Shown: positions 1 through 64,000, counted from the stretch's first letter. The stretch is 64,000 nucleotides of DNA from an uncultured archaeon (GCA_964342815.1 CAYFHS010000012.1:32001-96000), one strand, 5' to 3'. The notes: generated from the sequence alone by a model not told the origin. Made by a program: numbers and translations.

Positions 1-750
1 GGATTCTCAACGGGTATCGACGATCAGGACATACCGGAGGACGCTTCCAACCAGATCAAGGAGGGACTGCAGTCGGCCAGTGATGCCGTGGCCAAACTTG
101 TACGGTCCTATCACGAGGGAATACTGACCCAGCTTCCGGGCCGGTCTCTTGAAGAAACATTGGAAGTAGAGGCAATGAAGGTACTTGCAAAGGCCAGGGA
201 TATTGCCGGAGAGATCGCTGGAAAACATCTCGGTCTTGGAAACTCCGCAGTGATAATGGCGAAATCGGGAGCCAGAGGTTCGATGCTGAACCTGTCGCAG
301 ATGTCCGGATCCATCGGACAGCAGGCCGTAAGAGGTGAAAGAATCTCCCGTGGTTATGAAAACCGTACTCTGCCCCATTTTAAAAGAGGCGACAAGGGTA
401 GCGAAGCAAAGGGATTCGTTAAATCGTGTTTCAAGGACGGCCTCACACCAACGGAATATTTTTTCCATGCAATGGGTGGAAGAGAGGGATTAGTGGATAC
501 CGCGGTAAGGACATCACGTTCGGGTTACATGCAAAGAAGGTTGATCAATGCCTTGGAGAATCTCCGACTCGTTGAGGACGGAACCGTGAGGGACACCGAT
601 AGCGTGGTGGTACAGTTCAAGTTTGGAGATGACGGTATCGATCCGGCCAAGAGCATTGCCGGAAATCCCATTGATATTGAGGAGCTGTTCAGGAGAAGGA
701 TGATATACAACAAAAAGCGCGATCCCATGAGAAAGGAGGTGAAAGCATAA
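1..750 (+). CDS. rpoA1: DNA-directed RNA polymerase subunit A' (Rpo1N), 3' part; 5' end lies outside the window
   Basis: Frame is open from base 1 ([14 protein letters not shown]...). It carries the conserved motifs [54 protein letters not shown] (bridge helix). Stop TAA is at 748-750. Confidence 0.97.
735..742 (+). promoter_or_regulatory. Shine-Dalgarno site GGAGGTGA, 4 nt upstream of an in-frame ATA at 747
   Basis: Sequence GGAGGTGA-AAGC-ATAA. The ATA overlaps the rpoA1 stop. Confidence 0.7.
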
Positions 751-3365
751 CCACCAGCATCACAAGGAAGACCATAAATGCCTTCATTACACGGGGTATC
801 GACGAGGACACAGCCAATGAAATCGTTGAAAAGGGTTACAACCTGGCTCGTATCGAGAAGGCGGAATTCCCCCAACTGGTGGAAGATCTTGGTCCGGACA
901 TGGCTTTCGAGGTCGGAAAGAAAGTATTCACCAGGACGCGTTTCGACGAATTCAGCAAAGTATTCAATGAGCTGAAGGATAAGTTCAAGGCAGAGCGTGG
1001 AGAACCGGAACCTGAGAAAGGGGTTGTGAACATTGAAGAAATTCCCAAGAAACACCGCAGCATCCCAAAAAAGGAATGTGACCGGGGTATCGTATTCACA
1101 ATCGGAAAGGAATCCCAGGTTGAGCAGCTGAGGAAAATATCGCAGGAGACCGGAAAAGCCATCTGGGGAAATAATTTCAAGATAAACACATCGAAATTTT
1201 CATTCCCCCTTACCGCGTATATTTATATTATAGGAAAAGGTGTGGAATTCAGGTCTGTAATCAGCGAAATATATTCGAAACCGGTTGATCGAAAAGACAT
1301 TTTGATAGAATCCCAACGTGATGAGGTATTTCCATCATATTTCCTGCTTAAGGACATCTCACCTCTGGGTGAGGTGATCGATCTTATGGAAATGGTATCT
1401 CCCAGCGGAACTTCTATCAAGAGCGCACGGAATTACACAAACATACTGGTTCACAAGGGCGAATATCTTCCTTACGAGATGTATGACTTCGGGAAAAAAG
1501 AAGGGGAGAAAATAGAATCATTGGAGCCCTCGAGACCGAAAACCATCAAGGAGCAGTTGAATATAATCTGGAAGATCGAAGATTTGGAAATGGTGAAAGA
1601 CTATAGTTCATTCCTGGAAAAGGGGAAGAAAATAGCTTATTGGGGAGTGGATTTCCCCATTAGCAAGAAGAAATTCTCGTTCCCGATAACCGGATACCTC
1701 ATGACGGAAAACGACATCTCACACAAGGCGACAATTACAGATCTCATCAAATATTCTGCAAAACAGCCACCTGAGGAGGGTAGTTGTCCAAGCAAATACG
1801 AAGGGGATTACGATACCTTTATCGTAATATCCGAAATAACCGAGATCGAGGAACCAAAACAGCTGGTCCATTTCAGAAATCCGCGTGGGAAGCGGCCAAC
1901 CAGCCTCCGGACCTACATCCGGGTCCTGGGAGGTCCCGAGGAGGGAACCATCATTGACCAGAAGGACATTACTATACGCGCTCCCGAGGTGGAGATCAAG
2001 AAAAAGATGAAAGAAACGATAAAGACGGTCACCCTTCCCACCATCAAGGACCGAATCTCCGAGATTGTCGAGAGGAAGAAACTTAATCTTGACGAGGATG
2101 ACATTACCCGACTGGGACTCAAATACGGCAGGATAAAAAAAGAGGACACAGAGCTGGAGGAAATATTCGATAGTTACAATAAAATTCTCCTTGCCCGCAA
2201 AGATATCAAAACTCATATTCCCGTGAGTACAATTGATGAACTTGCTGAAAATATAAGAAAATTCGAACCTGATCAGGAAGAACTTGGGGATATCATCGAT
2301 GTCATTATCGGGGACCGTAGCCGCCGACTCATGGACCCACACGAGTCCTGCGGGATCGTATCAGCTCAATCCATTGGAGAACCAGGGACACAGATGACCA
2401 TGAGGACGTTTCACTATGCCGGTGTGGCCGAGATCAACGTAACATTGGGGCTGCCCCGTCTCATCGAGATAGTGGACGCCAGACGGCAGCCATCCACACC
2501 AATTATGGAGGTCCACCTGACTGATGACGTAAAGGATGACAGGGCAAAAGTCCAGAAGATCATTACCGAAATAGAAGCGACTAAACTTATGGACGTTGCT
2601 TCTCTGAAAACCGACCTTACTAACATGAATGTTCGGATCGAACCGGACAAGGAAAAGATGGTCACCAGGGGAGTTCGCCTCGATGATATAAAAGACAGGT
2701 TAATGACTGCCAGGCTCAGGGGTATTTCAAGAACGAAGACGAAACTCACAATCGAAGAGGAACGGGGAACCGGAAATCTGATAATGTCTTCCGACCAGGT
2801 CTCTTACAAACACCTTCAGGCCCTTGTGGAAGGAGTGAAAGGAGTACGGGTCAAAGGTATAAAGGACATCGAGAGATGTATTGCCAGAATGGAGAAGGGC
2901 GAGGGGTACGTTATCCACTCGGAGGGATCCAACCTTCAGGAAGTACTGGCAGTGAACGGGGTCGACATAACCAGGACGACAACGAACAATATCAGGGAGA
3001 TTTATCAGGTTCTCGGTGTGGAAGCCGCCAGGAACTCCATTATCAAGGAAGCCTACGACACGCTTAGAGAACAGGGGTTACAGGTGGATATAAGGCACAT
3101 TATGCTGGTTGCAGATATCATGTGCGTTTACGGGGATATACGGCCTATTGGAAGGCACGGTATAACTGGGAAGAAGTCCAGTGTTCTGGCGAGGGCAGCA
3201 TTCGAGATCGCAGCCGCAACCCTGCTGACAGCGGGGATAAAGGGAGAGGTGGATTCCCTGGAAGGCATAGCCGAGAATATCATTGTGGGCCAACCGGTGA
3301 TCACAGGGACCGGCGAGGTGGCATTGGCGTACGACCCAACGAGAAAATGTAAAGAGGTGATCTGA
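747..3365 (+). CDS. rpoA2: DNA-directed RNA polymerase subunit A'' (Rpo1C) with a very long N-terminal extension (872 aa if started at ATA 747; the ORF track starts at GTG 879)
   Basis: The C-terminal ~350 aa carry [59 protein letters not shown] and ENIIVGQP. The frame is open back to ATA 747 behind a strong SD. Confidence 0.95.
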
Positions 3366-3366
3366 A

Positions 3367-3654
3367 ATGGATATCCGTCGCGCATTAAGGCAGGCTGTTT
3401 CAACAGGAACAGTTTACCTGGGAACGAAACTGACCCTTAAGGCTCTGAAGAAAAAGAAGGTCAAACTGATAATATACTGCAAGAACACATCAACCCCCCA
3501 AGAAGGAATATTCCTGAAATACGGGAACATTCCGAATTACCAGTTTCCGGGAACGAACTTCGAGCTGGGTGCTGCCTGCGGGAAACCATTTGCAGTATCG
3601 GTGCTGTCCATCATTAAAGCGGGCGAGTCTGATATATTAGCCTTGATTAAATAG
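3367..3654 (+). CDS. rpl30e: 50S ribosomal protein L30e
   Basis: TGTVYLGTKLTLKALK...GTNFELGAACGKPFAVSVLSIIKAGESDIL. Canonical position after rpoA2. SD GAGGTGA upstream. Confidence 0.93.
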   Translation: MDIRRALRQAVSTGTVYLGTKLTLKALKKKKVKLIIYCKNTSTPQEGIFLKYGNIPNYQFPGTNFELGAACGKPFAVSVLSIIKAGESDILALIK

Positions 3655-4344
3655 AATCATATGATCCAAAACATAAATAATTGCTTTTATCGATCGATGT
3701 CAGCCCGCCTTCTACCTTTTTTTACTTTTCCCACGGGTACCAGTCCTGCCAGTATCATGCAGTGTAATTATACAAGGTCTCTGGTTCAGCTAAAAGCTAT
3801 CCTTGGTGTGTTTCTCTTTGAGTATAATTCATTTTTTTTTAAAGCGTCCAGGCTGATTTATAATCCAGTTCTTTCTTCCGATATAGCTAATTCCAATTTA
3901 TAGAGCCCCACGAACGGATTTTTGAGGTGTTTTTGTTAGTGAACATTCCAGTGTGAAAAAGTTCACTTTCCGAACAAATTGGAGTCGCACAATTCGCCGA
4001 GTGAACTCCCAACAGCTCTGAAAAAACTCATACAAGATTAATTATTCTATTTTTTAAAATTAAAATCTAAAAGCACCGGGACTTATTATATATGTATTAT
4101 TATAGTAACTCACAGCAATAAAATCGTCGAATCTTACAGCTGTTTTTCGCAGATCTACCGAAAAAATGGCTGTTTGTTCTCAAATTTGGCGAAAATAGAA
4201 AGTTAAAAACATAATTCATAATTTTTAGTCTTCCACATGAAGCCAGTAATCCGGATATAGCAGTATCCGTTGATCAGGAATTGGTCGAAAATATAGGAAA
4301 AACCTTGAAAAAGTCGTTAAAATCTACTCAAAATAGGACTGGGT

Positions 4345-4365
4345 AATAAACTATATATATAAATT
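4345..4365 (+). promoter_or_regulatory. Probable TATA-box promoter of the surface-protein gene
   Basis: TAATAAACTATATATATAAA about 50 nt upstream of the SD AGGTGA and ATG 4412. Pattern only. Confidence 0.4.
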
Positions 4366-4411
4366 ATTATAATCCATAAAGAGTTTAAGCAAACTAATAG
4401 AGGTGAAAAAC

Positions 4412-7400
4412 ATGTATGGAAAAATGAAAAGAATAATTGTAGCCACCCTGGTAGCGATTATGATATTGAGTGCTTTTCCTATGATGGCAAATGCCGCGGA
4501 AGAAAATGCACCCGCACCGGGTCGCGCAAATGAGATAACGGTAAACGATATAGAAGTAACAACGGAAATACCGTTCGAAGAGGACGGTGTGAACGGAAAC
4601 GGAGAATATGTAGTGGCAGTGAACTTTACATTGCCCGAGCAAATGGTTAGCGTGAATGTCACAGTTAATGTCACTCACAACGGCAGCTTTGAAACCAACG
4701 CCACCGAAAAGCTAAACCTGTCTGCTGGAGATCATGACGTCCTTCTTCAGAAAGCGTTCGATTTCACCGATCCGGGGCTTTATACCATAAACGCCTCCAT
4801 AGATGGATGGAATGGAACCGGAATGATCGACGGGGCATTGAACATTTCTGACGTGAATTTCACGACGATAATCGATTTCTATGTAAACATCAGTATCGAA
4901 GCCCCGGACGTGGGTGGAGTATACGGAAAGGGACCCATAGAGATACACGCTGTCGTTAAAAACACAGGAAATTCCATCATAGAGAATACGAACGTAACCA
5001 TCGAGGCCGTAAACGTCTCCAGCCAGATCGCAGAGGTGTTCACGGAGGCCTTCGAGGGTATCGAAATCCTGGCCCCCAATATGGAGTCAGAGCCCGTTCA
5101 GTTCTTCTGGATTCCATCCAAGGAAGGCGACAACAGTGATTATGATATCACAATCACGGCAACGAACGTTACAGGTGGAGTAAGCAACAATACCACCTTG
5201 CGTGTTTCGATAAAGAACATTACCGTACTGCATATCGTTGACATGACTGGATTCGGCGACACCCAAGGTGGGGCGAGTACATTCTTCGATGTGAACGTGC
5301 TGCTGAACAATACCGGTAACGCTGCCGGGAAAGGAACAGTTCACCTGGTGATATATCCGGAAGGAGATCCGGGAAATCCCGTGATCGACCTTACAAATAC
5401 CTCCGATGATGTTGCCCCCGAAGAGGGAACCGCTACAAGAGAAGAAGGCACTGTTGTATTCCCGAACCTTTCCATCGATACTCCGGGAGAATACATGGTG
5501 AAGGCAAGCATCGCGGGTACGGAGGAAGAAATGATCAAAAACCTGACCATCGAACCGGATCCGAATCTGGCACCGGACCTCATGAACGTTTCTCTATCAC
5601 CGGATCCAACAGCCGTTAACGTGCTGGTGGGTGAGGAAATAACCTTTTCAGTCGTTTACAAGGATGTTGATGGTGACGCGGGAACCGTGAAGCTCTACAT
5701 TGACAACATCATGCACGACATGGTCAACGGAAGCGCCACATGGCTTGATGGGGTCACCTTCACGTATACGTGGGCGGCAACAAACGCATCAAACCATTCG
5801 TACAACTTTGTGGCTAATGATGGAACGGAAAACAAATTTATGGAGCACGTTGATTACAACTTCACCGTCTACGAGCACACTGACGGATGGCTGTACGGAA
5901 AGGTCACCGACGGGAACGGAAACGTATCAAATGCCTCGGTGGTCATCTACATTACGGCCATGAACGCGACTAACGTAACATACATCGACAAATACTACAA
6001 CACAACAACGGACGCTAACGGTGATTTTTCGAAATTCCTGCCTTTCACCGATACAAAATACGTGATCATGCTGGACGAGACCTGGCTGGCGGACAATAAA
6101 CTCGAAGTTACCGGAGTGAACAAGCAGAACTTCGAGATCAAGGCGGCGACGCCCAAAGCATGGGTAAATTACACCCTTACAGATGCGGCACCGCCTCCGG
6201 TACCTACATATCTCGTCGGCAAGGTTGTGGATGAAAAAACTGGCGAAAATCTTTCCGGTGTGACAATCACCGTGGAGATATTCAAAGATGTTGAAGGCAA
6301 CATGACCGCTCTGGTTGACGGTGTGAACGTAACCATCAATACAACAACCCGAACCTGGATGAACCTCACGGCTACGACTGACATGAACGGTTCGTACGCT
6401 GTCATGGGAGTACCCCACGGTCAAGTCGATATCGACGATGCAAAGGTCACCGGTACAATGGTCTACCGCCATGATGTGGCGGAACCGGAAGGAGCGATCC
6501 TGGGCTGGTGGTTAGCAACGGCCGAATTGACTGATTATGTTACCCAAAAGAAATCCCTGGAGTTCAAGGAAGCTATGAACACAACCTGGAACGTCACTCT
6601 GCCAAAGGATATAACGGTTCTTTACTCCATATCCGGTGCAGTAAATCCAGCAAGTGCAACGGTGAAGTACGGAACTACAGCGGTTGTGGTGGATAGCACA
6701 ACGGGAAATTTCACCGTTACAAACCTTACGGTAGGAACCTACGTGTTCACCTTCACTGCAGATGGCTATATCACAAGAACTGAGAATGCAACCATCATCG
6801 ATGCGGACGTACTTCTGGGGACTATAAAACTTGTGCCGGACCCCGATTCCAATATAACTTACACAATGAAACTTGGACCTTGGATGGAGAACGATGAAGA
6901 TGGAAAACCCGGTGTAGAGGTTTCCTTTTCATTCCTTGGTAAAGATTACGAAGGTGTGACAGGATCGGATGGATATGCAGTGTTCAAGGAATTCCCGGTA
7001 CTGAACTTACCCGACGATATCAAGGTAACCCATAAATTCGGGGATGAAGCTGCAGTAACCGAGGATGTGGATGATCTTGATCTTGATAAATGGAGAGGAG
7101 TTGAAAAACCAGTTGAAACCGACGGGAACGACATACTCCTCATAGTGGCCATCGTCGTGATCGTTTTCATCATCATCATTCTCGTTGTGCTTGCCATGAA
7201 ATCCAAGGGCGGCGAGGAAGAGCTATACGATGAAGAGGTCAGGGAATACGAGTGCCCGAGCTGCGGAGCAATTGTGACTTCCGACATGGACACCTGTCCG
7301 GAATGCGGCGAGAGCTTCGAGGAAGAAGAGTTCAGATGCCCGGAGTGCAGCGAGATGGTTGAGAAGGATGCCACCATCTGCGACTCATGCGGCTCCGAGT

Positions 7401-7591
7401 TCGAGATGCCCGAGAAGGTCGAAGAGGAGATCGAGGAAGGGGAAGAAGGAGATGAGCTGGAACCCCCCGAGGACGATGTCCCCGAAGCCATCGATGAGTT
7501 CGATGTGGAGGACGAGGATGCGGAACTCGAGGGCGTCGAAGATCTTGAAGAAGAACTCGAAGAGGAAAGCCTTGATATGGACGACGAATAA
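4412..7591 (+). CDS. Membrane-anchored surface glycoprotein (S-layer-like) with Ig/CARDB-like and carboxypeptidase-regulatory-like domains, C-terminal TM helix, double zinc ribbon and acidic tail
   Basis: Signal peptide RIIVATLVAIMILSAFPMMANA; many NxT/S sequons; TM ILLIVAIVVIVFIIIILVVLAM; CPSC..CPEC..CPEC..CDSC; D/E-rich end. ATG 4412 follows SD AGGTGA (the track's GTG 4403 lies within the SD). Confidence 0.85.
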   Translation: MYGKMKRIIVATLVAIMILSAFPMMANAAEENAPAPGRANEITVNDIEVTTEIPFEEDGVNGNGEYVVAVNFTLPEQMVSVNVTVNVTHNGSFETNATEKLNLSAGDHDVLLQKAFDFTDPGLYTINASIDGWNGTGMIDGALNISDVNFTTIIDFYVNISIEAPDVGGVYGKGPIEIHAVVKNTGNSIIENTNVTIEAVNVSSQIAEVFTEAFEGIEILAPNMESEPVQFFWIPSKEGDNSDYDITITATNVTGGVSNNTTLRVSIKNITVLHIVDMTGFGDTQGGASTFFDVNVLLNNTGNAAGKGTVHLVIYPEGDPGNPVIDLTNTSDDVAPEEGTATREEGTVVFPNLSIDTPGEYMVKASIAGTEEEMIKNLTIEPDPNLAPDLMNVSLSPDPTAVNVLVGEEITFSVVYKDVDGDAGTVKLYIDNIMHDMVNGSATWLDGVTFTYTWAATNASNHSYNFVANDGTENKFMEHVDYNFTVYEHTDGWLYGKVTDGNGNVSNASVVIYITAMNATNVTYIDKYYNTTTDANGDFSKFLPFTDTKYVIMLDETWLADNKLEVTGVNKQNFEIKAATPKAWVNYTLTDAAPPPVPTYLVGKVVDEKTGENLSGVTITVEIFKDVEGNMTALVDGVNVTINTTTRTWMNLTATTDMNGSYAVMGVPHGQVDIDDAKVTGTMVYRHDVAEPEGAILGWWLATAELTDYVTQKKSLEFKEAMNTTWNVTLPKDITVLYSISGAVNPASATVKYGTTAVVVDSTTGNFTVTNLTVGTYVFTFTADGYITRTENATIIDADVLLGTIKLVPDPDSNITYTMKLGPWMENDEDGKPGVEVSFSFLGKDYEGVTGSDGYAVFKEFPVLNLPDDIKVTHKFGDEAAVTEDVDDLDLDKWRGVEKPVETDGNDILLIVAIVVIVFIIIILVVLAMKSKGGEEELYDEEVREYECPSCGAIVTSDMDTCPECGESFEEEEFRCPECSEMVEKDATICDSCGSEFEMPEKVEEEIEEGEEGDELEPPEDDVPEAIDEFDVEDEDAELEGVEDLEEELEEESLDMDDE

Positions 7592-7617
7592 CTCGACGAT
7601 CTAGACGACGAGGATCT

Positions 7618-7670
7618 TGAGGACCTTTAAGGTCCTCATTTTTCTTTTTTTTTTATTTTTTTTTCATTTT
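7618..7670 (+). terminator. Hairpin plus T-tract terminator
   Basis: TGAGGACCT-TTA-AGGTCCTCA (7618-7638, perfect 9-bp inverted repeat) followed by a long T-rich run. Confidence 0.7.
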
Positions 7671-7711
7671 TTAATTTTGGCGAGCATTTATGCTACTTTG
7701 ATTTTACTATC

Positions 7712-7856
7712 GAGGGCCTGCGCCCGTTTCACTCCGGTGTATCGGTAGATACTCAACGAATCCAAGATTCGTTTGCATCCTCGGGATGTTACCCTACGGA
7801 TACACCTGCGCCCTCGACATGTAAGTCTACGGGCGACGTAAGAAACGCAGGCCCTC
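7712..7856. repeat. Intergenic multi-hairpin palindromic element (REP/MITE-like or structured RNA)
   Basis: Terminal IR GAGGGCCTGCG (7712-22) / CGCAGGCCCTC (7846-56). Internal pair GGTGTATC / GATACACC, hairpin AACGAATC-CAA-GATTCGTT, and CGCCC..GGGCG. Confidence 0.65.
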
Positions 7857-8030
7857 ATAAGAGCCTAAAAATATTATTAATATCAAGGGTCAGCAGAACG
7901 CTGACCATGGAGGCCAGTGGTCTCATTTCCGATAATGGGTATTCTTTATTTTAATTCGGACCAGCGTTTGCTGGAGCTCGCTGGCCCTCTTTAGATATTA
8001 TCGATATACCTTGGGATATAAGCTATGAAC

Positions 8031-9296
8031 CTAGTGGTGAAGCTCCCTGGCGGCTATAAACGACAATCCGTTCTCCGTGAGAGCCTTCGCAGTGTTGTTC
8101 ACCGCGTCATGCTTGTCCAGGAAATTCCTCTCCATGCTGGCCGCGACACCCTGCTCCTCGATATCCTCCTTGGTCAGGAAATAATCGAGTATGCTGGATG
8201 GGCGCTCCCTCGACTCTTCCACCAGGACCTCTCCCCCTTCGTGCTTGGCACTAATATTCTTTACCCGAGGCGTGATCTCGATCAATTCATCCCGGCGGTC
8301 GTATGGTTGCCGTACAATGGCCCTGTAAGTCTCCAGAATGTGGTGTTCGAACCGGACCACATCCTCGAATCCGAATGCATTCCTGATCCCGTCAGACAGT
8401 TCGATGGTCCCGTTATCCACGGAATTGGAAAAATTGAAACCTATAAGAGAGGTGGTTCCGTCAGGTCTCGAGAACAATTTGGCCGTCATCAAGGTCCATA
8501 GTACCGAATAGGGATTGTCGTTCCCCATGAAAACCGATATCTTGAACTCGATATCCACGCCTATCTTGTGCAGCAGATAACCCAGAAGCACCGTCCCCGG
8601 ATTGATATTCAATACCTGTCTCACCCCGTACTCCGTGTAGTAATGCAAAAATTCATCTAGCCAAGCCAAGGCATGGTCGTTTGGCTGCCCGACACCACCG
8701 AAATAGCCGGTTATGGTCTCTGGGCCTCCGAGATGCACGTTGGATCCGTCGGTACCCTTGGTGTCAAGCGTTTCGCAGCAGCTCGAGCCTATTATTTTCG
8801 TTGCTGCGGTAAACGCCAGGATGTCATTATCCCGGACCTGCTCGGCCATGTTCCGCACCCGGATATACCTGCCGGGCATCAGTTCCCCCCTTTCCACAGC
8901 CTGTCTCGCCGCCACCATTAACCAGGGAAAATACTGGGCTGCGGATAATTCCAGGGTTACGGCATAATTATCCTTGAATTTTATATGTCCATAACGGTCG
9001 CCCAAAATCCTCTTCCGATATTCCTCGACGCTGATGAAGGCTCGCTTATCCTTCTGATTCTGTAGCCACTGAAGGTCCCGGACATATGGCGAGTTCAATT
9101 CGGAAAGCCGCCGGATGAGGGTTTCCGGTTTCCCGCTCTCACAGGCCTTCCTGTTGATTTCCTGAACGCCTCCGTACTTCTCGATGACCGAAAGAAATGA
9201 AGCGATCATCGGATTTTCGGGATCGAGAAGAAAACGGTTCAGCTCATTGACGATACCTGGGGATACCCTTAAGCTCTGCAGGATAGAAGAATCCAT
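8031..9296 (-). CDS. Hypothetical protein, 421 aa, enzyme-like, function not recognised
   Basis: Long ORF with SD AGGAG and globular composition. Motif-like blocks TLDTKGTDGSNVHLGG, GYFGGVGQPND, FEHHILETY, SAKHEGG. Confidence 0.8.
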   Translation of the reverse strand: MDSSILQSLRVSPGIVNELNRFLLDPENPMIASFLSVIEKYGGVQEINRKACESGKPETLIRRLSELNSPYVRDLQWLQNQKDKRAFISVEEYRKRILGDRYGHIKFKDNYAVTLELSAAQYFPWLMVAARQAVERGELMPGRYIRVRNMAEQVRDNDILAFTAATKIIGSSCCETLDTKGTDGSNVHLGGPETITGYFGGVGQPNDHALAWLDEFLHYYTEYGVRQVLNINPGTVLLGYLLHKIGVDIEFKISVFMGNDNPYSVLWTLMTAKLFSRPDGTTSLIGFNFSNSVDNGTIELSDGIRNAFGFEDVVRFEHHILETYRAIVRQPYDRRDELIEITPRVKNISAKHEGGEVLVEESRERPSSILDYFLTKEDIEEQGVAASMERNFLDKHDAVNNTAKALTENGLSFIAARELHH

Positions 9297-9391
9297 AAGT
9301 TAACACTCCTGTATATCGAGTCTCTAGTGAGGCGGATGAGCCGCCCCTGCAATAATACAATAGTGAATCTTTGGTTGATCTGAAAAAATCA

Positions 9392-9742
9392 TCACATCAG
9401 GGAAATGATGGCTTCTGCGGGATTACCTTCATTCTCCTGAAGGGCTTTCTTTGCCGCCTCGTAGCTTGCACCCGTCTGGCCCATAACTATCTGAATATCC
9501 TCTTCCGGGATTTTAACGGTACCTTCCTTCTCGATTATCTTTGGTTCGCCAACGATATTGAAGGTTGTTTGGCCCTGGGTAACCATCATGGAGACCGATG
9601 CTTCATCGAACACATACTCCCGGTCGGCAGTTCGGATCAATATCTTCTCTACGTTCTCAAGCTCCTCCACCTCTATCCCCATTCGTTTCATCATCATTTT
9701 CATTTTTCTGGGATTCATCCCTCTACCTAGACCGGGTATCAA
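9392..9742 (-). CDS. nac: Archaeal nascent polypeptide-associated complex protein (NAC domain plus UBA domain)
   Basis: GMNPRKMKMMMKRMGIEVEEL...EEDIQIVMGQTGASYEAAKKALQENEGNPAEAIISL. TTG start. Confidence 0.92.
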   Translation of the reverse strand: MIPGLGRGMNPRKMKMMMKRMGIEVEELENVEKILIRTADREYVFDEASVSMMVTQGQTTFNIVGEPKIIEKEGTVKIPEEDIQIVMGQTGASYEAAKKALQENEGNPAEAIISLM

Positions 9743-9753
9743 AATATCGCTTC

Positions 9754-10176
9754 CTATATATTCCTCTTGAAAAGATATCGACTGTAACCCGTGGCTGAGC
9801 CACCTGATGCCACTTTGAACTTCCCTTTTTTGAAGACCGCTCTCTTCTTGTTTATGGTATTATCACTGGCATACAGCTCCGCACCCACCGTCTTTATACC
9901 CTTCTTTTTCAGAATGGATACCACGTGCTTAAGCAGTCCCAGCGCATAGCCTTCAACGGACCAATCGTCGATGTTGAAGGAATTGATGGTTCCCTCCCTA
10001 CCCTGATAGGCGAATTCACACATCCCAATCCTCTTCGAAGCATCCTCGGTGTACAGCACGGTGGAATTTACCTCCCCCCCGCTCATCATCCTAACCACCT
10101 TTGTCTCGTAAATAACTTTGATCCTGGGCGAAAATAGACCACCCGTTTTTATCTTTTCGAAGGCGTGTTCAGCCAT
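9754..10176 (-). CDS. Hypothetical protein, possibly GNAT-fold
   Basis: EGTINSFNIDD..EGYALGLLKHVVSILKKKGIKTV resembles GNAT motifs A/B. SD GGGGA. Weak call. Confidence 0.5.
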   Translation of the reverse strand: MAEHAFEKIKTGGLFSPRIKVIYETKVVRMMSGGEVNSTVLYTEDASKRIGMCEFAYQGREGTINSFNIDDWSVEGYALGLLKHVVSILKKKGIKTVGAELYASDNTINKKRAVFKKGKFKVASGGSATGYSRYLFKRNI

Positions 10177-10218
10177 TTAATTCCCCCTAAATTAATTTTC
10201 CGCGATCCATCATATTCA

Positions 10219-10316
10219 GCGGAATCGGCCCTGCAGGACTCCCGCTTTGCTCCGTTGCATCAAAGATTCAACTGAGCCCTTGGAAACATGCTGTTTCCTA
10301 CGGGCCACGATTCCGC
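10219..10316. repeat. Intergenic palindromic element with terminal inverted repeats
   Basis: GCGGAATCG-GCCC (10219-31) pairs with GGGCC-A-CGATTCCGC (10302-16). Internal hairpin GGAAACA-TGC-TGTTTCC. Confidence 0.6.
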
Positions 10317-10473
10317 GAACATTATCAAGCTGCGAATTTCGAATTATTTTCGAACTTCGCACCATTGACAATATTCAGGTCATGTTGGATTACAAAAGTA
10401 TCATATAAATGTTTTTACCGTTTTTAGAAAGTTTCCGATATTTTTCATCCCAGCAGCTGGAGAACCTATTAGG

Positions 10474-11763
10474 TCAAATCGGGTTACGTCCTTCCTTGAG
10501 ATAGCTGATGAGATCGGCTTCTGCCACGTTCCGCTGTTCCCCTGAATTCATGTCCTTCACCGCTACCAGAGATTTATTGCGTTCGTCCTCTCCGATTATC
10601 CCCACGTAAGCAGCACCCAGGGCATTACCGTATTTCATTGCCTTCTTCATATTTCTGCCTCTCAACTCCAGATCCACCTTCAAGCCCGAGCTTCTCAAAC
10701 GGTTGGCAACCTTCACAGTATGGGAAACGTCATTCTTTGAGACAGGGACCAGAAACAGATCCAATTTCTTAGATTTGAAAGCGTAACCCTGGGTATCAAG
10801 TGCCAGTAGTAATCTGTCGAATCCCAAAGCAAAGCCGCTTGTGGCCACCTCCCTTCCTCCGAACAAAGGTACAAGCGAATACTCTCCACCGCCGCAGATC
10901 TGTTTCTCGGCTCCCAATGCTGGCGCCTCTATCTCGAAGACGATCCCCGTGTAATAATCCAGACCTCGGACCACACCGAGGTCAACGTTGTAGTTACCCA
11001 CATCCATGATGTCCAACCATTGACAGATCTTCCGGAAAAGGTCCAGATGTTTATCGATACCCGGATACTCAGTTTCCATCTCCTTGATCTCCGAGAGAAT
11101 CCCCCTGCCTCCGCTGCCATCCGTAAGTCTTACGATGTCCGATACCAGCTTCGACGGCGTACCGTGCTCAAAAAGAAGGTCCTCCAGTCCTTCGATGTTC
11201 TTCTTGTCGATGAGTACAATGGCAGACGCCAGTGCATTTGAGGGTAGTTCGGCCTTCGCCATCACTGTCCTCAATATATCCAGGTAACCGATGTTGATCC
11301 GGAAATCATTCAGGCCGGATTTCTCCATTATCCTTACTGATAATGCGATCAATTCGGCCAGCGCAAGAGGTGTGGAACTGCCAATGAATTCGACACCGAA
11401 CTGCCAGAACTCGCGGAACCTTCCCTTTTGGGGCCTCTCGTATCTGAAGCAGTTTCCGAAATAGTACAGTTTTTGAGGTTTTGGTCGGTTCTGAAGACTA
11501 TTGACATAGAACCTCATTGCTGATGCCGTTAGTTCCGGTCGAAGAGCCAGGCTCCTCCCGTTCTTATCGGTAAAGTTGTACATCTGGTCGATTATTCCCG
11601 GGCCCGAACGCAGGGTGAAGAGATCCAAGTGTTCAAATGTAGGAAGATTGATCTCTCCGTACCCGAAACTCTCGACGGTTCCTCTCAGTGTAACAAGAAG
11701 TTGTTCCCGCCGGTCCATTTCCTCCGGTGTGAAATCCCTAGTTCCTCTGGGCCTACCGATCAT
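10474..11763 (-). CDS. hisS: Histidyl-tRNA synthetase
   Basis: RPRGTRDF, LALRPELTAS, FRYERPQKGRFREFWQFGVEFIG, VVRGLDYYTGIVFE, GGGEY, C-terminal anticodon-binding domain. Confidence 0.97.
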   Translation of the reverse strand: MIGRPRGTRDFTPEEMDRREQLLVTLRGTVESFGYGEINLPTFEHLDLFTLRSGPGIIDQMYNFTDKNGRSLALRPELTASAMRFYVNSLQNRPKPQKLYYFGNCFRYERPQKGRFREFWQFGVEFIGSSTPLALAELIALSVRIMEKSGLNDFRINIGYLDILRTVMAKAELPSNALASAIVLIDKKNIEGLEDLLFEHGTPSKLVSDIVRLTDGSGGRGILSEIKEMETEYPGIDKHLDLFRKICQWLDIMDVGNYNVDLGVVRGLDYYTGIVFEIEAPALGAEKQICGGGEYSLVPLFGGREVATSGFALGFDRLLLALDTQGYAFKSKKLDLFLVPVSKNDVSHTVKVANRLRSSGLKVDLELRGRNMKKAMKYGNALGAAYVGIIGEDERNKSLVAVKDMNSGEQRNVAEADLISYLKEGRNPI

Positions 11764-11850
11764 ATCTCCATCCCCTGATTAGCTCGCCAGTTAATATTCA
11801 ACCTCAATAATTTCTCGGATAAGCTTGTGGAGCGAACCGGTAAAAATAGC

Positions 11851-14800
11851 TTATTCCTGGATGTGCTTAATACTCTCCTGAGCCAATCTCAGTGCTTCCT
11901 TGTAACGTTCCAGCCCGTAGGCGGTTCGCGCTTTCCTGAAATAATCCTGGGCCCGTTCATTATCAGTACCCTTTACAATCTCACCTGTGGCATAGAGTAC
12001 CGTCTTTGCTCTCTGTTCGAGAAGAGTGTTCCTCTGGTCCTTGAGTTCTTTCAAACACGCCTGGGAAAGTTCGTTCGCGCTTTCAAGGAGACCTCCTGAG
12101 AGATAATCCGTGGCCTTTTTGATATTTTTCTGGATCTTGGTGGTATCTCCTCTCATCCCTTCGACCTCTTCCATTATCGCACTGCAGTTATCGAGAATCC
12201 TCCTCAGTTCATCCCGGAAAATATCCTTTTCAAGGCCGCCCATGGCATTAATGATGAGGTTTTTAACCTCACCCGCTTTCTCCAATTCTCCCTCTTTAAG
12301 GAGAACCAGCAGCTTTTCCAGATCCCTTCTTGCGTTCAGAACCTCAGCTCCCTTCTCCTCGTATATATCCAGTTCTTTTCTAAGGGCTGTAGCCTCATCC
12401 TGCATTATCCGTACCCGGTTCATGTGAAGAAGCTCGTTAATCACTGATATTGCTTCGCGTATGTTATCATAGGCCAATGCCATGGCTTCCTTGAGGAACA
12501 ACTTCCGGCTTTCTTCCATAAGAAGGGTGCCCTGGGAAATGTCGAGATCAATGGCCTCGGCTTTCTCCAATCCTCTCTCAGCCTCCTGGCGGCTGATCAA
12601 ATATTTCTCGCTCATTATCTGCCAGTAACTATCCCGAGCGTCCTTCTCAGCTCTTTTGGCCACATTCATTGCGAATTTATACATCCCGGATTCAAACAGA
12701 CGACCGGCCATATCCAATCTTTTCAAGTGAACGGCTCCGTCCATATCTCTGGCCTTTGATTGAATAACATTCGTTATCCTTCTAATCTCCTCATTGAACT
12801 TCACCCTCCGTCTGCTGTCGATTTCCTTTTCAGCCAGATCGATTGCCTCTTCGCAGAGTCCCTGTATCTTCGAGTAATTCCTTTGTCTCTCCGCTTCCTG
12901 GGCCTTTATCAGGACTACCTGTACATCTTTCGCCTCTGAGAATTTTAGGCCCATCAGCCTCATTTTTTCTATAGCAGATGTAATAAAACGGCTCGCCAAG
13001 TCCTGTTCATGCCTCTTTAGGGCCATGTTCGCTCCGTCTTCGGCTCGAATAAAACATTTTTCCGCTTCCTTGAATCCCCCATTTTCAAGTGCTGCTTTTC
13101 CCTGAGCAAGCCAATGAAGCGCGCTGGTGGGGGTAAATTGTTTAGACTTAAGGGCGTTTACCTTGTAAGAAAGATCAAGATAATGGTCAATGTGGTTCTG
13201 TTTCGTTACTCTCTGTTCGATCTTCTCGATCTGATCACCCAGAAGATTTACGTATCGAAGTCTTTCCACCCACTCCGTCCCGGGTGTATCACTAAATATG
13301 TTCAGGTATAATTTATAAACATCAACCCCTACGATACCCCTTTTGAGCAGCTTTTCCACTCCGCCCAACCTGTTGATACGGGCTTTTTGATCTTCAAGTC
13401 CTCGTCCGATCTCCGCTTCGATAGTTTCGGTTATGAGATCCCGTATCTTTTCAAAATCCACGAAAGCACTGTCTTCTTCGGATCTGGGAACGGCTGGACC
13501 TATGCTCGGCAATCCATCCAGTTTCATTGTGTATTCCCGGATTCTCTCTTCCGGTAGATATTCGGAAACTCGGTCCAATAACCTTCTTACACTTTTTACA
13601 TTCTTTTGAAACATTGCTTTTGTTTCTTCATCCTCCAACATTTTAAAGAACTTGCTTAGAGACAATATCGTTTGTGTCAGTTCCTCGGTTATTGGAATGG
13701 CAGAATCGTCCCGCAACAATCTGAGTTTTTTCATCAGCTCCGTTTCATACCCCTGCCTTTCTCCTGTTGCTATCAATGAGTCTTCGAGTGAGAGAACAGC
13801 TTCGGATATATCTGCTGTTTTCTGCTTGCGGATATTCTGTGCCAGTTGAACTGCTTCCTCCATCAGTTTATAGGCTTTATCCAGCTCGCCGTTCTTAATT
13901 AATATTCGTCCTTGATCCATCATATTTTTCGGTTCATCCTGGTCAATACCGTCGGCAGCAAGTTCGTCTATCTGCAGTTTTATCCGCTGGTATTTCTCAT
14001 TCGCCATATTATTTTCATATTCGCTCCGTTTCAAATTGAAAAGCTTAATAATTTCCTCGTATGATTCATTCGCCGCGTCGAACTTTCGCTCGATTAACAG
14101 TCCCTCAATCTTTTTCATTTCTTCCTCGAAATGATCCTTTTTTATTGGAAGATTGCTGACTGATTCCCTCAGAGCTTCGATCTTCGTCTGAAGTTCACCC
14201 ATTACTGTCATCTCGTCGCAGGCACTTATAAATGATTTCAACTGGTGTGCGCACTTTCTGTGCTTTTCCTCAGCATAATTATCCTTGGCTTTATTCATCA
14301 TGGATTCGAGGTGACTTATGTCGAAGGGGAGCTTTCGGATATCTTTCATCAACAATTCCGCCGTATACAAAAGTCCGTTGGCACTATCTTTGAAGAACTG
14401 GGCCCTCTTTTCTTTAGCCAAGGCAATACACTCGGTTCCCTTGGCCAAGCCTTTCTCCGTATCCCCACCATCATACATCTCCCTCGCCTCGGCCAATAGA
14501 GCCATGGGTTCTGTTACGTCGACACCTTCCATACCGTATTTCTTGAGAAGAGCTTCATTTCGTTCAAGATTGGTATCGAGGAGATGAAGCTTGAACGTTG
14601 TTTCCTGCTCCCGAGCGCTATGAAGTGCGTGTCGTATATCATCCAGTAAGGAACGCTGCTCATCATCGGGTAATTCCGTACGGTCATCCAGGGTCTCCCT
14701 CAGCTCATTCAGCAATTGTAGAGATGAGGATATCTCAACTCCCTGTTCTTCGATGCCGCTGCATATATCAGATGTTTTTTCCAGTTCCTCCGATACAATT

Positions 14801-17800
14801 CTCAGATTGTGCCTGTTCTTAAGCTTAACAAGGGTCGTCGCCGCTTTTTTGACATAGATCTCTGCCTCGTCCAGAACACCTTTATCCACTAGGAGCTGGC
14901 TCATATCCATGAAGGATTTTTCCTCTTTCATCTCTATCTTGGATACGCCCATCTCCTTGAGATTATCATAAATGATCTTGTTTTTTATGATCATACCGTT
15001 TATCTTCGTTTTCAAGTAATTGAACCTTGCAGCGGTGATGGTCTTCTTAGCGTTTTCCAGCAGATTGATCGATTTATCATAATCCTCTCTTTTGAATTCT
15101 CGTTTACCTTTATCGAACAATGAGGAGCCTTCGGATACATCCACTCCGATGTTACGGGCTTCTTCCTGCAATGTTCTGATACTGTCTATGGACAGTAGAA
15201 TTTCTTGGCGCCTCTTTTCGAAAGCTGCTTTCTCGATCCCCTTTTGAAACCATTCTATACTAGGTCCGTAGTGTTCTTTGTCAAGCAATTTATCCCCTTT
15301 CTGAATATAAACCATGAGAGGAGAGGTTGCGCCACCCAGTTCTTCGATCTCGGCTATAATATCTTCGAGCAGCCTTTTTGTGGAGATTGCTTTGCGTTTC
15401 ATGTATTCCCGGCTTCGATCCCTTACATCGTCCTCGAACTGGACGATACGTGCCAATATCTCGGTTGAAACTTCTTCCTTTACGCCATTGTATAGTTCAT
15501 TCAATCGGTTAAAATAATCCGTAAGATCAAAACCTCCTCCGGAGTCCTTTTCTATGAACTCCACCACCCCCTTGCTTCTTGAGAGACGATCCAAGGCGAT
15601 TTCCAGGTCGTACTCCCTTTCCCTTTTCATCCCTTCTTTAATTGCCAGCTTACAGTATGCCTCCACCTCGATGAAATTGTTCTTCTTAAATAATTCAACT
15701 GCATCACGATAGAGGTCGCTCATCAGCTCCGTGTCAACGCCTTTGGCTAAAAGACGGTCCAATTCCTCCTTGACGCTGTCCAAAGAAGTTTGGGAATTTC
15801 CCAGCTTATGATCGAGCTCAAGGGAATCCCTTATCTTCTTCACTTTATCTATTATCCGGTATGTCTCATCAAAGATTCCTTTGGAAAGGTTGGAATTCGC
15901 ACTCACCAGAAGAGTTTCCATCTCCATGGTGTCAACCCCCTCTTCGCTTAGGCTACGCTTTTTCTGTTCCAGTTCATCCAAGAATACACGGACCTTACCA
16001 CGGTGGAACTCGATCTCTATCTCCCTGATATCTTTCTGCCTCTTCAATATTGCGGACCTTGCTTCGGAGAAGGAACCTTTGGATATCATCCGCTTTATTT
16101 TCAGTAATTTACCATCCATTCCCGTTACATCGGCACCTCGGTTAGCAAGTTCGAAAAGAGCGTCCTCCAATTCGTATAACTGGGTCAATAAGCGATTGGT
16201 CACGAAAAAATCCCTGGCGGATTCAGCCTCGGTCCATCCTTTTTTCAAAAGTTCCGACGTGACATTGTATTCCTTCTGCTCAAGGTAATCTGTACTTTTA
16301 TCAACTATCGAATACAGAGAAGAAACATCAACATCCTTTTTGGAAAATTTGTCCAGGAGAGCCTTGAATTCACCGATCTCTTTACGATAGAAATCATCCC
16401 TGTATGCATGGAATTTTTCATTCATCTCATTATCGAGCTTTTCGAGGGTTTCTTTGGCATTATCGAAATCGGCCGCATCCAGCATAACTGCCACCTGGGA
16501 CAGAACATCTTTTTCTTCTTTAAGCTCCATACCTTCATTTTCCAGTTCAGCGTGCCGGTCCATAAGAATTTGGCTTTTTTTCTGCAGTGTACCAAGTCTC
16601 CTTCTTACCTTTATCTTGCTAGACAATTCTTCGCCGAGCTCATATGCCTCTTTATACTTCTGTTCAGTGAAATATTCCTTCACGCGGTCCAGTTGTACCC
16701 GGAAGGAGGAGATGTCCTGGCCGACCTCAAGCAATTCGCGAAAGGCGATCTTCGTTTCCGATATGATATCCAAAGACCTTTCCTGGTAATAATATTCTCG
16801 CAACCTTGAAGATATCTCCAAGGCCTGATCCAGATCCTTTGAGGCTGTCGCCATCTCTTTCAATTCAATCTTCTTCTTTGCATCTTCAAGTATCATTTCC
16901 AGTTCAGCAGTATCTATGGATGCTTCTTTCCACTTACCAATGTCCCTGAAAATCCCGTCATAGGTCTCTTTGAAAACCGAACTCTTAGTAAGTATATAAC
17001 TGTTCTCCGCCTTCTTTCGTGCTTCCGTTAGAATGGCCTTGGCCTCTTCATAATTGCCTTTCTTGTGAGCATCGGCCGCGTCTTCCAGTGCACCCTTTAC
17101 TTCATCAAGCTGGATTCCCTCGGTTTCAAGCTCATTATACCGATCTTGCATTTCCTTTAATTTTTCAGCGGATTGCCCCCCCAGATATTCCTGTTTCTTC
17201 TCCGTAATGGATTCCATTATCTTGTTCATAATGGGAGCCAGGTCTCCAAAATCGTCATTTTCGACTTTTGTCTTTGCATCGTTCAGCCGTTCCTCCAATG
17301 AACTAATATCCACTCCGCCCCGCTGAAGCGCTTTGATCAGGGTATGATAGTCGAGTAACGTATCAAGGTACATCTTGCGAAAGAAATCCGTTTTCGTGTT
17401 CTTAGCTGAATCGAAAGCATCCTTGACTATTTGAAAACCCGCCTCCATATCCTTACCCCGTATCTTGAGATCGGCCAATTGCAAAAGTTTCTCCGCCTTT
17501 ATTACCTTCAATCCTTTTTCCTTCAATTCTGATATGATGGAATCAGTATCTCCCTTGATCTTGTCTATCTTCATGAGCAGGTGGGCTCCCCAGGTTTCGT
17601 TCAATAATTCTTCCGCGGTCCTTAATGCTTCATTAGCACTGTTGTAATCTCCACTTTGTAATATACTTCGTCCCTTGTTGAAGGAGAGCCATGCCTTGGA
17701 AACATCGACATCCTTCTTCGCTATTTCCTCAAGGCGTTTTTCGGTCTCGTCAAACTTCTTTTTCGACTCAGTAAGCTTGTGATGACTGATCATTTTTTCG

Positions 17801-19197
17801 GATAAATTTTTTACCTTTTCCGTAAGTTCGTCTATACGCCGGTAATCGTATTCCTTGAAGGCTTTCTGCGCTTCAGCGAGCATGTCCGTTACTTCTTTTA
17901 AGGGTAGGCCGAGTATTTTCAATTTCCTTATATCGACCTGAATTGATGAGATATCGCTGCTTCCCTTCTTGATTCTCATGTTATTTTTTTCCTTGAGAAG
18001 TTCGAGAGAGATATTCTCCAGCATATTCTCGCATTCCAAATATTTTTTCATGGCCGCATTCTGTGCCACACCTGCAAGCTTCGATTTCAACTCATCAAGT
18101 TCTAAACCGGACTTCTCCAGTTGTTCTATCTTCAGGGTATATTCTTCTATCTTTGAAAAAATCTTACCCTTATAGAACTTGTGCTTCACGTCCATAGCCG
18201 TATTGATAGCATCGTCCGATCTCTCTATTGATTCGTCATATTTTTTTTCTTTGAAGAGGTTCTTTGCCATCCCGAGTTTTTCCAATGGTTCTGTGGACCC
18301 CTGAGCCGATTCTCCCATTTGATCAACAACATATTTGGCCCGGGCTAGTCGCTCCTGGGCTGCCTTGATCTTCACTCTGTCCTTAAGTCGAGAAATAATG
18401 ATATAGCAGCTCGAAATAATGTCCCGGGTGCCCACAATATCTCCGTTATCCAGGGCTTGTTTACCGTTCTGCAACCTTATATTGACCGCTTTTACTCCGG
18501 CACCTAATCTTTCAAGTTGTTCAACCTCGCTCTCAATGGATCCCAGTTCTTCAAGAAGAGACTGCATCTCACCGTATTTACTTTCCTCTGAGCATCTGTT
18601 CAATACTTCATATGCCATTTCTGTAGCCTTATCAAGTTCATCGTTCTCGGCTAATTCCCTACTTTTTTCAAGCATACCTTGCAGCCTGCCATCAGAATCA
18701 TTAATGAATTTTTTATGGCTAGCAGTCTCCGCCCTGGTAATCAATCCCATAATCTTTTTCTTATCAATCCGTCTACGAACTTTTACAATACTACTAACAC
18801 CAATTTCTAGAAATTTATTAGCTTCATCATAATGTCCCAGGATCAACTCATCCTCGCCTCTCGCAAGATATTCACGTACTTCAGCGACATCAATATTCTG
18901 GGAAAATGATCGGATGAAATCTTTTATTTCAGCCACCTTGTTCCCAACTATTTGGATGATACCCTCGCTTTTCCTGTGTTCCCCTATTGTACAGGCATCG
19001 GTTGCCTTTGCGGTGGCTAAAGCGACGTTGCCCTTTGAAATCGCGACCCTAGCCTCTCCTAAAAGGTCATTTACTTCAGTGGCTTCGATGGAGAGGCTCT
19101 TCAATTCCCGGTACAGCTCTTCACCTAGCGAAAGCAGCTCCTCAGCTACTGTGACACCTTGACCGGTCCCATTGGTCCGATTGGTTCCAACTCCCAT
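11851..19197 (-). CDS. Giant (2448 aa) soluble alpha-helical repeat / coiled-coil protein
   Basis: One uninterrupted ORF with SD GGAGGG. K/E/L-rich, no TM or signal peptide seen. A G-[VIL]-D-[VTI]-S-type turn motif recurs roughly every 65-70 aa. Confidence 0.85.
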   Translation of the reverse strand: MGVGTNRTNGTGQGVTVAEELLSLGEELYRELKSLSIEATEVNDLLGEARVAISKGNVALATAKATDACTIGEHRKSEGIIQIVGNKVAEIKDFIRSFSQNIDVAEVREYLARGEDELILGHYDEANKFLEIGVSSIVKVRRRIDKKKIMGLITRAETASHKKFINDSDGRLQGMLEKSRELAENDELDKATEMAYEVLNRCSEESKYGEMQSLLEELGSIESEVEQLERLGAGVKAVNIRLQNGKQALDNGDIVGTRDIISSCYIIISRLKDRVKIKAAQERLARAKYVVDQMGESAQGSTEPLEKLGMAKNLFKEKKYDESIERSDDAINTAMDVKHKFYKGKIFSKIEEYTLKIEQLEKSGLELDELKSKLAGVAQNAAMKKYLECENMLENISLELLKEKNNMRIKKGSSDISSIQVDIRKLKILGLPLKEVTDMLAEAQKAFKEYDYRRIDELTEKVKNLSEKMISHHKLTESKKKFDETEKRLEEIAKKDVDVSKAWLSFNKGRSILQSGDYNSANEALRTAEELLNETWGAHLLMKIDKIKGDTDSIISELKEKGLKVIKAEKLLQLADLKIRGKDMEAGFQIVKDAFDSAKNTKTDFFRKMYLDTLLDYHTLIKALQRGGVDISSLEERLNDAKTKVENDDFGDLAPIMNKIMESITEKKQEYLGGQSAEKLKEMQDRYNELETEGIQLDEVKGALEDAADAHKKGNYEEAKAILTEARKKAENSYILTKSSVFKETYDGIFRDIGKWKEASIDTAELEMILEDAKKKIELKEMATASKDLDQALEISSRLREYYYQERSLDIISETKIAFRELLEVGQDISSFRVQLDRVKEYFTEQKYKEAYELGEELSSKIKVRRRLGTLQKKSQILMDRHAELENEGMELKEEKDVLSQVAVMLDAADFDNAKETLEKLDNEMNEKFHAYRDDFYRKEIGEFKALLDKFSKKDVDVSSLYSIVDKSTDYLEQKEYNVTSELLKKGWTEAESARDFFVTNRLLTQLYELEDALFELANRGADVTGMDGKLLKIKRMISKGSFSEARSAILKRQKDIREIEIEFHRGKVRVFLDELEQKKRSLSEEGVDTMEMETLLVSANSNLSKGIFDETYRIIDKVKKIRDSLELDHKLGNSQTSLDSVKEELDRLLAKGVDTELMSDLYRDAVELFKKNNFIEVEAYCKLAIKEGMKREREYDLEIALDRLSRSKGVVEFIEKDSGGGFDLTDYFNRLNELYNGVKEEVSTEILARIVQFEDDVRDRSREYMKRKAISTKRLLEDIIAEIEELGGATSPLMVYIQKGDKLLDKEHYGPSIEWFQKGIEKAAFEKRRQEILLSIDSIRTLQEEARNIGVDVSEGSSLFDKGKREFKREDYDKSINLLENAKKTITAARFNYLKTKINGMIIKNKIIYDNLKEMGVSKIEMKEEKSFMDMSQLLVDKGVLDEAEIYVKKAATTLVKLKNRHNLRIVSEELEKTSDICSGIEEQGVEISSSLQLLNELRETLDDRTELPDDEQRSLLDDIRHALHSAREQETTFKLHLLDTNLERNEALLKKYGMEGVDVTEPMALLAEAREMYDGGDTEKGLAKGTECIALAKEKRAQFFKDSANGLLYTAELLMKDIRKLPFDISHLESMMNKAKDNYAEEKHRKCAHQLKSFISACDEMTVMGELQTKIEALRESVSNLPIKKDHFEEEMKKIEGLLIERKFDAANESYEEIIKLFNLKRSEYENNMANEKYQRIKLQIDELAADGIDQDEPKNMMDQGRILIKNGELDKAYKLMEEAVQLAQNIRKQKTADISEAVLSLEDSLIATGERQGYETELMKKLRLLRDDSAIPITEELTQTILSLSKFFKMLEDEETKAMFQKNVKSVRRLLDRVSEYLPEERIREYTMKLDGLPSIGPAVPRSEEDSAFVDFEKIRDLITETIEAEIGRGLEDQKARINRLGGVEKLLKRGIVGVDVYKLYLNIFSDTPGTEWVERLRYVNLLGDQIEKIEQRVTKQNHIDHYLDLSYKVNALKSKQFTPTSALHWLAQGKAALENGGFKEAEKCFIRAEDGANMALKRHEQDLASRFITSAIEKMRLMGLKFSEAKDVQVVLIKAQEAERQRNYSKIQGLCEEAIDLAEKEIDSRRRVKFNEEIRRITNVIQSKARDMDGAVHLKRLDMAGRLFESGMYKFAMNVAKRAEKDARDSYWQIMSEKYLISRQEAERGLEKAEAIDLDISQGTLLMEESRKLFLKEAMALAYDNIREAISVINELLHMNRVRIMQDEATALRKELDIYEEKGAEVLNARRDLEKLLVLLKEGELEKAGEVKNLIINAMGGLEKDIFRDELRRILDNCSAIMEEVEGMRGDTTKIQKNIKKATDYLSGGLLESANELSQACLKELKDQRNTLLEQRAKTVLYATGEIVKGTDNERAQDYFRKARTAYGLERYKEALRLAQESIKHIQE

Positions 19198-19409
19198 ATA
19201 GATTATCCCTCCTTGAATCCGATAGGATCCCTTTTTGGTCCGGATGAGATTTATTTATATTAATTTCCTCCGCAAGGTCTGGGAGGTCCGCATCCCTTCT
19301 CGTGTACACCCATTAACTATTTTTTATTTATTTCTTTGTATATGGGCATTTCTATAAAGATATTATTAGGAGTAATCGAGCATAATATCTTCCCACAAGG
19401 AGGAAGTGA

Positions 19410-22235
19410 CTATACCGAAACAAACACTACGGATATTATCGTACAGAGCAATAGCCAAAAAGCGAAAGTGGGAAGCAGTCTCTTAATAAGAATAGATTCC
19501 TGGTTTTTCAGGCCGATTGCCGTTGCAATCACAACTGCGTTCATAGGAGATATCATCTCTCCGGCACTGGAACCAAGCACCTGCGCGGCAGCCACCTTTA
19601 TCGTGGGAAGCCCCAATCTGGTCGCTGCTTCAATATGCAGTCCACCAAATAGGACATTGGAGGTGGTGGTGGAACCCGTCAGAGCGGATCCACTCATACC
19701 GATAATCGGAATAAAGAACACGTATGCATCCCCAACCAGTTTTACAATATTGATAGCTATTGAAGATGTCATGTTAAAATATCTCATAATGTTGGCCATA
19801 GCAATGAATGCAACGATTGCCAGAAGGATCGGGGCGACATCCTTCGCAGTATTCAATAATGCCCGTTTTATCATTCTGTTAGGACGTATAGCATGGGCAA
19901 GAACGTCAATTCTCACCGTTTGCACATCCTCCCCACTCTTATCCACGGAATCGTCGGTAGAATCTTGAAAGTAATCCTCATCCAATTCGTCATCATCTTC
20001 GAAATCGAATTCCATATCATCATCATCGTCCGATTCATCCCAATCCAGGTCATCATCATCATCATCGTCGAAAACAACCTCATAATCCCCGCCGTCGTTC
20101 ATTAGTTTCCGTTTTTTCTTCTTCCGGGCCTCAAATGAACGCCTCCTCTTTTCTCGATTAGACTTCCTGTCTGTCATCGTCCCGGATTCATTTTCGGAGT
20201 CCTCGTCATTTGAATCATCACCGTTTCCTTCCTCATCCCTATCTGTTGCAGTTTCCGATGTATCAATTTTCGGTTGTTTCTTTTTCTTCTTCTTTTTCTT
20301 CTTTTTCAATTCTTTTCCCCGTTCTCCGGACCTGGTTTTCTTGTCCGAGACGTCCTTCTCCCCGTCCTTGACCTTGGTACTTTTAATCTTCTCCGCTGTT
20401 TTCTTCATTTCCTCAGTCAAACTGGTGGATATCTTTTTTGGTATAGGTTTCTCTTTTTCGCTACTTTTTTTCCTTGGGATTTCACCTATCTCCTGACCTT
20501 TCATCCCTCTCAGGATATTCATTTCTTTCTCGGCATCTCCAAGATGTGATATCTCAGCGTTTGTCAGGTCCTCAATAAATGTACTTTCCATCTCGCTATC
20601 GGGAAAATATCTCGCAGCGACTTTTACGAATAAAGGGACCGTTAAAGTTGTAATAAACAGAATGGTCCCGGGAGAATAGAAGGGAGAGAATTTCATCACC
20701 TTGTCGGCGGATATGGAACTGAAAGGCACCTCCAGGGTAATAATATCCATTGTAAGAAAATCATTTATCCACGGTACCAAGCGGGTTGCCAATAGTAAAA
20801 ACACCATTAATACCATAGCGTAGAAATATGGTCTGGAAAATAGACCGAGACGAGGTTTAGATGACTTGTCTGCTTTAACTCGTTTTGATAAATCATGTTT
20901 TCCTGCCTTTTTCAGTATCTTCCGTTCCACAACATATCTTTCGTAAAGAATTACGAAGACTAACGTAGCACCACCAGCGATTATTGTGGGTAGTTCTGGG
21001 CCGGCAAAATACGCCACAAGTGCTTGCAAAGTCCCGTAAACTGCACCCATCCCCATTAGCAGTATGATATCTTCCTTGAGATCGGGATCACGGAAATCGG
21101 CAAGAGGACCCTGCTCTGTATACACAATATTCATGATCAGCGGTGCAAAGATACAAAGAACAATCATGTAGATGCCGATCCATCCTGATATTGGTAATAG
21201 AGCGAGTCCAGTCACCTCCTTCAGTGCAATAATGCTAACACCCAATAAACCGAAGACCGAGGAGATGGAGTTTCCGAAAAGGCAGAGCACTCCCACACCT
21301 ATGCGGTTGAAACCCAGAGATACAAGCATGATTGCAGCTATCACGAAATTCGATCCACCCGGGGCCACGGCAGCCAGGATCAATGCAAAGCAGAATCCTA
21401 TTAGCAGTACCTGATGTTGTTTATCTGTTGAAATCGATTTGAAATCGTTCTTCAATTGATCGATGGCACCCACTTTCTCCAGCATCTTTAAGAAGAAGAA
21501 AGCACCGAAGATGGCATAAACGTAATCCAATCCACCCCAGAGAGCGCTGTAAGCGACAGTCCCGCCCATCTTATTCAGAGCTTCCCCGAACCCGAGTTCG
21601 TCCTTGAAGAATATAAGGGCTAGGATTATCGTTATAAACAACGCCGCTGGTGCCACGTACCTGGACGACAGTTTGAATACCAATATACCCGTGAAGACCA
21701 CCACCAGAGGAATGAGTGCAATCAGTGCGAGATACCAAGGGAAATCCGTCTCATCCTCTTCAACAGTTATTTTCGAGATATCCAGTATCATCACGTTATT
21801 CGTGAGGTCGGGATCACGAACCGTCTCATTAGTAGTGGTATATTGTGAAATTCGAATTCTAACGCGTTTGATGCTGGTATCATTTAAAGTTATATCCGCA
21901 TAGACCAAAGTATTGCTTGCTGTTAAGGACGTGTCTTCGCGATAGAACTCTTCCCAGAGTGCTTCATCGACCTGGTTGCCCAGGTCTATGAAAAGGGTTA
22001 TCCGCGAAAAATTTTTAACTAGGGGATTCTGGATATTCACCGATATGTTAACATCGAATCGCGGATCGATGCTATCCATAATCTTTCCCTTCCTGACCGC
22101 CAATTTGTTTCCGTCCTGAGAAATACCGATTCCAGAGATTGACATATCGTTTTCCGATATTGCCATAGTGGTTGGGGCAATCGTCATGATCAAGGTGAAA
22201 AGGACGAATATAAATAACCAGAACTTTCCTTTCAT
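19410..22235 (-). CDS. L-lactate permease (LctP)-like transporter with an N-terminal secreted domain and a large charged insertion
   Basis: ISTDKQHQVLLIGFCF, MLVSLGF, GSTTTSNVLF and AGEMISP..IATAIGL match LctP blocks. Has a signal peptide, a ~150-aa soluble domain, and a poly-K/poly-D insert. Confidence 0.8.
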   Translation of the reverse strand: MKGKFWLFIFVLFTLIMTIAPTTMAISENDMSISGIGISQDGNKLAVRKGKIMDSIDPRFDVNISVNIQNPLVKNFSRITLFIDLGNQVDEALWEEFYREDTSLTASNTLVYADITLNDTSIKRVRIRISQYTTTNETVRDPDLTNNVMILDISKITVEEDETDFPWYLALIALIPLVVVFTGILVFKLSSRYVAPAALFITIILALIFFKDELGFGEALNKMGGTVAYSALWGGLDYVYAIFGAFFFLKMLEKVGAIDQLKNDFKSISTDKQHQVLLIGFCFALILAAVAPGGSNFVIAAIMLVSLGFNRIGVGVLCLFGNSISSVFGLLGVSIIALKEVTGLALLPISGWIGIYMIVLCIFAPLIMNIVYTEQGPLADFRDPDLKEDIILLMGMGAVYGTLQALVAYFAGPELPTIIAGGATLVFVILYERYVVERKILKKAGKHDLSKRVKADKSSKPRLGLFSRPYFYAMVLMVFLLLATRLVPWINDFLTMDIITLEVPFSSISADKVMKFSPFYSPGTILFITTLTVPLFVKVAARYFPDSEMESTFIEDLTNAEISHLGDAEKEMNILRGMKGQEIGEIPRKKSSEKEKPIPKKISTSLTEEMKKTAEKIKSTKVKDGEKDVSDKKTRSGERGKELKKKKKKKKKKQPKIDTSETATDRDEEGNGDDSNDEDSENESGTMTDRKSNREKRRRSFEARKKKKRKLMNDGGDYEVVFDDDDDDDLDWDESDDDDDMEFDFEDDDELDEDYFQDSTDDSVDKSGEDVQTVRIDVLAHAIRPNRMIKRALLNTAKDVAPILLAIVAFIAMANIMRYFNMTSSIAINIVKLVGDAYVFFIPIIGMSGSALTGSTTTSNVLFGGLHIEAATRLGLPTIKVAAAQVLGSSAGEMISPMNAVVIATAIGLKNQESILIKRLLPTFAFWLLLCTIISVVFVSV

Positions 22236-22513
22236 TTGTCACACCAACTATCATCACATAAAGGAAAATGAAATCGAATCCACAACGGAATAGGCAGGTT
22301 CTTTATTAAAGTTTCTCTGGTTTATACCTTCATCTTAAGGAATATGGTTTCAGGGCTGGCAATGCCATTTTATATCAGAGAGTCCAAGATAAATTTTCAA
22401 TAAATAATTTAAGCCGCGGACCGCATCGAGGAAAATATCCAACATAATATTGAGGCAGATTTTGAAAGATGGAATTTCAATGCGACGGTATCTGGTTACA
22501 GTGAGGTTATAAA

Positions 22514-23512
22514 ATGCGCGCCATGGTGTTGAGCAAGCAAGGACCGTTAGGAGAAAATAGCTTGGTGTTAAGTTCGATTCCCCTGCCCGAACCAGGTACA
22601 GAAGAAATCCGGATCAAGGTGGCCGCCTGCGGTGTATGCAGAACCGACCTCCACATTGTGGAAGGTGATCTGGAACTTCCCAGGTCCCCACTTATACCGG
22701 GTCATCAGGTTGTTGGGACGGTGGATCAAGTAGGAAAGAATGTGACTCTTTTCAATAAAGGAGACTTAGTTGGTGTTCCCTGGCATCGCAGTTCCTGTAC
22801 TGAATGTGAATTCTGTATACAAGGATTCGAAAACCTCTGTGACAGCGCACGGTTTAACGGATATCATGCCAACGGCGGATTTGCAGAATATATGACAGCT
22901 CCAGCAGATTTTATATTCCCAATACCAATCGGATTTCCTATGATTCAAGCAGCCCCGCTTCTTTGCGCCGGCATTATTGGATTTCGTGCATTGAGACTTT
23001 CCAATATCAAAGAAGGAGGCATTCTAGGGCTGTACGGTTTCGGCGCATCAGCCCATGTAACGATCCAGATTGCAAGGCATTGGGGTATCAAGGTATATGT
23101 ATTCACCCGAAGCAGGGAGCATAGAAAATATGCTGAAAAATTAGGTGCCGCATGGACGGGAGCTTCCACTGATTCTCCTCCAAGTAAAACAGACAGCAGC
23201 ATAATCTTTGCCCCGGCCGGACCGCTGATACCGGTAGCTTTGAGGGTTCTTAGAAAGGGTGGGACACTGGCCCTGGCGGGAATTTATATGAGTCCGGTTC
23301 CTGAGATGTCATATGAGCTTCTATACGGTGAAAGAAATATCAAAAGCGTCGCAAACAGCACTAGAGAAGATGCTAGAGGACTTTTAAAGCTTGCTGCTGA
23401 AATACCCATAGTCACCGATGTGAAGATTTTTCCCCTCATAAAGGCAAACGAGGCATTATTGCGATTAAAGCGAAGCGGGATAAATGGTTCTGCGGTTCTG
23501 AAAATCGGATGA
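22514..23512 (+). CDS. Zinc-dependent alcohol dehydrogenase family (MDR) protein
   Basis: CGVCRTDLH, PGHQVVG, structural Zn site CTECEFC...NLC, APLLCAGIIG, GLYGFGASA. Confidence 0.92.
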   Translation: MRAMVLSKQGPLGENSLVLSSIPLPEPGTEEIRIKVAACGVCRTDLHIVEGDLELPRSPLIPGHQVVGTVDQVGKNVTLFNKGDLVGVPWHRSSCTECEFCIQGFENLCDSARFNGYHANGGFAEYMTAPADFIFPIPIGFPMIQAAPLLCAGIIGFRALRLSNIKEGGILGLYGFGASAHVTIQIARHWGIKVYVFTRSREHRKYAEKLGAAWTGASTDSPPSKTDSSIIFAPAGPLIPVALRVLRKGGTLALAGIYMSPVPEMSYELLYGERNIKSVANSTREDARGLLKLAAEIPIVTDVKIFPLIKANEALLRLKRSGINGSAVLKIG

Positions 23513-23535
23513 GAAATTGGATCGATTCAGAAGGA

Positions 23536-24408
23536 TCAAAGCTCACCTTCGATTCCACACTCCGGACATTTCACAGGTAGTGGATCTTTACCCGTGTCCT
23601 CTACATTGAAACTAACCGAGCATCCGGGACACTCCACTTCGAAAAGTTTCTGGCTAACCTTCTTCTTAAAAGATATTTTACGCATTTCTTTCTCAACTTC
23701 CACGTATATATCTTCCGCGGCTTCCTCGCTGATGTTAAAATGTACCCTTAAAGCCTGCAGTATCTTTTCCTCACTGTCGCTTATGATACCGTCCGATAAG
23801 GCACCCCGAAGGGCATCCTTGTATGCTTCACGATTCTTGGGATCGTTGAATTTCGCCGAAGGAACCTCGAGAGCCCCCACATCGAGGCTTGAGCGCTGGA
23901 TAACGCTGTCCTTGACATCGATACTCCCTCCGGCATAATATTTTTCAACCTGGAACACAACAGTTTGTTTTTCGTCCGGTATCTTTTTTTCCTTTACTGG
24001 CTTGGATTTCAGCTCCTCCAGTCTCCTCCTCACTTCCTCTTCTTTCCGGTAATTATTTTTATAGCTTTTCAATCCCGTAAAGAACATAAGAATCCCAACA
24101 CCAACGAATAAAAGCGGGACTATCCTGAAAAGAAGTGGTATCTTTGCCTTGAACAAGACCGTGGTAATCCCCAGGCTGAGGATTGAAAAAATCACACCCA
24201 CGATCATGACGCCAATTGCTTTGGAACGTTCGGCACTAGGAGCACATACTCTGCAGTACGTTTTTAGTGCCGGGGCGGCTTGGTGACCTTGTGACGTGCT
24301 TGCTCCACCTACCTGAACCTCCCTTTTGCAGACCATACAAATCGGCTTATCGCATTTTTCACAAGAAGTGATAGAAGGCTCGTCGGGGTGGAAAGCGCAT
24401 GGTATCAT
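23536..24408 (-). CDS. Membrane protein with a B-box-like Zn finger, two TM helices, a TerB-like helical domain and a C-terminal Zn ribbon
   Basis: CAFHPDEPSITSCEKCDKPICMVC; two hydrophobic segments; ALSDGIISDSEEKILQALRVHFNIS; CPGC...CPECG. Confidence 0.7.
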   Translation of the reverse strand: MIPCAFHPDEPSITSCEKCDKPICMVCKREVQVGGASTSQGHQAAPALKTYCRVCAPSAERSKAIGVMIVGVIFSILSLGITTVLFKAKIPLLFRIVPLLFVGVGILMFFTGLKSYKNNYRKEEEVRRRLEELKSKPVKEKKIPDEKQTVVFQVEKYYAGGSIDVKDSVIQRSSLDVGALEVPSAKFNDPKNREAYKDALRGALSDGIISDSEEKILQALRVHFNISEEAAEDIYVEVEKEMRKISFKKKVSQKLFEVECPGCSVSFNVEDTGKDPLPVKCPECGIEGEL

Positions 24409-24471
24409 AACTATCGACCGTGGGAATTAATAATCAGCTAATATTTTAAAATTTAGGTTCGGGATGAAAAA

Positions 24472-24909
24472 ATGAACGTCACTAGATTTATAATAAAAAA
24501 TGGCAATACGCCATCCATGACCTCCGGTACCTCGAGGAAATTGAAGGTACATTGCCATGAGGAGATGGCCTCGGAAGCGATACGGATGCTCTGGGCCGGG
24601 CTGCCCTATAGAGAAAAAAAAATCAAGATCGACAGATTACCCAAGGATTTTTGGGGTTCGTTCAAAATCAAAGGGGACGGCGCTCTTATCAAAAAATTCA
24701 ATAAGGTACATTTTTTCGCAGATGTAAAAAGAAAAAATGATGACTACCTGATCATCAGAGTGGAAGTGGTGATTCCCGCACCGATCTTCGGCCATGGATC
24801 CTTAAAGATATTAACGAGGTGCATCCTTCTTCTGGCAGGATATTTTCAACGTCGAAACATCGAGGTTGAAAGCGTACGTCAGTTGTTCGGACCGACACTG
24901 AAGTTGTGA
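24472..24909 (+). CDS. Hypothetical basic protein
   Basis: 145-aa ORF filling the intergenic space. No recognised motif. Confidence 0.45.
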   Translation: MNVTRFIIKNGNTPSMTSGTSRKLKVHCHEEMASEAIRMLWAGLPYREKKIKIDRLPKDFWGSFKIKGDGALIKKFNKVHFFADVKRKNDDYLIIRVEVVIPAPIFGHGSLKILTRCILLLAGYFQRRNIEVESVRQLFGPTLKL

Positions 24910-25017
24910 AGTGTTTACAAAGAGTTAAATATTTTGGCAAAGAACGTACAAATAGTCTTAATTATGCTCTATACTTTTCTGTGATACTCATTGGAGTGTA
25001 TATGGGGGGTGTAATCT

Positions 25018-25656
25018 ATGAAAAAAAGACTGTGTATTGGAATATTCCTCACCCTTTTTTTTATATTCCACCCACGCATGGTAATAAGCGAGAATTCAAT
25101 AAACTATATTCAGATCAACATAAGCAATTATAATAGATGCGAATCCCGAGCGACTGCGGTTTACATTACCCCTGCCGAGAACACGAGTTATGAATACCAA
25201 GCGGATACAGAGAACAAGACCATAGCGAGGATATGGATGAAGATAGTTTGTGAAAAATACAATCCATTGGAGACTGTAACTATAGAACCGGAGGCGGAAA
25301 CTGGCGGTTGGGAGCATTCATTGGTTCCGGATACCATAGAGGTCACAGAGAACGGCCAAAGCGAACATCCGTTCGTTCTCATATTGATTGTACCTCCAAT
25401 GGAGAAGAACACAACCAAGGAGATTATGTTCAGTGGGTCCTACATAGCTCTTGGAGGAGGAACGTATAAACTACCCGAAACTGGGGCAGAATATACGTTT
25501 TTTGTCAATGAGACACTTGATATAAGGGAAGAATCCAAAAACGAGGTGAAAACGAATGGTGGATTTTCCACAGTAGCGGTAATCACGATCATCGGGATCG
25601 CCTTGATACTGGTACTTATATCCATCGAAATCTTCTGGCGCAGGAAGAGGAAATAG
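25018..25656 (+). CDS. Hypothetical secreted, membrane-anchored protein
   Basis: N-terminal hydrophobic leader, beta-rich middle, C-terminal TM helix followed by RRKRK. SD GGGGGGT. Confidence 0.75.
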   Translation: MKKRLCIGIFLTLFFIFHPRMVISENSINYIQINISNYNRCESRATAVYITPAENTSYEYQADTENKTIARIWMKIVCEKYNPLETVTIEPEAETGGWEHSLVPDTIEVTENGQSEHPFVLILIVPPMEKNTTKEIMFSGSYIALGGGTYKLPETGAEYTFFVNETLDIREESKNEVKTNGGFSTVAVITIIGIALILVLISIEIFWRRKRK

Positions 25657-25666
25657 TAAACTCAGT

Positions 25667-26467
25667 TCAATCCAATATTTTGTTTACCTGCTCCATCACA
25701 CTTTGCCTAACGCTCTCAGGAGTAAATACCTCCAGATGACCAGGGACAGACAATATCTTCAAATTATGATTTTTTAGATATTCTATGGCAGGTTCCGTTT
25801 TCTCGGTGAACTCGTTCAATCTCGAACGAATCTTTTCTTCGGTATCATCCGATCGGATTATCACCTCGGTTCCACACATCCTGCAGAATCTGCCATTGGT
25901 GGGTGGTTCGAACTCCAAATGAAAAACCTTTTTGCATTTGGGGCAAATCCTACGGCCCATTAGCCTCTTTATGATGGATTCATCCCTGTTGTACACATGG
26001 ATAGCAAAGTCGACGGTGAAGTTCTTTCGGGTTGCAAGCTCCAGAAGGAATTTGGCCTGTCCCGGCGTCCGGGGAAATCCGTCCATCACCTTGCCACGGT
26101 AATTCGACCGTGACAAATAAGCTTTGAATAAAGAGTTCGTAATTCGATCCGGAACGTATTTTCCGCTGTCTACAAAATATTTGGCCTTCAAACCCATGAG
26201 CACTTCTTTCATACGGCCTTTGCAATTCCCCCCGAGCATTTCCACCAGCACTACGACATCCTTGAACCAATCAAGGTCATTATCCCAGAACTGAGCGAGA
26301 TCACCCTTGAAACCGCATTCATTGAATATCCCCATGTAGTACCTGAAGATTTCACCTGTGGATAGCTGCTCCAAACCGAATTCTTCCAGTAGTACGTCGA
26401 TCCGGGATTGTTTTCCTGCACCACTCTTTCCCATGACAAGAACATTCTGAACATCCTCGCGTTTCAT
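25667..26467 (-). CDS. adk: Adenylate kinase, bacterial-type, with Zn-finger LID and an NMP-domain insertion
   Basis: P-loop GKSGAGKQS, LSTGEIFR, SGKYVPD, DGFPRT..QA, LID CPKC...CRMC, RSDD.EE.IRSRL. Confidence 0.88.
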   Translation of the reverse strand: MKREDVQNVLVMGKSGAGKQSRIDVLLEEFGLEQLSTGEIFRYYMGIFNECGFKGDLAQFWDNDLDWFKDVVVLVEMLGGNCKGRMKEVLMGLKAKYFVDSGKYVPDRITNSLFKAYLSRSNYRGKVMDGFPRTPGQAKFLLELATRKNFTVDFAIHVYNRDESIIKRLMGRRICPKCKKVFHLEFEPPTNGRFCRMCGTEVIIRSDDTEEKIRSRLNEFTEKTEPAIEYLKNHNLKILSVPGHLEVFTPESVRQSVMEQVNKILD

Positions 26468-26616
26468 TGTACCACCTGTGGATTTTATACCTTATCCCTA
26501 TCTGATTAAATTAATTTATCCCAAATCCTCAAAAATCTAAAAATAAATCCACAATGTATATCAATAATTAACAGTTACGTAAGTAGAAAGCAATTATGAT
26601 CACGGGGTCTCGAAAT

Positions 26617-27072
26617 ATGATCAGCGGTGTAGAACTAAAATCCTTGAAGATCAATCTAGATGACAGAGGATATTTGATGGAGATCCTCCGCAATGACGAA
26701 CCCTTTTTCAGCGGTTTCGGCCAATGTTATATTACCAGCTGCTTTCCAGGTATTGTCAAAGCCTGGCATATGCATGAACGCCAGGAAGATAATATCTGTG
26801 CTATCAAGGGAAACATAAAATTGGTCCTCTCTGACCTGAGAAAGAAATCTCCAACATTGGCTGATATTAACGAATTCTTCATTGGCGAACAAAATCCACT
26901 GCTCATCAAGGTACCACCGGGAGTATACCACGGGTTCACCTCTCTAGGTGGTGAAACGGCGTTTCTTCTGAACATACCCTCGGAACCTTTCAACAGGAAG
27001 AAACCGGATGAGCATCGACTTCCTTATGACACCCGAAAGATCGATTATTCATGGTCAGATATCAATCGTTAA
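26617..27072 (+). CDS. rmlC: dTDP-4-dehydrorhamnose 3,5-epimerase family (cupin)
   Basis: DDRGYLME, VKAWHMH, VLSDLRKKSPT, LIKVPPGVYHGF. ATG 26617 after GGGGT is preferred over 26596. Confidence 0.88.
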   Translation: MISGVELKSLKINLDDRGYLMEILRNDEPFFSGFGQCYITSCFPGIVKAWHMHERQEDNICAIKGNIKLVLSDLRKKSPTLADINEFFIGEQNPLLIKVPPGVYHGFTSLGGETAFLLNIPSEPFNRKKPDEHRLPYDTRKIDYSWSDINR

Positions 27073-27106
27073 CCAGCAGATTTATCATTTACAAAGGAGA
27101 CAATAG

Positions 27107-28270
27107 ATGGGAAGGTCCTCCCGTGGAAAAGAGGCAAGAACACATTACCAGATACTAGGTGTTCAGTTCAATGCCACCAAGGCGGAGATCAAAAAAGCTT
27201 ACCGAAGATTGGCGGAGAAATATCATCCAGACCGGACTCGGGACCTACCGGAACACATACGTAAAAAATACGAAAAAGAAATGAAATTGATAAACATGGC
27301 TAAAGACGTTGTTCTAAATCCCACCAGCCGTTCATTTTACAACTACAAACTAGGTTTTTGCGACAGCGTGGAGGTTTTTGAAGAAGAGATCGAGGAAGTA
27401 GAACCCTTGTCAGGTGAAGGTGACCCTGCTGGCTCGCCACACTTTCAAGCCGAGCCAGAAGGCGACATAGAAACGAATGTTTCTATTAGCCCTAATAGAA
27501 TCTATGATTCTATGTCGGGACTCGACTTGTCAGGTAAAGGCGATTCGGATGGTTCCCATTTCATTCCGACGCATCAAGATGCGCCTAAACCCTCGGTTGG
27601 AAAGCCAGCTGGATCACAACACAGGACGGGTAGAGACTTGTCAAATGATAAGGGTAACATAGACGGGATCGATAGGTCATATGTTTCTTTCGGAACCAAC
27701 CCCGAAAGGGAGAACTCTGAAGAAGAATTATCTTCTGAAGATATAGACGAGGATTACGAAATCGCCGCAGAAGTGGTGGAGTTCTTCAGGGAAGAAAACG
27801 AAGGTTTGGAAGAACCCGAATTGGTTGCCGAAGTGGTAGATATTATCGATGATTCATCCGATTATACCTCACAAGATATGTACCATGAGGATATTGATCC
27901 GATTTCCAACGGTAGTCTGAATGATGAAAAAAATGATTCCAATGAACGGGAGATTACAGAGATCAATAATAATTACGAGGAAGCAAACTTAGAAGACAGA
28001 ATTCCTTTCTGGGATGAAGAACCGGTCCGGAAAAGACCAGTTAATGAATTCAAAAAGATCCATCCCCCCCTACCAAAACAAAATAATCCCGATACCGGTA
28101 GCCAGAATTTATTTATCAGAGGAACGGGTTATCACTTGGAGGTACGCCCGGTCAGTCTGTATCAGGACGACAATGTCACAATCGAGGTTACGGCGTCCGG
28201 CCTCAAGTACCGGGACCTGAAGAAGAGAACTCGAAACAGAAAAAAGGGGGATAAAAACCATCACGGATAA
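27107..28270 (+). CDS. J-domain (DnaJ-type) protein with a long acidic, probably disordered C-terminus
   Basis: [29 protein letters not shown], including the HPD motif. The remainder is D/E/S-rich. Confidence 0.85.
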
Positions 28271-28391
28271 ACGAGTATTTCCCGGTGCAAGCGAACAGAT
28301 GTTCCAAGATTATCGGCAGAGGCGTATATATAAGAAAAATATAGATACTTTATTAAATTTCAGTTCCTAAGGTTTATCGAAGGTGTCCTCG

Positions 28392-31300
28392 ATGTTAGAG
28401 TTTACCAACAGCTCTCTAAAAAAGGCCCTACTCGGGTTTGTCGTAGCCCTGCTATTTCTGATACCAATTATAATAGACGCTGAATCTCCGACATCCGGTG
28501 GAAAATTGCATGTACATATAGAAAACGTACAAGAAAATGACCCAATTTCGAATGTAAATGGCGAACCGACCAGCGGCATTACAGGAACCAGGAGTATATT
28601 GATCGAGGAGAGTTTCGAGAGCTACGATAATCTGGACAATACCAGCACCACTGCATTATTGTCCGATGGCAAGGCAATGCTATCGAGAACCCCGGCACCC
28701 GATAAAAAGACAACAATAAGCATTGACCTTGACTGGCTTTCGAATCCTGTCCATACTTATCCCTTTCATCCCAACGCCATGACCTATGATCCAATGATTC
28801 CATGTCTGGTTCTATCACTCCAGGGTCCAAAGGTACTGTACCGTGTAAATCTGGACAATGGAGACAAGCTCGATGAGATTCCAACCATAAGCAACAATAA
28901 TAGCGGGATTGCGTACAACGGGGATTATTACTATTACTCTGTGGGTGCTGACTCCGATTCCAGTAAACCTGACGTATATAAATATCAAAAGGGCCAGGAT
29001 AAGACCGCTGAATTTATTTCCAGTAAATCCAGCAAGGATGGATATCCCCTTACAGTGGTGGGCAATTATATTTACAGGGGAAAGGGCTATGAAGACGGAA
29101 GCAAGGATTGGGGGAAAATAAACCAGTTAGAAAAGGTGTCTTTGGCGGAACCAGACAAGGTATTGAGCACCTTCCAGCTGGGATTTACGGGGATGACCGA
29201 TCTCGCTTTCGATGGCAAATACATCTGGGTGCTTGTTAACAGCTCTGATAAAGTCTCTTTATATCAATTTGATACGGATGGGAACAGCATTGGGACCTTC
29301 AAGGACTTTTATACTCCGAGAGCCGGGCTCAAACCATGCGGCCTTGCTTACGTTGATGGTACGGGGGATGAAGAAGATTCCCTGTATGTACTACTATACA
29401 AGGAGAGGGGCGAACCCGATAACAGCCAATTGTTAAGGGTGAAGATGACAAGTCGTTATCAGTTAGAAGACACGATAATTTCGAAAACCTATGATGATTT
29501 CGAGGAACCATTATATGCAGTAAAATTCGAAGCTGTAACAACGACAACATCCTCAACCACTCTAGAATATTTCTATTCCAAAGAGAATGGAATAAATTGG
29601 GAGGAGGCAAATCTGAACGAATGGATCGATTTCGAAGAACCGGTGAACAAACTTTCCTATAAGATAATATTGGGTACACGAAATCACGAAAAAACTCCTA
29701 CATTATCCAACCTGAAAGTGCTGAAGAACGAGGTAGAAACTCCCGTTGCCAACTCCCCCACACATAATTTTTGGGCCAACACAGCGAACGTGAATTTCAA
29801 ATGGACCTTCAATGATCCAAACGAAGGTGACGCACAGGCGGCATTCGAGATTGAATTAGCTGAAAGTGACACGTTCAGCACGATTTACCGGGAACAGACC
29901 GTAACAAGCTTGGAAAGAAGCCATACTTTCACCGAAAATTTAAAAGACGGATTATTTTACTGGAGAGTTCGAACAAAGGACGATCACAATCAATGGAGCG
30001 CCTTTTCCGACCCATTCCTCGTCAATGTAAATTGGATATCTCCAGTGGGAAGTGTGATCATTAACAATGACAACCTTACCACCGATGACCGGAAAGTAGA
30101 ATTGACCCTCGCTGCAGATGGTACCTACCCAGGCGTCATAGAGATGTATATCAGCAATAACCCCGCGGCTCCCAAAGACGGATCAGCATGGGAAATTTAC
30201 GTGACAAGTTTCAACTGGACCTTGGATAAGGAACTTGGTGAGAAAACAGTCCATGTCTGGTACCGTGACGAAAACGATCTGAAAAGTACTGTTGCAAAGG
30301 CCACCATCACTCTAGAAGAAAAAGCCGTCGATGTCGATACGGGAATTCTGGGTTGGGGAAAGATCGGAGCGGATTCAAAGGGGTATGGGGGCGTTGATAT
30401 TTTTTACATCGTTCTCATCTTGGTTTTAATCGTTATCGTAGTAGTAGTGATCTTTGTAATAAAGAACAGAGGTGGAGGAGATTATTACGACGATGACTAT
30501 GACGATGATGATGAAGAGGAGGAAGATGATCTGGATGTTCTGGAACAGATCCGTCGGAAGCGGAAGAAGGAAATGGGTGCGGAAATAAAGGAAGAGAAAG
30601 AGGACGTGATAGAGGAGGAAGAAGAGGAGGAAGAGAAATTCGAGAAAAAAGCCCACGGCCGCTATACCGACCTTTCAACGGAAGACGATTTTTCCATGGG
30701 CACCAGTCGTTACGGTGTTCCAGAAGAAGAAGAAAAAAAAGAAGAAAAGGAACTCAGCGGTCCGTATTCCATGAAATCATTGGAGGACGATTTCTCATTG
30801 GAACCCCAGAGATACGGGGGCCCTCCTTCCTTGGATGATTTCATGAAGAATATCGAGGACATGAGTGAAGAACCTCAAGCAGAAGAGAAAAAGTCCGCAT
30901 CCATGCCCAAGGAAAAAGAAAAGACGCTCTCAAAAGAGGAAGCAAAGAAAGCCAGGGAACAGATAGAAATGCTGAAAAAACGCCGCCTGGACATTCTGGA
31001 TTCATTGAGGTCAACTACAGACAGCCGCAGACAGAAAGCACTTGAGCAGCAAATGGACGATATTCAGCAGCTGATTATTGGATTGAGAAAACATCTTCCC
31101 GCTGACGAAGAAGTGGACGAAGTCACTGAAGAGGAAGCCCCACCCACGGTAGAGGCGGAAAAGATTGAGGTAATGGATGTACCCAGCGATATAAAGGACC
31201 AGTTGAAAGAGGGAGCGAGACGAGATAAAAAACGCGGGGTTGGCTTTGGATTTCTGGACCAAGAAGTAGCAGACACGGAAGAAAAAACCTCGCAACAACA

Positions 31301-32489
31301 ACCGATATCTCCGGAAGTCCAAGCGAGGTTGGCACAGATACTCCAACAGTTACAGGTACTTCAACAGCAGCAGCTTGCGGTGCAGAACCAGATGCGGCAA
31401 ACATCCGAACCCGGACAGCAGAGATTATTGAATCAACAGGTACAGGTGATGGCACAACAACAGCAGGCATTGCAGCAGGAAGCTCAAAGACTTCAACAAC
31501 AGTCACAGCAAAAGTCACCCACGGAGGAAAAGACCGCAATATCACCCGAAGTGGAAGCTAAACTGGCACAGATTCTTCAACAGCTGCAGGTCCTGGCTCA
31601 ACAGAAAATGGCAGTACAGAACCAGATGCGGCAGACTGCGGATCCTCAGATGCAGCAGACACTTAACCAGCAGTACCAGACCATAACGCAGCAACAACAG
31701 ACATTGCAGCAGCAGGCGCAGTTACTTCAACAACAGGCTGCAGCGCTTCAACCTGAAGCAGCAGCACCACAGCCCGAACCGGCGGTAGCACCTTCGGACG
31801 TGGAGGCAAAGGCAAGACAGATACTTCAGCAACTTCAGGCACTTGCTCAACAGCAGATAGCGATACAGAATCAGATGCGGCAGACCACAGACCCGGCGCA
31901 AAAACTGACATTGGCTCAGCAGGATCAAGCTTGCAAACAGCAGATGGAAGCTCTGAAAGCACAGGCTGCAGCGCTTCATCAGCAGTCTCAGTACCAACCA
32001 CCGGCTCCTCCCCAGGAAGAGGCGCCGCCACCTGCTCCGACTCCCGAGATGGAGGCAAAGTTGAGACAGATACTAGGACAGCTACAGGCAATTCAGGAGC
32101 AGCAGGCAGTGGTACAAAATCAACTTTCACAGACACAAGACCCGGGACAACAACAGGCTTTAAGTTCACATTATCAGTCACTTCAGCAGCAAGCTATGGC
32201 ATTGAAACAGCAAGCGGAAGCAGTACAACAACAGGCAGCGGGAACCCCTGCACCACCAGCCCAAGCACCGGCTCCGCAACCTGCACCACAGAATGCACAG
32301 GCACAATATAACGCCGTGGCCCAACAGTACCAGACCCTGCAGCAGCAGAGTGCCGCCATCCAGCAGCAGCTTCAGCAGGCCAGGGATCCCGGGCAGCAGC
32401 AGGCCCTTATGCAGCAGTATCAGGCCGTACAACAGCAGCTCGGCCCACTGGGCCAGCAGCTTCAACAGCTGCAGGCTGCACAACGATAG
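28392..32489 (+). CDS. Membrane-anchored protein with an extracellular propeller/FN3-like region, a TM helix, an acidic linker and Gln-rich cytoplasmic repeats
   Basis: Signal peptide; propeller-like blocks (TDLAFDGKYIWVL); FN3-like FKWTFNDP...YWRVRTKD; TM IFYIVLILVLIVIVVVVIFVI; five Q-rich repeats. ATG 28392 follows SD AGGTG. Confidence 0.85.
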   Translation: MLEFTNSSLKKALLGFVVALLFLIPIIIDAESPTSGGKLHVHIENVQENDPISNVNGEPTSGITGTRSILIEESFESYDNLDNTSTTALLSDGKAMLSRTPAPDKKTTISIDLDWLSNPVHTYPFHPNAMTYDPMIPCLVLSLQGPKVLYRVNLDNGDKLDEIPTISNNNSGIAYNGDYYYYSVGADSDSSKPDVYKYQKGQDKTAEFISSKSSKDGYPLTVVGNYIYRGKGYEDGSKDWGKINQLEKVSLAEPDKVLSTFQLGFTGMTDLAFDGKYIWVLVNSSDKVSLYQFDTDGNSIGTFKDFYTPRAGLKPCGLAYVDGTGDEEDSLYVLLYKERGEPDNSQLLRVKMTSRYQLEDTIISKTYDDFEEPLYAVKFEAVTTTTSSTTLEYFYSKENGINWEEANLNEWIDFEEPVNKLSYKIILGTRNHEKTPTLSNLKVLKNEVETPVANSPTHNFWANTANVNFKWTFNDPNEGDAQAAFEIELAESDTFSTIYREQTVTSLERSHTFTENLKDGLFYWRVRTKDDHNQWSAFSDPFLVNVNWISPVGSVIINNDNLTTDDRKVELTLAADGTYPGVIEMYISNNPAAPKDGSAWEIYVTSFNWTLDKELGEKTVHVWYRDENDLKSTVAKATITLEEKAVDVDTGILGWGKIGADSKGYGGVDIFYIVLILVLIVIVVVVIFVIKNRGGGDYYDDDYDDDDEEEEDDLDVLEQIRRKRKKEMGAEIKEEKEDVIEEEEEEEEKFEKKAHGRYTDLSTEDDFSMGTSRYGVPEEEEKKEEKELSGPYSMKSLEDDFSLEPQRYGGPPSLDDFMKNIEDMSEEPQAEEKKSASMPKEKEKTLSKEEAKKAREQIEMLKKRRLDILDSLRSTTDSRRQKALEQQMDDIQQLIIGLRKHLPADEEVDEVTEEEAPPTVEAEKIEVMDVPSDIKDQLKEGARRDKKRGVGFGFLDQEVADTEEKTSQQQPISPEVQARLAQILQQLQVLQQQQLAVQNQMRQTSEPGQQRLLNQQVQVMAQQQQALQQEAQRLQQQSQQKSPTEEKTAISPEVEAKLAQILQQLQVLAQQKMAVQNQMRQTADPQMQQTLNQQYQTITQQQQTLQQQAQLLQQQAAALQPEAAAPQPEPAVAPSDVEAKARQILQQLQALAQQQIAIQNQMRQTTDPAQKLTLAQQDQACKQQMEALKAQAAALHQQSQYQPPAPPQEEAPPPAPTPEMEAKLRQILGQLQAIQEQQAVVQNQLSQTQDPGQQQALSSHYQSLQQQAMALKQQAEAVQQQAAGTPAPPAQAPAPQPAPQNAQAQYNAVAQQYQTLQQQSAAIQQQLQQARDPGQQQALMQQYQAVQQQLGPLGQQLQQLQAAQR
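31305..32486 (+). repeat. Five tandem ~80-aa Gln-rich coding repeats
   Basis: Consensus approximately PEVEAKLxQILQQLQxLxQQQxAVQNQMRQTxDPxQQQxLxQQYQxxxQQQxxLxQQAxxLQQQ. Confidence 0.9.
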
Positions 32490-32551
32490 AATGTCCCTTT
32501 CGACCTATTCAATATCGTAGATATTTTCCATATATCACTTGGGGGAATTAA

Positions 32552-33502
32552 ATGAAGGATAATAAAAAGGTCTTCAGAAAGACCGAATCCGGTCTGAACT
32601 GCCCGAACTGCAGCCAGTTCATGGGCCCGTTCAAAGTTTGCCCATACTGCAGGACAAAGGTAAAGAACCGCCTGGATATCAGGACCTTCAAGGCTATTAG
32701 CGTTGTTGTTGCCGTAGTGGGGATCGCCTTCTTATTGGTCTGGGCCAACATGAAAGATCGGGAAAAGTGGGATATTGAGGATCTGACCAAACGCCAGAAT
32801 TACGCGTACCTAGAATTCAACGGTACCGTGGTGGAAGATTCTCGTTATTATGTTTCATTCGGAGCGGAAGGGGAAAGACTCCCCGGTTCCCTAAGTTTCC
32901 GTTTTGACGATGGAACCGGGATAATGGAGGTAAAAGCATACCAGGAGGTTGCCAAGGACCTTGTCAAAGAAAAGATGATCCCTGTTAGAGGCGACAGCAT
33001 AAAAATTTCCGGCCCCGTCAACTATCGCGGCAACGACATGACGCTGCTGCTGCAGGATTGGACAGCCCTCGAGATCGAGAGACCCGATCCCGATATTACC
33101 GTAACTATCGCAGACATTTATGAGAATCCGGATGAAGATGCCTTTCCATTTGGAAAGATGATAAAAGTATCCGGTCTTTTAACTGGAGCGGTATTTGTGG
33201 CAGAAGATCTTGAAACGGATTTTGCTGACAAGGTCGGTAATATGAAAATTCTGATAAAGGACGAGAATGACAACACAGCCATTATTCATGTGGCCCAATC
33301 TCTCTACTCACCATATTATCTCTATAACGAAGAAGTTGGCGCTGGAGAATATAACTTATATGAAGTGGGGACTGAACTCATAACGGTTACCGGTCATCTC
33401 GTCTGGGACAAGTATGCGCCCAACGAGGTTACGGGCGGGAAGGGGAACTGGGTTATTGAACCACAGAGACTGGAAGACGTACATCTGGAGGTGGTTTCAT
33501 AG
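32552..33502 (+). CDS. Zn-ribbon / TM / tandem OB-fold protein (OB protein 1)
   Basis: CPNC..CPYC, one TM helix, then OB-like patterns FNGTVVE...FRFDDGTGIMEV...GDSIKISGPV and IKVSGLL...IKDENDN...ITVTGHL. Confidence 0.8.
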   Translation: MKDNKKVFRKTESGLNCPNCSQFMGPFKVCPYCRTKVKNRLDIRTFKAISVVVAVVGIAFLLVWANMKDREKWDIEDLTKRQNYAYLEFNGTVVEDSRYYVSFGAEGERLPGSLSFRFDDGTGIMEVKAYQEVAKDLVKEKMIPVRGDSIKISGPVNYRGNDMTLLLQDWTALEIERPDPDITVTIADIYENPDEDAFPFGKMIKVSGLLTGAVFVAEDLETDFADKVGNMKILIKDENDNTAIIHVAQSLYSPYYLYNEEVGAGEYNLYEVGTELITVTGHLVWDKYAPNEVTGGKGNWVIEPQRLEDVHLEVVS

Positions 33503-34800
33503 CCGAGAAGATCGAAGAAACCGAGAAAAAGCCAGTTGGGAAGGAAGAAGTGCTGGCCGCAGGCAAGAAACAATGTCCCGCTTGCGGTAAATACGTTGAC
33601 AAGGAACGCCGTATCTGCCCCGAGTGTACCGCACATTTCAGCTACCGCATAAAGGAATCTACCCTGGTGAAATTCTCATCTATATTTGTTGTAATAGGCG
33701 TCGTATTCTTTCTGATAGCAGCATATTGGCCAACAGGTATAACCGACGTGGAAGACATGGACCGATATGACAATTTCTCAATCATGACTTTCAAGGGAAA
33801 GGTGGTTGAAGCACCCGACTACGACGTTTATCCTTACCAGGAATACGGTGAGATGAAATTAAATATAAGCGACGAGACAGGTTATTTACAAGTACTATGC
33901 AACAGCGGGGTGACCGAGAGTCTGATAAAGAGCGGAAAGATACCAGCCGTTGGCGACACCGTGGAAGTGACAGGGCGAGTTCTTTTCATTGAGTCCGTGT
34001 CCCCCGGGGCATGGAAAAACATCACTCTTTCAAATCAAGGCCTCAAATTATATCTTAAAGGGGAAGCAGAACTAAAGGGGCGGGAAGATGCGTTCAAACG
34101 GGTGGAGGTGATGTACGAGGATAACATCAAGATATTTCCCAACAAATACACGAAAAAGTCGATTTCCAATATTGCCGGAAAACCCAAAGAAACCTTTGAA
34201 ATTGGCACAAAAGTTGTGGTGAGCGGAAAAGTTGTTTCTGTTTTAACAGATTACCCCACTGCTTATCAGTTCCATATCGGTGACGAAGATAATGCAAAAA
34301 ATCTCATGGTATATGTTCCAAAGGGTCTCGTTCAACTATCTGGCATTGAATTAGAATCGGAAGAAGATATCATTTTCAATATAAAACCGGGTTCGGATGT
34401 TACAATAATCGGTGCTTTGATATATTATGACAATAAAGAGATATGGGAATTGGTACCAACATCTGTGGGGACGAAAATCAAAGTGGGTGGAAATCCGTGT
34501 TTCGAAGTTACTCAAGAGGATTCTTCGTTTACATTTACCGTGGACAAAATAATGTCCAACAAGGGATTGTACGAGAATGCACGCGTAGGATTGAATAATG
34601 TCAAAATAGTAAATAAAAACTATAAATTGTATGTTAAAGACCAGGGTGGTACGGATGAAATTGTTCTTTTCAGCTATGGAAGTTTAGGAGAATATAATAC
34701 AGGTGACATCGTTAACGTCGAAGGGCAATTTATATATTATGAAGGAAAAAAGATATGGGAAATTAAACTAAATGCCGATGATATCAGGGAGGTGGTCTGA
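33499..34800 (+). CDS. Zn-ribbon / TM / triple OB-fold protein (OB protein 2); probable ATA start at 33499 (track starts at 33550)
   Basis: CPAC..CPEC, one TM helix, three OB-like units (FKGKVVE..ISDETG..GDTVEVTGRV; VVSGKVV..GSDVTIIGAL; GDIVNVEGQF). SD GGAGGTGG at 33487-33494. Confidence 0.8.
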   Translation: MAEKIEETEKKPVGKEEVLAAGKKQCPACGKYVDKERRICPECTAHFSYRIKESTLVKFSSIFVVIGVVFFLIAAYWPTGITDVEDMDRYDNFSIMTFKGKVVEAPDYDVYPYQEYGEMKLNISDETGYLQVLCNSGVTESLIKSGKIPAVGDTVEVTGRVLFIESVSPGAWKNITLSNQGLKLYLKGEAELKGREDAFKRVEVMYEDNIKIFPNKYTKKSISNIAGKPKETFEIGTKVVVSGKVVSVLTDYPTAYQFHIGDEDNAKNLMVYVPKGLVQLSGIELESEEDIIFNIKPGSDVTIIGALIYYDNKEIWELVPTSVGTKIKVGGNPCFEVTQEDSSFTFTVDKIMSNKGLYENARVGLNNVKIVNKNYKLYVKDQGGTDEIVLFSYGSLGEYNTGDIVNVEGQFIYYEGKKIWEIKLNADDIREVV

Positions 34801-36144
34801 GTGAACATGCCGCTTGATCTGATGCTTTTTACCATTGCAATTACCACAGTTGCCGCCGTGGTCGGGGGTCTCATTACAATGATGTTCCCTGGAATGCACG
34901 TTTACAACCTTTTGGGATTCATGATGATATTTTCCATGGCCACGGTGGAGAGCATTAACCCGATCTATCTGGCGTCTATCATAGTTGGATTGATGCTGGG
35001 TTACATCATGACCTTCTCTTCCATAAGTACTCTTTATTTCCAGGCACCCGACGACTCCACAATGTTCTTCATGATGCCTTCCCAGAAATACATGATGAAG
35101 GGAAAGGGGCATGCAGCTGCCGTGCTGGGTGCTGTTGGCTCGCTTGTTGGAGTTCTCATCGTGGTGGTGGGTCTCCCACTGGGAGGATTCATAATCAAGA
35201 TATTTTACGATGTGTTCAAAGAAGCAATGTTCTTTCTCACCGGTATCGTGATCTGCTTCATCCTCATGTCCGAATGGCCCAAGGATTTCGGACAGGGACA
35301 GACCAAGTGGCAGCGGATGAGGGACGGGTGGTCCACTCTCATGTGGGGATATCTGGTGTTCTTCCTGGCCTCAATACTCGGTATAATAAACTTCAATAAA
35401 CCGCTCATTCCGGCATCCAACGCCTTTCAGAGTCTGGCGCCCATCTTTATCGGTCTTTTTGCCATTCCCTCCATGATCACCAACGTGATATCGAAGACAA
35501 ACATTCCGCCGCAGTTCGTTTCCAAAAGCGTCCATCTAAGAGCCCATCATATTATTCAGAGCGGGGTATCCGGTGCGGCAGGAGGTCTGTACGGCGCTGT
35601 AACACCTGGAGTGACCCCGGGCCCATCTGGTTATATGGCGGGCCACGCGACAGCACAGAGCGGAGAGACGAATTTTCTAATGTCTATGAACGTGAACAGG
35701 ATAGTGTATTACGTTGGGGCGGCCACGCTGCTGCTGCACCCCGACGTTCACCTAAGGAGAGGCGGGGTATCCATGTTCATTGACCTTTTCGGCTACTCTC
35801 CCAAGAGCTCCGCGGATTACTATCTCGTAATCTCAGCCCTATGTTTCGCAGCATTTTTCTCGTTCATTCTGATACTTGGTTTGTCCAGGGTGGCGGGGAA
35901 ATTCGTGAGAAAGCTCGACTTCAGAATAATATCAATAATCAGTATCGTGGTGCTTGTGATCATTGTGGTGCTGTTCACCTCATGGCAGGGCCTGATAGTC
36001 CTCACCGTTGCTTCCGGACTCGGTCTCTTACCGGTTCTTTTCCAGACTCGCAGGATGAATCTTCTCGCAGTTCTGCTGACACCCATGTTCCTCAATATGA
36101 GCGGTGCCGGCGGTACCGTTGCAAAATTACTGGGGTTGATATAG
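34801..36144 (+). CDS. TctA/DUF112-like (tripartite tricarboxylate transporter-like) multi-TM permease
   Basis: About 12 TM segments. Motifs FPGMHVYN, APDDST...PSQKYMMKGKGHAAAVLGAVGS, GLFAIPS, VTPG. Confidence 0.8.
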   Translation: MNMPLDLMLFTIAITTVAAVVGGLITMMFPGMHVYNLLGFMMIFSMATVESINPIYLASIIVGLMLGYIMTFSSISTLYFQAPDDSTMFFMMPSQKYMMKGKGHAAAVLGAVGSLVGVLIVVVGLPLGGFIIKIFYDVFKEAMFFLTGIVICFILMSEWPKDFGQGQTKWQRMRDGWSTLMWGYLVFFLASILGIINFNKPLIPASNAFQSLAPIFIGLFAIPSMITNVISKTNIPPQFVSKSVHLRAHHIIQSGVSGAAGGLYGAVTPGVTPGPSGYMAGHATAQSGETNFLMSMNVNRIVYYVGAATLLLHPDVHLRRGGVSMFIDLFGYSPKSSADYYLVISALCFAAFFSFILILGLSRVAGKFVRKLDFRIISIISIVVLVIIVVLFTSWQGLIVLTVASGLGLLPVLFQTRRMNLLAVLLTPMFLNMSGAGGTVAKLLGLI

Positions 36145-37232
36145 TGAAAGGCCTCACACATTACATCGTAGGGGTCGCCGTGGCGACATTCTTCATTGAC
36201 GCAGTCCAGATGACGCTTATCGACAAGTCCTGGATAATACTTCTGGGCGGTATCTTCGGAATACTTCCCGATTTCATGGATTTCCGCTTCGCAAGATACT
36301 TGATAGTACACGATTACGAAGTTACACCCGGTCACAAGGAGCTGAATCCGCGCGTTGTGGCCGATACCATAGTAAAGGCCATCGACGAAGCGGCCCAGAC
36401 CGGGAAATCCGTAAAGATAAAACTTCACTCCATGAAGGTAACCCAGGACCTCTGGAGGCAGTATTCCGTCCAGTTCGATACGGACCGTAAGGAAGTTATT
36501 GCAAGGATCGGACCTCTCGTGACCACTGGTCAGACAGAACAACCGGACACGGCACCAAAGGGAGACAAGGCAATGGCGGTTGCGAAGTACAAGAGCGACA
36601 TCAACCACACTTACCACCTGGCAACTAACATAGATATCTGGCACGGGAACGATTACGAGTTCGTCCCCGAGGGCGATAAGGTTCGAGTGGATTTCATACC
36701 ATGGCACAGAAAGATATGGCATTCTCTCACAGCCGCTTTCCTCTTCGCCCCAATAGGACTGCTTCTATATGGTCTGGATTACGAGGGAATTCTAGCCGCC
36801 ATAATAATAATCGTGGCATTCTGGTCCCATGTTCTCGCGGACCAGATGGGTAATCTCGGATCGAACTTGATCTATCCATTCACTAAAAAGAGGTCAAGGG
36901 GTTTGAAGCTCACCAGCGCAGCGGACCCATTTTCAAATATCTCTTTCGTTTGGGGTGCCATCGCGATAATCATCTTCAATTTCAACGCGTTCAATTTCAC
37001 CCATACCTTCATGATGTGGGGGATCGACGATTATCATGGTCTGAATTACTTCATAGGATTTGGGGAGTATTTTCTGCTGATTGTGGTGATACCCATGGTC
37101 CTTCTGAAACTGGGGATAACGTTTTACAAAAAGAAATTCATTACACGGACGGTAAAGGAAGAGCCCTTATCGGATGAGGAAAAGGAGGCCCTTGAGTCAC
37201 TGGCGGAGATAAGCGACGTGGTAAGGGGGTAA
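36144..37232 (+). CDS. YdjM/DUF457-like membrane-bound metal-dependent hydrolase with a soluble insertion
   Basis: Start GTG 36144 (MKGLTHY), not 35841. Motifs THY, LPDFMDF, WHRKIWHS, SHVLADQM. Confidence 0.8.
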   Translation: MKGLTHYIVGVAVATFFIDAVQMTLIDKSWIILLGGIFGILPDFMDFRFARYLIVHDYEVTPGHKELNPRVVADTIVKAIDEAAQTGKSVKIKLHSMKVTQDLWRQYSVQFDTDRKEVIARIGPLVTTGQTEQPDTAPKGDKAMAVAKYKSDINHTYHLATNIDIWHGNDYEFVPEGDKVRVDFIPWHRKIWHSLTAAFLFAPIGLLLYGLDYEGILAAIIIIVAFWSHVLADQMGNLGSNLIYPFTKKRSRGLKLTSAADPFSNISFVWGAIAIIIFNFNAFNFTHTFMMWGIDDYHGLNYFIGFGEYFLLIVVIPMVLLKLGITFYKKKFITRTVKEEPLSDEEKEALESLAEISDVVRG

Positions 37233-37235
37233 TAA

Positions 37236-40200
37236 ATGAATGCCGAGCCGAATATTATTTATAAAAGGGCCTTTACAGCCATCGTATCCGTCGTTCTGCT
37301 GACAAGCGCTTTACTGAGCTTGCTTCCATTGGCAGGATCATCACCCGATAGAGAAAGCAGATCGGTACTGGAAATAGTTATCAGCGAGGTCGCGCCTCAC
37401 GGTGGCGGTTTTCAGGGTGAGGACTGGCTCGAACTTCTTGTGGTCTCGGGCAGCGGGGACATCTCGGATTACGTGGTGACGAGTTTCGACAGCCAGGATG
37501 ATGACGAGAGCTTCGCGAATTCCACAGTTACGGTGAATGAGGGCGAACGCCTCTTGGTACATTACAACGGTAGCTTAGCGGACGAAACGGATATAACGGG
37601 AGACACTAACGGGAACGGATACATCGATCTGTACATTGCTTCGTCCGAGCTCTCACGTACTCATGAACAGGCCGCTCTCTATACAGCTTCAGATTATTCC
37701 GTTATGGTGGACGCCGTATGCTGGAGCAAAGGGGATATCACCGCAAGCGAGGCGGCAGATGCCCAGAACCTTGTTGACCTGGGAATGTGGCCCTCGAACT
37801 CTGCATCAGACATGGTTTACTCGGGTGACATAGACAAAGGGATAAGCATAGCAAGAAAGGAGGGGAGGAATGACACCGACAAGCAAAGTGATTGGTACGT
37901 GGAACCGAAAAGTTCTCCAGGGGCCGAAAACAAATTTTTTAACTTTACTGGAGAGGTGCTAATAACCGGGGTATACCTTTCCGGATCCCCCAAGGCACTT
38001 ACAATAAAGGTGATCACCGGAGGTGGTGATGTTTCCTGCCTGTCCGTATCCGATCTCGATCGTGCCCCAATCTTTCTCGCCACCGAACCGGTCAGTCTCA
38101 CTCAAGGTGATGAGCTTATATTATATTTCGGAACGGGAACGAATGAAACAGACTCCATAGGGGATATAAATCAGAACAATCTTTGGGAACTGTTTATCGA
38201 TCCAAAGATTTCTCCCACAGGTACCACGGATGCAGTTGCACTCTTCAACGGACTGGACGTAATGGACGCTGTTGCATGGTGTACCGATGGAAAGCTCAGT
38301 TCAGGTGAAATATCCGACCTGGAGTTCCTAATTTCCCAAAACGCATGGGACGGAAATACCAGTGAACACTGTGTGAATATCTCCTTGATGGGCTCACGAA
38401 ATGAGCTTGTTCGATCAGAACTAAACGACACGAATACCAGTGCCGACTGGACCATCAGCGGTGAGATAAACAAAGAGATCGATCTCAAGAAATTCGACCT
38501 TGAGACCTTCCGGAACGTGGATTCTGTTACATGTGGTGTTTCCCCCGATTCGAGCTTTTGGTTATTGGCCGGGTTAATTGAGAATGCAACGGAAAGTATC
38601 CATATCGAGGTTTACCAGTTCGATAATTTTAAAATCGCTGAGAAAGTATTTGCCGCTCAAGAAAGGGGCGTTGAGGTGAAGGTATTGCTGGAGGGAGCGC
38701 CGGTTGCCGGTATACCTGACATGGAAAAATATGTTATGAAAGTAATAACTGATAAGGGAGGGGAGGTCCGTTATATAATCACGGATTCGGATGCTGGTAT
38801 AAAGGAGAGGTACACAAACGTTCACTCTAAATTCATGGTTGTTGATGGGGAGAAATCTTTCATTACTTCCGAGAATTTCAGGGATGACGCTATTCCCTAC
38901 TACGGTACCAAGGGAAACAGAGGATGGTCGGTTCTCATCGAATCGGTTGAGGTTGCGGAATACTTTGAAGGGGTTTTCTCATATGATTTCACACCCAGCA
39001 GCCCAGATACCTTTCCATTTACCGAGAACGATCCTGTTTACGGGGGTCCCCCGGATGGCTTCAACCCGTCATCCAGCCCAAAAAGCGGAAAACACGAAAA
39101 GGTTTTCCACGAACAAAAATTCACGGGTAATATCTATGTAACTCCTATCCTGTGCCCGGACCATACCGGTGATTTGAAGGCCATTTTACCACTTATTGAA
39201 AGCGCAAAAGATTATATCTGGGTAGAGCAACACAGCGTGGGAGTGATATGGGACGACAGTAATAATAAAATTGATAATCAATATTTGGATGCACTTCACC
39301 AGGCGGCAAGGCGGGGCGTGGAGGTGAGGGTTATCCTCGATTCCAAGTTTGAGTTCGATAATAAACATGAGGAGATCGTCAATAATTTAAATGAGCTTGC
39401 CAAGACAGAAAGACTAAACATGGTAGCAAAGTTATCCTCCAATAAACGAATCGAAGTGGAAAAGGTTCATAATAAAGGAATCATAGTGGACGGTATGAAA
39501 GTACTGGTATCGTCTATCAACTGGGCCACCAATTCCATCTATAACAACCGCGAGGCCGGGGTCATTATAGAGAACGAAGAGGTTGCCGATTATTATTCAA
39601 AGGCATTCCTTCTGGATTGGGGTGAGAACAATACAGGGGTCATAGAGGGAATCGTCACGAACCCGGATGGCAACTATATCTCAGGGGCCGATGTGAAGAT
39701 TGAAGGCACGGGCTTCAATACGATAACAGAATCGGATGGTAGTTTCATCATAACCGGCGTTCCGGTGGGAACCTATATTTTGAAGGTCACTGCCGTGGGA
39801 TTCGAAGAGCATTCCCAGGGTGTCACGGTGGAATTATGGGTGCCAGCCAATGTCACATGCATCATAGGTTCCTGGGGAGCTATTGAGGGAATTGTAAAAG
39901 ATATCAATGGAAACCCAATGAAAGGAGCGAAGGTGATAATCGACGATACCGATATAGTCGTTTACACAGACGATAAAGGCCGTTATCTTATAGAGAAAGC
40001 CCCGGTTGGCAGTTATTATCTGAACATAACAATGAAAAAATACCGGAATCTTCTCACCCAGGTTGAAGTGGAGATGGGTAAGATTTATCAGGCAGAGTCG
40101 ACCATTACTAAGGAAAGCTCAACCGGGACCGATGGAGAAGATTCCAATAAACCACCCCTTTATCTTCTGGTAATTCTAGGAGTTATCCTTGTGCTGGTAT

Positions 40201-40322
40201 TGGTTATTTTTTCAGCGATTGTACTAAACGCAAAAAAAGTAAGCAAATTGGAAAAGGGAAAGAAAGTAACCCGCATCAGCGGAGATCAGCATCCCTTTGA
40301 CGATAAGATCGAAAAGGAATAA
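37236..40322 (+). CDS. Membrane-anchored PLD-superfamily enzyme: two lamin-tail-like domains, two HKD motifs, carboxypeptidase-regulatory-like repeats and a TM helix
   Basis: Signal peptide; IVISEV...DWLEL; HSKFMVVD and HNKGIIVD; SSINWATNSIYNNREAG; two IEGIV....G....GA.V.I repeats; C-terminal TM helix. Confidence 0.88.
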   Translation: MNAEPNIIYKRAFTAIVSVVLLTSALLSLLPLAGSSPDRESRSVLEIVISEVAPHGGGFQGEDWLELLVVSGSGDISDYVVTSFDSQDDDESFANSTVTVNEGERLLVHYNGSLADETDITGDTNGNGYIDLYIASSELSRTHEQAALYTASDYSVMVDAVCWSKGDITASEAADAQNLVDLGMWPSNSASDMVYSGDIDKGISIARKEGRNDTDKQSDWYVEPKSSPGAENKFFNFTGEVLITGVYLSGSPKALTIKVITGGGDVSCLSVSDLDRAPIFLATEPVSLTQGDELILYFGTGTNETDSIGDINQNNLWELFIDPKISPTGTTDAVALFNGLDVMDAVAWCTDGKLSSGEISDLEFLISQNAWDGNTSEHCVNISLMGSRNELVRSELNDTNTSADWTISGEINKEIDLKKFDLETFRNVDSVTCGVSPDSSFWLLAGLIENATESIHIEVYQFDNFKIAEKVFAAQERGVEVKVLLEGAPVAGIPDMEKYVMKVITDKGGEVRYIITDSDAGIKERYTNVHSKFMVVDGEKSFITSENFRDDAIPYYGTKGNRGWSVLIESVEVAEYFEGVFSYDFTPSSPDTFPFTENDPVYGGPPDGFNPSSSPKSGKHEKVFHEQKFTGNIYVTPILCPDHTGDLKAILPLIESAKDYIWVEQHSVGVIWDDSNNKIDNQYLDALHQAARRGVEVRVILDSKFEFDNKHEEIVNNLNELAKTERLNMVAKLSSNKRIEVEKVHNKGIIVDGMKVLVSSINWATNSIYNNREAGVIIENEEVADYYSKAFLLDWGENNTGVIEGIVTNPDGNYISGADVKIEGTGFNTITESDGSFIITGVPVGTYILKVTAVGFEEHSQGVTVELWVPANVTCIIGSWGAIEGIVKDINGNPMKGAKVIIDDTDIVVYTDDKGRYLIEKAPVGSYYLNITMKKYRNLLTQVEVEMGKIYQAESTITKESSTGTDGEDSNKPPLYLLVILGVILVLVLVIFSAIVLNAKKVSKLEKGKKVTRISGDQHPFDDKIEKE

Positions 40323-40438
40323 TGATAAGGTAAAAATTAAATTTCACCACTGGATATTTATGATAACAAGAACAATGATAAAATATTAATCGTAAGAAAT
40401 CCCTTTGCCTAATATTAGATCGTTCCGCGGGTGTAAAA

Positions 40439-41638
40439 ATGAGCTTGAAAATTATCCATTCTCCAAAGCCGATACTATTCGCAATTATTGCAGTAATAAT
40501 CATTTTCCTACCAATTTTTTCTGTTACACAACCAGCAAGATCACAAGCCGTGGCCACCGGGACCGCGCTGCGGGAAGTTAACCTGAGGATGAATGCAAAC
40601 GGACTTACGCCCATCACTCCTCCGGAAGACGAGACGACAAGAAAAAGATCGACGCCAAGTGGACTAATGCCTTTCCCGGTCCCTGGAATATCTCTTATAA
40701 ACCCGAATTTTCAGAAAGTGGGAACGTGGGAGCTGGATAATATCGCGGATGTTATTTCTATTCAGCAGCCGGTGAAATTCATAATATGGTTGTCCACATC
40801 CAGTGCCACAAGCGGGGATATAAAGTTCACCCTGAAATACGGTACTGTAGTTGTGGCCGGACCAACCGTGCTCGATGCCAACAATATCGATACCTCAGCA
40901 AAGCGGTACGAGGTTTCCTCACATGCGAACCTCACCACCACGGATAGCGGAAAACCGTTGGGATTAGAGATTGAGTCCAAAATAAACGGGGACGGGGTTA
41001 TGATCCATTATGGAGGTTATCAAGAGGATTCGGGGGTTAGTTTCATGAGCGATGCGGTGAAATTCAAGTATTTGCATGCAGGACCGAAGGAATTTTGTGT
41101 GGAATTCAGCGATGCTTTTCGGGCTCCCGTAAACGACATCTACCCCATAATCTTCGTAGATGATATGGCTGTGTATGACGAGGATGGAAACGTTCTCGAG
41201 CGGACAATATCAGAGAACGGTAACAATTTATTCAAATGGAAATTGAAGCTCCTTCCGGGAGTACATACCTTTCTCGTGGGGATCGCTTATGCTAAAAACA
41301 GGGACATCAACCTTACCTGGAACACACAGGTGAGTCTCAAGGTCGTATTAGAAGATAATGACCGAAGTTGGTTACAAGGTATGGGTACTGGAGATATTAT
41401 CGTCATGTTCTTGTTGATGATAGGAGTGCTGGTATTTTTCATATCCATTTTCGCGGTTCTATCGTCCCGAAGTTCCGCAAAAAATGTATACGTGCGCAGA
41501 TCACCAATACCAGATCGGTATCGGTTGATCGTAAAAAAGAAGATGGACCGCTTCCATATGAAGCCAAGACCCGCTGTAAGGTCCGCAAGGCAAACCGGGG
41601 GAAAGAGGGCTTTTCATAAAGCGAAAAAAAAGAAGTAA
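40439..41638 (+). CDS. Hypothetical secreted, membrane-anchored protein with a basic tail
   Basis: Signal peptide, beta-rich body, TM IIVMFLLMIGVLVFFISIFAVL, K/R-rich C-terminus. Confidence 0.75.
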   Translation: MSLKIIHSPKPILFAIIAVIIIFLPIFSVTQPARSQAVATGTALREVNLRMNANGLTPITPPEDETTRKRSTPSGLMPFPVPGISLINPNFQKVGTWELDNIADVISIQQPVKFIIWLSTSSATSGDIKFTLKYGTVVVAGPTVLDANNIDTSAKRYEVSSHANLTTTDSGKPLGLEIESKINGDGVMIHYGGYQEDSGVSFMSDAVKFKYLHAGPKEFCVEFSDAFRAPVNDIYPIIFVDDMAVYDEDGNVLERTISENGNNLFKWKLKLLPGVHTFLVGIAYAKNRDINLTWNTQVSLKVVLEDNDRSWLQGMGTGDIIVMFLLMIGVLVFFISIFAVLSSRSSAKNVYVRRSPIPDRYRLIVKKKMDRFHMKPRPAVRSARQTGGKRAFHKAKKKK

Positions 41639-41651
41639 ATTTTCCTTTTTT

Positions 41652-42431
41652 TTATTTATCCTGGGATTCATTTCCCGTCTTTTTCTGAATAGCTATCGCC
41701 TCAAGAAGATCAAGTTCACCTATGGCCACCCGGGCTGCCAGCGTACGTGATATCGTCACAAATGAGCCGCTTCTTATCCGGCTGATCCTCTGAATATCTT
41801 TTAATTCACCCGGGGTGGGATTGATATTCATATAACTCTCCACGGGGGAGCCGGGCATAGAAGATATTTCGATAGCAGCATTGATATGAGGATCGTGCTT
41901 CAAGCGTGTCGTGCTGGTCTCATCTGCGATCTCAAGGATAAACTCATTTTTTTTCCTCAGCTCCAAAAGGTCGTTTATGATACGATTCCGGATAGTTACA
42001 GCCTGGTGACCCACCTTGACCTTTCTATTTTCCGCATCATATGTGTAAAAGACCTTCTCGACGATAACAGAAACCTCTTGGGGTGAATAACATTTGTACT
42101 GGTTAATCAACTCACCGTCCCCAATTACCGCCACACCGGGAGACTTGCCCGGATCCACTCCTATCACCAAATACTTGATCCTAACGCGACCGCGGAGTAT
42201 CTCAAGGGCCCGATCAACCATTCGAGGGATATCACCCTCTGTTTCCACTATGATCTTTCGTGGAAAATCGATCTCTTCCATGCAGGACCGGGTTGTGATA
42301 ACCACACCAACATTGTAGGGGATCGGCTCGCCCCCCGCAAGGGATATAAAACTGATATTTTTCCTCTTCAATTCCCTTATCAATCCGTAATACAGTCGAA
42401 ATTCATCTGTAATAAGGGCCATTATCTTCAT
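41652..42431 (-). CDS. Hypothetical protein with a YqgF/RNase H-like core
   Basis: VIGVDPGKSPGVAV, KVGHQ, IADETSTT and NAAIEI follow the order of the YqgF motifs. Confidence 0.6.
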   Translation of the reverse strand: MKIMALITDEFRLYYGLIRELKRKNISFISLAGGEPIPYNVGVVITTRSCMEEIDFPRKIIVETEGDIPRMVDRALEILRGRVRIKYLVIGVDPGKSPGVAVIGDGELINQYKCYSPQEVSVIVEKVFYTYDAENRKVKVGHQAVTIRNRIINDLLELRKKNEFILEIADETSTTRLKHDPHINAAIEISSMPGSPVESYMNINPTPGELKDIQRISRIRSGSFVTISRTLAARVAIGELDLLEAIAIQKKTGNESQDK

Positions 42432-42473
42432 GGTGCATCCCGGCGGTCAATGGAATCAACTCAAACTTTTACA

Positions 42474-44336
42474 TCACTCACCCCAGTCAACCGCGCCTTC
42501 CACGATATAATCCTCGTCAAAGAACTCCTCCTGGGAACCTACGAAAACGTTGGTCTTTTCCTTTAGCTGAAACGCCCTTCCATCCATGGCCCGCATTCCC
42601 CTGGTGGCAAAGGTAAGTCGGTTCTGCCCGAGGTTCTGGAATCTAAGTTTCATTCTCTCGCTGTGGGAAGCCTGACCCTTTATTTCCGCTATCTTCCTGA
42701 AACCTTTCTGGTCCACCACTCCGGAGACCTTTAACATGATCTCTTTTATATGGGTATTCGAATTGTTCTTAATAGTTATCTCCGCAGGTACCCAATCCTC
42801 AACCCTTGAGGCCTCCTCCAGTAGATTAATATTAACGTCGATATCTATCTCCTTCATCTCCATTTCCCTGAAGAATTGTTCGATCTGACCAACTTCCCTT
42901 TTGACATCCATTGCTTTCCCTTTCTTGTAGGCATTCATAGCCTTCTCCAAATGGTCTGTAATATCCTTTGGAACCATGCAAACCTTTTCGAAGCTCTTCA
43001 ACTTTTCCTTGAGAGCCTTGAGTTCGATGCCCCCTTCCCGCTTCTCCTGTTCCTTCCGAGAATGTCTCGCTCGGGCTCTGGATAATGCGGAATATGTGGC
43101 CGTGATGTATTCCTGTATCTTTTTGTAATCTTCCGCGGTCTTTGCTTGTTCCATCTTCTCGATGATCTTCTCCACCAGGTTCTCAGCATCCTCGATATCC
43201 ACGCCCTTTGAGCGGTCCTGCTGAAGCTCGCCGTTTAGAGCCATGAGGGCATTTCTAACGTTGGCGTACATATTCTCCATATTGGAGCGCTGCCTCCAAT
43301 CGATCTCGTCCTTTACAATATCCAACTCGACACTGGACTGCCGGGCATATTCCTCGGCCATCTTGAAATCCGATGCCAAGAGCATGCGGTTGGCTTCCCC
43401 CAGTATCGATTCAGCTTGGTAAACGTTCACTCCCAGGTTCTTGGCGAGGTATAACCGGGAAGAAACTCCCTCAACCTTATTCAATGTCTTCTGGTAAGTC
43501 TTGACGTGGGATTCGATCAAGGGTCCAGCTTTTTGTGCGAGATCTATGGCTGTGAAGAAATCTGCATTGTAAACCGCATATTCCGCCTGAGATAGGGTTT
43601 CCTGGACGTTGGAAAAGATAATATCCGGTTGGAGCGATATCTCGTAATAGGAATCCTGAATCAATTTATTGACGTATTCGGTCTGGGCTACATCTAGTAG
43701 TTTCGTAAAATTCTCCATTTCCTTGTAAGCGTTATTCAGGTCATTTGCCTTGATATGGACGTTTATAATTTCCAGTTTATCAGGCATTTCCGGATTTTCT
43801 ATCTCAAGTTTTTTGCACTGCTCATACCTGCGTATCAATTCATCTAGATAGGTCGATATCTGAGAATATCTCTGATATATATCCTCAGTCAGAGTCCATG
43901 CCTGACTTGCGTATAACATAGCTGCCTCATGGTCGTGCAGTTTCATCTTGCTACGCAGTGCTGCCAGCAGCCTCAGGGGTTTTTTCATATCCATACCCAG
44001 CTCCGTATATTTCTTGATATTAGCGAGGCTCTGTTCAACCGTTGCGATTATTTCCTGGACTTTCAGATCGATATTATGAGCAGTATTCTTTGCCTTATTC
44101 AGACGATTTCCCACCGCAATGTAGTCCTTCATACCCCTGCAACGCGTGAACTGGCTCTTGGCGGACAACAATTCCTGTTTCGAAGCACTGACGTCCACAC
44201 CGTCTGCGGCCAAAGACAAGAGATATGCATCCATCTCGACAAATTCGTTCTCCAGGTACTCCTTGAACTTTTTTGTCTTTGCAAGTATCTCCATAGTTTT
44301 CGTAACCTTTGCACGAAATTCATCGCTCTCATCCAT
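42474..44336 (-). CDS. Helical-repeat protein with a C-terminal Ig/CARDB-like domain (620 aa)
   Basis: Turn motifs DGVDVS, LGMDMK, LGVNVY and KGVDIE separate helical segments. C-terminal beta-rich region EITIKNNSNTHIKEI. Confidence 0.75.
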   Translation of the reverse strand: MDESDEFRAKVTKTMEILAKTKKFKEYLENEFVEMDAYLLSLAADGVDVSASKQELLSAKSQFTRCRGMKDYIAVGNRLNKAKNTAHNIDLKVQEIIATVEQSLANIKKYTELGMDMKKPLRLLAALRSKMKLHDHEAAMLYASQAWTLTEDIYQRYSQISTYLDELIRRYEQCKKLEIENPEMPDKLEIINVHIKANDLNNAYKEMENFTKLLDVAQTEYVNKLIQDSYYEISLQPDIIFSNVQETLSQAEYAVYNADFFTAIDLAQKAGPLIESHVKTYQKTLNKVEGVSSRLYLAKNLGVNVYQAESILGEANRMLLASDFKMAEEYARQSSVELDIVKDEIDWRQRSNMENMYANVRNALMALNGELQQDRSKGVDIEDAENLVEKIIEKMEQAKTAEDYKKIQEYITATYSALSRARARHSRKEQEKREGGIELKALKEKLKSFEKVCMVPKDITDHLEKAMNAYKKGKAMDVKREVGQIEQFFREMEMKEIDIDVNINLLEEASRVEDWVPAEITIKNNSNTHIKEIMLKVSGVVDQKGFRKIAEIKGQASHSERMKLRFQNLGQNRLTFATRGMRAMDGRAFQLKEKTNVFVGSQEEFFDEDYIVEGAVDWGE

Positions 44337-44349
44337 AAAAAAGCTCCCT

Positions 44350-47300
44350 CTACTTCAGCTTGATCCTAAACTCGTTTTCGATATCTTCCAGCATGTTCTC
44401 CGCCTCCTGCACACCAACACCCTTGCCGGTAGCCTCCTTAATGGTCTTTTTAACCTCTTGGAGGACCTTTTTCCTTCTTCTTTTCCTTAAAAATACAGAG
44501 ATTACAAAGAAAGCGATAATAATTATGAAAGCAAAGGCAATGGAGAGCAAAAACACCCAGGAGCTGGCATCCTGTTTCACTTCAAGGTCCATATTCAGTT
44601 TCCCGCCGTCCAGGATCGTAACGGTGGAGTATTTTGAATCCTTCACAATAATCGAGATATTATGTTTTCCTGACTGGGCTTCCCATATTGCAGTTGCAGT
44701 CCTCGTTTCCCCGGGGAATATATGTGGGAACCAGATAACCCGAATCCTGGTTCCGTCCACCATGAAAGTAACGTTCACGTTCCTCGCTGCAGCGGTACCA
44801 TTGTTCTTGATATGAACATTCAAGTGGACATCATCCCCTTCCATATACTCCCCTTGGTCCACGGGGACGAAGATGAGCTCCAACAGCGGGGCAGTGATGA
44901 AAATCTCGATATTTCTTATCTCTGACCAGGCACCGTCATCGTCCTCGACGCTGAATGTAATAATATGAAGACCCAGTGAGATATTGTGCCTGGAACGCAG
45001 ATCCAGGTTCGAAAAATTTCCCAATTTACCGTCGACGCTCGAAACCCACAAATAGTCTCGGATATAACCTTTTTCGTACACCGCCTCATCAACTCCCCAC
45101 CCTGATATCTTCATATTGCTTCCTCCCTTTTCCATTTCCCTCGATCGGGATTGGATAAAAGCAACTGGAATGTCATTGACCTCAAGGACCTTCAACGTGA
45201 ACGTAAAGCTGCTCATCTCACCAGATGGGTCAACCGCGGATACGGTTATCTCTATTTCCCCGAACCAGTTGAGGGTGGGTTCCAACCTCAGCGAGTTGTT
45301 CTCCATTATTGAAAGGTTGATCTCTGCAAATCCTGATTGGGCAACATACAACAGTTCCAGGTCATCGGGATCGGAAAAACAATCACCAACATCCAAATAA
45401 CCCGTAGTATCCTCTTTTATGGTTACGATTTTCTCAAAACCGATGATGTCCGGTTTATCATTTACAAGGCTTACCATGAAAGAGATTGTATGATGAGCTT
45501 CGTCCTGTCCGTCGCTGGCTGTAAAAGTAATATTCTCCTTACCGTACCAGTTGTGAGCGGTTGTAATATTCACGATTCCAGACGAAATGATATTAATGAT
45601 AATATTGGATGAATTGGTAAAGTTAACAGCAAGAATATCCTCGTCTATATCATAGAATATATCCGTCATATCGATTTGGTATATGGTATCATTATCCTCC
45701 TCGAGTTGAATTTCTTTTGGAGCTCCGTCGAATACCATGGGTGGATCATTCACATTCTCCCAGCTGAAGTTGAAAAATTCCTCCACGTAATCTCCGTCCT
45801 TGTCCGTGAACTTCATTAGAACGCTTGAGTTTCCGTGAAAATTATTAATAGGATTGAAAACGAATTTGTTCGGCCCATCACCTGGCGTTACCGAGCCTAT
45901 CTTGAATTTATTGAAGGTCTCAAGAGTCCAAGTTGTTTGAAGTGGATCTCTCCCGTCCTCCACGTCCCACCCGTATACGTTGAAATCCACGTTGATGGCG
46001 TGGTCTTCGAGAGAAGTAAAGGTCGGCGTAGAATTGATCATGGGAAAATTATTCACTGCCTTGAATGCTCTCAATTTCCAATCCGAGATGAAACCACTAG
46101 GATTGGTATATCTAAGCCGGAGGTCCAGTATGGTATTTATGGGTATATCCAGCGGTGGGGTGTAGCTAGAGTAGAAGTAAACCAATTCTCCATCGTCATA
46201 GAGTTCAACGGGCAATTCATTCCAACCGCCCTCGGTATCGCCAAGCCAGATCTGGAGAGTGAGGTTCAGACCGCTTTCCCCGAATACGACATCGGTAAGA
46301 TTCATTGTAATGGGAATGGCTTTTCCACGGTAGGCTATGGGTTCATGGCTGATGTCCAGCACTTTTGGATATATTACTTCGATGGTATCATTGATCGTAG
46401 TTCCTCTGTTACCCGCAACGTCTTCTGCCCATACGTAAATGTGATGTTTCCCTTCAGGGGCATCTAAAATATAATTCGTTTTATTGGTCCAGATGCCGTT
46501 ATCGGTTCCACTACCATCGAAAAAGGAGATGTAATATCCCTTTATCTGTGAAGATGGAGCCGCATCGGAAAATCCGCTCCAGTTGAGGTAGATTGTCTTG
46601 TCCGAGCAATACTCGGATTTGTTCTCTATCTCAAGGGAAGCAGACGTTGACGAGGGTGCAATGGTATCAATGAAAATATCGTCCGATACGGCATCACCAA
46701 TATTGAAAGAATAATCCTGTGCCCAGGCGTAAACCGTTGTGGGACCCTGATTAGGGAGTGAAATGTAATCGGTAGGCTGCCCGCCCCACAACCTGCTTGC
46801 GGGGATGACCGGTGGGGCCCCTGCGGTCCCCCATTTTTCCCATTTTGCTGCAACAGCGGCTCCACCATTGTGTTCGTAATAGTGCATTTCGAATCTATGG
46901 AAACCGCGTTCTAGATAGACGCTGACGGTGTTTTCCGTATAGGCCCTGCTGTACCAATGGCTCAGTAACCTGACGTCATCGATATAAAGGCGTGCACCGT
47001 CGTCAGATCCTATGGTGAAATTGTATGTAGTGGATTCATCCGCGAAAATGGAGCCGTTCCAGATTATCGAATATTGGTTGTTGCCGCAGCCGCCTCCGGG
47101 CCCGCCGTTGCCGAAATTCCGATTTATTGTGCCATCATACCTGCTGAACTTGTACTCGTTGAAGTTCATTCCATTAAAATAATGGCCCCTTATGCCGCCA
47201 TTGGATATCTGACCGCTCATTGTACCTTCATTATTTGTCGTCCCGAAATAATATCCTGCCAAACCCCTGGTGGCATCGTTATTGTCTGAAAAACCTGACC

Positions 47301-50103
47301 ATCGGACCTGAGCAACTGTAGAATTCCAATACGTTAGATCGTTCTGAAGTACTATACTACCGGTAGAAGGTTCAACCAAATCAATTAAAATATTTCTGTA
47401 GAGTGCACGGTTTTGAATATTACCTGCCCGGTCCACACCCCAAACCCAGAAATTCACCCATCCCGTCTCAGCGGTATTTATAACGCCAGTTGCCCCTTGA
47501 ATGAAAAATCCGTTGCTCGTTCCACTGTTATTAACATGATTATAGTAATAACCGGATAGGCCGGATTGGTCTACCCCTGAATCAACTATATTGGAAATGC
47601 GATAATAAACATTTTTGTCATTTGTATATCGGCTCCCGTTCTCCAACCTTAAACTTGCTCCACCGGTAAATGTTGGACGGACAGTATCAATATGAATTGA
47701 ATCCGAAACTGCAATGCTGTAATGCCCGTATGCATCCTTGGCCCACACGTAAACCACGACATTCTTCCGGACCGGGGCATTGTGAATATCCACGTTGGTT
47801 TCAGTGGTATAATTGGCATCCGGTCCGCCGGACCCGTTCACGAACGAATAATAGTAACCGGTCAGCGTTGGATCGCTGAAACCTCCCCAGCTGAGATGAA
47901 GTGTCCTATCATTGGTCCATTCGTCCCCGTTGTTTATCAACAGCCACGCATTCGAGATGTCGGGAACAAAGGCATCGATATAGATAGAGTCCTCCGTTGC
48001 ATTTCCGATATTACCAGCATTATCCACCGCCCAGACGTAAATTGTGACGGTCCCGTTTACTGCCGAAGCGGCGGTAGCATTGGTGCTGGCCGTGTAGACT
48101 CCGTTTGGCGTCCCGCTTCCATTGGTGAAATTATAATAATATCCTTTTATACCTGCTCCCCCGGAATCGGTAAAATTGCTCCACTCGAAAAAAATATTGT
48201 TGCTACCGACATTTTCAGCGCCGCTCTCGATGATGACGTTGGCATTGGAGTTATCGGGATTCTCAAAATCCACCTGTACGGTATATTTCTGTGATGCCGT
48301 CGGGCCGTTGGTGATATCATCGGTTCCCCGCCACTGTATGTAATTGCTGCCCCCCGCGGCGAATTCCACATTGGCCGAGGCTGAAAAAAGCTGCTGGGCA
48401 GCGCCTGCGTCACCTGTTGAGATCCACTGGCTGAGCGTCCCGTTGAAATATCGGTATTCAATGGTATTCAAGCGTACTCCCGAGGTATTGTCCCTTATAT
48501 CGATCCCGCAAGTAACCATACTTTCGTTCACCCAGTCATTTGGCGATGGGGACGGGTTCTCGAAGAATATTTCAGACGTATCCACCATTATCGTATCCGT
48601 AGCCGAAATTCCGATATTACCTGCCTTGTCAATGGCCCATACATACACGTTCACAGTCCCGTCCTGTGCATTGGAAAGGACACCTGGACTGGAGTAATCC
48701 ACGGTTCCGTTGGTGCTTCCCTGATTATTATCGAATGAATAGTAATAATGATCAATACCTGAGATTTCCGCTCCCTGGTCGATAAAGCTGGACCAAGTGA
48801 ATGCCAGGTTAGAAACGTTTGTTCCGGCCGCACCGCCGTTAATTATGACATTATTGGGAGGAATGTAGGATGGTGCGCTGGTATCGAGTATTATTGTATC
48901 ATTTTTCGATGATCCTATGTTACCCACATTATCCTCGGCCCATAGGTACACTGTGATTATACCCTCAACTAGGTTAGAATCAGCAATGGAAGATTGGTTT
49001 CCGTTCGTTGTATTGGTGTCCACCTTCCCCTCGTCATTGGTAAACGAATAGTAATATCGTTTTGTTCCCGAATCCGAATCCACGCTGGCATTCCAGGTTA
49101 CATAGAAGGTTGTGTCGTTATCCGCCAGAGTCCGGTTGTCTCCGAAGGAATCTGCGTGAATGGTAATATTCCCGGGCCCCGGTGGAGCCTCACCGTCCAC
49201 CCTGATAATAAATGTCTGATTTGCAGGTACGTTACCGGCTCTTCCCACAGGTAGCTTGTTTACCGAAACATTGTAATTGTTCGAGTTTTCCGAAACTGGG
49301 GCCGAGCTCATGAGGATGCTGAAGGCCTGACCCGAGGAACTGTTATTGTATGCAACAGCTCCAGTATCGTTTGTTACCGATACATTGAAATATTGATTTG
49401 ATGGATAAAATACCGGAAAACCGGTGTAATGGACCTTTGGGCCGGAAAAGGTCAGATTCTCATTGGTTCGTACCCAATCCCCACTAGCAATGGAACCCTG
49501 GTGCTGAGCAGCCACAGTCAGTGTTCCAGACATATCGAGTCCGGTTTCCACCCTAAATAGATTTGGAAAATTCGTGCTGTTTGTATTGTTCGAGGCGTCC
49601 GTTATATTCAACCTTATATCACATAATGCCGCGTCAGGGAAGGTCCAGTTGAAATCCACATGGAAATTTACGAAGGTGTTGTTAGCATCAGTATCTCCCC
49701 AATGGGTATCGTTGGAACTCAGATTTATATAGTCTTGAGTATCTCCGCCATCCAGCTCGTAAAAATGTGTTGCGTTATCCCTTGACCAGCAAAGGGTGAT
49801 GTTCTCGTCTCCAGGCTCGATGGTGATATTCACATATTTGATATCATTGGCTCCATCGGTATCATTGATGGTGGCGTTGAAGTGGTATGATTTGAATCTT
49901 GCGAGGCATACGTCTCCCAGCTCGCCGTTCTCGAGAACGAGATCCTCGATGTCCGGCTCGGCCTGTCCCAGTTGCGGACCAATATCTGCAATTGAAAGAA
50001 ATGATAGAATATCCAATCCGGAAAGGAGAAAAAGAACCGTAACCGACAAGATGAGAATAGGTTTCACAGTGGAAAAGCAATAGGATTTTTTTTTCGTCAT
50101 CAT
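44350..50103 (-). CDS. Giant surface adhesin-like protein: seven Ig-like repeats, PA14 domain, cadherin-like repeats, CARDB, TM helix
   Basis: Signal peptide; repeats W..F.D...SG..GYYY.F....G...VW..D.AGNIG; PA14 block YNFTIGSDDGARLYID; HIKNNGTAAARNVNVTF (CARDB); TM helix and short tail. Start ATG 50103. Confidence 0.85.
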   Translation of the reverse strand: MMTKKKSYCFSTVKPILILSVTVLFLLSGLDILSFLSIADIGPQLGQAEPDIEDLVLENGELGDVCLARFKSYHFNATINDTDGANDIKYVNITIEPGDENITLCWSRDNATHFYELDGGDTQDYINLSSNDTHWGDTDANNTFVNFHVDFNWTFPDAALCDIRLNITDASNNTNSTNFPNLFRVETGLDMSGTLTVAAQHQGSIASGDWVRTNENLTFSGPKVHYTGFPVFYPSNQYFNVSVTNDTGAVAYNNSSSGQAFSILMSSAPVSENSNNYNVSVNKLPVGRAGNVPANQTFIIRVDGEAPPGPGNITIHADSFGDNRTLADNDTTFYVTWNASVDSDSGTKRYYYSFTNDEGKVDTNTTNGNQSSIADSNLVEGIITVYLWAEDNVGNIGSSKNDTIILDTSAPSYIPPNNVIINGGAAGTNVSNLAFTWSSFIDQGAEISGIDHYYYSFDNNQGSTNGTVDYSSPGVLSNAQDGTVNVYVWAIDKAGNIGISATDTIMVDTSEIFFENPSPSPNDWVNESMVTCGIDIRDNTSGVRLNTIEYRYFNGTLSQWISTGDAGAAQQLFSASANVEFAAGGSNYIQWRGTDDITNGPTASQKYTVQVDFENPDNSNANVIIESGAENVGSNNIFFEWSNFTDSGGAGIKGYYYNFTNGSGTPNGVYTASTNATAASAVNGTVTIYVWAVDNAGNIGNATEDSIYIDAFVPDISNAWLLINNGDEWTNDRTLHLSWGGFSDPTLTGYYYSFVNGSGGPDANYTTETNVDIHNAPVRKNVVVYVWAKDAYGHYSIAVSDSIHIDTVRPTFTGGASLRLENGSRYTNDKNVYYRISNIVDSGVDQSGLSGYYYNHVNNSGTSNGFFIQGATGVINTAETGWVNFWVWGVDRAGNIQNRALYRNILIDLVEPSTGSIVLQNDLTYWNSTVAQVRWSGFSDNNDATRGLAGYYFGTTNNEGTMSGQISNGGIRGHYFNGMNFNEYKFSRYDGTINRNFGNGGPGGGCGNNQYSIIWNGSIFADESTTYNFTIGSDDGARLYIDDVRLLSHWYSRAYTENTVSVYLERGFHRFEMHYYEHNGGAAVAAKWEKWGTAGAPPVIPASRLWGGQPTDYISLPNQGPTTVYAWAQDYSFNIGDAVSDDIFIDTIAPSSTSASLEIENKSEYCSDKTIYLNWSGFSDAAPSSQIKGYYISFFDGSGTDNGIWTNKTNYILDAPEGKHHIYVWAEDVAGNRGTTINDTIEVIYPKVLDISHEPIAYRGKAIPITMNLTDVVFGESGLNLTLQIWLGDTEGGWNELPVELYDDGELVYFYSSYTPPLDIPINTILDLRLRYTNPSGFISDWKLRAFKAVNNFPMINSTPTFTSLEDHAINVDFNVYGWDVEDGRDPLQTTWTLETFNKFKIGSVTPGDGPNKFVFNPINNFHGNSSVLMKFTDKDGDYVEEFFNFSWENVNDPPMVFDGAPKEIQLEEDNDTIYQIDMTDIFYDIDEDILAVNFTNSSNIIINIISSGIVNITTAHNWYGKENITFTASDGQDEAHHTISFMVSLVNDKPDIIGFEKIVTIKEDTTGYLDVGDCFSDPDDLELLYVAQSGFAEINLSIMENNSLRLEPTLNWFGEIEITVSAVDPSGEMSSFTFTLKVLEVNDIPVAFIQSRSREMEKGGSNMKISGWGVDEAVYEKGYIRDYLWVSSVDGKLGNFSNLDLRSRHNISLGLHIITFSVEDDDGAWSEIRNIEIFITAPLLELIFVPVDQGEYMEGDDVHLNVHIKNNGTAAARNVNVTFMVDGTRIRVIWFPHIFPGETRTATAIWEAQSGKHNISIIVKDSKYSTVTILDGGKLNMDLEVKQDASSWVFLLSIAFAFIIIIAFFVISVFLRKRRRKKVLQEVKKTIKEATGKGVGVQEAENMLEDIENEFRIKLK

Positions 50104-50360
50104 ATGTACACCCAAAAAATCTGGAAATGGTAGAGACCTATGAATACATGTTACAATGTTGCTGCTGTTTATCTACTATTATCAGACAATATTTCGATTC
50201 CAGTAATACAATCGGTATATAAAATATCTGGTATATTATATATTAATTGTTGAACAAATTCTAAATCCATATCCCTTTTATTTTCTCGTTCATTATATAC
50301 TTCAAAATTTTAGGGAAAGTGGATTTCAATGATGGGCCAATTTTTCAATTCAGCATTGCG

Positions 50361-51800
50361 TCATAAACGGCGCTCATGGATCGATTCCTCTACCATCTCC
50401 CTGCCCAATTCAAGCAGTTCATCGGCCCTGGCTTGTGTCATGGCATCCGAATAGAGGCGGAAAAGGGGTTCCGTTCCAGAAGGCCGCAGCAGAAGCCATG
50501 AATCGTCATTGAATAAACGTTTCAGTCCGTCTACAGTGAGATCCTTCACACACCCCTTCAGCAAAGCAGGGGAATTATGAAAACGCCTAATAACACTTTC
50601 ATATACCTTATCCTTCACGTCATCCGGACACCTGAACTGCCCCTTTGCCTGATAGAATCGAGGAAACTCTTCCGTGAGCTCCCTAAGAGTCTTCTCTCTC
50701 TCAGCCATTATCTGCAGCAGGAAAAGCGTGGCCAATATCCCATCGCACCAATGCACGTGCTTGGCAAAATAGTACTTTCCGCTCTCCTCGTAGGCAAATA
50801 CCGCTCTGCTTTCATGAACTGATAGAACCCTTTCTGTATCCGGTTGACCGATCCTGCAGTATTCCACAGCGACCCCATACTGTTTAGCGAGATAATCTAT
50901 AAGACCAGAAGAGTTTACAGGAGTTACACAAACTGGATTTTCTTGACCATTATTTAGGCATTTCTCGAATATCCATTTTCCAAAAACCGCACCCATGACA
51001 TCCTCAGATACCACTTCCCCTGTTTCGTCCACGAATAACACCCGATCGGCATCCAGGTCGGTAGCGGCAGCGAGGGACGCGTTGCTGTTAAGAAGCGAGT
51101 TTACCGTAGTACCAAGAGTATGCTTTCTCGGTTCGGGAGGGCGTTCGGGGTCTCCACTGTGATGGTCATGCAACCTTATTACCTCGATGCCGCACTTCTC
51201 TATAATGGAAGGCAGGATACCTGAGGCTGTCCCGTTCCCGGGATCCATCACAACCCTGAAATTATCTCGCTTTGCCAACTTGGCAATTGATTCTTGATCA
51301 ACCAGATTTAAAAGGAATCGTTCGTAGCGATCCAAAACACCGCAGTCTGTTTCCACGGTCCCGATGGATTGCATCACGATCTTTTTTCGTTCTTCGAGCC
51401 CGTTGAAATACCGATCCTCGACTTCCAATGCCTGATCATCGCCGATATAAGACGCGGTAGAATCCATGTAGATAAGACCCACTCTATCGGGAGGCATATG
51501 AGAACCGGTCACCATCACCCCACCGGCCGCTTCCATTACCTTCAATGCATAACCCAATGCAGGGGTAGGAACAATTCCGCAATCAATTACTTTCAAACCC
51601 ATTGACTGCAGCCCCGCCGATATGGCGCAGCAGAGCATGGAAGTACCAAAACGGGTATCCCGGCCCATTACGACCTTCCCGGAGCCCAGCCAATCAGCAA
51701 AAGCCATGGACAATTTCATAGCCAGTTCCGGTGTAATCTCAGTATTTGTTGCTCCCCTGACTCCACTGGTACCGAACATTCTCGGTTTTCTTTTTATCAT
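50361..51800 (-). CDS. Phosphomannomutase/phosphoglucomutase (alpha-D-phosphohexomutase) family
   Basis: FGTSGVRG, GRDTR, TGSHMP (phospho-Ser motif), DLDADR (metal site), YEESG, RPSGTEPLFRLY. Start ATG 51800 after CAGGTG. Confidence 0.93.
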   Translation of the reverse strand: MIKRKPRMFGTSGVRGATNTEITPELAMKLSMAFADWLGSGKVVMGRDTRFGTSMLCCAISAGLQSMGLKVIDCGIVPTPALGYALKVMEAAGGVMVTGSHMPPDRVGLIYMDSTASYIGDDQALEVEDRYFNGLEERKKIVMQSIGTVETDCGVLDRYERFLLNLVDQESIAKLAKRDNFRVVMDPGNGTASGILPSIIEKCGIEVIRLHDHHSGDPERPPEPRKHTLGTTVNSLLNSNASLAAATDLDADRVLFVDETGEVVSEDVMGAVFGKWIFEKCLNNGQENPVCVTPVNSSGLIDYLAKQYGVAVEYCRIGQPDTERVLSVHESRAVFAYEESGKYYFAKHVHWCDGILATLFLLQIMAEREKTLRELTEEFPRFYQAKGQFRCPDDVKDKVYESVIRRFHNSPALLKGCVKDLTVDGLKRLFNDDSWLLLRPSGTEPLFRLYSDAMTQARADELLELGREMVEESIHERRL

Positions 51801-51822
51801 TATGAGCACCTGTCGAAAAAAT

Positions 51823-53277
51823 TCACACCCTGAACAATATTTTCTCGCTTTTGAACATCTTAACACAGAGATAAATCAAAATGGCGGCTGCCAATACCGT
51901 GACAATAATATTCAGCAGAAGCAGGCTGACGGTCAATTTCCCAAGCAGCAGGTCTTTCATTGCGAAAACAGAAGAAGCGATGGGGATCAAATATACCTTT
52001 TTCGATATATCGAAATTAATGCTCATTGTCATTATCCCCAGAAATATTACTATGAAGAATACCGGTGTCATATAGCTGCTGGCTTCTTTGAGATTCCGTG
52101 CAAAGGTACCGACTAAAATTATTATAGAGACCAACACGGTTGAAAGGGGAATAAGTATCAGGAAAAGGCCGACTACGACCCAAGGAGTGAAGACCGCAAA
52201 GGCCGAGCTTGTGCCTCCACCTCCGAAAATAATTCCGAAAGTAAGGATTATTCCAAGACCACCGATGGTGAAAAGAGCTGATACAAAGGAGACCACCATT
52301 ACAGAAATGATTTTTCCTATTACTATGGACGTCCGGGCAACTTTGTTAACGAGGAGTGTTCCAAGTGTGTTCCGCTCCTTTTCTCCTGCAACGGCGTCAA
52401 GACCGATGCTCATTGCACCGCTCATGAGGTATATGACCACGAAATAAGGCAGAATCATACCTAGGATGGAGCCTGATTTCTCCTCAGTTGTGGCTGTATC
52501 GACATATTCATGATCCACCACATTGAGGATGTCATCATCAATCGTGCGGAAAAAATTCAGCTCGCCACTGGCGTTTCGTATCCGATAAGCATGCAGTCCA
52601 TCGGCGATACTCCACCATTCTTCTGAAACTTTTGTTACGGCTGAATCTTCGCCAAGTTTGATGTTATGATTCATAAGAATTCCTTTTAATGTAGTGTTCA
52701 GGCTGCCGTTGCCGAGGAATCTTATATATTCAGCAGGGAGAGAGAATAAAAAAACCTCTTTTTGGTCCAGGCGGCGCCCGCGCTCATCCAGTATGAAATC
52801 CCAGATGAGATTGATAAATGTGTCCTTGGCCCTCGCTGACGCCGGTACCGCCGAAGAATAGGAAATTGTTATATTGCCTGTGAGATAATCCTCCACGTTA
52901 TCGGTGAAATTATCCGGGAACTGAACGTAAAGTTCCAGCTTTTCGCTGGAAATGTCCTGTACCGGATGGGATGAATTGATAATGGTAAAATTTTCCGATC
53001 TTTCGATATACAACACGAAATCCTGGGCATGGCTGCCGTTCTCTACTGCGACATTGAATATTCTCTCCTGCAGCTTCTGCTCCGAGATATAAAAGAAACT
53101 TCCCATGCCCAGCAGGAAAAGGGGTAACAGTAAAAGAGGAACCAGGGTAACTGTTATAACAACTCTCTTCTGTCGAATGATGCCTCTAAGTTCATTGGCG
53201 GCAATGACCATGAAATCGGGCATATCAAGCAGATTCTCACGAGGTCGGGGAATTTCAGGCTTGGGTTTTTCGGCCAT
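51823..53277 (-). CDS. ABC-2 type permease, NatB-like
   Basis: ANELRGIIR, AVAGEKERNTLGTLL...IVIGKI, FARNLKEA..Y.TP, LIPI; multiple TM helices. Confidence 0.88.
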   Translation of the reverse strand: MAEKPKPEIPRPRENLLDMPDFMVIAANELRGIIRQKRVVITVTLVPLLLLPLFLLGMGSFFYISEQKLQERIFNVAVENGSHAQDFVLYIERSENFTIINSSHPVQDISSEKLELYVQFPDNFTDNVEDYLTGNITISYSSAVPASARAKDTFINLIWDFILDERGRRLDQKEVFLFSLPAEYIRFLGNGSLNTTLKGILMNHNIKLGEDSAVTKVSEEWWSIADGLHAYRIRNASGELNFFRTIDDDILNVVDHEYVDTATTEEKSGSILGMILPYFVVIYLMSGAMSIGLDAVAGEKERNTLGTLLVNKVARTSIVIGKIISVMVVSFVSALFTIGGLGIILTFGIIFGGGGTSSAFAVFTPWVVVGLFLILIPLSTVLVSIIILVGTFARNLKEASSYMTPVFFIVIFLGIMTMSINFDISKKVYLIPIASSVFAMKDLLLGKLTVSLLLLNIIVTVLAAAILIYLCVKMFKSEKILFRV

Positions 53278-53278
53278 A

Positions 53279-54028
53279 TCAGGCAGCCTCCCTTATGTTA
53301 ACCTTTTCCGCAAGCTTGAAAAAGGTTTCCTCAAGTGAATTTACTTGATATTTCTCGTTCAATTCCTCAACTGTTCCGCTGGCCATCAATTTACCATTGA
53401 GAAGAATGCCTATGCGGTCGCACAATTTCTCCGCAATTGCCATGTAATGGGTTGAAATTATTATGGTCTTACCCCTGGTCTTCTCGGCCAATAGAAGATC
53501 AGTAACGGATTTGGCGGTCATGATATCCAAACCGGAAGTAGGCTCGTCAAAGATTATTACCTTTGGATCGTGGATCAGGGCCACGGCTATAGCGGCCTTC
53601 TGAGCGTTTCCGTGGGACAGTTTATCTATGAGCAGGTCTCTGTATTCGTCGATCTTGAAGCGTGAGAAAAGAAAGTTCTCCCTTGCTGTTATTATTTTCT
53701 TGGGCATGCGGTTGAGCTTGCCGTAGAAAGTAACGAGTTCATGAGGGGTGAAATTGGGGCTGAGTTTCATCTGAGCCGTGAGGAAACCCAAAGAACCCCT
53801 GACCTTCCCCGACTCCTTTTCGGTGGAAAATCCGTTAACGGTTATTTTACCCTTGGTAGGTTTCAACAATGTTGCCAGCATTCTCAATGAAGTGGTCTTT
53901 CCCGCACCATTGGGACCCAGGAGACCGTATATCTCACCCGGACGTACCGTAAAGGATACGTCATTCACTGCTGTTAGCGAACCGCTTTTGGTCTCGAATA
54001 TTTTTGTAATCTGCTCGCTTTTAATCAC
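53279..54028 (-). CDS. ABC transporter ATP-binding protein, NatA-like
   Basis: GPNGAGKTT, signature LSHGNAQK, IIFDEPTSGLD, ISTH. Confidence 0.92.
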   Translation of the reverse strand: MIKSEQITKIFETKSGSLTAVNDVSFTVRPGEIYGLLGPNGAGKTTSLRMLATLLKPTKGKITVNGFSTEKESGKVRGSLGFLTAQMKLSPNFTPHELVTFYGKLNRMPKKIITARENFLFSRFKIDEYRDLLIDKLSHGNAQKAAIAVALIHDPKVIIFDEPTSGLDIMTAKSVTDLLLAEKTRGKTIIISTHYMAIAEKLCDRIGILLNGKLMASGTVEELNEKYQVNSLEETFFKLAEKVNIREAA

Positions 54029-54411
54029 TCTATCGCCTACGGAGGTTTATCTGGAATACGGAGCGATAGTGGGATTTGGATAAATCAATGTTTCCTTGTT
54101 ATTGGATTTTTGGTCAATAGATTAGTAGGGTCAATTAACATATATGGATCAATTAGCGAAATATAAATTCTAATGAAAGTTGGGTTCGGCCTCGATGATT
54201 GATTAATCTCATATGCCTCCAAAAACTATATGAAAGTCTAAGCTATTCATGAATGAAATGAGTCTGTAGTGAGATTTCAAATCGTCGCTTTGAAAAAGAT
54301 CAGGCGTGATCCAGAGAAAAAATGAACGCTATATAATCACTGAACCGATAGTGAAAATGATAAGAACGAGAATCGAGAGGTGAATTGGCTCATCTGTCAT
54401 GAAATAATATA

Positions 54412-57400
54412 ATGGTGGTCTGGAATATCAAAGAGAGTTCAATCCACATTCCTTGGTCCCACAAGACCTATTCCCTATTTGGTTTTGTAGTGGTCACACT
54501 GCTTTTGCTGACCAGCATGGGGGTGATCATACCATATCATTTAAAATCCGCCTCAGAAAATAATATATTTCTTTTACAGACCATTAATAAATACAATGGA
54601 AAAGAAAGGGGTGCTGCTGGAATAATCAAAGGCCCGTATCTCCAGAACGTGACTGCCAACAGCATATACATAATGTGGGAGACCCAGGGAGAGGGAGACA
54701 GTAAGGTGGAGTATGGTCTCACCTCTTCGTATGATCGATGGGTTCACCAGATTGATGCAAAGACGATCCATGAGGTCAATCTAACCGGGTTGAATTCGGG
54801 GGCGATCTACCACTATCGAGTAAGTTCTTCCGGTATTCTGAGCGATGATTATACATTCACCACAGCTCCGCATCCCGCAGAAACTTATACCTTTTTAGCA
54901 CTAGGTGATACCCGAACACTTCACAACCAGCACAGGGCGGTAGTGAATTCCATGAGACAAGAAGCAGCGGATTTCGTCATAAATACGGGTGATCTTGTGG
55001 AATCCGGGGAAGAACAAGAACAATGGGATACCTTCTTTAATATCTCAGATGGGATAATGCATTCTTGGGTATACTGGCCCGTCCTCGGTAACCATGAACA
55101 TCACGGCGAACCGTATTTCAGATATTTTTCATTACCGGGGAACGAGTACTGGTATGCGTTCGACTACGGCAATCTTCGTTTTATCGCACTGGATTCGACA
55201 CAGAATTGGAGGAAGGGAACCGACCAGTACAATTGGCTTATAACAGAACTTCAGAATGCTAGTATTGGACGCCGTTTCATAATTGTGGCTTTTCACCATC
55301 CGATCTACAATACCGGAGTGGGACACGGTGAGAGTAATCCAACGGGCCCCGATGACGATTACTATGAAATGAGGGAAACGCTGGCCCCGCTTTTCGAGAC
55401 CTACGGGGTAGAACTTGTGCTCAATGGTCATGAGCATATATATGAGCACAATCTTGTGAACGATGTTCATTATGTGGTAACAGGAGGCGGTGGGGCGCCT
55501 TTGAGCCTGCCAGGATTCAGCAAGGAGTGGACCGTATCCAATGCAAGAGCATATCATTATATGCGAATAGAGATGAGTCCCTTCTCAGCCAAGGTGACCG
55601 CCCAAGGAATTGACGGTTCCGTTCTTGACAGTTTTGTTATTTCGATTCCCTTCTTCGATTTTCCTCCCGCCAACGTCACAGACCTGAATGCCGTAGATAC
55701 GCCTAATGACAACGGCGGAAGCATAACCTTGACCTGGAATTTGTCGGCAGATGATGGGGGGGGTTGGGACGATGTTTCCCACTATGCATTGGAGAGGGCC
55801 ACTGGAGAATCCGGACCATGGTCTCTTATTGACATTCTACCTGCAGGCACACTTTCCTATATCGATACCACCACCGACGGTACAGAATACTTCTACCGTA
55901 TGATAACGAAGGATAGGAATAAAACCAATACTGGCCCGGTCGGTGGTCCCGCCAGATCCCTTGATAACGTTCCCCCGCACCCTCCATCTCTTCTCCATGG
56001 TTACGATACACCCGGAGACGATGGTTACTCACTGACGCTTGAATGGGTGCCATCTGCCGATGAGGAACATGGAGCCGGATCGGGCGATGTGATAAGATAT
56101 CTAATCGGCAGAGGGGTGATTCCCAGGCAAAGTACCAATATCACATCCAACGAAGATGCTTATGCAAATGTGACTGCAGGCGTTCACTCTTACACTGATA
56201 CGAATGCGGATATGAATGTTTTTTATTATTACACTGTTTACGCTGATGACGGGACATTTCTTTCCGAACCATCCAATACCGAGGGACCGTTGAGATCAAG
56301 AAATGACAGGGCACCATATAAGCCCCACTCTCTAAAGGCAACAAATATAAAAGGGAACAGTGTGGACCTGACTTGGAACGCTGTGACCGATACGGACCTG
56401 GCTGCTTATGAAGTTTTCATTAGTCCAGATGTAATTTCCGCAGATTATAAAAAACGCAGCAACGGGGATTTTTTCTTTTTTAAATCCACATCTCCGGAGA
56501 ATAATTCATGCATGATCACCGGTCTAGCGGATGATACGACTTACAAGTTCAAGGTTAGAGCATTGGATACTGTAAATAACACCTCCCCGTTCTCCAATAT
56601 GGTTGAAGTGAAAACACCGGATATTACGCCCCCTCCAGCCCCGAGAATGGATAATCTCGGAATAACAATCACCAATAATCCCCGTCTTACAGTAACAGGA
56701 GTGAGCATCGATGGTATGATGGTGACGGTCACGATAAATGGTGAGGAGCGAGATCAAATAGAGGTTGACCAAGAAGACGGGACCTTTGCAGCTTCACTGG
56801 TACTGGATGAGGGATTCAACGTCATAAGTTGCTTTGCAGTGGATGCCAGCGGTAATATCGGCCATTTATCCAATACAATAGAGATCACACTTGACACCAT
56901 TCCCCCTTCTGTCAGTAAAGTTACACCCAGGGATAATGAGGCATCCGCTCCTCTGGACTCCTATATCACCATTTTCTTCACGGAACCTGTTAGTATGATT
57001 GGCATACCTCAACCGGATACCTATTGTAAAAATCACAATATTGAATTTATACCTTCCCTTTCTGGAAACGGGTCAATATTGACGCTGCCTCCAGGGAATC
57101 TGCTCCGACCAGGAACGCTATATATGGTATCCCTTCAGAACTCGATTCGGGATACAGCAGGAAATCAGATGAAGGAACCCTATAGCTGGTCCTTTACAAC
57201 AACTGCTGAGCCATTATTTTCCGGTCCGGAAATTATTCATTCGATCCCTTCGTCACCATATGGGACAATAATCGGGGAAAAAGTGGAATTGGAAATAGCA
57301 GTTTATGATCCGGATACTCCCAACTCAAAACTATCAATAACGTGGTTCAAGAACGAAAAAGTAATTGCTGAAGTAGATAAAGATATTATGAAATTTGTTC

Positions 57401-57852
57401 TCGGGACAGAGAGAGAAAACCCGGGTTGTTCATACGAAATAAAAGTGGATGTTTCGGATGGAAGAAGCAAAATTTCCCATACTTGGATCATAATTCTTTT
57501 CTCGCCCGAAAGCGATATTGACCGCGACGGTATGGGAGATGCGTGGGAAACAAACAATGGGATGGACTGGACCGACCCGCTGGATGGTGGGCTGGATTAC
57601 GATGGTGATGGGATTAGCAATCTCGAAGAGTTCCTTGGAAAAAGCGACCCATTGAACTCATTATCAATCCCTACCGGTGAGGAGGATGAAGACTCGTCGG
57701 AAAGAAAGGCGAGCTTGTTTTCAAGTTTTTTATTTTGGCTGATTGGAATCATTTTTTTCCTGTTAATATTATTAGTTACATTTATCACTTATAGAAATAG
57801 GGCAAATAAAAATCGAATCAAAGAAGAAAACGACGATTTAGGATCAGGTTAA
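54412..57852 (+). CDS. Membrane-anchored purple-acid-phosphatase-like metallophosphoesterase with FN3 and Ig domains and Ca-binding DxDxDG repeats
   Basis: GPYLQ..WET (PAP N-domain), GDTR, TGDL, GNHE, HHP, GHEH; FN3 repeats; DIDRDGMGD and DYDGDGISN; C-terminal TM helix. Confidence 0.88.
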   Translation: MVVWNIKESSIHIPWSHKTYSLFGFVVVTLLLLTSMGVIIPYHLKSASENNIFLLQTINKYNGKERGAAGIIKGPYLQNVTANSIYIMWETQGEGDSKVEYGLTSSYDRWVHQIDAKTIHEVNLTGLNSGAIYHYRVSSSGILSDDYTFTTAPHPAETYTFLALGDTRTLHNQHRAVVNSMRQEAADFVINTGDLVESGEEQEQWDTFFNISDGIMHSWVYWPVLGNHEHHGEPYFRYFSLPGNEYWYAFDYGNLRFIALDSTQNWRKGTDQYNWLITELQNASIGRRFIIVAFHHPIYNTGVGHGESNPTGPDDDYYEMRETLAPLFETYGVELVLNGHEHIYEHNLVNDVHYVVTGGGGAPLSLPGFSKEWTVSNARAYHYMRIEMSPFSAKVTAQGIDGSVLDSFVISIPFFDFPPANVTDLNAVDTPNDNGGSITLTWNLSADDGGGWDDVSHYALERATGESGPWSLIDILPAGTLSYIDTTTDGTEYFYRMITKDRNKTNTGPVGGPARSLDNVPPHPPSLLHGYDTPGDDGYSLTLEWVPSADEEHGAGSGDVIRYLIGRGVIPRQSTNITSNEDAYANVTAGVHSYTDTNADMNVFYYYTVYADDGTFLSEPSNTEGPLRSRNDRAPYKPHSLKATNIKGNSVDLTWNAVTDTDLAAYEVFISPDVISADYKKRSNGDFFFFKSTSPENNSCMITGLADDTTYKFKVRALDTVNNTSPFSNMVEVKTPDITPPPAPRMDNLGITITNNPRLTVTGVSIDGMMVTVTINGEERDQIEVDQEDGTFAASLVLDEGFNVISCFAVDASGNIGHLSNTIEITLDTIPPSVSKVTPRDNEASAPLDSYITIFFTEPVSMIGIPQPDTYCKNHNIEFIPSLSGNGSILTLPPGNLLRPGTLYMVSLQNSIRDTAGNQMKEPYSWSFTTTAEPLFSGPEIIHSIPSSPYGTIIGEKVELEIAVYDPDTPNSKLSITWFKNEKVIAEVDKDIMKFVLGTERENPGCSYEIKVDVSDGRSKISHTWIIILFSPESDIDRDGMGDAWETNNGMDWTDPLDGGLDYDGDGISNLEEFLGKSDPLNSLSIPTGEEDEDSSERKASLFSSFLFWLIGIIFFLLILLVTFITYRNRANKNRIKEENDDLGSG

Positions 57853-57905
57853 GCACAATGCTAAGTCATTAATTCTAACCATCCCGTCAGTTAATATTAA
57901 TTAAC

Positions 57906-58589
57906 TCATTTCAATTCGTCTAAAAGTTCCATTACTTTCGTCTTGATGATATCAAAAGTTTTCCTGTATTCTTCTATGTCCTTCCCTTTAGGGTCCTCAA
58001 TGTCCCACATAATAAGCCTGGACTCTTTATTTGGTAAATTGTCTGCCAGGTCGTCACCCATTCCCAGCTGTTTTCTAATAAGGTCGAGGGAATCGTCGGG
58101 AGCATCATCCGAGAGAAGACATCCGAGATCACATCCGAAAGTTACAACCACGTCAGAATCGATCATTCTCGGGGCCTTCGTCGGCTTCCCCTCCCAATCA
58201 ATTCCATTCTCCCGAAGCATATCCACCATGGTGGGATCGACCTTTTCCGCAGGATTGGTACCACCACTTTCGAAGATCAACCTTGAATTCGTATTCAATT
58301 CAGTTGCCAATGCTTCCGCAATCTGGCTTCTCAATGAGTTCTCCCTGCACATGAAAAGCACCGTAAGTTTCTTCATTTTCCGATAAAGCTCTTCTCCGAC
58401 GCAGTCCTTGGCATATTTGCACCATTGAATGCAGTTCTGCAGGTCGTTGTATACGCTGAAACCGCATTTATCACATTGGATCACAGTATCTATTGAGAAG
58501 AGTTCCACGTCGGACCCGCATTCCGGACATTTTTTTATCTTCAACGTCGGTGTTTTCACATTGAAGGTACCTGGGCATCCCATTACCAT
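57906..58589 (-). CDS. ArsC/LMW-PTP family protein fused to an N-terminal Cys-rich domain
   Basis: VLFMCRENSLRSQIAEA (CX5R), ESGGT, WDIEDPKG. N-terminus CPG..CPEC..CDKC..CIQWCKYAKDC. Start ATG 58589. Confidence 0.8.
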   Translation of the reverse strand: MVMGCPGTFNVKTPTLKIKKCPECGSDVELFSIDTVIQCDKCGFSVYNDLQNCIQWCKYAKDCVGEELYRKMKKLTVLFMCRENSLRSQIAEALATELNTNSRLIFESGGTNPAEKVDPTMVDMLRENGIDWEGKPTKAPRMIDSDVVVTFGCDLGCLLSDDAPDDSLDLIRKQLGMGDDLADNLPNKESRLIMWDIEDPKGKDIEEYRKTFDIIKTKVMELLDELK

Positions 58590-58600
58590 TTTTCTCACCT

Positions 58601-60223
58601 TTACCTTTCTTTCTTAATCCAATAGGGATGGGAAATATCCTCGAATGCGGCAATGGCAGCAGTCGATCCTTCACCCACCGCAGTTACGATCTGACGTACT
58701 CCTCCGGTAACATCCCCAGCAGCATATATTCGGGGTATGTTCGTTCTGCATTTTCGGTCAACTTCGATGTAACCGGACCCGTCGAGCTTCACCCCGATCT
58801 CCCCGGCAATCCTGGAATTTGGAATTTCCCCGATGGCCACGAATATTCCCTCCACCTTAAGGTTCTTCACATCACCCGTTACAACGTTTTCGAGTTTCAC
58901 TCCCACCAATTCTTCATCTTTGCCCACAATTTTTGTCACTATAGAATTCCATTTTACATGCATGCCTTCTCTCACAACCGCCTCCTGAAGATACGCTTCG
59001 CCTCTGAACTCATCCCGACGGTGAACAATTGTTACCTTGGCACCAAGGTTCTTAAGATATAGTGCATCAGTCAGGGCGTTATTCCCACCGCCAACAATGA
59101 TCACTTTCTTTTCCTTGTAGAGATATCCGTCGCAGGTTGCGCAATAGCTGACGCCGTGCCCGGAGAACCTTGCTTCACCCGGTACGTCAAGTTTCTTGTG
59201 CGACGCCCCAGTTGCTATAATGAGTGCTTTTCCCACGTAATTATTCCGGTTCGTAATTGCCTCGATATTTCGGCCCACCTTGATCTCGCGAACCCCTTCC
59301 CCCTGACGAATATGTGTATAATTACCTGCCTGTGCGCTTATTATATCCATTAATTTCTTTCCAGGAATATTTGCATAACCCGGATAATTCTCCACAACCG
59401 GAGTGACCGAAACCTGTCCTCCGATGGTCGCTTCTTCCAGAACAACGGTACGCAGCCCGCTTCGCTCCCCGTAGATCGCAGCGGTAAGTCCTGCAGGACC
59501 CGCACCCGCGATGATCAGGTCAACCTTTACTATCTCTCCCCTCACGTCCGGCTCAAACTCTTCAGCTGGTTCCAAACTCAGTAGTTCTGCCATGAATCTC
59601 TCTTCAGGCTCCAATCCCCTGCTCACAGTAATATCGTTTATAATTGTATGAGGAACCGAGCCAACCTTGTAATTTTTAGCGAGGTCTGGGTTCTCAGTAG
59701 ATTCCACACATTCGGCCGAAATGAACTCCGGTCTCTCAATGGCGGCTCTGAAAGCGTTCAATACCTGGCCGGGACAGTATGGGCACCCGGGGGTGACATA
59801 GACCTGAACATGCCGTTTCTCTGTAATCTCGTCCAAGATCTTGCGGGAATCATCAGATAGACCGCTTTTTCCTTTCGAGATCAGCATAATGGTCTCGATG
59901 AAAGAGCGCCCTTCCTCGCCCACCGGGGCCCCCGTATAACGTATATTGTATTCCTCGGGATTGATCAGAACGGTAGGCGACCGCGTAACCTTGTATTTTA
60001 CGGATTTTTTATTTCCTAGAATATTTACCCTCGCTTCGATCTTCTCACTAAGCCTAGCAAGATCATTGACAAACATCATCGTCAGAATATTGTAGGGATT
60101 CTCCGTACCCTCGTCCACAAAGACTTCGAGAATCACCTTACGGTCCAGCTCCCCGAACCTCTCCAGTAACATTTCCCTGCTTTCCTCCGGGATAAACCAA
60201 TTATTCTGTTTATCATCGGTCAT
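58601..60223 (-). CDS. trxB: Thioredoxin reductase fused to an N-terminal two-fold thioredoxin (PDO/AhpF-like) region
   Basis: CPYC; GAGPAGLTAA; GVSYCATCDG; GGGNNA; HRRDEFR; IYAAGD. Start ATG 60223. Confidence 0.9.
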   Translation of the reverse strand: MTDDKQNNWFIPEESREMLLERFGELDRKVILEVFVDEGTENPYNILTMMFVNDLARLSEKIEARVNILGNKKSVKYKVTRSPTVLINPEEYNIRYTGAPVGEEGRSFIETIMLISKGKSGLSDDSRKILDEITEKRHVQVYVTPGCPYCPGQVLNAFRAAIERPEFISAECVESTENPDLAKNYKVGSVPHTIINDITVSRGLEPEERFMAELLSLEPAEEFEPDVRGEIVKVDLIIAGAGPAGLTAAIYGERSGLRTVVLEEATIGGQVSVTPVVENYPGYANIPGKKLMDIISAQAGNYTHIRQGEGVREIKVGRNIEAITNRNNYVGKALIIATGASHKKLDVPGEARFSGHGVSYCATCDGYLYKEKKVIIVGGGNNALTDALYLKNLGAKVTIVHRRDEFRGEAYLQEAVVREGMHVKWNSIVTKIVGKDEELVGVKLENVVTGDVKNLKVEGIFVAIGEIPNSRIAGEIGVKLDGSGYIEVDRKCRTNIPRIYAAGDVTGGVRQIVTAVGEGSTAAIAAFEDISHPYWIKKER

Positions 60224-60293
60224 CCGACTCACCTTTTTTTTAGCTTATAACCTATTAATCCTGTCCCAAAAGTCGACACGAAAAAACCGAGAA

Positions 60294-60833
60294 CTAACCA
60301 AAACTGAACTGTTGGAATCGATCGGCCTTCACCTTGCATATGGGACAGATGGGAGGAGGATATTCCCTGGCACATAGATAACCGCATACCTCACATCGCC
60401 ATACTTTTATTGAAGTTTTCTTTCGGTCAACCGGGACTGCATCACTTTCCAATAAAGGCGTTTCCCGCACGGAATCATCCCCGTCACATTCATAGTCATT
60501 GGCAGCTTTCTGAACCTCTGGGGGTCGCCGTTCAGGGATCGGTCCCATGAGTGAAGGATCGTCGGTAATTTCTTTCGAGACAAAAAGCGCGCAGTAACAC
60601 ATCCCGAACTCGTCGACATCTGCATCACGGTACTCACAGGGGCACATGATATCCCCGTCATAGATCTTGCTGCCCACTGCCACCCTGCAAGGACAGGAAC
60701 CGTAACCGTAGCGCTCCTCGTTCGTCGAGAGACCATCAATCAGATCATCGAGAAGCTCCTTGTCCGGGCAAAGAAAATAACCGTTATTGGCAGCATTTTT
60801 CTTCATACGCGAGAGGACATTGGCAGTACTCAT
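60294..60833 (-). CDS. Ferredoxin:thioredoxin reductase catalytic-subunit-like protein with a C-terminal rubredoxin domain
   Basis: SCPCR, MCPCEY, CYCALF; C-terminal WRCEVCGY...CPICK. Confidence 0.88.
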   Translation of the reverse strand: MSTANVLSRMKKNAANNGYFLCPDKELLDDLIDGLSTNEERYGYGSCPCRVAVGSKIYDGDIMCPCEYRDADVDEFGMCYCALFVSKEITDDPSLMGPIPERRPPEVQKAANDYECDGDDSVRETPLLESDAVPVDRKKTSIKVWRCEVCGYLCAREYPPPICPICKVKADRFQQFSFG

Positions 60834-61120
60834 TTAACAAGCACCTCACGGATCCGGTCTTCTTTGAATCCCACGATTACTTCTGTGCCGTTGTCCACAA
60901 CCAAAGTGGGAAAACTCCTCCGCGGATTATGTTTTCTGGCCTCTTCCATGACCTTCTTCTTCTCATCACCGTGAAGAAGGTCCACATCAACATACTCGTA
61001 TTCGATATTGAGAGCCTGCAGCAGTCTTTTCAGCTTTTTGCACCAGCCACAGGTGCTGAGAGTATAGATCGAAACGTGATGTTCACAATTCTTTCCCGGG
61101 ACATTTTTCATACATTTCAT
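60830..61120 (-). CDS. Glutaredoxin / NrdH-like redoxin
   Basis: IYTLSTCGWCKK, SFPTLVV, GF.EDRIRE. Start ATG 61120; ATGA overlap with the FTR gene. Confidence 0.88.
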   Translation of the reverse strand: MKCMKNVPGKNCEHHVSIYTLSTCGWCKKLKRLLQALNIEYEYVDVDLLHGDEKKKVMEEARKHNPRRSFPTLVVDNGTEVIVGFKEDRIREVLVK

Positions 61121-61121
61121 T

Positions 61122-61562
61122 TCACTCACACTCCATATCATAGGTTTCGGGGATCGAGCTGGATATATCCGAACCGTCCCCCTCCCCATTCTTCTCTTTG
61201 AAGTTCTTTATCGCTGCGTGCAGAGCGTCTGCTGCCAAGTTAGAACAGTGCATTTTCAAGGGAGGCAGGCCGTCAAGCTCGTTGGCAACATCATTGCGTG
61301 TGATTTTCAATGCCTCGTCCACATTCATTCCGGTGGCCAATTCAGTAACCATACTGCTAGTAGCAATGGCTGATCCGCATCCAAAGGTTCTGAACTTAAT
61401 ATCGGTGATTATTTCGTCCTCCACCTTGATGAATATCTCCATGACGTCTCCGCAAACGGGATTGCCAACCTTCCCGTAACCGTCATTGTCCTCGATGACC
61501 CCCACGTTTCTCGGGTTCATGAAATGGTCCATGACCTTCTTGGTGTATCCTACTTGTGCCAT
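61122..61562 (-). CDS. iscU: Fe-S cluster scaffold IscU/NifU-N
   Basis: DHFMNPRNVG, GNPVCGD, FGCGSAIA, KMHCSNL. Confidence 0.95.
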   Translation of the reverse strand: MAQVGYTKKVMDHFMNPRNVGVIEDNDGYGKVGNPVCGDVMEIFIKVEDEIITDIKFRTFGCGSAIATSSMVTELATGMNVDEALKITRNDVANELDGLPPLKMHCSNLAADALHAAIKNFKEKNGEGDGSDISSSIPETYDMECE

Positions 61563-61589
61563 ATCTTTTCACCTCCATATTATTTATCA

Positions 61590-62741
61590 TTACAACGGTG
61601 ACAACATTCTGAGTCTATTTACAGTATTCTTTGACGCTTCCACCACCCGCAGTACTTCATCCATCGTATTTCCACGCCCCAACGTCAAGACCATGGAGCC
61701 ATGGGCTTCCTCGTGCTTCAGCCCGATGGCCAGTAGAACATGGGAGGGCTCGAGAGTCTTCGAGGAGCATGCCGAACCTGTGGAAACTGGTATACCGTAC
61801 ATGTCCATTGACAGCAAGATGCTTTCGCCCTCGATCCTGCTGAAGCGGAAACTTGCATGATTCGGTAGACGCTTTGAGGGATGCCCCGTGAGATACGACT
61901 CATCTATTTTTAATATTCCCTTTATCAGTTCGTCCCTAATAAGGGTCAACCGACGGCTTTCCGCATTCATTTCACTTTTCACGATACGTGCAGCTTCGCC
62001 CATACCGGCTATTGCGAATAGGTTCTCCGTGCCTGATCGAATCCCACGCTCCTGCCCCCCGCCCGGTAGTATGGATTGGATCTTCACCCCTGGTTTAACA
62101 TACAGGGCACCGGCGCCCGGGGGACCATAGATATCGTTCGAGGAGATGGTGAGAAGATCTATCCCGTCATCTTGCACATCCACGGGTATTCGTCCCACGG
62201 CAGCAGTTGCATCCACATGCAGGTAAGAGCCTTTCTCATGAACGATCTCGCTTATTTCCTTTATGGGTTCTATGGTACCGATCTCGTTGTTCGCATACAT
62301 TATGGAGGTCAAAACGGTTTCCTCGCTCAAAGTATTTCTAAGTGATTTGATATCCAAGATACCGGTAGAATCCACAGGGATCAATTTCAATTCATATCCA
62401 TTCTTCTGAAGCTCTTTCATGGGATTGAGGACTGACATGTGATCAATTGCACTTGCAGCAAGCTTCTTTCCCTTTACCGGATTCCGAAGAGCCGTTCCCT
62501 TGATAGCCAGGTTATTGGCTTCGGTTGCACCGGAAGTAAATATGATACATTTTTCACTTTCGGCATTGATTAGCTCGGCGATACTCGCCCTGGCTTCTTC
62601 CAGCTCCCTTCGCGCCTCGAGACCTGATGAATGAAGCGAAGAGGGATTGCCGAAATCGATCATTAAAAAGCGTTTCGCATATTCAAGTACCCGGGGGTCC
62701 ACCGGCATGGATGATGCATGATCCAGATATATACGTTCCAT
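61590..62741 (-). CDS. iscS: IscS/NifS-family protein with Asp in place of the PLP-binding Lys
   Basis: IYLDH, FTSGATEANN, YANNEIGTI, HVDA, SSNDIYGPPG (canonical SxHKxYGPxG), STGSACSS. Start ATG 62741. Confidence 0.93.
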   Translation of the reverse strand: MERIYLDHASSMPVDPRVLEYAKRFLMIDFGNPSSLHSSGLEARRELEEARASIAELINAESEKCIIFTSGATEANNLAIKGTALRNPVKGKKLAASAIDHMSVLNPMKELQKNGYELKLIPVDSTGILDIKSLRNTLSEETVLTSIMYANNEIGTIEPIKEISEIVHEKGSYLHVDATAAVGRIPVDVQDDGIDLLTISSNDIYGPPGAGALYVKPGVKIQSILPGGGQERGIRSGTENLFAIAGMGEAARIVKSEMNAESRRLTLIRDELIKGILKIDESYLTGHPSKRLPNHASFRFSRIEGESILLSMDMYGIPVSTGSACSSKTLEPSHVLLAIGLKHEEAHGSMVLTLGRGNTMDEVLRVVEASKNTVNRLRMLSPL

Positions 62742-62751
62742 AGGCTCATCT

Positions 62752-63120
62752 CTAAAACCACATTGTTGCACCGGCATCGAGGGACAGGTCGTTCAAGGTA
62801 CCGGCTCCCACGATTTTAACTCCGGGGATAAATTCCACCTTATCAAGTCCCAGCATCTGCTTTGATGCCTCGCATACATATATCGTTATTCCCATTTCGA
62901 GGGTTTTTTGAATCATCTCCGCAACACTTGGAAATGATCCGAGTTTTATCTTCTCGGCTTCGCCTGGCATCAATAATTTGAGGCCAGTACCGAGATAATA
63001 GACTTCCGCTTTTATATCCATCATCTTTGCAGTCTGCGCCAACACCAGCGGCGAATACTGTTTTTCAGGATTGTCGGTGGTCTGCACATACAGAATATAG
63101 TTCTCATCTTTCATATTCAT
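62752..63120 (-). CDS. DsrE/DsrF-like family protein
   Basis: PLVLAQTA...EVYYLGTG...IYVCEAS...VGAG. SD GGAGGT. Confidence 0.8.
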   Translation of the reverse strand: MNMKDENYILYVQTTDNPEKQYSPLVLAQTAKMMDIKAEVYYLGTGLKLLMPGEAEKIKLGSFPSVAEMIQKTLEMGITIYVCEASKQMLGLDKVEFIPGVKIVGAGTLNDLSLDAGATMWF

Positions 63121-63177
63121 ATACCTCCCATATACTTTCCTTCTTTCAAATTAAGAAATATAACAGCAGTATCCACG

Positions 63178-63420
63178 TCATTTCATTCGTCTGATAAAAA
63201 AGGTCATTATTGATCCTTCTTTTTCAAATTTCAGCACATCGTGACCGGTTCTTTTGGCCCATCGTTTGATATCCTCTTCCGCAGCTGGATCGTCGGCTTC
63301 AATTTTCAATACTTGACCCACCTCTATCTTGTCTATTCCCTCCTTAGTCATTGAGATGGGCATAGGACAGTAAAAACCCACGCAGTCCAATTCCGCGTCA
63401 ATTGCGATATCCGATGACAT
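63178..63420 (-). CDS. tusA: TusA/SirA-like sulfur carrier
   Basis: LDCVGFYCPMP, GQVLKIEADDPAAEEDIKRWA. Start ATG 63420 after GGAGG. Confidence 0.9.
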   Translation of the reverse strand: MSSDIAIDAELDCVGFYCPMPISMTKEGIDKIEVGQVLKIEADDPAAEEDIKRWAKRTGHDVLKFEKEGSIMTFFIRRMK

Positions 63421-63515
63421 TTTCAATTCCTCCAATTGCTTTTCGTACATTGCCCTGGCTATTTCGATTAATCTAGGTGGCAGACCTGTGTCAGGTCTAT
63501 TTATGAAAGAGAGAA

Positions 63516-63971
63516 TCAATTCTCGGTCAGGATCTGTTCATCATATTCTATCTCAAAGCGCAGCTTGTGTTTTGCTTCTTCCTGGGCAAGGTCAAGAAAC
63601 AGAGTGGACAGGCTCTCATCATCCATTGCGGTTGCTAGATCGGAATACATCTTGAATGCCGCTTTTTCTTTCTTCATTGCAACGATAAGAGCTTCCTGAT
63701 AATCCATCCCGGGATATGGTTCAATATCAACTAGGTAATCACCAATTTTCAAGTCCGGGACCTTTTTCCCCCCGGTCTTTCCGATGGTTCCGGTCTTTAT
63801 CCCAATTAACTTCTTTTTGTGGCCAAGCTCCTCACGGGCGAAATCCTCGAAGACCTTTCGCATGGACGGACGCTCCATATTTTGAGCAAGATCCATGTAG
63901 AATCCATGAGCTTCCTCTTCACCCTTGATAGCAAAATCGAGTATGTCATCCACCGAGTCAAAGTTGATCAT
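63516..63971 (-). CDS. Rubrerythrin/ferritin-like diiron protein without a rubredoxin domain
   Basis: AIKGEEEA..FY, EELGH, AMKKEKAA..MY, EEAKH. Start ATG 63971 after GGAGG. Confidence 0.85.
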   Translation of the reverse strand: MINFDSVDDILDFAIKGEEEAHGFYMDLAQNMERPSMRKVFEDFAREELGHKKKLIGIKTGTIGKTGGKKVPDLKIGDYLVDIEPYPGMDYQEALIVAMKKEKAAFKMYSDLATAMDDESLSTLFLDLAQEEAKHKLRFEIEYDEQILTEN

Positions 63972-64000
63972 GGTTTTTTCCTCCTGCATTGATAATTGTA

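Follow-up and report, generated by a model that had tools for sequence, protein, structure and literature searches.

A widely conserved membrane module of archaea and bacteria pairs OB-fold proteins with a divergent TctA-type permease and may capture and import nucleic-acid fragments

The locus described in this report lies in a window of 64,000 nucleotides (GCA_964342815.1 CAYFHS010000012.1:32001-96000) from a marine archaeon and consists of five tightly packed open reading frames (ORFs) on the same strand, in the order OB1, OB2, TctA, YdjM-like and PLD. ORF calls and Pfam confirmed the five genes and most of the domain types that a previous reading of the sequence alone had assigned to them. 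The features are listed here by their coordinates in the window.

32490..32551, + strand: leader upstream of OB1, 62 nt, intergenic, A/T-rich CCATATATC, with GGGGG preceding the ATG
32552..33502, + strand: OB1, 316 aa; Cys4 Zn ribbon aa 17-34 (predicted cytoplasmic), transmembrane (TM) helix aa 41-59, then an acidic ectodomain with a membrane-proximal OB fold (aa 78-160) and ~150 aa more
33550..34800, + strand: OB2, a paralogue of OB1, 416 aa, GTG start; Zn ribbon aa 9-26, TM helix aa 36-59, OB barrels at ~aa 72-147, 182-303 and 318-414
34801..36144, + strand: divergent TctA/DUF112-family permease, 447 aa
36144..37232, + strand: YdjM/DUF457-type six-TM protein, 362 aa, GTG start
36282..36713, + strand: ~145-aa, beta-rich insert of the YdjM-like protein, between TM2 and TM3 (aa 47-190)
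37236..40322, + strand: two-HKD PLD-superfamily phosphodiesterase, predicted to be surface-anchored, 1028 aa, opening with an N-terminal signal/TM
37365..37931 and 37941..38480, + strand: LTD-like repeats of the PLD
38508..39635, + strand: catalytic core of the PLD, followed by two CarboxypepD_reg domains
40158..40226, + strand: C-terminal TM of the PLD (aa 975-997), followed by a Lys-rich tail

Three of the four junctions are as tight as had been proposed. At the OB2/TctA junction, stop and start codons abut (TGA then GTG, at 34800/34801), with GGGAGGTGG directly upstream. The TctA and YdjM-like genes overlap by 1 nt at 36144 (TAGTG), the latter starting with GTG rather than ATG, and a 3-nt gap (37233-35) separates the YdjM-like and PLD genes (TAA-TAA-ATG). 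By contrast, the 4-nt overlap between OB1 and OB2 proposed at 33499-33502 is contradicted by the sequence, in which the codon at that point is ATA. An ATGA overlap between these two genes does exist at the ORF level in a close relative (L021), and the two genomes have a common OB2 start—GTG at 33550 here, ATG in L021—which leaves a 47-nt gap between OB1 and OB2. The 62-nt leader possibly contains the operon promoter and ribosome-binding site.

OB2 matches PF01336 above its curated cut-off (4.6e-9; 36.5 bits, cut-off 27), its Zn ribbon is also recognized by Pfam, and its AlphaFold model (pLDDT 86.6) displays the Zn ribbon, the TM helix (residues 36-59) and three OB barrels, for which the top Foldseek matches are RPA, SSB, HIN, POT1 and TEBP (E 1e-9 to 1e-5 against RPA, SSB, POT1 and HIN). 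OB1, which has orthologues with 82, 57, 41 and 34% identity in four related genomes, scores under the PF01336 cut-off (0.0015; 18.9 bits against 27), and a custom OB-family HMM finds one OB fold in it, at residues 78-160. The proposed architecture of a Zn ribbon, one TM helix and two or three OB units is borne out for OB2, whereas a second unit in OB1 is suggested solely by length and alignment. OB homologues at other loci match PF01336 at up to 3e-41, with 4-6 repeats, as well as PF13742; these families and the Foldseek matches to RPA, SSB, POT1 and HIN identify the OB domains as belonging to nucleic-acid-type families, as had been assumed. In Chloroflexota homologues, the TM and OB regions score just under cut-off on DUF4131, the N-terminal OB domain of ComEC (6e-7). 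The number of OB folds varies from 1 to 6 in tandem per protein, and that of paralogues from 1 to 3 per locus. The charge flanking the TM helix in OB proteins (net +2.2 before, -0.3 after) predicts that the OB domains face outward, in agreement with the original proposal. With pI values of 4.4-4.8, the ectodomains of OB1 and OB2 are acidic, yet this is no argument against DNA binding, because all large surface proteins of the window are similarly acidic (pI 4.0-4.6); verrucomicrobial OB homologues are basic (pI 9-9.8).

The permease matches nearly the whole of PF01970 (2.3e-28; profile positions 4-422 of 423). It is ~26% identical to the generic TctA paralogue of its own genome and 33-43% identical to copies of the cluster type in other phyla and domains, and cluster-type and generic proteins are split in the tree with support of 1.0. 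By these sequence comparisons, it belongs to a subfamily separate from generic archaeal TctA. Archaeal TctA has been described as stand-alone (Makarova et al. 2015), and the claim that this copy has no TctB or TctC partner held up: in the source genome, which is 88.9% complete, neither TctC (PF03401, for which controls matched) nor TctB (PF07331) was found, and neighbour clustering revealed no TctC-type gene at any of 160 loci. No long fused forms of TctA were found, which is weak evidence. P0178, in which the N-terminal half of TctA is joined to the C-terminal half of YdjM, was rejected as a functional fusion, as it is known from one metagenome contig alone and has the appearance of a deletion product.

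The YdjM-like protein matches PF04307 (1.2e-14). Across 52 YdjM-type sequences, D43, D46, R189, H193, H229 and D233 are invariant, while H6 and H188 are kept in at least 90%. Its AlphaFold model (pLDDT 90.9) has no solved structural relative, as the best Foldseek E value is 0.05 and VIA gives Z values of at most 6.2, for a helix pair only. An outward-facing His/Asp site is not supported, as positive-inside counts predict that both the site and the insert are cytoplasmic. None of the 52 sequences has a Pfam OB match within the insert, and Desulfurococcaceae/Staphylothermus proteins carry an extra OB-like domain there. LexA controls genes with the YdjM motif in both E. coli and S. aureus (PMC11442139).

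This gene arrangement is strongly conserved. We analysed two sets of 80 loci each: one from species genomes, anchored on the YdjM-like gene (71 assessable for an upstream TctA), and one from metagenomes, anchored on the divergent TctA (68 assessable upstream and 67 downstream). In the first set, 47/71 loci have the divergent TctA immediately before YdjM, and an OB protein is found upstream in 42 of the 44 TctA-bearing loci. In the second, a Zn-ribbon/TM/OB protein is encoded directly upstream of TctA in 63/68 loci, and YdjM directly downstream in 35/67. These counts rule out chance neighbours. The predicted co-localization of OB, DUF112/TctA and DUF457 genes is found in the same order across archaea (including Thermoplasmatota, DHVE2, Hadarchaeota and Asgard) and at least seven bacterial phyla, and the cluster, whose lack of conservation had been named beforehand as grounds for rejecting the proposal, is widely kept. 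Among 301 Thermoplasmatota genomes, the TctA and YdjM types occur in exactly the same eight. The locus counts define an invariant core of OB and TctA, usually accompanied by YdjM (present in about half to two thirds of loci), with the PLD being optional. In Chloroflexota, the two halves of the module are often encoded apart within a genome (3/5 genomes), and there are YdjM-PLD pairs lacking TctA and OB at the same locus. Neighbour clustering found no further gene family common across lineages, and there is no conserved nucleotide-salvage gene at the locus. When YdjM is missing, the genes downstream of TctA are unrelated (DsbD, GreA, integrase, RACo, nitroreductase), while in seven DHVE2 loci YdjM is followed by an HD + HD_assoc_2 gene, which we take to encode a dNTPase-like phosphohydrolase. 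Archaea and bacteria are interleaved in the tree, and integrases lie near six loci. We read the locus as a single copy of a membrane module that moves horizontally among archaea and bacteria. Closed DHVE2/Aciduliprofundum-family genomes also contain the module, and we found no published description of an OB+TctA module in the literature on DUF457, TctA/DUF112 and COG1784.

The PLD has two PLDc_2 (5e-38) and two CarboxypepD_reg matches in Pfam, both of its HxK(x)4D motifs are intact in a single chain, and H106, K108, D113, H321 and K323 are invariant in a 19-sequence alignment of the core. The proposal that it is a nuclease was not upheld by its closest relatives. Against PDB sequences, the PLD profile scores best with the SpPLD phospholipase (5.6e-15), followed by Nuc (1e-12), NucT (2e-11) and Zucchini (2e-11), and further down by PLD3/4 (1e-7) and classical PLDs (1e-5 to 1e-3); the best solved relative, 7e0m, is a proven phospholipase (PMC8004604). 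The lamin-tail assignment is better founded in other lineages, whose partner PLDs contain strong LTDs (1e-28 to 1e-74; a custom HMM was used to call the LTD of the DHVE2 PLD), than in the window, where no LTD (PF00932) is matched in Pfam at E<=0.1 and the two N-terminal repeats of ~190 aa resemble the LTD profile weakly (hhalign 53%, E 1.4e-4, 109 columns). Nor does the PLD qualify as the integral part it was thought to be. It adjoins the module in 16/60 loci, and the PLD type is found in 227/301 Thermoplasmatota genomes regardless of the module (present in 8), nearly all of them module-free, which makes genome-level co-occurrence of PLD and module uninformative. PLD/LTD neighbours are confined to archaea and Chloroflexota, with 0/15 loci of typical diderm phyla having one, a distribution that fits a surface enzyme feeding a cytoplasmic-membrane receptor directly. 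One Thermoplasmata locus encodes a protein in which OB and LTD are fused.

The best explanation for these findings, plausible yet still short of probable, is that the module performs surface capture and import of nucleic-acid fragments, and the interpretation offered by the sequence-only reading is partly supported. The core would comprise one to three paralogues with a cytoplasmic Zn ribbon, a single TM helix and an outward array of 1-6 OB folds, and, encoded immediately downstream, a divergent TctA-family secondary permease. The optional parts would be a YdjM/DUF457 six-TM metal-binding protein, with its His/Asp site and insert at the cytoplasmic face, and, often in archaea and Chloroflexota, a surface-anchored LTD and two-HKD PLD phosphodiesterase. 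We infer that the OB array would capture an extracellular polyanionic phosphodiester at the membrane, most likely single-stranded nucleic acid or oligonucleotides, which surface phosphodiesterases such as the neighbouring PLD could cut; that the TctA-type carrier would import the fragments by means of an ion gradient; and that the YdjM-type hydrolase would process them as they emerge inside. The OB array may thereby stand in for the missing TctC—an earlier suggestion with which the OB-TctA pairing fits, without establishing the replacement itself—and, via its TM helices, possibly for TctB. The gene linkage, co-occurrence, domain identities and OB2 fold are observations, whereas topology, substrate, transport direction and all catalytic steps are inferred. 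Nucleic acid as the cargo is favoured by the OB families and the OB2 matches, the OB-LTD fusion, the OB-like domain in some YdjM inserts, the HD gene of the DHVE2 loci, the LexA regulation of YdjM-motif genes and the extracellular DNases that combine LTD and OB domains. The dispensability of the PLD and its phospholipase relative, a published guess that YdjM is a phospholipase and the lack of a conserved nucleotide-salvage gene count against import of nucleic acid. Moreover, the only cargo that we know of for TctA-family proteins is small anions of the carboxylate type, with no precedent for a nucleotide or oligonucleotide, and carboxylates were also predicted for the archaeal family (PMC5898192). 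We are more doubtful, and regard it as rather unlikely, that the module is a previously unrecognized, ComEC-independent importer of nucleic-acid polymers or oligomers in archaea and bacteria, in which an RPA-like outer OB array would pass oligonucleotides or single strands on to a permease of the TctA fold and a DUF457 metallo-hydrolase (with an OB-like domain in Desulfurococcaceae) would receive and cut them at the inner face.

Other explanations have to be weighed against capture and import of nucleic-acid fragments. The module might be a binding-protein-dependent TTT-like transporter of a small anion other than nucleic acid—a carboxylate, phospho-sugar, phosphomonoester or polyphosphate fragment—in which the OB array acts just as a receptor or structural subunit, and YdjM and the PLD were added in particular lineages without a substrate logic in common. 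We see this as possible, if on the unlikely side. OB folds such as TOBE and CusF do bind small ligands, about half of the TctA-anchored loci contain nothing of the module but OB+TctA, the PLD lacks specificity for it, and carboxylates are what both the TctA family and a prediction for archaeal arCOG04469 suggest (PMC5898192). However, neither the number of OB folds nor that of paralogues per locus would be expected of a small-solute receptor, the sequence relatives of these OB domains are nucleic-acid OB families, and the perfect co-occurrence of YdjM with the TctA type in the Thermoplasmatota sample argues that YdjM is no casual addition. Unlikely, in our view, is remodelling of membrane lipids or the envelope, whereby the PLD and YdjM would act on own or foreign phospholipids and the TctA-type protein would move head groups or lipid-derived anions. 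The phospholipase relative of the PLD, its near-universal presence in the phylum, as for a housekeeping envelope enzyme, the YdjM-PLD pairs of Chloroflexota and a published guess that YdjM is a phospholipase (PMC11442139) are all consistent with such a role. Nevertheless, it leaves unexplained the most tightly linked component, the nucleic-acid-type OB arrays, and most loci have no PLD; furthermore, archaea with ether lipids and bacteria with ester lipids both keep the module, which speaks for a substrate that the two share.

Distinctly unlikely is an analogue of ComEC for transformation, in which the OB domains would hold DNA, the PLD would remove or nick a strand, and long single-stranded DNA would thread through the TctA-fold protein into the cell. 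Its parts list of OB, channel and hydrolase is ComEC-like, as are the Chloroflexota TM and OB regions that approach the DUF4131 cut-off, an OB-like domain is present on the cytoplasmic side of some YdjM proteins, and PF03772 (Competence) has no match in the source genome. Yet the TctA fold is that of an elevator-type carrier of small solutes rather than a channel, the locus shows no linked ATPase, pilus gene or ComFA- or DprA-like partner, and the anti-correlation with ComEC that had been predicted is not seen, since PF03772 is present in all five bacterial carriers tested. We consider it highly improbable that the module exports DNA or some other anionic polymer, or tethers it to the surface, for a biofilm matrix, or that it acts in envelope defence or exclusion. 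The patchy, transfer-prone distribution (8/301 genomes, with archaea and bacteria interleaved) and the nearby integrases would suit such a function, as would the resemblance of the PLD to DrmC, whose models it alone matches in PADLOC. Against this, no PADLOC model matches OB1, OB2, TctA, YdjM or the downstream gene, DrmC partner genes are absent, no ATPase or sensor is linked, and defence nucleases are cytoplasmic while this PLD is predicted to be extracellular.

The module ties stand-alone archaeal TctA/DUF112 and DUF457/YdjM, a family under SOS control in E. coli and S. aureus, to outward nucleic-acid-type OB arrays, with a gene linkage as tight as that of established operons and across two domains of life. 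If it is indeed an importer of nucleic acid, this would be the first function for DUF457 and for stand-alone archaeal TctA, and would provide a candidate DNA/oligonucleotide importer for archaea, most of which, to our knowledge, are missing ComEC. Extracellular nucleic acid is a major source of phosphorus, nitrogen and carbon in the sea and in sediments, the habitat of most module-bearing organisms. Because the carriers include the DHVE2/Aciduliprofundum group, which has cultured members, the import hypothesis is directly testable. Whatever the cargo, the pairing of an OB-fold receptor and a TTT-family carrier would add a new architecture to binding-protein-dependent secondary transport.

Comparison with known systems highlights important similarities and differences. 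As in TctABC (TTT), a full-length TctA permease adjoins membrane-anchored extracytoplasmic proteins that are candidate receptors. Here, however, the partners are Zn-ribbon/TM/OB-fold arrays rather than a TctC-type binding protein, in a genome with no detected TctB or TctC, the permease belongs to a separate subfamily, and a YdjM hydrolase is attached. Like ComEC/Rec2, the module combines a polytopic membrane domain with an OB fold on the outer side and a metal-dependent hydrolase, but it does so without Competence (PF03772) and metallo-beta-lactamase domains, its parts are separate genes of unrelated families, and its hydrolase site is predicted to be cytoplasmic. Extracellular DNase activity is proven or proposed for proteins that combine LTD, OB and nuclease domains (ExeM, PMC6085458; Izemoplasma DNA loci, PMC8289736). 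Shewanella ExeM, B. subtilis YhcR and the Izemoplasma loci likewise bring together extracytoplasmic LTD, PF01336-type OB and phosphodiesterase domains, with transporter genes nearby. Their catalytic domain is EEP or SNase, whereas that of the window is a two-HKD PLD, and the OB folds of the module are on separate membrane-anchored proteins, coupled to a TctA permease and not to the nuclease. Finally, the E. coli inner-membrane proteins YdjM/YbcI share with the window protein a PF04307 match and conserved His/Asp residues at helix ends, to which the window protein adds a predicted cytoplasmic insert of ~145 aa and genetic coupling to TctA and OB.

The five genes of the cluster are present in the window as open reading frames on one strand at 32552-40322, as the sequence-only reading had described them:

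32552-33502, (+) strand: OB1, putative OB-fold protein
33550-34800, (+) strand: OB2, Zn-ribbon and OB-fold protein
34801-36144, (+) strand: TctA, DUF112-like permease
36144-37232, (+) strand: YdjM-like (DUF457/PF04307) membrane protein
37236-40322, (+) strand: PLD, phospholipase-D-superfamily protein with two HKD motifs

The junctions are as tight as first read for OB2/TctA (TGA then GTG, abutting at 34800/34801, with a GGGAGGTGG motif in front), TctA/YdjM (TAGTG, a 1-nt overlap at 36144, with GTG as the YdjM start codon) and YdjM/PLD (TAA-TAA-ATG, a 3-nt gap at 37233-35). However, the 4-nt overlap of OB1 and OB2 proposed at 33499-33502 is absent, the codon in the window being ATA; in a 94%-related genome (L021), an ATG overlaps the OB1 stop at the same place (window 33499-33552). 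Because the OB2 start common to both is at 33550 (GTG in the window, ATG in L021), the spacing between the two genes is 47 nt. Three ORFs downstream of the cluster, of 399, 259, and 620 aa (40439-44336), lack any Pfam match; the first of them, for which PADLOC gave no match either, is kept only in the closest relative. A defence role is unsupported by PADLOC.

OB, TctA, and YdjM genes form a module shared by archaea and bacteria. All five genes have orthologues in the same order in three further genomes of the family, and OB-OB-TctA-YdjM also occurs in a different family of the same class. Two scans were run: the first searched a single genome for each GTDB species with a profile of YdjM proteins that carry the insert (315 loci, the best 80 analysed, with module genes called by purpose-built family HMMs), and the second covered metagenome contigs and took the TctA subfamily as its anchor (515 loci, 80 analysed). 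Among the best 80 of the 315 YdjM-anchored loci, TctA lies directly upstream of YdjM in 47 of the 71 with enough sequence; of the 44 loci with TctA, 42 have one or more Zn-ribbon/TM/OB proteins upstream and 32 have two or more. In the 80 of 515 TctA-anchored loci, an OB protein adjoins TctA upstream (63/68) and YdjM adjoins it downstream (35/67). Both scans bear out the suggestion that DUF112, OB-fold, and DUF457 genes co-localise across archaea and bacteria. Clustering of all other ORFs at the analysed loci yielded no further gene family common across lineages. Carriers include, in archaea, Thermoplasmatota, DHVE2/Aciduliprofundum, Aenigmatarchaeota, Hadarchaeota, and Asgard archaea and, in bacteria, Verrucomicrobiota/Lentisphaerae/Kiritimatiellae, Chloroflexota, Planctomycetota, Spirochaetota, Muiribacteriota, Wallbacteria, and Rifleibacteriota. 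Exactly the same 8 of 301 sampled Thermoplasmatota genomes carry the TctA subfamily and the YdjM type, from which we conclude that the module is rare and patchy in its distribution and that its parts are inherited together. Six loci from different lineages (L044, L052, L095, L108, L143, and L146) have a phage-integrase-family gene no more than a few kb from the module, which is compatible with mobility. In DHVE2/Aciduliprofundum, an HD + HD_assoc_2 gene, which we take to be dNTP-triphosphohydrolase-like, directly follows the YdjM-type gene (L033:10168-11475 and six other loci).

The tightest link in the module is that of the OB protein with TctA, the usual arrangement of genes for a receptor and its carrier. 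TctA has a full-length Pfam match (2.3e-28) and is indeed without TctB or TctC, neither of which was found in the genome of the window (4.35 Mb, 88.9% complete), which by its relatives is a marine Thermoplasmatota MAG. In our tree, a split with support 1.0 sets the cluster-type TctA clade apart from the generic archaeal paralogue; within that clade, archaeal and bacterial members interleave, indicating transfer between domains. At locus L017 of the window's genome (contig C1, 1372-5657, minus strand), the generic paralogue sits immediately downstream of a secreted S8 subtilase (1054 aa, with a CARDB domain) and also adjoins CarboxypepD_reg surface proteins, a second case of a surface hydrolase paired with a stand-alone TctA. 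A 447-aa protein from a single JGI metagenome contig (P0178) joins an N-terminal half of cluster-type TctA to a YdjM-type C-terminal half, probably through an in-frame deletion spanning the boundary of the two genes.

The domains assigned to both OB proteins hold for OB2, with PF01336 over cut-off (4.6e-9) and a Zn ribbon; for OB1, PF01336 stays under cut-off (0.0015). In the predicted structure of OB2 (pLDDT 86.6), a Zn ribbon and a single TM helix are followed by three OB barrels, and the structural neighbours of this model are all tandem-OB DNA binders (RPA, SSB, POT1, TEBP, and HIN). Across 51 family members, the TM helix is preceded by 12 residues of net charge +2.2 and followed by 12 of net charge -0.3, which predicts a cytoplasmic Zn ribbon and, as proposed, outward-facing OB domains. 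The family has one to six OB units per protein, the conserved one being membrane proximal, and homologues elsewhere score up to 3e-41 on PF01336 and 7e-20 on PF13742; in Chloroflexota, the TM helix and first OB score 6e-7 on DUF4131, the ComEC N-terminal domain, under cut-off. The OB ectodomains in the window are acidic, as is every large surface protein there, and verrucomicrobial homologues are basic. The YdjM-like protein (Pfam match 1.2e-14) is modelled with six TM helices and a 145-aa β-rich insert (pLDDT 90.9), and no solved structural relative of this model was found. K+R counts in 52 sequences place the N terminus, the insert, the Lys/Arg-rich loop 4, and the C-tail inside, so the conserved His/Asp cluster would lie at the cytoplasmic face. 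Two 460-aa Desulfurococcaceae/Staphylothermus proteins (P0129 and P0136) have an extra ~100-aa domain inside the cytoplasmic insert, OB-like by our own HMM in one representative (E 4e-6) and by motif pattern alone in the other; in the ESM Atlas, a matching 466-aa cluster from archaea has PF01336 annotated on 39% of its members.

PLD, which had been read as an integral part, is an accessory: a surface enzyme of general occurrence in the phylum, which sometimes lies beside the module without defining it. The two-HKD core of its type is nearly universal in Thermoplasmatota, being present in 227 of the 301 genomes, typically once per genome and within a 600-2300-aa ORF; such a core lies at C4:166559-167746 in the genome of the window, which itself has two more copies. 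PLD directly follows YdjM in 16 of 60 loci (best 80 of 315), and among the loci examined PLD or LTD neighbours were found only in archaea and Chloroflexota, with none at 15 assessable loci from typical diderm phyla. Chloroflexota often carry YdjM-PLD and OB-OB-X-TctA at separate loci within one genome, and in a closed 1,486,778-bp DHVE2-family genome OB-OB-OB-TctA-YdjM lies 250 kb from a 618-aa gene encoding a signal peptide, an LTD, two HKD motifs, and a C-terminal TM anchor. The window PLD has two PLDc_2 and two CarboxypepD_reg domains; Pfam detected no LTD in it, its two N-terminal repeats resembling LTD at profile level alone (53%, E 1.4e-4), and same-position PLDs of other lineages have one to six strong LTDs.

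What these genes do we infer from what is demonstrated, namely gene linkage, domain identities, and the OB2 fold. Three features make us prefer a polymeric phosphodiester over a small solute as the ligand: the multi-OB arrays are variable, they are akin in sequence to nucleic-acid OB families, and they occur fused or adjacent to LTD. These features, the OB-TctA linkage, and two precedents—ExeM, whose OB region, combined with LTD, is required for DNase activity (PMC6085458), and Izemoplasma DNA-degradation loci, where an LTD/OB/nuclease protein lies beside transporters (PMC8289736)—favour a tentative scheme in which OB proteins would capture extracellular nucleic acid at the cell surface, surface phosphodiesterases would cleave it, the TctA-type carrier would import the fragments, and YdjM would process them at the inner face. 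Against nucleic-acid import, TctA carriers are known for small carboxylates only (PMC5898192). Two further points count against it and for lipid remodelling, which had been named as the main alternative: the published guess for YdjM is a phospholipase (PMC11442139), and the best solved relative of PLD is a true phospholipase (7e0m, PMC8004604), ahead of Nuc, NucT, and Zucchini. Also against nucleic-acid import, no nucleotide-salvage genes are conserved near the module apart from the presumed dNTPase-like gene of DHVE2. The ComEC competence domain has no match in the 88.9%-complete genome of the window, but the expected anti-correlation fails, since ComEC was found in all five bacterial carriers tested, which weakens the idea that the module replaces it.

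We found no paper describing the OB/TctA/YdjM gene set, and the archaeal TctA family is called stand-alone in its one systematic treatment (PMC5898192). Among known systems, the module comes closest to binding-protein-dependent secondary transport and to surface loci for nucleic-acid degradation; were import of a polymer to be shown, it would potentially be more than a variant of either.
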